From: Piromyces finnis finn
Lineage: Eukaryota > Fungi > Neocallimastigomycota
NCBI GenBank assembly: GCA_002104945.1
Contig: MCFH01000012.1
Coordinates: 496,001-560,000, forward strand
DNA length: 64,000 nt
Reading direction: 5' to 3'
This document shows positions 1-64,000 of this stretch, piece after piece. Below the pieces are notes generated by a model. The model searched no databases. It saw nothing but the letters and a program-made list of their open reading frames with translations, and was not told the DNA's origin. The first letter of the stretch is position 1. The number at the start of each line of letters is the position of its first letter. A program made the position numbers and the translations under genes.

Positions 1-558
1 ACACTGGCAACATGAACAATAATATGAATAATAATGGTAATAATACCATGAACACTGGCAACATGAACAATAATATGAATAATAATGGTAATAATACCAT
101 GAATAGTGGCAACATGAATAACAATAATATGAATAATATGAATAACAATAATAACAGTATAAACAGTAACAATAGTATGAATAATAATATGAATATGATT
201 AATATGAACAATAAACAACCTTCTTCACTTCCACCCGACAATAATCCTCAAAACTATGATGTAATTAATACACTAGCATCATTAGCAAATGTAGCTACTG
301 CTGTTGATAATAGAATGGACGGTCGTCCAGATCCTCGTTATAACCCCCCAAATAATAATGGCAATGGTAATAATAATGGTTAGTTTTTTTTTTTTTTTTA
401 ACAATATTTATTTAATTAAATGAAATAGATAGATAGATAGATATAGATGTAAGCTAGCGTTTCTCTAAGAACCATCATTTGGGGCTTACTCTGATAGATG
501 AGAGAAATGCACTCGGAAATTAAAAAAAAAAAAAGATATAGATGTAGATAGATATTTT

Positions 559-593
<35 letters not shown>

Positions 594-1868
594 TTCCAAA
601 TAGAAATATATTATTTAATAATGCTATTGATTTGTATTTAACATGATGTGTTTAAAATAAATAATTTTAAAAAAAAAAAAAAATTATAATCATTAATAGT
701 ATATAACAATTATATTTAAATAAATATAGACATGAGCAATAATGACAAAAGAATGATGCCAAATATGAATAATCCAATGCCACCACCAAACAAGCCAAAC
801 TTGAATCAAAACACCAACAGTAATAATAACAACAACAATAATAATAATAATAGCAACAGTAGCAATAATAACAATGCAAATCAAAATAAGAGTCCAATAG
901 GAAACCAAGGATCTTCAGATAAAGCCTTACCCATGAATAATGAAGCCGTTAAAAATTCTAATAGTCTTTTTGATAATATAAGAAATCCAAATTCTAGTGT
1001 TCTACCAAATCAAAATAACAATTCAAATGGAAATACAAGCAGCAGTAACAATAATAGCATTAGTGACAAAAATAAGATAAATGAAAATCCAAATCCTATG
1101 AAACCAGGACCAATGAATCGTATCAATAGTACTTCATCCAACAGTATAAATGCATCAACTCCAATGAAAGAAGATAATTCATCGAAGGTTTCTCCACGTT
1201 CAATGTCAGCTTCTAGTATCAATCATTCCAACAATGTCTCTTCTCAACAAATGAATAATACTAATTCTAAAAGCATATCTATGAATATTAATAATAGCAA
1301 TGGTAATAATATTATTATGAATAATAATAATCTTAATAACAATATTCTTCCTACTACCCCTTCAAATCTAAATTCCGATCCAAAAAATAGCCTTATGGAC
1401 AATAGAAATACTAACACAAAGACAAATACCATTGCAGGTAACACGAGCAGTACCAACAACATTAAATCTAACACTACCTCAATGAATACACCAATTAATA
1501 CACCAATTAACGCTCCAATGAATACGTCAATTAATATCAGTAGTCAAAGTAGCAATAAGTTAAATAATAGTCAAAACAACACTAATACCAATAATCCGAA
1601 TAAAGCTAATATACCAACACCAAAGCCAAATACATCATCCATTAATAACCCATCTACAATGGCTATTAAACAACAACCATCCTTTGACAAAAAAGAAAAT
1701 ATCAATAATAATAATGATAATGGAAAGCTTTTAAATAATCCAAGTGTAGGAAGTCCAATAAATAATGTCGGTATTGGTAACAAAAGAATATACAATGAAA
1801 ATAGTAGTACAAATGATATTAATAATGATCCTAAAAGACTCAAGACAATGATGGAACCAAAAAAATAA
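1..1868 (+). CDS. Asn-rich low-complexity (prion-like) protein, 5' partial, at least 2 exons
   Basis: ORFs 12-383 and 732-1868 join in frame through a GT-AG intron at 379-729 (g|ac = Asp, then ATG at 732). Two 51-bp repeats at 1-102 encode NTGNMNNNMNNNGNNTM. The C-terminus PKRLKTMMEPKK is NLS-like. Confidence 0.7.
452..533 (+). mobile_element. 5'-truncated SINE copy (3' tail only) in intron 1 of the Asn-rich gene
   Basis: gcgtttctctaagaaccatcatttggggcttactctgatagatgagagaaatgcactcggaaatt plus poly(A) closely matches the reverse complement of 11597-11660. Flanked by a 13-bp direct repeat agatatagatgta (439-451 and 534-546). Confidence 0.85.
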
Positions 1869-2104
1869 AAAGTTTTGTTTTTCTTTTTTTTATCAGTTAT
1901 TTCCCCCTTTTTCTTTTTATTTTTATTTTTAAAAAATAGTAATATTTTTAATGTTTTTTTTTTTTTTTTTTCAATAGTTTATAAAATATTGAACATCATT
2001 TTATTTATTTTCAAACAAGAATTCTTTTATGTACTATAAAAAGGTATTATAATATATGTTTATATATGTTTTATCTTTCTGATTTAAAATACCGCCATTT
2101 AATA

Positions 2105-2138
<34 letters not shown>

Positions 2139-2450
2139 CATTAGAAACCATTATTTGCCAATATAAAATCTATATATACAAGTTTTCTTTTTTTTTTTTT
2201 TTTTTTTTTAATAAAGGAGAAGAAAGGAAAAAGAAAATAATAATAAAGAATAAAATATAAAAAAAAAAAATAAAGATATTTCAAGCAAATGTTGTTGTTA
2301 TTGTTGTTTTCTATTAATAAAAAAAGAAAGGAAAGAAGAAAGTTGAATTTTTTAAATATTAATATAAATTTTTTTTAAAAAAAATATTTTTTTTAAAAAA
2401 AAAAAAAAAGAAAAATTGAATCTTTTTTTTTTTTTTTTTTTTACACAAAG

Positions 2451-3747
2451 ATGGAAGTAAGCATCATTTTCAATGAATATTTTTTTTTTTTTTTTTTCTT
2501 AATAAAATAAACCATGTAAAAATGTAAAAATAATAAATTCTATTCTTAAAAAATAATAATAATAATAATAATAATAATACAAATTAATACAAATGATAAA
2601 AGAAAAACTTGAAAAAAAAAAAAAAAAAAAAAAAAAATAATAATAATAATAATAATATATATATATATATATATTAACAATATCTTTTTTTTTTTTTTTA
2701 CTTTTTCACATATAAATTTAAAAATTTTACATTTGAACAACACTTTTTTTTTTTTTTTTTGTATATAATAAAAAGATTCAAAAAGAATTCGACAGTATAA
2801 TTTCAAAGTATGTATCTTTTTATTTTTTTAATCCTTTTCTTTTTCACTCTCTCTTTCTATTAATATTGACCATTTCTCATAAAAATATTGTTATTTCCTT
2901 AACTATTGAATATTTGAATATTAAGATATTTACTTTTTCTTTTAAAATATATATACATTATAAAGGACTCAAGGTTTACAAGCTATAATAGTTAGTGATA
3001 AAGATGGTGTCATATTAATTCAATGTACATTTCATTTCAATATTTTTTCCTATTTATCTATCTATATATATATATACCTTTTTTTTAAAAAAAAACAATT
3101 TTATAAAAATTAAATTTTATTTTCATAAATTTTATTAATATTTCTTAAAATTCATCCCTCCATTGATTTATAGCTACCAACCCTGCATTTACTCTAGATA
3201 GTATAGACTCATCGTTAGCAACCTCATTTGCTGTTGCTTGTGATCAAGTAAATATTTTATATACATATGAATTTTTTAACGTTTACACATATTAAATATA
3301 TTTTGAAATAGAAATTTATCGTATACATATAAAAATATAAAATAACACTTATTTAATAATAATTACTATTTTTATTATATATATTAAATGTATATTCTAT
3401 TTATCTTGAAAGATTGGTAAAATCGGTCTTAGTAAAAATAAGAGTATAACCACTTTTTATAAATATCACCAAATAATTCAATTTAACTATCATCCTTTAA
3501 TTATTACTTTTATTGCGGATAAAAATTCTAATACTGGTACATATATATAATTAATAATTTTATATAATAGGATATTTCCTTCTTTTTTTTTTTTTATTAT
3601 TTGAAATTACAATTAATACCTTTTTTTAATACTTTTTTCTATGTGTTATAAAATATAACTATTGATAAAGGTTATTTATTAAACATTGGTGCTGAATTTG
3701 AAAATCAATTAAGTACAATAGCAAATTCTATTATTAATTCAGAATAA
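2451..3747 (+). CDS. LAMTOR3: Ragulator complex subunit LAMTOR3 (MP1) homolog, 6 exons
   Basis: Exons 2451-2456, 2776-2807, 2966-3024, 3174-3247, 3413-3536 and 3671-3747 splice in frame to MEIQKEFDSIISKTQGLQAIIVSDKDGVILIQSTNPAFTLDSIDSSLATSFAVACDQIGKIGLSKNKSITTFYKYHQIIQFNYHPLIITFIADKNSNTGYLL... This matches the LAMTOR3 hallmarks GLxAIvVSDrDGV, FAxAxDQ.xKLGLSKNKS and QFNxxPLxxxFIA...NTG. Confidence 0.9.
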
Positions 3748-3937
3748 ATACTTTAACTCTATACTAACCACCAGTAGATAACAATGTGAATATATAAAAA
3801 AAATACGAATAACACTAAAAAAAAATTAATAGTAATAATAAACCAGTCTATAACAATGTAATAAGAATAGCAAACAATAACAAACGATAACAATAATTAT
3901 AGTAATAAATGATATATAAAAAACCATTATTATATCA

Positions 3938-3973
<36 letters not shown>

Positions 3974-4904
3974 CATAAATATGATATATATTAAATAAAA
4001 ATAAAATAAAAATTGTTTATACAGCATTATACAGCAAAGTCTTTTACACCAAACATATATTCGTTTCTGTTTCTGCTTTATATATTTAATAAATAATTTT
4101 TTTTTATTAATAATAAATTATTAACTTTTTTTAAAAAAAAAATAATAATAATATATTTACTTCTTTTTATACATTTTATAAAGAAAAAAAAAAACGGAAA
4201 AGTAAGAAAAAAAGAAATATAATAATAAATATATAAGGTAAAAAAAAAATACAAAGCATTACAAAATATATTTATAGGGTTAGTTTTGTTGATTCATGAA
4301 ATATAATTTTGATATGTATAAAATACATATCGATTATTATTAATAATTATATACACATAATATAATATTTACTTCTTTACATAAATTATACAATATCATT
4401 AAATAACAGTATAATAAGAATAATAACATTATTAAAAACAGTAATATATTTACTGTTAGATTAAAAAAAAAAAAAAAAAGTATTATTAAAAAAAGGATAG
4501 TAAGGATCCTAATCTATTTATATATAGATAGTAGCTTTTTCGTTTGTATGTGTGTTTGTTTTTTGTTGGATTTTGTTGTTGATTTGTTGTTGTTTTGTTT
4601 GTTTCTTTTTAAATTATTGTTTTCCTTTCTTTTTTTTAGAAAAAAAAAAAAAAAAAAAACAATAATAATAAATAAATATATTTAAGAATTTTCTTAAATT
4701 TAAAAAAGTAGTGTACTTTTCTTAATAATATATTATAATTGTTGGTATTGGCTTTTTATATATATGTATATATATACATCATTCTTGTTTTAATATATAT
4801 AATATTTATATAACATTGAGTGTACACTACTTTTTATAATTATTTTATTGCTTCATATATGAAATATTTCTAGGTAGTAGTTTTTTTTTTTTTTTTTTTT
4901 GAAC

Positions 4905-5674
4905 TTAAACATTAATAATTTGGAATAAAAGGGCTAATCCAATAATAGTTGAAACAACACAAATCTTTTTTGATTTTGAATGAATTTCTGATAAATAAAT
5001 TTCAATACAAGAAGTTGTTAAAAGTATGCTAAAGTAAAGGGCTGAAGCATAATTTTGAATAAGAGCTATTCTTCTGAAAAGAAGATATGGAAGATAATGA
5101 CCAAACCATCCAATAAAGTTAATAATTGCACCTGTATTATAAACATTCTTTGATGAATATTTTTCTATATTAAATGGATCATAAAGGGATAAAAAAAAAA
5201 AAAAAAGTCATATATATATATAGCATTAATATATAGAAGTGTTATAATTTTTGGTTTGTTTTTATGGTTTATCATATTATTTTTCTTCATTATTTCATTA
5301 TAAAAAAATAGATTTAAAATTTTTACCAATAATATCTACATCGAAACAAGCAGTATTTTTATCATAAAGAATTTTTTTTAATAATACAATTGGGAAAGCA
5401 ATAAGTCCAGTGAAAGCAATATTCCAACTAAAAGTGTTTAATTTAAAATGTTGATATGGATCTTTATTAGAAAGCATAACAGTTACTATTTGTTTTTGTT
5501 TGTTTATTTTTTTTTTTTTTTTTTGAATTTGAATTTGAATTTGAATTTAAATTTAAATTTAATATATAATAAAAAAATAATAATAAAAAAATAAAAAAAA
5601 AAAAAAAAATTAGTTTTAATTATTCCTTTTAAGATTATTGTTATTTTGTTATTGCTGTTTCTATTATTGATTAA

Positions 5675-5706
<32 letters not shown>

Positions 5707-8313
5707 GAAAAAGACAATTTTGTATATAAATTAAGAATTACATTTATTAAGAGTTGGCCAGAAAAATGGTCTAAAGGTTTGTTCATAACCACCATATTCA
5801 CCAGTACTCATCTTCCATTTAAACATAAAATCTGAAATTGGATTTTTAGATAAAGAGAATGGTTCCTTTTTTAATCTTTTATGTTCTAATTATTTTTTAA
5901 TTTTTTTTAATAATAATTATGATATTTAATATAAAAAAAATAGGTATAATATATAGATATATTAATTATAATGTCAAGTATAAATATATTACATATATAT
6001 TATAGGAATTTAAATATGGATATACGTATAAATATAAATGGTATAAATATAAATATACTATAGTATATAATCTAGGTATGTAATTTATATTTACCTTCAT
6101 TGGTATAGACATATTCAAAGGTCCATACAGAACCTTCATGTTGACCCTTTCTACAAGTAATTCTTGGTTCACTTGCCCCATCTCTAACAAAAATAGAATT
6201 TGGTTCACTAGTTAAATAGCAATCTGCCCTAATATTATGTAATCTGAAATTGGTTTTACCGGTTTTAACACTATTAGATTTAAATATACCGGTAATTTCA
6301 ACTTTCCAGTATTCTTTAGAATCTAAAATTTTCAAATAGCCACCAGTAGTGACATTATAGTATGTATTCTTACTCTTTTTAAATTTTTCATTCTTTCTAT
6401 AAAATTAAAAAATAATAATTATAATATATTCATTATTAATTTCTTATTATAAAAAAAAGTATAAAAATTGACATAGAAATTTATAGACAATCTAATTTTT
6501 TATTATATTATTCATTATAAAAAAAAACTATTCAATTTTTCTTTTAAATTTCTTAAAATTATTAATAAATTTAAAATATATATATATATATATACATACT
6601 TTGTATTAATTCTTAAAAATTTCTTATTTTCATTGCTTCTTAAACGAATATACGACATATGTTTTAATTTATCGGAATTTGTTTTTGAATCGGATCTAGA
6701 AATGGTCCAAAGAGAATTTGGCTTTATTTCAAGACTATTATAAATTTCAGTATTGTTAAAGTTAATGTCGAGAACGCTATTAAAACTTAAATAACCATCA
6801 TAATCAACATTCTTAATAAGTGCTTCGGAATTATAAATGGCTTCAGTATTAATTTTATCTTTTAAAAATGAATATTCCTTAGAAGTATTAAGATCACTTC
6901 TTGGTATAACCGATGAAATACAAAGTGAAATAACTAAAGGTAATCCAAGAGAAGTTATAAATGAACCTGCCATTTTTCGTGTAATTTCACCCTAAATTAA
7001 GTTTCATCATGAAAATAATAATAGTATAGATATGTAATAATAAATTAGTAAAAATAAATATTACAAAGTGTGTTAAACATTTTTCTTATAGTATAGTGCA
7101 TTATTATCATTCTCTTTTTAATATATTGATACTTACATTGGATAACTTGTTATTTCTTTTAATTTCAAAACTATTTTTTGCTGAAATGAAAATACCGGTT
7201 AAATAGGTAAAAATACCTAATATAATTTTTTGTTTTATTTTTGTAATTTGATAAATCATAATAGAGAGTTAGGCATAATACTGTATATCTATATATAAGA
7301 AAAGATATTATGATTTAAACTTACCATTCCAACTCAAACTAAATTATTGTAAATTTAAAAAAAAAAAAAAAGGAAATAAAAAGATAAAATAGTAATATCA
7401 TTAAACAATGATACTATTATAATATGTAGATTTAATATATTTTATATTATTCTATTTTTTTTTATTTATTTACCATAAAGTTAAACCAGAACTATAGTAT
7501 CATTTTTTTATATAATTTAAATGAAAAATATTATTATTAAACTATTTTTTTATATTTTTTTTTTATTTAAAATGATATAAATTATAATTTATGATATATT
7601 ACCATATGGCTAATAGATTTAAATAGAAAATTGTTGTAGATTATAATAGGATTTATAAAAAAAATAAATAAATAAAATTGTTAATTTGTAAATTTTATTA
7701 TTTCAATCCTTTTAAAATATATTTATTTTTTATGATATTTACAAGATCCCAAAACATATTTGTATTCTTCTGGATTGTAGTTTCTAAATAAATTATTATA
7801 TAAATAATTTTTATTAATATTTAAAAAAATGATATATTGTTTAATCTGAAATAGTAAAAAAAAATAGTATTACGATTTAGACCAATAGTAAACACAAACA
7901 AATAAAACTAAAGTATATGGAGCAAAGGTTGCATTTAATCTATACAATAACAATTATAAATATAAAAAAAAATAATAATGATTTTAATTTACATTTAATA
8001 CCCTATATCTTTTTTTATATATGAAAGATAAAAAAAAAAAAAAGAAATAGCATATGCATATAATATTTAATAATTACATTGAATTTGAATTATAAATGCT
8101 ATCTGATTATTCCAAATGACAATAATTAGGATGATGAAATAATATAATATATAAATAATAATATGATTAGATTATTTTATTTTCATGTATATTTTTAATT
8201 TTTTAATTTAGTAATCCTTTTTTTCGATATATTACTGAATAAAACTAATGATCCTCCAATTAATGAAGATAATTCAGAACTTCCAAAATTTTTAATGGAA
8301 AGGTAAGTTAACT

Positions 8314-8349
<36 letters not shown>

Positions 8350-9356
8350 ATTATGCATATGTATAATATTATAACATAATAATAATATTTTATGGATTTT
8401 ATTTATAAAATATAACTTACACAAATCAATATATTATTAATGACAGTTTGTACTAATTGAAAGTATGGTGATGTCTTTGGATTTGTAATATCAATGAATT
8501 CATTTGTATTTTCAACACTAAAAATAATTTAATTTAATAAATTTTAAATTATAATAAAAAAAATTAGAAATAAAATAAAACTTTTTATATTTTAAAATTT
8601 ATTTCAAAGTACAAAATTTTATCAAAAAATTACCCATAGTTTAACATTTTTTTAATAAAGAAAGGTTGATTATCTTTGTATATATATATAATAATGGAAA
8701 ATAAAAAATTTATAAATAATAATTAAAAGAATTATTACAAACAATTAGTATTTATTAAAGGAGGAAATAAAATAAATAAAAAAAAGAGAGAGAGAAAGGT
8801 AAATAATGATGATATATATGTTTTATTATTAGTTATTACCTAAATAAATATTTTTTTTAACATTATTTATTCCTTCATATGGCTTATATATATTGTAAAG
8901 GTTAATTCCTATTGATGCTAAACTTAATCCAGTTAAGAATATTTTATCATATTTGGTTAAACCTTTAGAAATATATTTATTTCCTTTTTTAAAATATCCA
9001 ATCTTCATTGTTCATAGTATAATAATATTAAAAGAAAAGAAAAAGAAAAAGAATATGTACATCATTGTTAATATATATTTATTTTTTTTTTTTTTTTTTG
9101 ATTAATTATTTTTTTAACATAAAGAAATATCAATACTAACATTTGATTTTGATTTATTATTATCATTAACTGTAAATGTAAAGATGTTACTAAGACTTGA
9201 CTTTTTTTCTTTTTTAGCATAATCATAACCATATCCATTATCATCATAGGATGAAATGTTTACATTTTTAGAATATTGACCATAAATATTATATTGATTA
9301 CTTCCATATTCATCTTCTTGTTTTTTATAATTTCTATTATAATATAAAACATCCAT
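4905..9356 (-). CDS. Divergent protein O-mannosyltransferase (PMT/POMT)-like protein, multi-exon
   Basis: Exon fragments follow PMT order: TM1 IFLTGLSLASIGINLYNIYKP (8860-8990); DNQPFFIKKML (cf. DVHPPxxKML, ~8635-8675); SPYFQL; LGLPLVISL...EAIYNSEALIKNVDYDGYL (6515-6973); MIR-like YWKVEI...FRLHNIRADCYLTS...WTFE (6072-6335); RPFFWPTLNK (~5745-5890); GWFGHYLPYLLFRRIALIQNYASALYFSIL (cf. GWxxHYxPF..RxLFxHHYLPAxYF); stop at 4905-4907. The start codon at 9356 and some internal exons are approximate. Confidence 0.7.
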
Positions 9357-9365
9357 TATTTCCTC

Positions 9366-9400
<35 letters not shown>

Positions 9401-10118
9401 TATAACCTTTTTTTTTTTTTTTTTCTTTTTCAATACTATTTAATAATGATTTCAAACTGTTTTATGATTTTATGTTTTATAATACGATATGATTTTAATA
9501 TAATGTAATAAAGGAAAAGAAGAAGATGAAGAAGAAATAAAAGAAGAAGAAGAAAAAAAGAAAGAAAAAAAGAAAATATATATTATTATTATTTAATAAA
9601 GAATAATAATAATAAAAATAAATGGAAATTAAAAAGAATAAAAAAAGAAAAACCTTTATAATATTTATAATTTATGATATCAATGTGATTTACTATAAGA
9701 TTTAATTATTATTTAAAAATAAAACAATTAGTTATAAAAATAATTTAACTCTATTGTATTATTATAATAAGTTCTTCCTTTTCTCTCTCTCTCTCTCTCT
9801 ATTTTTTTATAATGTATAATTTTAAAAATATTCTATCCAAATATTATGTATTATAGTTTTTATATGAAAATAAATAGAATTAAAATTTAAATTTATCTTT
9901 ATTCTTTTATTTATTTATTTATTTATTTATTTATCTATTTATTCATTCATTCATTCATTTACTTTTCAAAAAGAAAATGTTAAGGTTTCCTCTTCTTTTT
10001 TTTTTATCTCATCACAAATTAAAAAGATGAAAAAAAAACTTTAATAGCATCAACAAGTACTTTTGTACTTATTTTTGCTTTATTAATATTACTGTTGTTA
10101 TTGATATTAGTAGAGCTG

Positions 10119-10119
<1 letters not shown>

Positions 10120-10164
<45 letters not shown>

Positions 10165-10165
10165 G
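10120..10165. repeat. (TAG)n microsatellite
   Basis: Direct run of gtagtagtag at 10120-10165. Confidence 0.9.
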
Positions 10166-10959
10166 TAGTAATATTCTAAAAGATTATTTATTATACTTAA
10201 ATAATTCATTTTATAAAACTAAAAATGATATTCAAGTTATTATTTTTAGTGACAATAATCTTGAAAAAAATAAAGATTAAAATTTAATATAATGATATTG
10301 AAAAAAAAAAAAAAAAAATCATGATTAATTAGAAAACAAACTTTACCATTTATTATAATTATTCATAGGATAATTAAAAAAAGTTTTTTAATTATACGAG
10401 TAAAAATATTATATAGAAAAAGGTTTTTGGGTAACATTTCATGTTTTTTATAACTTTATTTATAAAATAATAATACTAATAATAATAAAAGTATAAACTA
10501 TTTAAAATTGAAATTATATAAATATATATATATAATACTAAAAATAGTTTAAATTTTTTGGTTTCAAATTTTATTATTTTTTTTTCTTTTCTCTCTTTCT
10601 ATGATAACAATTGAACCCAAAGTTAAAAATAGTTTAAAAATTTGATTTTTTTCAAGTTATTATCATTAAAGATAATTAGATTAACAACTATTGAAACAAA
10701 CCAAAAGTTTTAAACTATTTTATAAAAATATATCTATCAAAATTTATAAATATACCTATACATGAAAATAAAATTTTATTAAAGTTTAAATATTATTGTA
10801 TTTTTTCATCTCCCGTAAAAAGTGATATAAATATATACAAATACACAAAAACAGTTTGTTTGTCCTTTTGTTAATCTCTATAAATAATAAATCACAAATG
10901 TAAAGAATATTATTTTAATGGATCATCAATTAAAATAGATTATGTGTTTTAGTGTTTTT

Positions 10960-10990
<31 letters not shown>

Positions 10991-11540
10991 TATTAAATAT
11001 AGTAAAGTAGTAAAGAATTGTTTTTTTTTTACACATATATTTTTTATTTTATTTAACTAAAATATTATATCTTTTAAAATTTATGCATAAATTCTTTTAA
11101 GAACCTTCATAAAGAGAGAGTAAAATGTATGTTTTTCACTATCTCTAATTTCTCTAAATTTATTACTTCATTCCTTCATAAATACATCCTATTTTTTTCA
11201 AAAAGAAAATGAAAATGAGAAAATTACAAGTTTTGTGTTTTTTTCTTTTTTTAAAGTTTAAATAATATATTTTTAAAAAAAAAATATATATTACATATCA
11301 AATATTTTGTAATATAGGATAATTATTCATTAATTTTAGTATAATTAATGTCAAGTCTATTGTCTTTTAAAAAAAAAAATTCATTTATAGTATTGTTCCT
11401 TTTAAACAATACTCCTTTTATGATGATTACGCTATTTCATTACAATTCTATAATAACAGTATATTAGTATAATCATTTTTATGAATTTACGCTTTTAGTT
11501 CCTTCATAATTTATTATTTAAAAGTTGTTTATGGGACTAT

Positions 11541-11544
<4 letters not shown>

Positions 11545-11599
<55 letters not shown>

Positions 11600-12131
11600 T
11601 TCCGAGTGCATTTCTCCCATCGATCAGAGTTAGCTCCAATGGTGGTTCTTAGAGAAACGTTGGCTCATTCCTATTGCTAGGTGGTTGTGACCCTCCTGGT
11701 CTGTCATACTGTTTCTTCAGCTTCGACGCTCACTTAATCCATGTACATTAGATGCATGTCGTTGTACGATATTTCACAACTACAATGCTAAGCCTCTTAT
11801 AGTCAATTTGATCACGTGTCAACCGCCCCCTAATGTTTACACTTAAATTGATTAAGGAATATTATGTGTTTTTGGCATAGCCTAAGTCACCACTTATTAA
11901 GTTCTAATTTGGAATGTACCATGTACACTAGACCCTCTCAGGCCGGCTAGACGAGTGTTATTATCATAGTAGTAAATTAGAAAGTTCATTTATACTTACC
12001 TGAATATCATAACCCAACCCATGGCAAACCCAGTGGGAAAATCCACAGGCACTGACATCTGCGGGGTCGAACCAGAAGCCTTATGTATGCTAAGGAAACG
12101 CCTTAACAACCAGGATAAAAACTGGAACGAC
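11545..12131 (-). mobile_element. Full-length tRNA-derived SINE (~590 bp) with poly(A) tail and 13-bp TSD
   Basis: GC-richer island. Identical flanks gggactataaggt at 11533-11545 and 12132-12144. Poly(T) of about 50 nt on + at ~11545-11596. The 5' end on the minus strand has a degenerate A box (tcctggttgttaaggcg) and an exact B box GGTTCGACCCC (12063-12073). A second copy of the 3' tail lies at 452-533. Confidence 0.88.
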
Positions 12132-14283
12132 GGGACTATAAGGTAACCTTACAAACTTTACTGCTTTTTTTTGATGGGCTATTAAAGCTTTATAAATGCT
12201 AACCCTTCATTCAACAAAGGTTAGATGTTTCTCATTAAAGGTTAGATTATTAATTTTTTAAATAAATTAAACATTATTGAACTTTATTCAAAAAAGTTAA
12301 TACAAATTCAATATTGACGAATGAACATCGAGTATTATATATTAGAAATATCAAAATTAATATATTTAAATTAAAATCAACACTTTAAACTTTAATAAAT
12401 AAAATTTAATCTATTTTATGTACGTAAATACATTATTTACATTTACATTTTCAATAATGAATATTTATAATGTAATATATATTAATTAATCCCTTATATA
12501 ATCAATACTATTCTAATATATTAATGTTTTATACAAATTATATTAAATATAAATTAAAATGCTTCATTTATTTTGTAGGTTATACAAATTTATTTGATAT
12601 CATTTTATATATGTACCAATATATTCAATCAATATAAACAATTGAATTTAATATATGATGTTTAGATAATAAAGTAAAATAAATATAAAATTTTGATGAA
12701 TGCTAATTAAAAAATTGAATTTTACAATTCTAACCCTTATAATAAGTATAAACTTTTTTTTAATTAAATAAATAATAAATATTTCTTTTTTTTTTTTCCC
12801 TTCTTTTTATTATTATTTTTGTAATTTCATTGGGAACTTTTTTTTAAAATTTAACCAAAAGCACAACCACAAGCACACATATTTTGATATATATATTTTT
12901 AATTGTAAATTAAATTCATATATAAGAAAGCTATTAAATAGTATATATTTATATTTCAAGTCTAGTACCAAATAATCTTTTATCATATATATTATTATAA
13001 AGTTATTGTTTTCTTTTTTCTTTTTTTTTTTTTAATGTACATTTGAACATTTTTTTTGAAAAAAAAAAAAAAGAAAAAGGAAAAGAAAAAAGAATTATTA
13101 CTATTTATATATTTTAGTAATATCTTCATACTTTTAAATTTAACAGCTGAAATTGTATGATATAACTATTGATAAAACAATAACTAATAATAATAATATA
13201 TAATATAAAAGTGAAATTTAATTAAGAAAGAATTGAAATATACATATATATTTATTTATTAAAAAAAAAAAAAAAAACACATATACACAAAAAAAATAAA
13301 GAATAAAAAGTATATATCTCTTTTATATTTATTTTTCTATACTATAAAGAATATTAAATAGAGTGGGGTTATTATTTATCTTTAAAAATAGAGTTTATAC
13401 ACCATTCAAAAATAATAAATTTTAATACTAAGAGTACTTTACTTTCTTTCAATAACCAAATATTCTAATAAAACTATTATTGATAATAAAAGATAAATAA
13501 TATATATATATATATATTTTTTTTTCGAAGCAATGTTGTCATTCCAGTATTTTAACTATCAATTTTAATAAAAAAAATAAATGTAATTTATGTATATTGA
13601 CTAGAACAATTATTTATCGATAGTTTGATAAACAACATTTTAACCTTTTAATTATAATTATGGGAAATTTTATTATCAAGTAAACAATAAAACAGGAAAA
13701 TAGTTTTTTTTTTAAAGTTTTCATTGAATGTTTTAACAAAATTTATTTTAAAAATTCAAAGCCATTTCAAATTAATAAATTAACAATTTCAATGTCCATT
13801 TTTTTATTTTATTGTTTTAAAAAAGTGTGACGAGAAATTTAAATTTAAAACTTTATATTTCATTTCCAAATAAAACTTGATAAAAACAAAACAAAAAAAA
13901 AAAAAAAAAAAAAAAAAAAAAGCAATAATCAGTAAATATAAAATAGCTTAACATTATTTTTAACATTTTATTTTATTTTATTTTTTTTAAATTTCAAAAC
14001 ATAGTTATCAAACAAAATATAAACATTTTTTATTGATTATTTTTTATTTAAAAATATAAATATTACAAACTAACTTCTCTACCTGTTGTATATTATATAT
14101 ATGTATACATAAATTATAAAACATTTTTTTAGTTTTATTATTAAATAAATATAGTTTGGCAGTTGTATATTTAAAAAAACAACTTATTATAACAATATAT
14201 TTAATTTTAATATATTCAGTATCTATTATATATATATAAACAAGCAAAAACAATAAAATTCAAAATTCTTTTAAACAATAAAA

Positions 14284-17161
<2,878 letters not shown>

Positions 17162-20100
17162 TCCTAATTTATATGAATATTTTATTAACATGTATCTTAT
17201 TCATTTTTTCTATATCCTTTGTTCATTCATTACAAAAATTAATCACACCACCACCACCACCACCACCATAGCATTAAATTATTATAAAACAAAACTATAG
17301 AGTATAAAAAAGAAAACTATTTCCATATTTACAAATATACATTATAACTTTTTTTTTTTTTATTTTCCTCTCAATCTTTTTTTTTTTTTTCCAATTTTTT
17401 TATCGTAATATATATTAATGTCACCATCATTTAATGTTCAATCCTAATTTATGTTAATGAAAATTATTTTAAATAGCGACTGAAATAAGTAAAAAAAAAA
17501 AAAAATACCTTTTTTATGTTTATAAATAAAAGAAATAAATCTATATCTATATATACAAATGCAAATCTATTCATATATACGTAAATACAACACTTTAAAG
17601 GTGATCCATGATATCCTGTAATAAAAATCTAAAGACATTTTTAAAAAAAAAGTATATTAAAAAAAAAAAAAGGTAAAAAAGAGTTTATGTGGAAGAAAAT
17701 CTAAAAAAAAAAAAAAGTAAAAATTAAAAAATCCATATATCTAAATAACAGAATTCACATAGATATTTAAAATAGGTTGTTATTTGGTTGTTATAGATAG
17801 CTTTTTATTCTTTTTATTTTTTATTCTTTATTTTTTTTTTTAAAAAAAAAACAATAACAACACTATAAAAAATATTTATCTAGGATATATGTTGACTTTT
17901 TTTTTTTTTATAAATTTCTTTCTGTTTAAATATAAATTCTTTTTTTTTTTTTTTTACATCAATACTTTTTTTTAAAGGTACTGCATAAACTATACATAAA
18001 ATATTATTAAATAAAAAAAAAAAAAAGAAAAAATCAATTGTTTTTTGAAGCATAAAGCATTTTATTTTTAAAAATAGACTTTCTTTTAATACAATCGACA
18101 ATTATAAACAATACCAATAGCATTCCTTTTTTTTTTTTTTTAAAACAACAACCTAAAAGGCTTCTTTTTTTTTTTAAAATTTTTTTAATTTTTACTAAAA
18201 AGGAAAAAATAATATAATATAAATAATATATTAAATGATTATATTGTAATATATTAAATAATATATTAAATTTTTAAAGAAATTTTATATTAAAATTTTA
18301 AAAAAAAGTACAATGATGAAGGATGCTTACAAAGGTGAAAGAAAAAAAGTTTTTAACGAGGATTCATTTTTTATTATTGAATAAAGCAAGAATAAATAAA
18401 ATAAGAAGAATTAAAATTTATTTTTTTTCATTAATTATTTATTCTTTTTCTAATATCATTGTTTCATTGTAATATTTAAAATATTCCTTATTCATTATCC
18501 TAATTCAAAAGATAAAGCTTTTATTTGTTAAAAAAAAAAATATTATATTTGTAAGAAAAGAAAAAATAGATTCTTTTTTTTTTTTTTTTGATAAAGTTAT
18601 GTATGCATAAGGTTATGTAGAGTTTTATAATTTAAATTGTATCATTTCATATTTTAGATAATAAAAAAGTATAAATCTTAAAAAAAAAATAAATGGATAA
18701 TAAGCTGTCATCTTATTTATTATTATTATTATTTTTTATCTTTTTTATTTCATGAATTCTATTCATTATACTATTATAATTACTACTTTATGTAAAAAAA
18801 AATAATTATAAATTATAAACATTTTTCTTTTTTTTTTTTTTTTTTTTATAGAATTAAATAAAAAATAAAATTAGTTGAAAGACAATTTTTTAAATATTTA
18901 ATTCAAAATTTTAATATAAATTATTATTATTATTTTTTTTAAAAAAATAAAGTTTTTTTTTTTTTTTTTAATAATTAATATTTTATTGAATTCAGAAAAA
19001 AAAAAAAAAAAAGTGAATCGGTAGAATATTATCAATTTAGAAAAAAAGAAAATTGTAGGTATTCATTATGTAATATTGAAAAAAAGGTCTTATTTGTATT
19101 TTTTTTTTTAAACAAAAAGGATAAATTTCAAAAAAAAAAAAAAAAAAGATTTAAAAAGAGGCGGAAAAATAAAATATAGGGTAAATAGTAAAACAAGAAT
19201 ATAGTAATAACATCAACAATAACAACAAACAACAAGTAAGAAAAAAGAAACATTTAATCTTTAGAAAACAACTCAAAAGTAAAACAAATATTAACGAAAC
19301 GGAACAAAATAAATATATACCTATGTATATATATATATATTTAGAAATTATAAATGATAACTATTGACTTTTAAATGAATAAATAATAAAAATATTAATA
19401 AAAATCTTTATTGACAATAATAACATTGAAAAAGTTATATATATACAAATGTACATTCATACTAAAAATTACTCAAAAAAAAAAAAAAAAAAAAAAAAAA
19501 AGACGAAGAATACAGAAAAAAAAAAAAAAAAAAAGGAGGATACTTGATTAATAAATATGTACTTAGTATTCAAATAATCATTTCAATTAAAATATCAAAA
19601 TTATAAAAATCACATATATATTTAATTATTTTTATTTTTCCATTTTAAATGACACTTTTAAAAACATTATTATTTCTTATTTTATAAAATGCCATTCTTT
19701 AAAAAGTTCAAATCATAAAATCATAACAAATTTATATTTTTGTTGAAATTATACCCAATAATGTCATTTTTTTTTAAATGGATAAACCATTTTATAATAA
19801 TCTATTTTTTTATCAATTTTTATAGTATATAGGAAAAAATTAATCAATTCACTATTTTAATATAAAATAAATAATAGTAAAAAAAAAAAAAAAAAAAAAA
19901 AGTTTTTATTTTTTTATAAAATTAATTTGTATGCTAACATTTCATTGAATATATTATTTAAATTTTTATTATATATGATAGGATGTTTCAATAAATTTAA
20001 ATACATAAAAAATACATTTTTATTTATCCTATTAAATATTGATTATTCAAGTCAATATTACCATACCATATTTCATATAACATACAGTAATAGTAAAAAT

Positions 20101-20380
20101 TAAATAAAAATAAAAGGATTTTCCTTTTTTTTATTTTATCATATATTTTTATTTTTTATATCTTTATATTATATATAATATATATTGTATAAATTTATTT
20201 TGACGAAATATACCAAAAGAAAACAAACAAACAAATAAGAAAATAACAACAACAACTGTAGAATATTAAAAGGAAAAAACAAAACAACAAAAAAAAATCA
20301 AGATATAATTATTATATAAAAATTATTGATATCAGTATAACTGTAGCAGTATACCATAATTAAACAATAAAATAAAATAA

Positions 20381-20438
<58 letters not shown>

Positions 20439-20449
20439 TTAATAATAAA

Positions 20450-22036
20450 ATGTCGAGTACACCATTAAATAAATCTTCAACAAACTCACCAATTATGGGG
20501 AGTAGAAAAAATTCATTAATTAGTAATAATGATTCTTCACCTGGTCGTCGTAAAGCTTCTTTTGTTGAACGTACAAGTGCCGCAATAGAAGCAAAATTCT
20601 CACCAAATATGCTTCGTAAAGGTTCATCTCATTCTGTTCATTCCATTGCTTCTTCACCAGTTATCGATAAAAGTGGAAGTAGTTCAACTACAGAAGATGT
20701 TCAATATTCTATGACTGTTTCTGATTATGAAATTGGAAATCCAATCGGTAAATCTTTTTTTTTTTTATCCAAACTTTCTAAATATATAAAATATCGTGTG
20801 AAATAAAAACAAAAACCAAGCCAACCAAAAAAAGAAAAAATGAAATTTAAATAATAATAATAATAATAATAAATAGATGAATAATCAAAATAATAATAAT
20901 AATACTAAAAAAAAAATCGAATATTTATAAAAAAAAATAATAGTAAACAGAAAGCAAATTTAATATTATAATATTACAATTTTTTTAATATCCTTTTCTT
21001 TTTTTTTTTTTTTTTTTTTGTGAAATTTCAGGTTATGGTTCATCAGCTGTTGTATATATTGCTAAATATAAACCATTAAATAAAAATGTTGCTATCAAAA
21101 TGATAGATTTAGATATGTTTGAACGTAATCAAATTGATGAATTAAGAGTAAGTATTGCTTATTGAAAATAAATTAATAAAACTATAAGTATATAAAATAT
21201 AAAAATAGTATGTGATAAGTCCATGTTATTAAAAAAAATAAAAAAAAATTATTTGTATCATTTATTATAATATAAATCAACTTCTTTTTAATTTATTTTC
21301 ATAAATAACAGAGAGAAATTCAAATTATGAATTTATGTAGACATCCTAATCTTTTAACTGTTTTTGGTTCATTTGTTAATGGTTCAAAATTATATATTGT
21401 TACACCATACTTATCAGCTGGTATATATTCACGACTCTAAATAATAAAATGAAACTGACTATAATTATTTAGTTTCTTTTCTTTTCTTTTTTTTTGCTTT
21501 ATACTATTAACTTTTATTTTATTTTATTATATTTATCCCAAAATTTTTAATTAATATATAGGTTCATGTTTAAATTTAATGAAATATGCTTATCCTGATG
21601 GTTTTGAAGAATTGGTTATTGCAACAATTTTAAAGCAAGCATTACAAGGTTTAGATTATCTTCACAAGAGTAAATTAATTCATCGTGATGTTAAAGCAGG
21701 TAATTTATTAATTGATGAAGATGGTTTAGTACGTTTAGGTGATTTCGGTGTTAGTTCATCATTAATGGAAACTGGTGAACGTAAAGGTTTACGTAAAACA
21801 TTTGTTGGTACTCCATGTTGGATGGCTCCAGAAGTTATGGAACAATCCGGCTATAATTATAAAGCAGATATTTGGAGTTTTGGTATCACTGCTTTGGAAT
21901 TAGCTACTGGTCATGCTCCATTTGCTAAATACCCTCCAATCAAGGTATTTTTTTTTTTTTTTTTTTAGAATAAATAAATAAATAAGCATATAAATAAATA
22001 AATAAATATATATATAAATATATAAATAAATAAATA

Positions 22037-22077
<41 letters not shown>

Positions 22078-22381
22078 AAAATAAAAATTTTATAATGAAT
22101 ACTATTAATTTTATTTTATGATGTTAATAAATACTTTATTTTTTATTAAATAAATGAAATAGGTTTTGATGTTAACTTTACAAAATGAACCACCAACCTT
22201 AGATAGAGATCAAGCAAGTCATAAATTTTCAAAGACTTTTAAGGAAATGATTGATTCTTGTTTAATTAAAGATCCTACTAAACGGTTAATATACTTTTTT
22301 TTATTTATGAATTAAATAACTAATTAATTATATAAATATTATCATCATTGTCATCGTTAATATAATCATTATTAATATTAA

Positions 22382-22432
<51 letters not shown>

Positions 22433-24303
22433 TACTACTACTATTTTTAAAATTTTTTATTTATTTAAATATTAAAAAGTCCAACATCTGAAAAATTACT
22501 TCAACATCCATTCTTTAAGCAAGCTAAAAAAAAGTCTTATTTAGTATCTACAATTTTACAAAATATAGTTCCATTAACTCAAATTACACACATTAAAAGT
22601 AAGAAAAAGAATTTTTTATATTATATTACATTTTAATTGATATAAAATAAATATAATAGAAACAACAATAATAAAAAAAAAAGTTGTTGCTAATAATGAT
22701 TCTCTTTTTTTTTTCTTGGATTATTCATTATATAATTAGAAACTCCACAACCAAAGGTTAGTCATGAAAAGGGAATTTCATGGGACTTTGATAATGATTC
22801 AAATATAAGTACTACTACATCTAAAGAAGATATCACACCAAATTCAGTTGAATCTAGTTCTGAAGTATTAAGTAATACTTCATCAAAGAAAGTCTCTCCA
22901 GAACCTTCAAATGAACAATTAAATTTAAAGATAGTTAAATTTAATGAAGAACAAAATAGCAATACTACAAGTTAATATTTTTTTTTTTTTTTTTTTTTTT
23001 TTTTGAAATACATTATAATATATATAATTCAAATTATTTATTGTATACTTTTTTTTTTTTATATTTTATTAAAAATATTTCTATATATTATATTTAAAAA
23101 ATAGACACAGTTAATAATACCTTACCAAGAAAGAGCAGATTTATTATTGATTCTGATATAAATACTAGTGCTAGTGCTATCAATTCTGCTTCTGTAAGTG
23201 AATCAACACCTGCCACAGCTAGTACTCAAAATACTGAAATTAAAAAGGGAAGATTTAGTTTACTAGAATCTATTTCTACTTCTTCTTCTACCACAGATAA
23301 TAATAATAGTACTATAAATGGTAATAGTAATAATCGTTCAAATAGTGATGTTACTGAAGGTGGAGGTAGGAATAAATTAATATTTTTTATTTATTTCAAT
23401 TTTATAATAATGGTATTATTTATTGAAACACTGTATATATTATATATATTTTGAATATAGAAAAGAAAGGTAGATTTGAAGTTCAAACATCCCCAACTAT
23501 ATCTAATGAAGTTTCTAAACATGGTAGATTTACAATGGAAATTAATTCAGCTCAACCAGGTAATTTTTTTTTATCTCGATTTTTTATATATATTATAACA
23601 ATAGGAATACAATGAAACCCTTAATACAATAAAGATTATATTCTTTCTATCAGTATATTATTTATTTACTAAATCATATCATATTTAAATTTATTTAAAA
23701 TTAGTGAGTAGTGATAGTCAAAAGCAACTAAATGACCGTTTAGATCTTATGTTGAAACAATCGGAACGTCAATGCTTTATGTTAAATGAATTAATGATAT
23801 CTTTAGCTATTAAACCAAATTTACAACAAAAAAATTCTCAAGATAATGTTAATGCAAAAAAGTAAGTAAAATACTGTTTTTTTTTTTTTTTTCTGGACTA
23901 CTATTATTAATTATTAATATATCTATCTTTTATTTTTAACTAAATTATTAATAAATATATTAATATATAATTGTTAATTAAAATATACTTTATTATGTTG
24001 CATTATAGTTCAAATGTTTTTGATACTGTTGTAAGCATACTTTTCAATATCTTAATTATTCTTATTTTTTATTATTATATAAATAAATATTTATTTTTCC
24101 CCATATATATATATATAATTTTATTTTTTCTTTGATAGAATACTTTAAATGATCAAATTCAAAGCTTAATGAAGGAAATTGAAGGATTACAGAAAGAAAA
24201 TGAAAGCATTAGAAGTGAATTAGAAAATAAAGAAAAGATGAATAAACAACTTTTATCGGAAATTGAACAATTAAAGAAAAAAAATGAAGAACTACGGACT
24301 TAA
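20450..24303 (+). CDS. STE20-family GCK-VI kinase (OSR1/SPAK/Fray-like) with C-terminal coiled coil, ~12 exons
   Basis: [102 protein letters not shown] are diagnostic of OSR1/SPAK. The last exon 24139-24303 is coiled-coil-like and ends in TAA. Confidence 0.9.
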
Positions 24304-24969
24304 AAAAAACTTTTTTCCTTTCAAAACTAGAATATCATTGAAAGCAAATCAAATAGTAATAAAAATAATCAAAAAAAAAAAAAAAAAAGATGAAAATAAA
24401 ATGCACAGTAAAAAAAAAAAAAAAAAAAAGTGAAGACTAAAAACAAAAAATAAAACAAAAACAAAAACATACAAAAGAATGAGCAAATAAATAATAATAA
24501 TAATAAAAAAAAAGTTTCTTTTATTTTGAATATAAAACAGGAAAAGAAAAATAAAAGAAAAAAAAATTTAAAAAATTTTCAATATTATCAATTTAATAAT
24601 AATATAATTATTTTTATTTTTATTATTTTTTTTTTTTTTTTTTTTTTTATTTTCTTTTAATATTTTTATTTTATTTTTATTTTATTCATTTTTTTTTTTT
24701 TATATAAATCTTAAAATAACAAATTAAACCTTTTTCACCTACCATAATTAATAATTATAGAATATACTTTTGAAATTAAAATTACATAAATATTAAATAA
24801 ATAAAATAACAGAAGAATAATGAAGAAATAATAAAATAATAATGATAAAAGTATTTTTTAGTTGTAATACAAAAGAAAATTTATATTTCAATACTTTTTT
24901 TTTTTTTCTTAAAAATTATTTAAAAAAAAAAAAAAAAAAGCTGGTTATAACAAAAATATAATACATGAC

Positions 24970-25001
<32 letters not shown>

Positions 25002-25959
25002 TGACTTTACTCTTTCATAGTAAACCAAAAATAAAAAAATAAATGGATAATCTTTTTTTTTTTTTTTATAATTAAATTTTTATTTATATTTTTTTTAATA
25101 AATATTATTACTAATATTATTTTTTATAATATTTAATGTAAATAAACAAAATAAAATAATAAAAATTAATAAATACAACTGTTCAAATAACTAACTCTAT
25201 TTTTAAGCAATAATGATAATATTTTAAAAAAAAAATAAAAAAAGAAAAAACATCCACATTTTTTTTTTTTTTTTAAATACTATTGTACTACTTGAACTTT
25301 ATTTTTTTTTATTGAAATTTTCCGAATTTTTTTTAAAACTTTTTTTTTTAAAAAACAAATGATAGAATTGATAGAAATGAATATACATATATAAATATAT
25401 AAATATATTTCAAATATTTATCTTACAAGTATTGTTATAAGAATACATTTAGAATGTAATTGATAAAGAGTATATATTCATTTTATATATATATATTTTA
25501 AATTATAAAAATAATTAAAGATCGAGCTATTTCAAAGTATATAAAAAACATTTTTGATTATTTTTACAATTTAAAAAAAATGGAATATTTCGATTTCTTT
25601 TTTAATATAAAGTTTTTATAATAATTAATACCTTCTCTTCCTATATTTCTTTCCTTTTTAATAAAAAGTATAAAGAATTTTATTTAATATCGAAAAAAAA
25701 AAAAAAAAATTTTATTTTTTATTTCTCGAAAATTTAATTATTAGAATTTTAATGATTAAAAATTTTAATTAGATAAAAACTAGGTAGCTAGGTAACTCTA
25801 TAGATATATATAGAGATACTTTAATATTTTATATTTTAAATTGTATGTATAAAAAATAATTGATTATTTTATTTTTTTTCCATTTTAATAAATATTTTAT
25901 GTAAAAAAAAAAGTAAAAATTCAAAAATTCAAATTCAAAAAATTAAAGGAAAAAATTTT

Positions 25960-28900
25960 ATGTTAAAAGCAAATAATGGCAATATTAAAATTAATCCTAC
26001 TAAAAATGAAAAAGTAAAAGAAAATAAATCAAAGGTTAATGATGATGATGATGACTATAAGAATTTATCCTCGAAAACCAAATCACTTATTAAAAACGAA
26101 TTCAAAAAAAATAAAAAGGTAAATAATTAAAAAAAATTATAAACTAGATATTTGAAATTCTATGATGGTTACGCTTACTATTTGTGATTTTAACGATGAT
26201 GAGAATTAAGAAAAAAAAAATATTTACAAAACATTTATTAATTAAAAATATATATTTTCATATATTTTATACCGTATACAAATGAATGAATATATATATT
26301 ACCTTGGGTAATAGGAAAATCTATCGGATATTCTTTCTACCTTAAATGATTTTATTGATATTGTCAATAATTTTAATGATTTTGATTGTTCATACAGAAA
26401 TGAACTTAGTTTTCTATTATGGAAAAGGTATAAATTATATTTTTTGCTGTTAATATACATTTTTATTGTTTGTGTAGATACGAATGAAATAATTCGATTT
26501 TAAATATTATTTTACCGTTCTTTTTTATACAGATCCGAACAAAGGAATGTTAAATCTTTATTTCAATGTTTAAAACATGAAAACTTTATAGAAAAAGTAA
26601 CACAATTCTTTGATGAAGAATATTATTATGATATTGAAAGTGAGGTAATACTTTTTTTTATTGAAATGAATAATTGTTACACTTTATTCAATATATATAT
26701 ATTTTTTTAAAAAAAAAAAATGTATATTTATTATAATTCTTAATATTTAAATCATTTTATAAAGGTATTACAAAATATCCTTAACTTATTTATTGAATTA
26801 ATAACACCGACTTATTATGAGGAAGATAAAATAAATGATAATATTTCAAAATGGACATTTGGTATTCATGAACTTTTCTCGGATTATGATCCCTTGCCAT
26901 TATATCAAGAAGAAAATGATCTTATTAAAGTATATTAATAAGATTATTATTATTATTATTATTATTATTATTTTTTTTTTTTTTTGATTTAAAATAAATT
27001 TTTATATTCAACTATTAATTGTATTATTTATTTCAATAATTATTTATTCTATGTATATAGGAAAGAATTAATATATTGTATGAACATCCAAGTAATATTT
27101 TCAATAGATTTTTATCGAGACTCTTTTTTATTTTTATTATTGATGAAAGTGATAAAAATACTACAATTAGTAGTAAAAATGAATTGAATGAATGTAGATT
27201 TGTAGTAAAATTTTTATTATTAGCATGGAAATTTGGTGATAAAACTATTTTATCGAAAATGAAAAAATTATCGTATAATGATGTGTAAATATAACTTTTT
27301 TTTTTTGTAAAATATATATATACAAATAATGAATAATAATAATATTAAAAATTAACAAACAAAAACAAAATCAAAAACAAAAAAAAAAACATTATATTAT
27401 TATTATTATTATACCTTTATTATTATATAATACAGATCAATATCTGATTTATTATCTGTTGCTATTTGGAGAATAATTACAGAATATGACATATATAATT
27501 CAAAACAAGTATCGAAAACATTTTGGATGGTAGTATACTTATTTGATAATATAAATGAAGGGTAATAATAATTATTTTTATCTTTATATAGTATATTGAA
27601 GGAGAAATAATTATAAAAAAAATAATTATCATTTCATATAATTAATTATTTTTATAATATCAACATATTCCCCATATTTATATATATATATTATGTAATC
27701 AAATACAATTAAATAAATATGTAAAAAAAAAAGAAATCCAATTCAACACTTTTTATATGTTTCCTTGGCTCATTTATTTATTAATAAAGAAAGCATGACA
27801 TCATTAGATAACTTAACCGAAGAAGATGTTGATATTGATTTTAAATCGATTACCGAAAAAATTTTTTATTTTTCATTAAAAAATTATAAAAACATTTTGA
27901 TAAATAAAGAACTTACATTTAAAATGTTAAAGAAAATTGATGAAAGAGAAGATGTTAATAATTTATCCCTTGCTATTATTAAATATTTTTCACTTCAGTA
28001 ATGTATCATTAATATATAACATAATTAATAATAAAAAACAAAACAAAAGTAAAGGGAATTCATATTAATATATATTAATTTATTTTTTCTTTTTATTTTT
28101 TTTATAGATTATCAAACATTAAGAAAGTAAATGAACATAGCCCTTTGAAATTTATTAATAAAGAACTTTTATGGATTTTAATTAATGCTAAAAGTATGGT
28201 AAGTGTGTTGAATATCTAAAATAAATATTTTTGAAATAAAATAGATAAAAATCTTTGCATTAAGGAAAAAAATAATAATAATTAGTTTAATAGGTGTATA
28301 AAATAAAATATTTACCTGAAAACTATAGAATTAAATAATTTTTTTTTCCTATTTATGATTATTTATAAAATTTTATTACTATTATTATAAATAATAATTA
28401 GAATATAAACCTTTCGAAAGCAATTAGTCCAGATGGATTCTTTAATGATAATTATTTAAATACAAATTCATCTACATATCGTATTTATTCCACAATATCT
28501 TTTAGTCAAAAACCTCTTTTATACAATCTTGAAGTATTATTATGTACTTATTATATTGAAAAAAGTTCAATGATTGAATTAACATCGTTATTTTTAGATG
28601 AAATCAAAAATATAAAAGTTGAAGTTTTAAAAAAAGATAATAAGAAAATGATATTATACAATGAAAATAAACATAAAAAATATCAACTTTTGAAAAGAAA
28701 ACATGAAAATAAAAAAAATAGTATAAAAAATTCAAAAGAAGTAGTAAGTAATAATAAGGATAGTGATAATAATAGTAATAGTAATGAAATAACAACCAAA
28801 AAAAATTTATCCTCTAAACAAAAATTGAATAAACATTATCCATCTACTGAACATATCGAAGAAAGTTTATTATCTATTGAGGAATGGAGAGAAAATTTCT

Positions 28901-30954
28901 ATAAATTATGTGGACTACTCACCAAATTAAAAAAGAAAAAGAATGTAGAATACGAAAAAGAGGAAAGAGATGCTCATCGTTACAATCCATTACATAAACA
29001 TATATGGAATATTTATTGTGTAAATGATATCTTTTTCCGTATCATTAATAAATTTTTCATATTTCAAAATGACGATAATGGATCTGAATTAATGAATATA
29101 GTATCATCCATGAATGAATCATCCAAAAAATTAAATATTTCAAGTATTATCACTCAGTCTTGTGCTAATTTTATTAATATGCTTATCGATATAAAAAGTA
29201 TTAATATTTATTCTAGCGAATATTTATATCTTATCACAATGATGCTTGTAAATGTTGAAAAATCATTAAAAAAATTTTATCGTAAACCAACCTATTGGAT
29301 AAAAGTAATTGATGATATTGTAAAAATTTTATTTCCTTTCCATTTTTTAGAAACGTTTAATCAACCCGTCGAAGCACAAGGCAATAAAACTATTCCAAAT
29401 AAAGAATCTTTTGCTGATTCGGATACCCATCCATTTACAACGAATCATGAAGCAGCAATCATTAAAAATCAACATATTTCAAATAGTTCAATTGATCCTG
29501 TTAACGAAACCATCATCACCACCACGAATTCTTCTTTAAAAAAGGAAAATACCCTGAATACAAATTCTATTATCCCTTCTTTATTTTTATCAAATCATCA
29601 TGATCATGATGATAATAATGATAATGACAATCATACTAATTTGAATTCAAATAAATTGTCCTTACCTTCTTTATCGTCATCCTCTTCATCAACCTTTCTT
29701 CCACCCATATCACCCATCTCTTCAAATGTACCTTCCAAAATACCAGGAATAGAAAAAAAGTTGTTAAAAAGATGTGATTTCCTTGATCCTATATCAAAAC
29801 CTTCATCTCCACTTCAATCAATCGATGACAAATCATTATCATTATCAAGATCATCCTCAACTTCGTCATTAGATAATGATGAAGAATTTTATCAAACCCT
29901 AACAAAACATAATACTATCAAGAATAAAACCATTGAAATTAAAAATGAAATTAAATTATTTTTGGTAAAATCAATAATTCGAAATATTGAAGAAACAATA
30001 AAGAATTGTGATTATATACCATTAAATTTATGTTCTATTCCCTTACCAAGTTTAAAAAATCATAAACGGTCGATTTCCGTAATTCAAAAAAAGAATACAT
30101 TAATTAGTCTACCGAACATTAAAACACCATTACCTCCAACCACAAAAAAACCAAAGAATCAAAGTATTCAGAAAAAGAGATCCTCTATCAGTAATAGTAA
30201 GTCTATTTCAATCACTGATTCAAACCAAAAGTTGGAAAAACCGGAAAAATTCAAAAAAATAGAATGTCAAAGTAATAATAACAATAATAATGAACAAGAA
30301 ACAACTTTAAATGATATCACTACGGATTCAGAAATATATGATGATTTTGATAGTGAAAGTAGTTTGGACAGTCGAAACAAAGAAAGCGGTAATGAAGACG
30401 AAAAGGAAAACGAACTTCATTTCAATAAAAAAACCAATATTTATGAACAAGAAACGATTTATTTCATTCAATTTAAACTTAAAGAATATATTGAATTTTT
30501 AAAACAATATATAATTGAATTAAATACTATTAAGGTCAATTGTAATAACTATTTAATTTTATCCCTGCAAAATTTAATCGAAAAGCATATGTTATTCCTT
30601 CAATCCTATTACAAAAGAACTGCAGCTTCTACAAATATAGATTCCGCAAAACCCTATCCTTTAAGAAAACGTCAACATACCGCTATTGAACCATCATCAT
30701 TAACTCCACGATCATCCTATTCTACAAAGGTAGATTCTATTAAAAATCCTGTGATTTTATCAAAAACTCCATCGGTCACAACAAGAAATGGTTTAAGAGA
30801 TCCATTATTACTTCAAAATAGACTCAAAATCTATTCTTCCCTACCTTTGACAAAAACACCATTACACGTTAACGTTACCAATATTGTTCTTGATCCGATA
30901 AAAAGAAATTGTAAAAAAATCCCAAATATTAAATATGATACAAAAGTTAAATAA
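25960..30954 (+). CDS. Large multi-exon hypothetical protein
   Basis: ATG at 25960 with a short exon ending at GTAAAT. Several small GT-AG exons lie between 26290 and 28200, including ORF pieces 27076-27288 and 27765-28001. The long terminal exon runs from ~28402 into ORF 28570-30954 with a Ser/Asn-rich tail. No family recognised. Confidence 0.65.
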
Positions 30955-30979
30955 TAATGAAAATACCTCCTCTATATAC

Positions 30980-31014
<35 letters not shown>

Positions 31015-32169
31015 AATTATTTTTTTTTTGTTACTATTTTGTTTTATAGAGAAAATTAGCATTCATTTAGTAGTTAAAAAAAAAATTTCAATTTTTTCTT
31101 ATTTCATTTCATTTTTTATATATATACAAAATCGCAGCACTAAATTTTATAAGTTTTTGGCAATAACAATATTTCAACAATATCGTCATTCATAAAATTA
31201 TATTTATTACATTCAATTTAAGAATTTTAATTACCAATATATATTTTTTTTTTCTAAAAAATAAATAATAAAATACCAAAGATAAAAATTATATATGTAT
31301 AATCCATTTTATTCTATGATTTTTTTTTTTTTTTTTTTTTTTTCTCTTTCCTCCTTTTTATATTAATAATTAATGAATATATAAACTTCTTTTTTTAATG
31401 ATAGTAAAATAAAATATAACATAAAAAAACTTTTTTAATTCCTCATTTCATTTATGCTTTTGTAAAGAATATTATATAAATTTTCAATTATTTCATGGTA
31501 AAATAGGCGAATCCAAGATAATAAAACATATAAAAATTATTGTTATTATTATTATTTACTTTTTGTGTACTAAATTTAGGACATCTTAATTTGAAGTCAT
31601 CAACATTCACTTTTAACATTTATCAGAAATATGAATAGAAATTATTTTTTTTAATGGCATTATTGAAATTAAAAATAGAATAATTCTTGTAACTACAGAG
31701 ATATTTTTTATTTTAATTCAACTAGCAGAAATAATATACCAAGATTGGCATAACAAAGAAGGATTATAAATTTTAATTTATAAAATTCATATAGACAATT
31801 TGGAAATACAATTAAATTGATAAATTGGTTTTAAACATAATACAATAACAATTAAAAAAACTTGTTAATAAGTTCTAGGATATAAAAAGTCCGAAGGCCT
31901 ATTTTAAATCTTTAATTTCTTTTACAGTAATAATAATTTACGTATTAGAATGTAGAATGTATTAAAAACTATATATAATTATTTACATTTTCTTAATATA
32001 TTTATATATTGAATATATATAAATTGTAAAATCATTGGATTTTTAAGAGAAATTTATGCAATATGATTGGTTAAAATAATTTAAACAGTTTAGAATTATT
32101 AAGAAAAGATTTTTAATTATTATCTTTCTTTTTTCCTCCTCTTTCAATACATATCATCTGTAATCCAAG

Positions 32170-32768
32170 ATGGTAAATATTTTTTTTATGAATGAATTAT
32201 TAATTAAAAATGAATAAATGTATTTTTTTATTGTTATTACTATTTATGTGTTTAATTAAATGATGATGGATGAATGAAATGATATTATAGATTATTAATT
32301 AATGTGTAAATAAAATGACATAATAGGTTAACATCCCAAAGACCCGTAAAACTTTCTGTAAGGGTAAGAAGTGCAGAAAGCACACCCTCCACAAGGTTAC
32401 TCAATACAAGACTGGTAAGGCTTCTCTTTTCGCTCAAGGTAAGAGACGTTATGACCGTAAGCAAAGTGGTTTTGGTGGTCAAACTAAGCCAGTTTTCCAC
32501 AAGAAGGCTAAGACTACCAAGAAGATTGTTCTTCGTTTAGAATGTACCGTCTGTAAGTACAAGCAACAATTAGCCATCAAGAGATGCAAGCACTTCGAAT
32601 TAGGTGGTGAAAAGAAGGTAATGTTGAAAATAAAATATTATTTATATTATTATAAAATATTATGGAAATTTTTTTATTAATTTTGAAATTATATTGTATA
32701 AATTTAAAATAATATCAAATAATTTAATTATAATAATATAGACCAAGGGTGCCGCCCTCCAATTCTAA
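32170..32768 (+). CDS. RPL42: 60S ribosomal protein eL42 (L36a/L42/L44), 3 exons
   Basis: Exons 32170-32172, 32327-32617 and 32742-32768 give [106 protein letters not shown]. The minus-strand ORF 32285-32500 in the track is its antisense shadow. Confidence 0.98.
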
Positions 32769-33004
32769 GTTATTTTGTATACAAATAATTTTGATGTTGA
32801 AATCCACTATAAATGGATGTTACATAATATAATAAAAAATTGTGCATTAGTTCTTAATGTGCATAACAAAAAAAAACAAAAATAACGAGTGTAAACGTTT
32901 TAGGGAAATGACGTGTATATGGGATTATATTGATTTAATAGTCGTATTACTATTTCTATTTTTTTCAATGTGAATATATAAATATATATACATTAACTAT
33001 TAGA

Positions 33005-33077
33005 ATGATGAATCTAATCAAAGAGTCAAGCACTGAATATAGAGATTTATATTCAATTGATGACAATTTTTTTCTGA
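33005..33077 (+). ncRNA. Box C/D snoRNA, snR66-like, copy 1
   Basis: Box C ATGATGA 33005-33011, guide AGAGTCAAGC 33022-33031, D' CTGA 33033-33036, C' TGATGA 33058-33063, D CTGA 33074-33077, terminal stem tatta/taata. The guide is complementary to conserved LSU rRNA GCUUGACUCU, and the D'+5 rule points to the U equivalent to yeast 25S U2417 (snR66 target, from recall). Confidence 0.8.
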
Positions 33078-33191
33078 TAATATTTAATGTATATTTAAAA
33101 TATATATATTTAAAGTTTTTATTATTAAACGTAAAATAGTTTTTTAATATGGTAATAAAAATTTTAAGAAAGTGTACATTAAGTAATAAAT

Positions 33192-33265
33192 ATGAAGAAT
33201 CTAATCAAAGAGTCAAGCACTGAATATAGAGATATATATTCAATTGATGACAATTTTTTTTCTGA
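33192..33265 (+). ncRNA. Box C/D snoRNA, snR66-like, copy 2 (box C variant ATGAAGA)
   Basis: Near-identical tandem copy 187 bp downstream. Same guide (33209-33218), D' 33220-33223 and D 33262-33265. Box C reads ATGAAGA. Confidence 0.68.
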
Positions 33266-34471
33266 TCTATTATATTAATGTATAATAAAAATAAAAATAA
33301 AATATTTATTATTAAACATTAAAATTAAAAGGTTGAAGAATTTTAAAAGAAATTTTGTGTTTTTGTTTTTTTAAAAGTAAATTTTATTTTGTAGTGTTTT
33401 ACTACAATAGATGTTGGTGTTAAAAGAAAGGATGGTATGTAGTGATTTATGAAACGGTAATAGAAATGAAACTTTACATAAGTAAAAGCATTGATAATAG
33501 CATATTAACTAAAAATTAAAATTATTTTTTTATAGTAGCATTTATGAAGGGAAAAAAAGGCTTCAGATGTTTGGATGTATTAACAACAACATCTTTAATG
33601 CAAAATAAATCTTTGGATATTTAAATGTTTTATATTTTCTGAATATAAAACTTTTTCATTTTAACTAACCTTCTTACCGACGATCGTTTCACAAAAAATA
33701 TATATATATAAGAAGAATCAATTTATAGCTTATTGAAATAAAAGTTAAAATATAACTATATTAATAACTATTATAACTAATTACTATATATATATATTAT
33801 GTTTCTCGATATGGAATTTTTATAAAGCATTACCCATTGATATGGTAATAGAAACAAAGTCAAATTTGAAATGAATAGTTTTTTTTTTTTTTTTTTTTCA
33901 CAATTCATCGGGATGTTTAATATATTCATAAATGAAGGAGGATTTCACAGATTTTCTTTTTCTTTTAAAAAAACTTTATAAAGAAGGATGTGAACAATCG
34001 TATAGTCGATTATTAAATAGGTAAAAAAAAAAAAAAAAAAAAAAAAAAAGTATTTCCTAAATGTTTTGTAACACAAAAAGACAATCTATAACATTGGTGT
34101 ATTACCATAATTATTATATTAAAAGTTATAAAATTCCTTCTTTACTAATCCGCTACATAGTGCTTCAAGTTTAAAACATTTATACTAGATAGATATAAAA
34201 AGAAAAGTACAATTTGAATGTACTATTTAATGTTAAAGACCTTTTTTTTTTTTTTTTTTATTATATTTTTAATAAGACTTGTAAAATTGGTAGTCCGCTT
34301 TTAAAAATTATTATTTTAAAAAAAAAAAAAATTATAAATTATTCACAATTATTATTCTTTAGAATTATATTTAATAATATAAGTAAAAGGTAACATTTTA
34401 CCTTTTTATTATTAAAATTTGACTATATCAACAGTTAAATTATTGAAAGTCATATAAAACTAAAAATACAA

Positions 34472-34544
34472 TGCTTGAACTGGGGTTTGAACCCAGGACC
34501 TCGTCCGTGTGAAGGACGCGTGATAACCACTACACTACTCAAGC
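34472..34544 (-). tRNA. tRNA-Val(CAC)
   Basis: Reverse complement GCTTGAG TA GTGTAGTGGTTATCAC G CGTCC TTCACAC GGACG AGGTC CTGGG TTCAAAC CCCAG TTCAAGC A folds into a full cloverleaf with anticodon CAC and no intron. Confidence 0.97.
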
Positions 34545-35699
34545 TTTGCTTACTTTCAAATTTTACCTTGTCTATATAATTTTTTTTATAATAAAATGGT
34601 AAGATCGAAAATAATGAAAAAGAAAAAGGGAAAAGGTATTAAATCTTTAGTTTTATTTTAAAGAAAATAGAATGATATTTTAAAAATAATAAATAAATAT
34701 AAAATTCTCAACTTTTTTTTAAAAATAAACAAAAAGGGTTAAAATTTTTAAATTTAAAAATTTTTATAAAAAAAAAAAATCTTTTTTATTAACTAATTTA
34801 TAGAAATTTTTATACTTTTAATTTTGGTCATTACATTTTTTTTTAAAAAAAAAAAAAAAATAAAGGTAATAATAAGGAATGACCATATTTCTTTAAAATT
34901 AAAGCAAACATAAACACCAACAGAAATACATATGAATATAAAAAGTTTAATTATTTATTTATAAGTTAAGATTATTTCATTATTGATATAATAAATAATA
35001 TATAAAAATAATAAAATATATATAGATAAAAATATAAATATAAAATATAAAATAAAATAATTAAGTTGCATAAAAGTTCAATGATATCTGAAACTTGTAC
35101 TGTGTGGGATTGGCCCCTTCCTAATAAATTAAATGAAATAAAAAATAAAAGTAACATCAGGTAGGATAGTGTGGTGTCTACTAAACTTTCCTATGAGTTC
35201 ATATTGTTTTCATTTCAAAGAAATACTATCACTGAACTCTGTGTACGGAACATTTAGAATGTTTTTTTGCCATATCGGTATGACGTCGGACGTCTTGATA
35301 GTCTTACTAAACCGATCAAAAAAGTAGCTTCATTGATCTACTAATAATGATAGAGATTGTTTTAGTATGAAAAACCACAAGACCTTTCATCTATGGTGGA
35401 ACATGAGATCCTTGATAAACTGTAAAGCTGTTCATTCAAATGTTTTTGTTCAGCCTTATCAATTTATAGCTGAAAGTTTCACAAAGAAGTAGCAATATCA
35501 TTTATTTATCCTTTTTTTTTTTTTTTTTTAACGGCATCAAATATTTTAAACTTTATTATTAATTAATTTAATTAAAATTATAATACATGTAATATAATAA
35601 ATTAAAAATAAAAATAAAAAAAAAATATGTTTAAATAAACACAAATGAATAAAAGTTGGGTATAATTTATTTGAGTCATTTTAATTAAAGTAAGAAAGC

Positions 35700-37300
35700 C
35701 ACTATTATACTAAAGTATAATAATTGTATTTGACTTCCAATGGGACATTGAGTCAAAGATCAAAATTATGTATTTGTAATTTATTATGACTGAGAATAGA
35801 TTTCTTTTCCTCAATACATTTTAATCTATTCCATTTCTGAATTTTCTTAGAAACATTAAAGTCATTAGAAAAATCTTCCATAGGAATAATATTACCATTA
35901 ATAAGAAGTGGCTTATGGTCTGATACAGGATAAAAATTATTTATAAATGATCCTGAGTGAATAAGATCTTTCATCTTCAAATGGACATGAACATGGTCAA
36001 TGTCGGAAGATTGATCACCTCGAGTCCAAGAGATAGTCGACCCTCTAAGCGGAAGAATTTCCCAATCTCCTAATCCATTAGTTGATAACCAGTTGGACAA
36101 TTTTACTTTAGACATATTAAAATCACCAACAAGAATCGATGGATGGGATGAGTGAGTTTGTAACCACAAGCGAACTTCTAACTTTGCATGATCAGCATAG
36201 ATGTTGTGATGACTATGAGGCATATATAAACATTTCCAATCGAGCATTTGAATCTATTCCAAAGACTAAAAGTATAAATAGAAATAATATACTTTCCTGA
36301 GTAGTTTTCATGTAAGGCTTGACACGAATTGTCAAAACCTAAATATAAACCTCTCATTCCAAGAACTAATTCATCAGCTTTCTTGAAAAATTGTCTATAG
36401 TTACGTAAAGTAACACGACAAGGATACTTTGTATTCGATCCAGAACCATTTACCAGTTTCTTGAAAACATAAAAATAATGGTTTGAAAATAGCTGTGAAA
36501 TAACTAATACTATTTCTCTTTTCATGATACCATCCATTGGTGTTCCAACTAAGACAAAACTAAAAGTTATCAGGCTTGTTGGATGAGGAAGAATTGCTGC
36601 TATTATTAAAGTCATCATTATTAATGAATGATGCGTCAGAGGAATTAGATGAACAATTATTAGATGGCTGTGAAACTGAAGAACTATCAACTATTGAACT
36701 GTTATCAGAGTTGATAGAACTATTAGAATTAATTGTTGAATGCTGAGGTTGAAAATGTGTTTGTTGTAGATCTGGAATATTTTCATATTGGGAATCTCGT
36801 TGGGAATCTTGTTGAAGATCGGTTTGTTGATGAGATTGTTGAACTGATTATTGATGTTTATTAGAAACTAAAATTTTACGTTTGAGTGTGGAAAAAGTGT
36901 ATTTGTGATTCCTTCTACTACGAACTGAAAAGGAAATTGAGGTAACTGAAAGTTTCTTCTTTAAGATGTGTAAGATTTTATTCCAGTCTTTCATTGAACC
37001 ATAAACCTTGACTAAGAAAAAGTGATCATTGAAATTCAAAAAAATATTTATCACTGATAACTGAATTGAATTTGTCTTTCAGAATACCCTCGAGTTTTTC
37101 CCATAGCATGCTAACTGACCATGATCGAGTACCACGGATAAAGAAGGAACGAATATCATCTAAGGGGATTCCATAAGACCGGGTACTACGTATGATATAA
37201 TTCTTATCTTTAATATAAAGGACTGACATGATAACTAATTCTAATTAAAAATAAATTGAATATAAAATAAATACTAACAAAAATAATAAATATAATGTAT
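35700..37300 (-). mobile_element. Decayed non-LTR retrotransposon (LINE): ORF1 remnants plus APE endonuclease, no RT visible
   Basis: APE motifs across two frames: GMRGLYLG, IGNVY/MP (frameshift ~36225), SILVGDFN, SDIDHV, SDHKPL. Upstream fragmented ORFs (36848-37229) have many stops. Boundaries are approximate. Confidence 0.8.
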
Positions 37301-38833
37301 ATAGGGAAAAAAAAATCTGGATAGTACAAAAAATTGTTTCAATGTTTTGATTAAAGTTTTTTTTGAAATTCAAGTTGTAAATTTTCTTTAAAAATTCTAG
37401 TTTTGGTTTGTTGTTAGTAAATTTAATTCGCTTTTTGACACTAAAATTATTTGACTTTACTTTTCATTATAATATTTAAATTGGTAAAAAAAATTCTGAA
37501 TCAAGAATGTCGACACCAGAAAGCTTGTGAATAGTATTTTTACATGATAAAGAGTGAATCAATCTCTTACAGGAAATAATGAATATAAAAATACAATGCA
37601 AATGCTAAAAATTGACTACATTGGATTCTTACAAGAGAAGTGTAGTACTACATGAATGCATGAATAAAAGAAAAAATACAGCAACAATATAATATATTAC
37701 TCTTCTAAATAAAAACTGTACAAACTTACCAAATATTCCACTTATCCATCAAAATAACTTAAATTCGATGGATAAATGTTTTTTAATCGCTCAGTACCAT
37801 GAGCTTAGTCCTTCTATTTTTCCCTATAAAGACTAACCAAACATCCATTTCGCGATACTTAAATTTTTTTTTTTTCTACTCTCTCAGTACCATGAGCATG
37901 AGTAGCGCTCAGTATTATTAAATAGAAATAATAAACATTGCTTGTGTAAATAAATCAATAGGAATCAAATTATTCCTTTTTTTTCTTTTTTTTTTACACT
38001 TAAATTATGGTTATACACCTTTCCATATACACTAAAATAATTCAACTTTTTTAAAAAGATGACAAAATGTTTTGTTTTGCTTTTTTCTTATTTTATTTTT
38101 AAATAAATACTATTATTAAAACTTTTTTTTTTTTTTTTTTGATTTTTTCTATAATGCGTATAAATTACTTTTTAGTTTTTGTTCATTTGTTTAAAAACAT
38201 TGTAATATAAATTAAATATTTGTTTTTTTTTTTTTTTTTTACTATCTTTTACCAATAATTTCTAAATTTATAAAACATGGAAAGAAAAAAAAATAAAGAA
38301 TAAAATAATAATTGAAAAATAGAATAGAAAATAAATAATTTAAAAACTCTATGAAAAAATAAAAAAATAAAAAATAGTTCTTTTTTTTGTTCTCTAAATT
38401 TATTTTATTATTTTATAACTATTTTCTTTTATATTTTTTTTATCTTTCTATAATACGTATTTGTTTTCATTTTCTTTCAACTATTCTTTTTTTTCTTCAT
38501 TACTTTTTTTACTTCATTTTTCCTCTATATAAAAAACCATATAGATTTAAAAATAAATAAAAAGTGTAAACTGGAAAAAAAAAAAATATTTGTTTCATTA
38601 TTATTTTATATAATTTCTAATGCTTCTTTTTTTTGTATCTTTTTCTTTTTTCTTTCTCTAAGATAAATATAATAGATTTCAAAACTTAACTTAGAAATTA
38701 TTTAAATAACTTAAAAAAATGTAAATATATAGAAGTAAAAAAAAAAAATCTCTAAAGTTGCTTTTTTTCAATAAATTATATTGAATAAATAGTGTGTTCT
38801 TAAATTAATTATATAGGTTTAAAAAAAGACAAC

Positions 38834-41305
38834 TTAGTTTTCTTCTTTCTTTAAAATCTTTCTGAAGGAGAATGGAACAAACTTGTAACCTTCACCCTTG
38901 TAGAATTTACTGTTGAATTCGACCCAGTGTAAACGAAGGGCGTGAAGGAAAGCGGAAAGACCTTCCATAATTAATAAAATAGCAACAGTTAAACCTAACC
39001 AGGCACCGATGATAAGGAATAAAGCAATACCCTTAATGACAACGTTTAAGTCCATCTTAAGAACATTGTTTAATAACATATCCCATAAAACTTCAGATAA
39101 TTGACCGTGAGCAAGAGATAAGGCCCAGAGACGAAGGTAAGAAGCAGTGTGAGAAATACCAGAAAGACAATATTCAATGGTGTGGACAGCTTGGTTAATG
39201 AAAGCATCAGCGAAAGACCATTCTGGCTTCTTGTAGTCACGTTCAGAAATAGCAACAACTTCGTTTTCAATTGGTAATTCTTCAACAGTCTTCTTGTTGG
39301 CAATCTTTTGGGCAATTGGCTTACCTAATAATAAGATTGGGATGGAAACAACGGCAATAAGTAATAAGACAAGTTGAATAATACCTTGACCATTGTATAA
39401 CTTTTCTTCTTCGTTAACAGAACCTGGACTTAAGAACATATTGATAAGCATGTTCATTAAACTTGGTGGGTTAGCACCAGACCAGTCAGTGCACCACTTG
39501 TAGACAATACAGAAAGCGAGATAACCAAAGATACTTCCCATGTATAAAAGTTCTGGAATGAAGACAAGAAGAATGCTGCTAATAGACTTACGGTGGGTGT
39601 AGTTGAAGAAAGAGATAATAGTACCGAAAAGCATGTGAATAACACCAAGAACAACAGATAACTTCATCTTGTATGAGTTTTGGAAAAGTAACTTGTTTTC
39701 AGCACTAACCCAGGCTGGATCTAAACCAAAGGCGTAGACATTACCACTGATGTGGTTACCAACTTGGTTAACAAAGGTACCACGTTCTTCTTCTTCAAAT
39801 GGATCAGAAGTGGCAACAAAGTCAAAGTTTTTAGTGTTGAAGATACTAAGTGGCTTAGAGAAACAATCGTTGTAAACTAAACCAGTGAAAATGGAGAATA
39901 AACCCATAAGTAAGATGACGTAACGACCGCTGAAGACCATATCAAAGATTTCATTCTTGAAGTTAGCTAACTTCTTTTCGAAGAGAACCATAGCTAAAGC
40001 GGCAAGGAACATGAGAACACCATGACCAAGATCACCAAACATAACGGCGAATAAGAATGGGAAAGTAATGATAGTGTAGAGAGCTGGGTTAATTTCTCTG
40101 TAGTTAGCAACACCATAAGAATCGACAATACTTTGGAAACACTTGGTGAATTTGTTGGTAACATTGTAAGTTGGTGGAACGGACTTGTAAGTAACTTCGT
40201 TCATAATTGGAGTAACATTGGAACCAGTAGATTCAGCAGCTTCACGAATACGTTGTTGAATTTCTGGAATCTTGTTAGTTGGAACCCAACCTTCAGCAAT
40301 CATACTGTTCTTATCAGTCTTTAATAAGTTCATAACATGGTAGATGGCCTTTTCCTTACGAACAACAGTGTTCCAGGCATCAATGTTCTTAGCAATATCT
40401 CTTAACTTGTTCATACGAGTATCTCTAGTGTTATTTAAGACTTGATCTAAATCTTCAATTCTAGCTAAAACTTCAATAGATTCTTCGTTACGTTGTTCAG
40501 CAGATTCAGAAACTGGGTAAACAGTAGCACCACAACTTTCACATAACTTCTTAATCTTGTTTAATAAAACTTGACCGTGAACGAAAACGATGAAGACGTT
40601 CTTTTCAACTAATTCATTAGTTTCTGGGTCCTTGATTGGTTCTTCAATTTCAGCGTTCTTCATGTATAAGTTACCACGGAGCATACGCCATAAAAGTCTT
40701 TCAAAACTGTTAATCTTAGTTCTTGGGATAACACCGGCAACAAAGGAAACAGTAGACTTCTTACCAGCTTCTAAATCAGCGGCATTATTTTCTTCCTTTA
40801 ATAAACCAGTAGTGCTTTCAGATGTTAAGTTGTTTTCTTGAATATCCTTAACATTACTGCTTTCAAAGAATTCATCAGTAACCTTGATAACATGTCTCAT
40901 TTCAGTAAGTTCAAGATAACGCTTATCTAAAGTACGTTGGTTTTCATTTAATTCAATGACAACCTTTTCAGTTTCAGAAATCTTTTGTTCTAAGTCTTCA
41001 AGTTCCTTTGGAGAACTGGTAGCGCCAGTAGCTTCAGCCTTGGCGATCTTAATATCTTCTCTTTCAATTTGGCTCTTTAAGAAACGAATTTGACGAGAAA
41101 CTTCATCGTAGTGACGGATATCAGATACAAAAGTACGTTGGAAAGCGTTAACATCCTTGTTTAAATCTCTGAATTGAACTAAACCAAGTTCACCTAAAGC
41201 CCCAATAGTTTGCTTTGAAATTTCAGATGGAATGTAGAATTGGGCTAAAGACATAACATCTGATCTAAGGAAAGTGGTTTCTGGTAATTTATTTTCGGAA
41301 GCCAT
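38834..41305 (-). CDS. VPH1: V-type ATPase V0 subunit a (Vph1/Stv1 family), intronless
   Basis: 823-aa ORF with FLRSDVMSLAQ, GELGLVQFRDLN, YGVANYREINP, FPFLFAVMFGDLGHG, SYKMKLSVVLG, ISHTASYLRLWALSLAH (essential Arg) and LHALRLHWVEFNSKFYKGEGYKF. Confidence 0.98.
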   Translation of the reverse strand: MASENKLPETTFLRSDVMSLAQFYIPSEISKQTIGALGELGLVQFRDLNKDVNAFQRTFVSDIRHYDEVSRQIRFLKSQIEREDIKIAKAEATGATSSPKELEDLEQKISETEKVVIELNENQRTLDKRYLELTEMRHVIKVTDEFFESSNVKDIQENNLTSESTTGLLKEENNAADLEAGKKSTVSFVAGVIPRTKINSFERLLWRMLRGNLYMKNAEIEEPIKDPETNELVEKNVFIVFVHGQVLLNKIKKLCESCGATVYPVSESAEQRNEESIEVLARIEDLDQVLNNTRDTRMNKLRDIAKNIDAWNTVVRKEKAIYHVMNLLKTDKNSMIAEGWVPTNKIPEIQQRIREAAESTGSNVTPIMNEVTYKSVPPTYNVTNKFTKCFQSIVDSYGVANYREINPALYTIITFPFLFAVMFGDLGHGVLMFLAALAMVLFEKKLANFKNEIFDMVFSGRYVILLMGLFSIFTGLVYNDCFSKPLSIFNTKNFDFVATSDPFEEEERGTFVNQVGNHISGNVYAFGLDPAWVSAENKLLFQNSYKMKLSVVLGVIHMLFGTIISFFNYTHRKSISSILLVFIPELLYMGSIFGYLAFCIVYKWCTDWSGANPPSLMNMLINMFLSPGSVNEEEKLYNGQGIIQLVLLLIAVVSIPILLLGKPIAQKIANKKTVEELPIENEVVAISERDYKKPEWSFADAFINQAVHTIEYCLSGISHTASYLRLWALSLAHGQLSEVLWDMLLNNVLKMDLNVVIKGIALFLIIGAWLGLTVAILLIMEGLSAFLHALRLHWVEFNSKFYKGEGYKFVPFSFRKILKKEEN

Positions 41306-43149
41306 TTTCTGTCTTGAATATTTATTTTATATTAAATTAAAATATATATATAAACCTATATTTAATAACAAAAAAGAAATAATCTGTTAATATCAAGCAG
41401 TAATTATAAACTTTTAATTTTTTTGTAAATTTTATTAAATTATTTCAAATTTCTAATTATCCATTTCTTAATTATTTATTCATTCATTTCTAATCATCTA
41501 TCTTCTATTTAACTCTTTTCTAATCATTTATTTATTTCTTTATATCTATTTCACCTATTCAATTATTTATCTATTCCACTTTATCAAATGTATAATTTTT
41601 TCTCTTTTTTTATATATTATTAAAAAAAAAAAAGATATATTTACAACTATACAACTTTAAATCTGAATGGAATGTATAAATAAATAAATAAATAAATTAG
41701 GTAATTTTTCTTTACTTCTATATATGACAATCTTTTAAAACTATATAAATAATCAATTATTAATAAAACGGTTTAAATTTAATATTTTAATATTTTATAA
41801 TAAAAATATGTAGATTTACTTTTTTTTTTTAATGCGTATTTATGTTTTTCTTTTTTTTTTTTTAAATTGACATTAATACTTTTTATTATTTTATTTTATT
41901 TTTTTTTTGTTCTGTTTTTATTTTATATTTTTATTTTTTTTATTTCAATAAAATTCAAAACAGTGAAAATAAAAAAATAAAAAAAATGTAAATTTTTATT
42001 TTTTTTTTTTTTTTTTTTTTGGATTTAGAAGGAAAAAAAATTTTTTTTTTACCTTTAAATTATTTTTTGTTGAACAATTAAATCAAATAAAACCATTCAA
42101 TTAAAATCAATTAAATCTAATATATTTACAATAAATTTACAATATATTAATTTATATAGTAATATATTGTTAATGAAATTATTTGACAATAATCGAGAAG
42201 ATAAAAAAAATTGCAAATGAATAAAATAAAAATCAATAAAAAAAGGCCTAAAATTTTTAATCAATTAATTAAAAAAATTTTATTTATTCATCCTCTAATT
42301 TTGATAAAAGAATAAAGGATGATCTATAATTAGGATTAGGATTGTAATAAGAAAGGATCTAGGTATTATCACAAATAATAATAATAGAAAGTAGATTGAT
42401 AAAAAGTAGAAATATAGCAATAGCAATAGCAATAATATAAAACAGTATTTTATGAATTCTTAATAGCTGCAGCAATTATGCAATAATTATACCCACTCCC
42501 ATTACTTTATCAATGTTATTTTTGTATTTATCAATGATTTATCAAACTTTTAAATAATTAAATGATAAAATTTATGTACATTATGATAATGTAATGCAAA
42601 TGTAAATGTAAATCATTCATTTGCTACATTTATATGCTACAAATGCATTTATCTATAATTTGATTGGTAGTTGAAATGTTTATACATTTGATTGGGGAAA
42701 AGTACTACACTATTTTTAAAGTTTACGTCATTTAATATATGAGAATAGTATATGTTTATATATTATTTTAATACTAATATTTCTATAATTTCATATATTA
42801 TAAATACTTTATTTTAAATTAAAATTTAAATTAAATTAATTAATGAGAATTTATGCAAACAAACAAAAATAAATAAATAGAAAGATGAATAAATAATAAA
42901 ATACAAAATATATAATTAATGTAACACGATATGTAGTAATATAATGTAATAGTAATTAATAATAATTAATAATAATTAGTTTTTTATTATATGTAATATT
43001 AATTAGTAATTAAATAATGTTTATTAATAATAAATATTAAGGTTTTTTAATAAATAATAAAAGAAATGAATTAATAAATCTATTTACCTTAATAAATAAT
43101 ATTAAATAATATTAAATATTAATTAATAATAAATATTAATTAATAATAA

Positions 43150-44000
43150 TAGTAATAATAATAGTAATAATAATAGTAATAGTAATAGTAATAGTAATAG
43201 TAATAGTAATAGTAATAGTAATAGTAATAGTAATAGTAATAGTAATAGTAATAGTAATAGTAATAGTAATAGTAATAGTAATAGTAATAGTAATAGTAAT
43301 AGTAATAGCAATCGGTAATAGTAATAGCAATCGGTAATAGTAATAGCAATCGGTAATAGTAATAGTAATAGTAATAGTAATAGTAATAGTAATAGTAATA
43401 GTAATAATAATAGTAATAGTAATAGTAATAGTAATAGTAATAGTAATAGTAATAGTAATAGTAATAGTAATAGTAATAGTAAAGTAATAGTAATAGTAAT
43501 AGTAATAGTAATAGTAATAGTAATAGTAATAGTAATAGTAATAGTAATAGTAATAGTAATAGTAATAGTAATAGTAATAGTAATAGTAATAGTAATAGTA
43601 ATAGTAATAGTAAATAGTAATAGTAATAGTAATAGTAATAGTAATAGTAATAGTAATAGTAATAGTAATAGTAATAGTAATAGTATAGTAATAGTAATAG
43701 TAATAGTAATAGTAATAGTAATAGTAATAGTAATAGTAATAGTAAAGTAATAGTAATAGTAATAGTAATAGTAATAGTAATAGTAATAGTAATAGTAATA
43801 GTAATAGTAATAGTAATAGTAATAGTAATAGTAATAGTAATAGTAATAGTAATAGTAATAGTAATAGTAATAGTAATAGTAATAGTAATAGTAATAGTAA
43901 TAGTAATAGTAATAGTAATAGTAATAGTAATAGTAATAGTAATAGTAATAGTAATAGTAATTAGTAATAGTAATAGTAATTAGTAATAGTAATAGTAATT
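43150..44000. repeat. ~850-bp (AGTAAT)n hexamer tandem array
   Basis: Nearly pure AGTAAT repeats with three 19-bp variant units (agcaatcggtaatagtaat) at ~43307-43363 and several single-base indels. It produces the spurious poly-Y, poly-L and IT ORFs. Confidence 0.95.
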
Positions 44001-44166
44001 TATTGTTAAATAATACAATTACATAATTACATATTATCAACCTTTTATTGTATACAATTTAATATGGAGTATGTAATAATAAATTAAAAAAAATAATAAT
44101 AAATTTCGTATAAATAATTAATAATTTTCAATAATATTTTTTTTTCTTTAAAAAAACAAAAACAAA

Positions 44167-44367
44167 ATGAATGAACAAGTAGATAAAAAGACTTTAATTT
44201 ACCAAAGTATTTTAGGAATAGCTTCTTTAATTATTACTACTATTTTATTTGCATTGGATAAAGATATATTTGCTTATGGATTTGTAATTATTACTCTCAT
44301 AGCACAAATTGCATTTCCATTCACTTTATCAAATGGAAAACCTTTAGGAATGATAAGTAAAGTATAA
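44167..44367 (+). CDS. Putative 66-aa two-TM small membrane protein
   Basis: ATG after an A-rich leader. Two hydrophobic segments, SILGIASLIITTILFAL and IFAYGFVIITLIAQIAFPF, are separated by DKD. Not low-complexity. Confidence 0.45.
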   Translation: MNEQVDKKTLIYQSILGIASLIITTILFALDKDIFAYGFVIITLIAQIAFPFTLSNGKPLGMISKV

Positions 44368-45818
44368 AAATTTTAAAAATGGTAGCAATGCACAAATGCA
44401 ACAGATATTATTTTATTAATTAAAAGCTTTGCTTATATATAAAAAAAAAAGCAAAACTTGTTTATATAAGCTTTATAATTATAATTTGACAGGAAAAAAA
44501 AAGTATAAGACAAATAGTATGGTGATTTACTAATAAATATGTATATAATAAGTATATATTTGATTCCTTTTTTAAAAGGAAAGGCAATCATTTTGAATCT
44601 TATTTGTATTAGAAAAATGTCTTTTTTTACTGTCAATAAATATTTTCGACATTTTTTTAAAAAAAAATAAATGATAAATATTAAAAATTATAATAAATAT
44701 CGATTTTTAATATGAAATAAAAATACATTAAATAAAAAGTATATGTATTAAGTAAATAACAATTAGTAATAAATAATTATTACTTTATACAAAATAAATA
44801 AATAAATAAAAATTGTTTAAAACAACTTTTTTTAAAAAAAAAATGGTAGCGATAAATGATTAATGAATTACTGTTTATTATGTAAACAAGTGTATGGACA
44901 ACTTCTAAATAACTTATATACATTTATACAATAATTGAATCATTATTTAAAAGTATGGTTAATAATATAAATAAGATTAAACTGTATTTTTACTAATTGT
45001 AATAGTTTTAGTCAGATTCAAGCAGGTTCTAAACAGTTCTACTTTTACTGCCTTTTTTTTTGTAAATAAAATACACATAAATTTAATATAAAATTTAATA
45101 TAAAATTTAATATAAAAAGTTTTTTTAAATTTTCATTGGCTTAAATCAAATTTAATTTAAATTAATAAAATCTTCATTTAAAACAAATTAAAATGGATGC
45201 AAGTTTTGATGGGTAGGTTTTATAGTTTAAAGCAAGGGTGAAATTTTATAGAATATTAATAATAATAAGAAGAAGAATTGAAAAAATATATATCATAGAG
45301 TTAAATAATATATTGTAAAGTCATATAGTAACAAAAAAAAATGAAAATAAAATGAATGTTTCTTAACTATATTACTTGAAAGAACATTTATATATTTTAA
45401 AAAAATAAAGTTTTATTATTCCTATAAAATATTTCCAAAGTAAAAAAAAAAAAAAAAAAAAAAGGCATCTTTGAAAAATATAATTTTTTTTTATAAAATC
45501 TATGGAATGTGTGTATAAATAGAGTTAATTAATAGTACAAAATTAAGATACTGCAGGAAAATACTACGGAAAGTCAAGCTTCCTCCACTTTTCTTACACG
45601 TATCTTAATTTTTAACAAGGCCTCTTTTAAATATATAATTTAAAAAAAAAATTATATTTATCAAAGATACCCTTTTTTTTTCTAAGAAAGCTATTGATAA
45701 TATTCAATCTTTTATAAAATATTTTATATTTTCAAAATAATAATCAATATTATAAAGTAATGTTGTTTTGTCAATTTTAATATAATCATTTAACTATCTC
45801 TTTTATTTATTTATTTAC

Positions 45819-46009
<191 letters not shown>

Positions 46010-46704
46010 AATTACAATTATAAACAATAAATAATGAATTACTGTAGTATTTATATTTAATTTTTACCAATTTAAAAAATAATAATATTATTAGTAATAT
46101 AATTTATTATATATATATTAAAAAATACCAAATAATAAATAATTAAATATATATTAGAAAAAAAAAAAAAACATAATCTTTTTTTAACTATTTTTTAATA
46201 TAATTTTATACTCTTATTATTATTGTGGTATTTTTTTAGTCTATCTTTTTAACTTAATAAAAAAATTTTGTAAAAAAAACTTTTGAAAATAAATAATAAT
46301 AATAATAATAATATGGGAAACTTTCATAAAATAAACAGTTTAATATGAAATAGTTAAAAATAATAGCAAAATAATATAAAAATATTATTAGAATTATTAA
46401 TAAATAGTATAGATAATAATATTAACAATGGATAATATGATGGTATGATATATATTTTTTTTTTATTCCGTTAATATAAAATTTATAAATGTAAATATAC
46501 ATATATAAAAAAAATATCATTTATATTATACTTTTATCTATGGTATAATTACCTTAATACAGCATATATAATAATAATATAATATATATTATATATATAT
46601 ATTATTTATCATTTTAAACTTTTATTATATATAAAAAAATAAAAAAATAAAACTTTTATTCATTTCAACAATTTTATTATTAAATATTCTATCTACATTT
46701 TTAG

Positions 46705-46745
46705 GTACGGTTTATAAGGTAAAAGCTGATTCTTATTTAAATGTT
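46705..46745 (+). pseudogene. Isolated N-terminal half of a bacterial-type SH3 (SH3b) domain
   Basis: After a ttttag acceptor the frame reads (G)TVYKVKADSYLNV, matching the SH3b start YxVxAxxxLNVR. It then breaks into T-rich sequence. Confidence 0.5.
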
Positions 46746-46765
46746 ACTTTTTTTTCATTTTTACT

Positions 46766-47497
46766 TAAAAAAAAATAATTGTATTATTTTCTGGCATAAG
46801 CATATTAACATTCATCTCACTTGATCTTTTGTAGTTTTTCATAAAACAACCTGCTAATAATTCAGGAGTTCCATTACTCTTACTAAATTGAGAAAGAGTT
46901 ATTGAACAACTTGATGTTTTATCATATTGAAGACCATTATCAAATTCATATTGACATTGAGTTTGAAAACTTTTATAATTTTATCCTTTACCACTTGCCC
47001 AATTCTTAATCATCGATCCTGAAATCCATTGAACAAGACCATAACTATTACTGCTATCCTTACTCTTTTTTTTCGGCACTGGGGTTAAGAGTAGATTCAT
47101 GTTCCATATTTCCGAGTAAACTACTAATAGCATTTTTGTTTCAACCTTTAACTGTAAAGAAATTATAAACTTTAGTAGCCACATCAATTTGAGTTTGTGT
47201 CCTAGAGGAGATCACTAAAATAAGTTGATAGACTTAGTTTTAAGTATTTTGTAGAGGCATAACCTCTATTAGTAACATACCAACCATAATTCCATGGATC
47301 AATACCAAAAACTTGAACGACAATATCTTTAGGTAATGGTATTTTGTGATGGACCAGTTCTACTTCATCTGTTGTTATAATGAAATTCTGACCATCTGTA
47401 GAGTAATTAAATAAGAAATATGTACATATCTTTTATAAAATTTTACCCAACCATTATTGGTAATAGTAGTGGAATATATATATTGATTATTTAATTT
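46766..47497 (-). pseudogene. Bacterial/phage-type SH3b-SH3b-phage tail lysozyme (Phage_lysozyme2-like) pseudogene
   Basis: Across frameshifts: ..TITNNGWVKFYKRYVHISYL (end of SH3b); SRTGPSQN..LPKDIVVQVFGIDPWNYGWYVTNRGYASTKYL (SH3b); QIDVATKVYNFFTVKG*NKNAISSLLGNMEHESTLNPSAE..SYGLVQWISGSMIKNWASGKG*NYKSFQTQCQYEFDNGLQY..ITLSQFSKSNGTPELLAGCFMKNYKR..AYARK*YNYF. This fits the GWSxNAIAGILGNMxxESxLNP..GxGLxQW..PExLAxxFxxNYER..RxxxAxxWY pattern. Stops at 47202-47204, 47141-47143 and 46981-46983. Confidence 0.82.
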
Positions 47498-49510
47498 TTT
47501 TCTCTTTCTTTAATAAGTTTTAAGAAAATTAAAATTAAATTGAACATAAAGTAAATTTAAAATATAATAATAAATTGAAACAACACATGTATTATATAAT
47601 AAAAATAAAAATAGTTATAATAAACATAATAGGAATAAGTCGCTTTTTTTTTTTAAACTTTTTTTTTTTTGTGTGTGGGTTAAATAAATATACACACCTA
47701 ACCCATATATAAACAATTTTTATAATCTAACCATCACAAAGCTAATTAAGTATATATAATACACTAAAAAAAAAAAGCCAAAAAATTTTTAAAATATAAA
47801 AAAGAAAACACATCATATATTACTATTTAATGATTTAGAAATATTATATTATATTTCTTTAATCTTAAAAGTTGAATTATCTCTTAAAAGACCATTAGTT
47901 ATTTCATTTCTAATAATCTTTATTTTTTTATATTCAAGTAATAGTATTTTGGGTAGAGATGAAAAAAATAATTCTTTTTTTTTATTGCTAATGATAGTTC
48001 CTACACTCATTTTTTTTCCATACCATTCATTCTTTTCTTTATTATGAAGTATGCTATTCAAAATGACTTTCACTTTATTATTTAGTAAAATTTCATTACA
48101 ACAACATTCTAATAACATTCTAATTAAAATTTATAACATCCTTCTTAAAGCATTTTTTATACTATTCTTTTTTTATCATTCTCTTTATCACATCATTTTT
48201 ATGATAATTTTAGGCAGAATAAAAAAAGGCCGTTTCCTTTTTTAATTTATTCCAATAAAAAAGTTTTATTTTTGTTTTTTATATTTAATTGCCTTTTATG
48301 CAAAATATTATTTATTAAAGTTTCTTTATTTTTTATATTATTTAAAGTTTTACATCCTCATTAGTAACTTTAATTAATAAATAAATGTTGAGTTTTTTTT
48401 TATGCAACCATTTCATTTATTCTCACCAATAATATTCATTCAATAGTATGATTAAAGTTACACAAAATATCTTTAATTTTCTATCTCATTTATTTTAATT
48501 TTTCTTATATTACATTATATTCTAATATATATCCATGCAATAAATTATTCATGTGAGAAAGTGATAACATTACTGAAAATCATCTTATTGCTTAGAATTG
48601 TGTTTAATAATTAATTTAATTTTAATTCAATTATTATATATATTAATGTATAATCATTAATATATAAGCATCCATTTAAAAGTTTAACATTTTTTATTCC
48701 AGATAAAAGTTTTTTAACGTGCTTTATATTTAGTAAACATCCACCATCCACACACCACTTTTATGCCAACAAAAGTAGTGCCATGCCTACTATCAGTCAA
48801 GGTAGAAGAACTTAAAATATATATTATCTATTGATGATTTACACTATGATTATTATTGTGTGTGTATGGTATTATTGTGTATAATACTATAGCTACACTT
48901 TATGTAACTATTATTCTTTTCAAGTGGTGGTGGTATAATACTAGCATTACAACCCAATAAATTTAATACATTTTAATACGTTTCAATACATACAATTTTT
49001 ATTGAAAGATGTCATCCAAAACGTTTAAAAACCAATTTCTAATAAAAAGTTTTTTTTTTAAATAATGATGTTAGTATTATTTCTTTTCTTTTTTTTAATT
49101 TCTATTCATAAAGTAGAGATAGTATAATTCCTTATTAAATATTCAGTGTTTTTATTCTTTCAATTACAAGGTAAATTACTGCTTTTTTCTTAAAATAAAA
49201 AGGACGGTTTATGCCATCATCAGCAGCAATATTCATTTTTTTTTCTCATTTTCATTTATGTTTCAAAGATTTTAATTTAATTTAAATATATTATAAAATA
49301 TATTACAATATATTCAGTTCAATGGATAATTTATATTAAACTTATTTTAATAATAAATGCTCAACTTGGCCTTCATTGAATTATTAATTCATTTACTTTT
49401 TATTTATACTATAATTATTTCATTCACCAACTTTAATTATTATGATTTATTTATATATTAATAATTCATTCATTGAATTATCATGACACGGAAAATGAAA
49501 AAAATTTAAA

Positions 49511-49544
<34 letters not shown>

Positions 49545-50089
49545 TCTTTTTTTTTATTTTGAACTTTTTTCCAAAAAAGAAAGAAAGAAAAAAAGTTTTG
49601 CTAATAAAATTGTTTTTAATTCTACAAATATCAATGGGAATATAAAAAAACAAAAACAACTAAAAAGAAGAAAAAGAAAAAAGAAGAAAAAAAAATAAAT
49701 ATTTAATAATAATAATAATAATAATTAAATAATAATAATTAAATAATAATAAATCAAAATCAAAATTTAAAAAATCAAAAAATCAAAAAATTATAAACTA
49801 ATAGAAAAAAAAAAAGTAATATTATTATCAAACAAAATAATAATAAATTAATAACAAATATATAATAAAAATAACAAATAATACACTTTGTCTTTCTTTT
49901 TTTTTTTTTTTTAACTATATTATTATTATGATAATAATTAATTAAAAAAAAAGAAAAGAAATTTTAAAATAATAATAAATACTATTCATTATATAAAATA
50001 AAATAAAAAAAGTATTTCATAATTATCAAAAACAAAAATAAAAACAAAACAAAACAAAGGCAAAACAAAAACATCATATCTTATCCAAA

Positions 50090-51951
50090 ATGATAAAATC
50101 ATCATTTCTTCATTATATATATATACTGTGTTTGGTTGTATTAAGTGTCTATTCATTAGGTAATTAATTGATAATATTATAATAATAGAAAGGTGTTTAA
50201 ATATTTAACTAACATATACAATATATATCTTTACCACATTATCCTTTTTTTTTTTTTTTTTAAATAATAGACCTTAATATTAATACAAAAGAATTATCCT
50301 ATAAAGTTCAAATGAATATGGATATTATAGTAAAAAAGAATAATATCATTGTTGAATGGGATAAACCTTCAGATGATCCACATCCAAATAATTTTACACT
50401 TGAACTTTTAACCAATAGTACAATTGATAAGTCAACTGGTAAAATATTTTGTGGTGGTACTTATCTTATTGCTGATAATATCACGGATTATCAATACAAA
50501 TGGAAGGTTATTAAACTTCAAAAGTATGATATGTATAGTTTTTTAGTCACTGCTAATGGCTACAGAAAATTTGGTTTATCAAAGACAGTATATTATGCTC
50601 GTAAGTATCTAGAATAATACGATAGAATCAATAAATCATTGATATATGCTTTATTTGTGCTTTTGAAAATTATAATATAGAATAATTTCAATTTACAAAA
50701 TTTTATAAATATTATAATATAGAATAATTTCAATTTACAAATTTTTATAAATATTATAATATAGAATAATTTCAATTTACAAATTTTTATAAATATTATA
50801 ATATAGAATAATTTCAATTTATAAATTTTTATAAATATTGTAATATAGAGTAATTTCAACTTACCATTTTTTTTAATTATATATTAGCAAATTTGTACAA
50901 GTTTATTAAAAATAAAAAGGGTAACTCAACCCTTGTTATTCAATACGATGATGAAGATTATATTGATGATGATGATGACGATGGCGATGATGATGTTGCT
51001 TATAATGAAGTTTTTAATATTACAACCAATTCTGCCATTGCTAATCAAACCACATTAGCACCATTACCAACAGAAACACCAACAGTTAATAATACTTTAC
51101 CAACAAACCCAATAATAAATGGTCCAGTCGATAATAAAACCAATCCAGACAACCAAATTTTACCTAATGAAGCTATTGATAAACAAATTTCGTCTGATGA
51201 TAAAACAAATTCTTTAAATGTTTCCCATTTAATTGGTTTAATTTCTGGTGTCTTAATTTTAGCAATAGCATTGGCTTCATTGATTTTCGTTAATCAAAGA
51301 AATAAAAGAAGAGATAAAGGTGTAGACGCTATTATATTGGAGAAGGGAAAATCTAATACCTCTTATTCCGAGGGTTACACCCAAGATTTTAATGATTACA
51401 GATCTGATACTGCTGATAGTGAAGTTGTTCGTGAAAAATTAAAGAGAGAAGCCTTGGCTATCGAAAGAAAGAAAGTTTTGGAAAGTATAAATGAAAAGAA
51501 ATTAGCTTCTAGAAGTTCAAATTACCCTACTACAAAGGCCTCCAGTGAAGCTATCACCAACCCAACAACAGACTTTTCATGGCAAGGTATGGAAGTCATG
51601 TCCTTTTCACCTATTAAAGTTGTTGGTGATCCACAAAAACCAATACAACATAAACCATATGATGGTAAGGTTAATTTTGATCTTCAAGATATAGATCAAC
51701 ATAATGAATATGAAGTTGATATTACTCAAAACTTAGTTGCTCCACCAGATAGTAACCCATTGGAAAATACCAATATTAATAATGATAATAATTATAATGC
51801 ATTATTAGATAATCAAGTTGCCTATTCACAAGGATTAGATGCTAATGCTATATATTCAGAGGCATTAGAAGATAATGCTATACCTATTCCATTAATAGAT
51901 GAAAATGATAATCATCCAAATTCATCTACTATCATAGATATTAAAGAATAA
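50090..51951 (+). CDS. Type I membrane/cell-surface protein (signal peptide, Kre9/Ser-Thr-rich-GPI-like domain, one TM, cytoplasmic tail), 3 exons
   Basis: Exon 1 50090-50159 gives a signal peptide MIKSSFLHYIYILCLVVLSVYSL. Exon 2 ~50271-50600 has IIVEWDKPSDDPHPNNFTLELL...YLIADNITDYQYKWKV. Exon 3 ~50888-51951 has an acidic/Thr-Pro linker, TM LIGLISGVLILAIALASLIFV and a basic stop-transfer RNKRRDK. Confidence 0.75.
50671..50865. repeat. 42-bp intronic minisatellite, ~4.6 copies
   Basis: Unit tataatatagaataatttcaatttacaaatttttataaatat starts at 50671, 50713, 50755, 50797 and 50839 (partial). It explains ORF 50593-50859. Confidence 0.9.
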
Positions 51952-52805
51952 GTAAAAAATAATGTCTATCACATATCTATCTCTTCGAGCTATCTATTCA
52001 TAATTTCAAAAAAAAAAAAAAAAAAAAAAAAAACGTTATTACAATAGAACGTTAATTTTTTTTTTCAAAGAAAACATAACGTACGACATACACAAATTAG
52101 TAGTAAAGTATTAAAAATTTTGAATTTCAAATTCATTATATTTTATTTTTTAAAGAAGAAAAATTTATTAATAAAGAAAGACCAAAATCCATTGGTATTT
52201 TTGTCTTTCTTTTATATATAAAACTAATATTTACTTTTTATTATGATGAAATGAAACAGAATCGTTTATTGTATTTAAGTAAAATATTAGAATAATAAAA
52301 AAAGTATTTTTCTTCTTTTATTTTTTTTTCTTCAATCATTAACCATATAATGAATGTAAATAATTACATATCAATTATCTTATCACCTAATATTTAATAC
52401 AAAAAAAAAAAAAAAAAAAAAAAAAATCCTCTCTTCCAAAAATAAAACAAATTAAAAAACCAAAATCAAATTAAATTAATAATTAAAATATATAAAGCAA
52501 AACAAAACAAAACAAAAGATGAAAAAATTTCATTAGCAAAAGGTTTTCAAACTAAAAATTCAAAAATAAAAAAAAAGAAAAAAAAAAAAATTAGATAGAA
52601 TTTTTTTTAAGTTGTATTTAAATAATACAAAATTATTAGTTATTATACATATATATAATATATGAAGAATTAATGATTTTTTTTAAAATAATAAAAAAAC
52701 AAACAAACAAACAAATAAAATTCTATCATCTTTTTGGTAAATATTCTATATCATATCTATTCAATGACAATATATAAAATGCAATATATAATATATATTT
52801 TTTAC

Positions 52806-52836
<31 letters not shown>

Positions 52837-54237
52837 GAAAAATATATTAATATATTATGTTAAAAAAGAATAGTTATTATATTACTAGTATAATTAATAG
52901 ATGTCATTTATTCTTTTATTAATTATTTTTATAAGCAAATGAAATATATATATAGATATATATAAGTATATATAAATAATAGCTATAAAATATTTTATAA
53001 TAAATTACTTTTATGTATAATAAGCATATCTATTTCTTACATGTTATGAATATATATATATAAATGAATTATTTATATAGATATATAGATATTTTATTTA
53101 TAAAAGTGTCTTGGTAGATTTTTAAATTACTGGGAAGATTAATTAAAAAAAAGATATCATATTGGTATTTTAATGATTCAATTGTTTTAATGAATAATCA
53201 ACAGAAAGTTAGGGTTTATAATTTAATTGGTGATTGTGAATAGTTTATTAATGGTAGTGAATGACGTTGAATGTATTATGTAGTAATTTTTAAATAAGAA
53301 AATAAATCAATCAATGTAGGAACATATTAAATAGTATTAAAAAGAGAGAAAAAAAAAAAAAAGATCGTAGTAAATGTCAGAATTATAATAAAAGTTAATA
53401 AAAAGGAGGATAAATATTAATCTTGACTTTATAATATTAAAAAATTAAACATATTTTTTAAAGCATATATCGATTGTTATGGATTATAATATTTTTTTTT
53501 ATATATATTAAGTGAAAATATATATATATATATATATTATAAAAAATAAAAGACTTTAAAAAAAGTACTTTTTATTATAATTTTATAAAAATACAATACA
53601 TAAAGCATATTTCGAATGTAAATAATAAAATTTGTAGAAATTATAAATACTCCAATATAACTTTTTCAAATTAGAAAATAATGTAATTATATGTAATTAT
53701 TATACGGTTAATATCATACTTAATAGGGAAATTAAATAAAAGAAGAGATTATTAAAAAAAAAAAAAAAAAGTAATAAATTTTATTTTTCTATTTTGTGTA
53801 CTTTAATAGAGGAGATAATAATTTATTATTAAATTGGGTTTCAACTAAACAACATCAAGAATTAATACAGAGAATTACAAAGTATAGCTTCAAAGTTTCG
53901 AATGAGATATTACATACGGGAAAGCTTCTATTAATATTCTTATATCAAATAACAAACAATCTTTTGTAAACTATGTTTGAATTAAAAAAAAGGTTTTATT
54001 TTGATAAACCGTAAAATCAGGTAATGCAAAAGGTATTTTAAATATTTGATATCTATTCATTACACACACTTTCACTATACATACACATTACACATACTAA
54101 TTAATTATATTGATAAAGTTTATTAAACTATAAACTTTAATGTATATATGAAATTTAAAAATAAATAATTTATAGATATAAATAGAAATCAAAAAACTTT
54201 ATTTTATTTCAAACCAAAATACAAATCATTAATTCAA

Positions 54238-54287
<50 letters not shown>

Positions 54288-54470
54288 AGTCAATATAACT
54301 TATGATGGTATTTATAATACCTATATCTTCAAAACTTTGAATAGAAATTATCTCAATATTTCTATAATCTAAAATCAGTTAAAATGAAAAATTATTAGTA
54401 TATTACTCATATATTTTTAATATAGTTATAATAAATTAAATTAATTATTATATAAGGAATTAATCGTAAT

Positions 54471-57400
54471 ATGGGTAATGTTAATGCCAAAGATGATAAT
54501 GATGATACACCGTTAATTGTAGCATGCAAAAAAAATGACCTGAAAAAAGTTAGGGAATTGATTGAACATAAAGCAGATGTCAATAAGAGAAATAAAAAGA
54601 ATGGTTATACACCTTTAATTATTGCATGTAATGAAGGAAATGAAATAATAACGAGATACCTAGTAGAACATGGTGCAGATATAAATGCAAAAGATGAAAA
54701 TGGTTATACACCATTAGTTTTTGCTTGCTCTAATGGAAATATTGCAGTCATTAAATATTTGGTGGATAAAGGTGCAGATATAAATATCACAGATGAAAAT
54801 GGAAATACCCCTCTTATTTTATCCATTATTTTTAAAAATAAAACAATAGTAAAATATTTAGTTGATAGTGGTGTTGATGTAAATTTAGAAAATCCCGTTA
54901 AGGGATATACCCCATTAATTGTTGCTTGTAGTAATGATAATGAAGGTAAGGAAAATGACCTGAATTTATTTATTGTAAAATATTTGATGGATCATGGTGC
55001 CCAAGTCAATAGGAAAAATAAAAAAAATGGCGATACTCCTTTAATTATGGCGTGTAAAATGGGCAATGAACCTGTTGCTAAATATTTAATTGAAAAGGGT
55101 GCATCAGTAAATATTGAAAATGAAATAAATCGTATAACACCATTAATCGTGGCCTGCTTTAGTGGAAATGAAGAATTGGTTAAATTATTAGTTGATCGTG
55201 GGGCCATAGTCAATGCTCAAGCAGAATCTGGTGACACACCATTAATCATTGCTTGTAGGAAAAAAAATGAAACATTAGTAAAATATTTAGTTCGTCATAA
55301 GGCCGATATAAATATGAAAAACAAAAAAACCGGAGATACCCCACTGACCATTTCATGTATAAATGAAGATGATAAAATAGTTAAATGCTTGATCAACTTA
55401 AAAGCTGATATTAATGCTAAAAATCTTATGGAGGATACACCATTAATCATTGCAGTCACTAATGAAAATGAAACGATCGTGAAGATTTTGGTGGAAAAAC
55501 ATGCTAACATCAATGTTAAAAATAAAAATGGACATCCTCCATTAGTCATCGCCTGCCGTAAAAAAAATGAATCTTTAGTACGATATTTAATTGATCATGG
55601 CGCAGCTATTGAAAAAAATAAATATGATTTATCTTTAAATATTGCCATTCATTCCGGAAATGTAAAAATAGTAAAATATATGGTGGAACATGGTGCTAAT
55701 GTTAATGTAGAAGATGAACATGGAAATACTCCTTTAATTGATTCATGTAATATACGAAATGAATCTATTGTAAAACTTTTACTTGACCATAAAGCCAATG
55801 TTAATATGAAATGTCAAAATAATAATACGCCGCTTTCTGTTGCTTGTGACAATGGCAGTTATACCATTGTAAAATATTTAATTGACCATGGAGCTGATGT
55901 GAATTTAAAAGGAAAAAATGATGAAAGCCCATTGATTATAGCATGTCATAAAGAAGAAACATTATTATTAGCAAAGGCATCACGCCAATCTAAAACGTCA
56001 ATAAACAGCTCATTTAAAGAAATAAATAAACTTAAGGGAGAAAAGGAAAACTATTTGCCTGTACCAACAAGTGATGGTAGTAACAAGTTAGAAACAACAG
56101 ATGATAATAAAATTATAAATGCCATGGATAGAAAGGAGGTAGAAGAATGCGAATTAATAATAAAATATTTAATAGATCATGGCGCTGATGTTAACGTTAA
56201 AAGTAAAAAGGAAGGAGACACACCGTTAATCCTATCTTGCAAAATGGGAAATGAAACCATTGTCAGGTATTTAATTGACCATGACGCTGATATAGATATA
56301 AGAAATGAAAATAATGAAATACCATTAACCATTGCTTATGCCAAAGAAAATAAACCTATTATTAAATGTTTAATTAATAAATACATAAAACTGTTAAATA
56401 ACGAAAAAATTCAACAAAATCGATACATAATAGAAGAAAATATTGAAAAATTTTTGGTAAGATATCCATCACAAGCCAATATGAGTTTAGACGGGAATAT
56501 AGATATACTAGAAGAGATGATCCAACAGAAAAATATACGACTAATTAATGAATTAATTAAAAATGGAAGAGACATTAATAATTACATGAGGAGTGGGAAA
56601 TTGCCAATAGAGAAGGCAATAGAAAATAATGATATTGACCTTGTTAAAGAATTAATAGAATTAGGAGCAAATATTGAAATTCGTACTCAATCCGGAATAA
56701 AAGTAGTTGATTTAATGAAACGTTCTATGAATGAATTCTACAAGATGGAATATATCTTCAATAGAAATTCTTCCATTGAAGATATTATAAATACTAAAAA
56801 TGAAGAGGCGGCTAAATACATAATAGACCAAGAAGGTTTAAATATCGATTCGGAGGATAGCCATGGGGTTAACCTACTTCAGAAAGCGTTACTCGAGTAT
56901 GACATTGATAAAATAAATGAATTAGTGAGGTTAGGTGCTGATCCAAAGAAAGCCGATGGTGTAATACAAATAAAGTTGAAGAAACAATTGGAAAAAGGAA
57001 AAATAGAAATGAAAGCATTTAATTCAAGTCACCCGGACGGTAAAGAAGAAATTATTAATACGCTTGAATTAAAAAATTATCATTGCATTGCAAGTGAATA
57101 CATCATATCGAATCAATTTGAAAAAGCTAATAAATTAATTTGTAAATATGATAACGTTTTGAAATGGCAAAATGAAAATGAATTAAATCTTCTGTCTCAG
57201 ATGATTATTACCGTTTCTAATGAAAAGGAAAAAAAGGTTTTAGAGGGTATCATCAACAACTATACCTATACTCTGAATACTAAAGAAGTGGCGGTAAATA
57301 AATTGAATAATACCACACCTCTTCACTATTTAATCGAAAAAATTAATAAGAGTCCAGATGCCATTGATCTTTTAGACCTAATTCTTCCCAAAATAGATAA

Positions 57401-60311
57401 TTCAAAAATACTAGATGTTGAGAATAGTGATGGTATGACGGCACTTGATTGTGCAATTGCCATCAATAATATCGATGCTGTCAAAAAATTGTATAGTAGA
57501 GAAATAGAATTGAAAAGTGATTCGTTTGAACGAAAAGAAAATATCATCCATTTACAATATTCCTTATTAAATGATACCATAACATCCGAAAAGTTAAAAG
57601 ATATGATCATTGAAATTGTAAAAATAAGAAATGAAAAGGAAAAAGATATCACCTTTGAAAATATAATTAATGATAATAAAATTAAAAATGGTCAATCCTT
57701 GCTACATATTGCTTCCTATTTAGGAAAAAAGGATATCGTAAATTATTTATTGGAACAAAAAGATATCAAACTCGATGTAAAAGATACCAAGGGTAGAACC
57801 CCGATATTTTATGCCATTATTGCTCAACACGAAGACATTGTGAAAGCAATAATCAATAAGGATAAAGACAAAAATATATTAATGGAAACAGACGATTGTA
57901 ATGCCGCTCCATTAAACTATGCCATTGTCACCCAGAATGAAGAAATTACGTCAATGCTTGTTCCCAAAACAAAAGATTTAAGTATTCATGATAAAAATGG
58001 TAGATCCTTTTTACATTATGCCGTAGCCAATCAAAATATAAAAATTATCGAATCTATATTTAGAGAAATATCAAACTACGGTGAAAAAATTTTAAATATT
58101 CAGGATATTGAGGGAAAAACTGCATTCCATTATGCGGCAATAAGTAGAAATGTAGATATATTGAATATATTTTTACAATCGGATAAAATTGATTATGAAA
58201 TCATTGATAAGAATGAGTTGAAAGTCATTGATTATTTGTTAATGGGTCATTTAGAAATGACTGAAGTATTAGATGAAGGTAATTACAATACTATTCCGGG
58301 TATTATTAGAAAAATGGTGATAAAAATAAAGGATAAGAGTAAGGAAATGTGTAAGAGAAATATTCTCCATAGTGCCTGTGAAAATAAAGTTAGTCCGGAT
58401 GAAGCCATTAAAATTGTCATAGGAGAAAAAAAAGTAAAAATATCTGAATTATCGGAGGTGCCACTCTCTTCAAATATTGGTAAAAAACCATTAGATATCG
58501 CATTAGAAAACCCCAAAATTTCTACTGATACAATAGTAGAACTTATTTTAGCAACAAATATATTAGAAAATAAAACAGAAAAGGGTGAACTATTACAAAA
58601 ACTACTGATATACAATAGAGGAGATATAGCCAGGGTACTACATATTGAGAATGAATACATTAATAAAATTAAAGATTTACCTGTTTTACTCTATAATTTA
58701 ATTACAAAATTAAATGATGTCAACAAGATTAAAAGTACCCTTGGAATTCCATACTCTCTTGATTGTAGGGATTTCAAAATGTATGAATATGCTATTGTAA
58801 AAGATCGTTATGACTGGTATAGAGAATTTATTAGACATGAAAAAGCAGTTTCCATAGAAAAAATAAAAGAAAGAATTATTGAATTCAATGCTATCCAGAT
58901 TTTAGGGGAATTAATCGATGTTGAAGACTTTAATAAAAAAAATTTATGGAAAAAGGCATCTATCGAAATTCGAGGAATGCTACTAAGACATTATATTAAT
59001 CATAATATGCTGGAATTAGAAATCATCAAAGCGGCCAATGATTTGAATATTAACATGGTATCAAAAGCTCTTCAGTTTAGCGGTATATACCTTCCCGGAT
59101 TATTACATATTGCTGTTAATAAAGGATCAAGAGATTTAGCAAAAGTAGTTATTGAAAAATACGGTAATAAAGTATTTAAAGAAAGAGATGATTATAATCA
59201 AACGCCAATTGATATAGTTGTTCAAACAGAGAATATAGAAATGATTATTTACTTTATAATGAAAGGTGCAGAAATAAACGAATTTACCGAGGATTTAACG
59301 CCTATCAAAATGTTAATTAATGAAGAAATAGGAAAGGCCAAGGAAATGATTGAATTAATTAATCTAAGCATCGACTCATTTAAGAAAAAAGTAAAAGATA
59401 CGGATTCATGTAATGTGGATAAAAAAGACTACCTTGGAAATACACTTATTTATTATGCCATTGAAAATAATAATGCTGAAATGGTAACAACGCTTATTAA
59501 AAAAGGTGCAAATATAAATGTAAAGAATAATTATAAGGAAACACCACTTTTCATAGCAATAAAATATGCTGATAATGTCATTGGAAAAGAATTAATTAAT
59601 AATGGAGGTAATATATTTGAGACGTTCAATGGAAAATCCTTACTTCATTATGCAATGAAAAGAAAATTCAGGGATGAATATGGTGATGAAGTTAGGGAAG
59701 CAGAAGTCAAAAATTCTTTAGCCATTAAATTATTAGAAAAAGGTGTTATTGATTTATCTCGTTCTACCATCAATGGAATAGTACGGTATGATAGAACCTT
59801 TAATTACGAAAATATTACTCAATTGATGTACTTTATAATGGCAGATGATAAAGAAAAAGCAGAACAATTAATAAAATCAGAATGGATTGATTTAAATGCT
59901 ATTGATGATGAAGGAATTACTGCTTATGGCTATGCTTTGCATAAACATTTTTCAGATTTAATGGCAATGATGGAAAGTAAAGAACCAAATATATTAAAAC
60001 ATGAAAAGATTATAAAAGACTTTTTCGGATTAACCGATAAAAAGACAGTTACCATTGCAGCAGCCGGATTAGTAGCAGCCGGATTAGGAATTATAGCAAA
60101 ACAAACGAATGTTGGTGGTATGGCGTATGATTTAATAGAAAATGTAGTTATTGAAAATAGTAAAGGTTTCTTAAATCAAGATTCTAGAGAAACACTGGAA
60201 CAAATACAAGAAGATAGAAATATAATACAAGATAAAGCTCAAAAAATCATTGAATCTAAAGCAGTTAAAGATGCTTATACCTACTTTAAAAACAAAAATA
60301 AAGATAGTTAA
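54471..60311 (+). CDS. 1946-aa intronless ankyrin-repeat protein with C-terminal hydrophobic segment
   Basis: Many canonical GxTPLxxAC...IVKYLIDHGADVN repeats in the first ~640 aa, then degenerate ankyrin clusters (GQSLLHIASYLG, GRSFLHYAV, GNTLIYYA). Hydrophobic VTIAAAGLVAAGLGIIA near the C-terminus. Confidence 0.93.
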   Translation: MGNVNAKDDNDDTPLIVACKKNDLKKVRELIEHKADVNKRNKKNGYTPLIIACNEGNEIITRYLVEHGADINAKDENGYTPLVFACSNGNIAVIKYLVDKGADINITDENGNTPLILSIIFKNKTIVKYLVDSGVDVNLENPVKGYTPLIVACSNDNEGKENDLNLFIVKYLMDHGAQVNRKNKKNGDTPLIMACKMGNEPVAKYLIEKGASVNIENEINRITPLIVACFSGNEELVKLLVDRGAIVNAQAESGDTPLIIACRKKNETLVKYLVRHKADINMKNKKTGDTPLTISCINEDDKIVKCLINLKADINAKNLMEDTPLIIAVTNENETIVKILVEKHANINVKNKNGHPPLVIACRKKNESLVRYLIDHGAAIEKNKYDLSLNIAIHSGNVKIVKYMVEHGANVNVEDEHGNTPLIDSCNIRNESIVKLLLDHKANVNMKCQNNNTPLSVACDNGSYTIVKYLIDHGADVNLKGKNDESPLIIACHKEETLLLAKASRQSKTSINSSFKEINKLKGEKENYLPVPTSDGSNKLETTDDNKIINAMDRKEVEECELIIKYLIDHGADVNVKSKKEGDTPLILSCKMGNETIVRYLIDHDADIDIRNENNEIPLTIAYAKENKPIIKCLINKYIKLLNNEKIQQNRYIIEENIEKFLVRYPSQANMSLDGNIDILEEMIQQKNIRLINELIKNGRDINNYMRSGKLPIEKAIENNDIDLVKELIELGANIEIRTQSGIKVVDLMKRSMNEFYKMEYIFNRNSSIEDIINTKNEEAAKYIIDQEGLNIDSEDSHGVNLLQKALLEYDIDKINELVRLGADPKKADGVIQIKLKKQLEKGKIEMKAFNSSHPDGKEEIINTLELKNYHCIASEYIISNQFEKANKLICKYDNVLKWQNENELNLLSQMIITVSNEKEKKVLEGIINNYTYTLNTKEVAVNKLNNTTPLHYLIEKINKSPDAIDLLDLILPKIDNSKILDVENSDGMTALDCAIAINNIDAVKKLYSREIELKSDSFERKENIIHLQYSLLNDTITSEKLKDMIIEIVKIRNEKEKDITFENIINDNKIKNGQSLLHIASYLGKKDIVNYLLEQKDIKLDVKDTKGRTPIFYAIIAQHEDIVKAIINKDKDKNILMETDDCNAAPLNYAIVTQNEEITSMLVPKTKDLSIHDKNGRSFLHYAVANQNIKIIESIFREISNYGEKILNIQDIEGKTAFHYAAISRNVDILNIFLQSDKIDYEIIDKNELKVIDYLLMGHLEMTEVLDEGNYNTIPGIIRKMVIKIKDKSKEMCKRNILHSACENKVSPDEAIKIVIGEKKVKISELSEVPLSSNIGKKPLDIALENPKISTDTIVELILATNILENKTEKGELLQKLLIYNRGDIARVLHIENEYINKIKDLPVLLYNLITKLNDVNKIKSTLGIPYSLDCRDFKMYEYAIVKDRYDWYREFIRHEKAVSIEKIKERIIEFNAIQILGELIDVEDFNKKNLWKKASIEIRGMLLRHYINHNMLELEIIKAANDLNINMVSKALQFSGIYLPGLLHIAVNKGSRDLAKVVIEKYGNKVFKERDDYNQTPIDIVVQTENIEMIIYFIMKGAEINEFTEDLTPIKMLINEEIGKAKEMIELINLSIDSFKKKVKDTDSCNVDKKDYLGNTLIYYAIENNNAEMVTTLIKKGANINVKNNYKETPLFIAIKYADNVIGKELINNGGNIFETFNGKSLLHYAMKRKFRDEYGDEVREAEVKNSLAIKLLEKGVIDLSRSTINGIVRYDRTFNYENITQLMYFIMADDKEKAEQLIKSEWIDLNAIDDEGITAYGYALHKHFSDLMAMMESKEPNILKHEKIIKDFFGLTDKKTVTIAAAGLVAAGLGIIAKQTNVGGMAYDLIENVVIENSKGFLNQDSRETLEQIQEDRNIIQDKAQKIIESKAVKDAYTYFKNKNKDS

Positions 60312-61534
60312 ATTAGTATATTCTTTTTTTTTTTTTTTATAATATATATTATATGTATTATGTGTATATCCAAAGATTGATTATATATATATACTCGATT
60401 CTATAATTATTTAATAAATATTTAAAGTTAAAACATTAATAAATTATTAATTTATATTTTGTAAATATTTATTTATTTTTTTTTTTATGAGGAAAGAATA
60501 TCTTTAAGATTTGATATTTAAGATAAACAGTTATTTAAGATATAATTAAATCATATTATATAAAATTATTAATACAATAGTTATTACTATTATTATTGCT
60601 ATATAATAATAATAATAATAATAATACTAAATTTTTAAAAAATGTTTATATATAGTGATGCTCTAACATTAAATAAAAATGAATATTATTATGAAATACT
60701 CTTGATAGTTTCCCAGTTGCTCTGCCCAAGATCCATTCCCAATTTACTTTATAAATAAATAATTTATGAATTAAAAAATATATTAAAATTTTTATTAATA
60801 TTTTATATTTTAATATATTTTATTATTTTTATTATTAATAAAGGAAAAATTTATAATTCTTTTAATTCTGCATAATTAAGATATTTAACACAAAAAGACA
60901 ATTTTAAATTTCTTTATTTTTTTCTTTTTTTTTTTTTTATAACATATATATAAAAAGACTAGTAATTTAATTATATTATATATATAAAAATATATGTCAT
61001 TAATTCAAGTTTATTTTTCACGAGAAACAACAAAATATTTTTGATTGTTAAAATAAAGGGTAACATTTTCATTAGCATTTACTTTCTTAAATTAACTCTA
61101 TAACGTTTATATCAAAGATTTCAAATAAATAAATAAATAAATAAATAAACAAATAAATAAATAAATAAATAAATAAATAAAAAAAACCTTGAACTTTTAT
61201 AAATATAGATTATTACATATATATTTTATATAATACATTTATAATACATTGATTATATACCTTTTTAGTAAATTAACATTAATGTGTATTATTTTATTAT
61301 ATTATTTTTTTATTTTATAATAAAAAAGTTCCATTGTAAATTATATATATTTAATATATTGTATAAGAGAAGAAAAAAAAAATATAACAATTAATTAATA
61401 TATTTTCAAATATAAATATTTGATAATAATGAACAAACATAATTTAAAATTTGCCTATCGAAGTTCATGTCTTCATAAAAATTTCAAACATTCTACTCAG
61501 TTTCACTTTAATTGTATTTCAATAAAAATAAATA

Positions 61535-63419
61535 ATGTCAAAACTTAAACCTTTTAAATATATAAAAAAGATAACCATAGTGTATATTCATGGTTTTATG
61601 GGAGATGATGAAACGTTTTATGACTTTCCGGAATTTCTAAAAAATACATTTGAATTGTATAGAGTAAAAATAATTAATAATGTAAATATCAGTATATTTT
61701 TTATTTAGTGTCACTATGATACGGTTTATTATTATTACTGAAATTGTTAATTATGACTGTTAAATTGGATGAAAATATAAATAAATATTATATAATACTA
61801 TTTATAATGATAATTTAAAATGGACAAAATCCAGCTATTTTTAAAAGACTATTTTATTAATATATATATTTTTATTTAACAAAAACAATAAAACAATAGC
61901 CATATCCATCTTTTAAAACTAGAGGAAATTTTAAACAATCAGTAAATAAATTTATAGATTGGCTTTATGAAAATGGTGGTAGCGATCCTATTATTTTAAT
62001 GGGTCATTCCATGGTTTGTCTATTTTTCGTTATTATATAAATATAATGAATGAAGTCTCGGTATTAATTTTTTTTTTTTTTTTTTTTATTGTCAAAAATC
62101 TTTTATAATAAATATATTTGGATTTTTTTTTTATTTTTAAATATAAAATTAATTAAAAGGGTGGTATTCTTATAACTGAAGCATATAAGTAACTATTCAT
62201 TTAGTTAATATTTCCAATAACATATCATCAGTTTATATTTCTAATAATATTAAAAAAAACTTAATTTTTCATTAAATGTATTGGAATAATTATATAACCT
62301 AGAATAATATCCTATAAACAAAGTAGAAACAAAGGTAAGTATTTAAATATATGTATTTAATTATTATAAAGAGAAATAGGTATTTATAATGTTATTTTAA
62401 ATAAATATATAAATATATATATTATAATAGGAAATGATAAACTAAACATTATTGGTTTATTTGGATTTGACTCACCATACTTTGGTCTTGCAGTAGATTC
62501 TGTAGCAAATGCAGGAATGAAACAAATAGAGGAACCGTTATCCTCAGCTGTTAATTATGTTACATCGTATTTTGGAAATAATAATAATAATAATAATAAT
62601 GAAAGTGAAAATCTTAAAAGTGATAAAGAAAATGACATTAAGAATAACAGCAATGAAAGTAATGATAATAAAAGGGATATAGAAGAAAATATTAAATCAT
62701 CAAATAATAACAACAGTAATAATAGTAATGATGATAAAATTAATGACAGCAACAACAATAGTGATAAGGGTAATGATAAGAAGGATAATAATGGAAATCA
62801 ATATTGGAATATATTAGGGGTTGCATCAGCTGTCATTGCAGGTTTGACTGTTGCATATGGTGCAATAGTAAATAAAGATGTACGAGAATCACTTATGTTT
62901 AATAGCCAACAAATACTGACAGAAGTATCTCAATTCTTAATACCATATGGAAAATTCTTAGAACCTCTACTTGAAAAAGGAAATCAATATCAAAATATTG
63001 ATTATTTAATAAATAATCGTGTACCTTTTAAGAATTATTATCCAATTGTAACTATTTTTTTTATACTATTATTTTGTATATATATATATTATTTTATTTT
63101 ATTTTTTATTTTAATTAGTTTTCATTTTAAACATTAATTAAATAATATTTATTATTATTATTATTATTATTTTATTTTTTATTTATTATAGACAAAGATT
63201 AAAGATGGTAAAGAAAGTTTTCAAGCAACAACATTTATTTCTCTACCCAGTGAAGAAAAATACCTTAAATTATTTGATTCAGTTCCTGCAGCTGAAGATG
63301 CAGCAAATCCAATCTATTCGCATGTAAATATGTTTAATATTAGAACAAATAGAGAAAATGTATTCAAATTACTAGAGAAATGTATTCAAGATATATATGA
63401 TATTATTAAATGTATTTAA
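61535..63419 (+). CDS. Alpha/beta-hydrolase (putative lipase, GHSMGG), multi-exon
   Basis: Exon 1 IVYIHGFMGDDETF. Exon ~61900-62013 YPSFKTRG...IILMGHSM, spliced to GGIL at ~62160. IIGLFGFDSPYFGL at ~62450, an Asn-rich insert, last exon ...HVNMFNIRTN, and stop at 63417-63419. Confidence 0.82.
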
Positions 63420-63859
63420 AATCTTCTCACTAGAAAAATTTCTTAATTTGAAAACAAATTATATAGATGTATTATTATAATTAATAATGTATATGTTTAT
63501 GTTATATCTATCCAAGAAGAAAAAAATAAAAGATTATTTTTTCTCAAAATATAAATAAAATTATATCGTTTTTAAAAATGAAAAGTGTAATATAATTTAT
63601 AGGCTTTATTTTTTTTTTTATTAATATAATTCTATTATAATTAGGTATATTGTTTTCATTTTAATCTATGTCTAAATAGAAATATTAAAAAAATAGTAAT
63701 AGTTTCTTTTTTTATAATGTATTAAGTTAGGAAATAATAAATGTAAACCAATTTAAAAGTTAGAACTATATATAAATTTTAATAGATAAATAAAAAAAAA
63801 AAGGATTATAATCCTTTTAAATTTTTAAATATAATTATTCAGAACATTTAATTTTTTAT

Positions 63860-64000
63860 TCACACTGACATACTTGAGTTTTCCATTTGAAATGGTATAC
63901 AATTCTGAACAATATTTGTAGAATAGTATGTATTTTTCAATGAGTATTTTCCTATTTTTATTTGATTTTTCTACTGGACATCCGCATATATAGGAGTTAT
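63860..64000 (-). CDS. Possible 3' end of a gene running off the window
   Basis: Open frame NSYICGCPVEKSNKIGKYSLKNTYYSTNIVQNCIPFQMENSSMSV* with locally higher GC. Confidence 0.35.

Follow-up and report, generated by a model that had tools for sequence, protein, structure and literature searches.

A probable inverted pseudogene of an SH3b-bearing, phage tail-type lysozyme in the anaerobic gut fungus Piromyces finnis

A decayed gene in the genome of Piromyces finnis appears to be the remnant of a secreted peptidoglycan hydrolase which was cut in two by an inversion. It lies in a stretch of 64,000 nucleotides of contig MCFH01000012.1 (positions 496,001 to 560,000, forward strand), which was analyzed as a whole and is called the window in the following; its own numbering is used. 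Sequence comparison confirmed that the minus strand at 46768-47500 holds a broken gene with two predicted SH3b domains followed by a phage tail lysozyme domain of the phi29 gp13 type (PF18013), while the former start and the signal peptide of the same gene are apparently found on the plus strand nearby. The relic is with high confidence a pseudogene unable to make the enzyme, an assessment which extends to the whole explanation including the inversion and the origin of the family. The proposed inversion is a new observation, which had been missed in a sequence-only reading of the same DNA.

The Lysozyme Domain

Three-frame translation of 46700-47560 on the minus strand revealed a chain of stop-free pieces leading to the stop codon of the gene at 46765-46767. 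In the direction of the gene, these comprise a piece at 47378-47509 with the SH3-like end '...NNGWVKFYKRYVHISYL', a piece at 47205-47432 containing '...GWYVTNRGYASTKYLK', a piece at 47144-47233, two pieces at 47063-47140 ('...LLGNMEHES...') and 46984-47073 ('...YGLVQW...') and a C-terminal piece of 71 aa at 46768-46980. The broken PF18013 catalytic domain, together with the stop codon, occupies 46765-47200 on the minus strand according to Pfam pieces, tblastn, frameshift-aware alignments and a profile match to PDB entry 3csr. In the Pfam search, Phage_lysozyme2 was matched by the piece at 47063-47140 with 22.6 bits (profile positions 16-39) and, collinear with it, by the piece at 46984-47073 with 16 bits (profile positions 42-69), each piece alone scoring below the Pfam cut-off of 28.2 bits. 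Neither the 71-aa C-terminal piece nor the SH3-like pieces gave a Pfam match. The Pfam check proposed earlier for both domain types was hence positive for Phage_lysozyme2 in two pieces, below the cut-off, and empty for the SH3-like part. In searches of the PDB with single pieces, piece F matched gp13 weakly (E 0.67) and piece B produced noise; the ESM Atlas search with piece B gave no usable match. As the relic pieces remain under the Pfam cut-offs, the family assignment rests on homology to intact relatives.

In a tblastn search of the window with protein OUM58434.1 of Piromyces sp. E2, three frames were aligned with a summed E of 5e-42. At least 16 homologues matched the lysozyme part in this way. 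With family members as queries that each score 112-133 bits on PF18013, E values of 1e-14 to 5e-42 were obtained over 46801-47224. The family profile matched the N-domain of phi29 gp13 (PDB 3csr) over its full length with an E of 1.8e-57. The phage tail lysozyme domain claimed from the sequence alone is thus borne out by the collinear Pfam pieces, by tblastn and by the 3csr profile. The same holds for the putative catalytic Glu in NMEHES, which had been described as retained: the Glu of the relic's 'GNMEHES' corresponds to E32, an invariant column of alignment A1 (14 family members), and this column is aligned to Glu45 of gp13. The GN..ES motif is kept in the relic. Glu45 is the suggested catalytic residue of gp13 (PMC10394673, citing Xiang et al., 2008).

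The Predicted SH3b Domains

Ahead of the lysozyme domain, the minus strand carries a linker and a broken SH3b domain 2 at 47201-47400 ('...GWYVTNRGYASTKYLK'), placed by alignment to the SH3_3 domain of OUM58434.1, E2g2, P0032, and P0033. The C-terminal two-thirds of SH3b domain 1 ('KLNNQYIYSTTITNNGWVKFYKRYVHISYL') follow at 47401-47500, as delimited by frameshift-aware alignments and by tblastx with a Piromyces sp. E2 sequence (L001) and a fungal metagenome contig (L082); in terms of the E2 protein, this part begins with residue 47. For 47223-47429, alignment with the SH3_3 domain of OUM58434.1 gave 57.8 bits. Among the aligned intact relatives, SH3_3 (PF08239) was detected in E2g2 (42.8 bits), P0032 (57.5 bits, two stretches), P0033 (51.8 bits, domain 1), and P0034 (77.4 bits), and the relic would be a member of SH3_3 by homology to them. 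The two SH3b repeats that had been described would accordingly stand by way of the intact relatives. One correction applies to the first repeat: the minus strand lacks its initial 13 residues, which occur on the plus strand, within 46647-46745, behind the former start codon and the signal peptide.

The Proposed Inversion

The detached 5' end at 46647-46745 on the plus strand starts with the former start codon, now ATA, continues with a signal-peptide-like run and 'TVYKVKADSYLNV', and closes with the codons for '...LNV' in SH3b domain 1. Over its whole length it can be aligned with residues 1-34 of the two E2 genes (scores 66 and 80). It is the best match in the window to that N-terminus, and with each of 12 reference proteins it outscores every one of the 1374 background chunks of the window; a score of 66 was reached by none of 2000 shuffles. 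A tblastx comparison with L082 located the first 25 codons at 46671-46745, on the plus strand, and assigned the remainder to the minus strand from 47497 downward. Homology on the plus strand stops at 46745, and on the minus strand it stops at the stop codon of the gene (46765-46767), which is separated from the 'LNV' codons by no more than 19 nt. These 19 nt (46746-46764), directly after the stop codon in minus-strand reading, represent the left junction and a stub of the 3' UTR. At the other side homology ends at 47500, and the right junction (47501-47512) lacks about 12 codons corresponding to residues 35-46 of the relatives. Homology reaching residue 34 on the plus strand and resuming with residue 47 on the minus strand, with the stop codon adjacent, points to one gene that was cut twice and whose inner approximately 760 bp were flipped.

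The inverted segment would comprise roughly 46746-47505 (about 760 bp), with one breakpoint inside codons 35-46 and the other 19 nt past the stop codon. As a result of such an event, the promoter, the start codon and the signal peptide would have stayed on the plus strand and the remainder of the gene would have come to lie on the minus strand, with about 12 codons being lost at the break. Other damage to the copy comprises the change of ATG to ATA, three stop codons, four to seven frameshifts, the deletion of three codons and the replacement of invariant residues. At the breakpoints no inverted repeats were found, only AT-rich chance matches. The window showed no synteny with the Piromyces sp. 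E2 scaffold, which consists mostly of gaps, or with the 22-kb fungal metagenome contig, and no syntenic intact locus in the original orientation was found on these two sequences.

It is also conceivable, albeit unlikely, that no inversion took place and that two partial copies of a former convergent (tail-to-tail) pair are present, the plus-strand copy having lost everything past residue 34 and the minus-strand copy having lost or decayed its first 46 residues. Pairs of copies a few kb apart occur in E2 and in the metagenome contig, though in the same orientation, and the alignment with P0033 as reference ran on in frame to minus-strand 47513-47614, with a signal-peptide-like 'LFLFLL...CVVS'. 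Yet this stretch stays within the window background for the 12 references (fraction at or above it 0.005-0.78), whereas the plus-strand piece tops 1374 of 1374 background chunks each time. A decayed second N-terminus at minus-strand 47513-47614 was therefore rejected as indistinguishable from background, and the low grade of the two-copy alternative follows from this comparison. Moreover, the retained residues 1-34 and 47-296 are complementary, for which one break accounts while two independent deletions do not, and the divergence of the plus-strand piece (about 50%) is about equal to that of the body. The inversion of a single gene is thus preferred.

Decay of the Gene

In frameshift-aware alignments with three references, homology on the minus strand sets in at about 47500 (at 47491-47500, according to which reference is used) and extends as far as 46825. 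The identity amounts to 54% with residues 47-276 of the E2 protein and to 46% and 59% with the remaining references. In-frame stops at 47141-47143 (TGA), 47060-47062 (TAA), and 46981-46983 (TAA), the TGA replacing an invariant Trp (Trp17), are common to all three alignments. So are frameshifts near 47400, at 47053-47056 and, in the linker, near 47198-47213. An extra compensating pair of frameshifts near 47365 and at 47331-47337 is suggested by two of the references, which also resolve the shift at 47198-47213 into two events. In total there are at least four and probably six or seven frameshifts. Compared with alignment A1, the relic has lost the invariant Trp17 to the stop and carries Thr54>Ile, Pro55>Ser, and Glu122>Lys, and three codons ('LRI') are deleted inside its lysozyme domain. 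The former start codon has changed from ATG to ATA.

With invariant positions lost and no open reading frame left, the relic does not qualify as a working member of PF18013. Nor does it qualify as a secreted protein, the signal-peptide-like segment being located on the opposite strand behind a start that reads ATA. Several independent disabling lesions are present in a sequence that is identical in contigs of three runs, as expected of a pseudogene. The view of the relic as a dead copy, advanced before on the basis of its stops and frameshifts, is reinforced by the lost start codon, the inversion and the lost invariant residues.

The sequence was checked against contigs from three public runs of the same organism, originating from three studies. 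The first contig (X1), from DNA, covers 46658-47640 and spans both inversion junctions with 0 differences to the window. Its sample is possibly identical with the source data of the assembly itself. The left junction is spanned by X1 alone and the right junction by X1 and by an independent run (X2), whose contig covers 46869-47580, again with 0 differences. The third contig (X3) covers 46833-47469 with 0 differences. At 47864-48199 the depth of X1 is about 144 and that of X2 and X3 is zero, a pattern which suits transcribed islands and not DNA. Accordingly, 46833-47580 is a candidate transcribed stretch from the X2 and X3 contigs, whose label as RNA is guessed. The relic is possibly subject to low-level, unspliced transcription.

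A gene that is still alive, its breaks being long-read indel errors, introns or recoding, is barely credible on these data. One of the frameshifts does fall on a run of eight T (47065-47072), a typical site of long-read errors, and the body of the relic is covered by the two runs that were guessed to be RNA. Nevertheless, the three stops are base substitutions in conserved codons, such as the TGA for the invariant Trp, and compared with the assembly, the three read sets, each from a different study, show neither a differing base nor a joint. The position of the start codon and signal peptide on the other strand and the replaced invariant residues speak against a functional gene as well. Sequencing errors or introns as the cause of the breaks were rejected on the grounds of the read agreement, the substitution stops and the lost invariant residues.

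Intact Relatives

A phmmer scan with the 71-aa C-terminal piece returned 16 proteins, of which the best real matches were the neighboring Piromyces sp. E2 proteins OUM58434.1 and OUM58433.1. PF18013 was detected at 112-133 bits in all the matches that were scanned, accompanied by SH3_3 in two of them. The model of OUM58434.1 (PIROE2DRAFT_64411, 213 aa) is cut by a scaffold gap; the true open reading frame at L001:11350-12237 encodes 296 aa with a signal-peptide-like N-terminus, two SH3b domains and PF18013, and reaches 130.6 bits for Phage_lysozyme2 and 42.8 bits for SH3_3 in Pfam. The same layout is found in OUM58433.1 (PIROE2DRAFT_64410, L001:4381-5277; scaffold KZ151197.1), which contains one in-frame stop. 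The stop might reflect incipient decay of this gene too or, alternatively, an error in sequencing. In the annotated model the stop, which is located in SH3b domain 2, is removed as if it were an intron.

Further intact relatives with this architecture are P0032, P0033, P0034, and P0040, that of P0040 being deduced from full-length homology, as Pfam finds only its lysozyme domain. P0033 and P0040 (L082:699-1577 and L082:10001-10900) are situated 9 kb apart on the 22-kb metagenome contig Ga0216347_10003021, which has 20% GC. Around them lie CBM10-dockerin serpin genes together with a GH3 gene, by which the contig can be recognized as that of an anaerobic fungus. Judged by its gene content, this is a locus of an anaerobic fungus in which the lysozyme family is predicted to be alive.

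Piromyces finnis itself possesses intact PF18013 genes, namely BCR36DRAFT_583693 and BCR36DRAFT_583694 (L089:3521-4435 and L089:5611-6546; MCFH01000023.1). Each of them directly follows an open reading frame of 106-111 aa with a signal peptide and Cys-rich modules, and each pair is probably one gene split by annotation. The intact paralogs that had been anticipated thus exist, both in these two P. finnis genes and in the genes of the same architecture in E2 and on metagenome contigs. Among the best 120 of 185 matches, no P. finnis protein combining an SH3b pair with the lysozyme domain was found, so the annotated proteome of P. finnis seems to be without an intact copy of this architecture, though further copies may exist outside the annotation. 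Apparently, P. finnis has lost the SH3b-targeted version that is kept intact in Piromyces sp. E2 and other gut fungi. In these intact proteins, the enzyme is presumably anchored to peptidoglycan by its SH3b pair, and the catalytic domain would, by homology, cut the glycan strand by means of the equivalent of Glu45. The products of L001:11350-12237, P0033, P0032, and P0034 are candidates for testing whether rumen fungi attack bacterial walls.

Origin of the Family

A maximum-likelihood tree was calculated from 143 lysozyme domains, with the relic read with X at each break. The relic falls into a clade of 25 rows (ultrafast bootstrap 100, SH-aLRT 97), which unites it with all five named Piromyces proteins and 19 metagenome proteins and includes none of the 62 named bacterial rows. 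Those metagenome proteins of the clade that were inspected have a eukaryotic look, with signal peptides and N/K-rich sequence. The next starred set, its membership taken as drawn in the quick tree, contains 65 rows and adds 31 named bacterial rows of Bacillota (among them Clostridium, Enterococcus and the Lactobacillaceae). The closest bacterial domains, from Clostridium and other Bacillota, show 54-60% identity. The tree is unrooted, its bootstrap has not fully settled, and it does not name a donor. The terminal branch of the relic is long (0.93, compared with a median of 0.2), as unconstrained decay would give, which renders its basal place in the clade unreliable; this position may be a long-branch effect.

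Horizontal acquisition, as suggested earlier, is upheld by this well-supported clade free of named bacterial rows and by the predominance of Bacillota in the next set. The fungal clade is nested among Bacillota and the gene is embedded in genuine fungal DNA, as expected for a horizontal transfer. Bacillota or their phages would be the source from which the anaerobic gut fungi received the family, which would then have diversified within the fungi. The ancestral protein was probably secreted, with a signal peptide, two wall-binding SH3b domains and a C-terminal lysozyme domain of the gp13 type. An antibacterial role of the fungal clade is presumed from homology.

Genomic Context

The window is very AT-rich, with 13-37% GC per kb, about 15-25% as a general level and approximately 15-23% near the relic, whose base composition is that of the surrounding fungal DNA. 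The relic is flanked by a eukaryotic gene for a V-ATPase a-subunit and by an ankyrin-repeat gene. The open reading frame of the former corresponds to 533-538 kb of MCFH01000012.1, a contig of 994 kb in assembly GCA_002104945.1, which also encodes BCR36DRAFT_583694, a protein named as one of Piromyces finnis. Further copies of the lysozyme gene were not found inside the window.

Bacterial or phage contamination, or a misjoin of the assembly, might be suspected, as Bacillota and their phages are the typical carriers of the domain family, but its probability is negligible. The segment is situated in the middle of a 994-kb contig between the two eukaryotic genes and matches its surroundings in base composition, and contigs of short-read type continue from it into both flanks. 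In the tree it groups with Piromyces proteins and with none of the 62 named bacterial rows, and its relatives adjoin CBM10-dockerin genes. By contig position, neighbors and composition, contamination or a misjoin was excluded for practical purposes, and the relic can be regarded as fungal DNA, as had been supposed.

Two repeats were noted in the window. A (TAATAG)n microsatellite of about 860 bp extends over 43141-43999 with 95% matches; it yields a spurious open reading frame of 305 aa and has a GC skew of 0.885. A (TTA)60 run follows at 45823-46008, 2 kb beyond it.

Comparison with Known Systems

Mention of PF18013 having been transferred into P. finnis can be found in print, which makes the finding less new than had been assumed: Ciach et al. 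(bioRxiv 10.1101/2021.12.02.471044) reported the P. finnis protein ORX49608.1 as a phage-derived xenolog. The P. finnis paralogs are named phage tail lysozyme domain-containing proteins in UniRef as well.

The two E2 genes 64411 and 64410 resemble the relic in signal peptide, two SH3b domains and PF18013, with 46-59% identity over residues 1-34 and 47-276. Neither of them is inverted, the open reading frame of 64411 is intact and that of 64410 has its single in-frame stop, and they have no flanking genes in common with the relic. BCR36DRAFT_583693 and BCR36DRAFT_583694 share with the relic the genome, the catalytic domain (up to 55% identity) and the fungal clade; unlike the relic, they are intact and feature Cys-rich front modules instead of the SH3b pair. 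The N-domain of phi29 gp13 (PDB 3csr, 3ct5) belongs to the same catalytic-domain family, and an equivalent of its Glu45 is present in the relic. In contrast to the latter, gp13 is a tail-tip protein and has an M23 peptidase domain in place of SH3b. According to PMC10394673, the gp13-type family had no CAZy GH number yet, as functional data were wanting. In GH184, which resembles gp13 in structure, an equivalent Glu is used (PMC10394673).

Fungal muramidases with SH3-like wall-binding domains are established for the Ascomycota (2023, PMC10394673). They share with the relic the combination of such a module with a muramidase, a likeness of design, and they differ in belonging to another catalytic family and in having a single wall-binding domain. 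The nearest non-fungal catalytic domains, with 54-60% identity, are those of bacterial PF18013 proteins linked to LysM or SH3b domains (such as Clostridium gelidum psyc5s11_19320, P0055, and P0146). Unlike in the relic, the binding modules of bacterial PF18013 proteins are LysM, CHAP or M23 and mostly C-terminal; P0146, which looks bacterial, has three SH3b domains ahead of the lysozyme. For the SH3b pair, a word-based and length-limited search gave 31% identity as the highest value for a sequence of bacterial appearance. Hence, the description of the architecture as typical of Firmicutes applies to the types of domains, while in that search the SH3b pair itself was without a close bacterial relative.

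Taken alone, the relic is a dead gene and changes little. Nevertheless, it can serve as a marker that gene death, in addition to duplication, contributes to the turnover of the acquired phage-type lysozyme family in anaerobic gut fungi. An assay of any gp13-type member would be useful for a family without a CAZy number (PMC10394673).

The SH3b Pair on Other Wall-Cutting Domains

We tentatively consider, at somewhat less than even chances, that the relic is a casualty of a birth-and-death, domain-shuffling family in which an SH3b cassette specific to anaerobic fungi was joined to at least four to five different wall-cutting domains, the gp13-type lysozyme among them. If this were true, gut fungi would possess a modular secreted antibacterial arsenal from several transfers, which is so far undescribed as such. 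A search with the SH3b pair, followed by Pfam and PDB checks, identified a signal peptide and two SH3b domains before other wall-cutting domains in the metagenome proteins P0104, P0108, P0115, P0148, P0150, and P0153. The cassette precedes Amidase_2 in P0115, a GH24 Phage_lysozyme domain in P0153 and a weak glucosaminidase match in P0150. In P0104 it is combined with a domain matching PDB entry 4hz9 (E 7e-13), which bears the title 'putative cytoplasmic protein' and which we take to be a complex of a type VI secretion amidase effector (Tae4).
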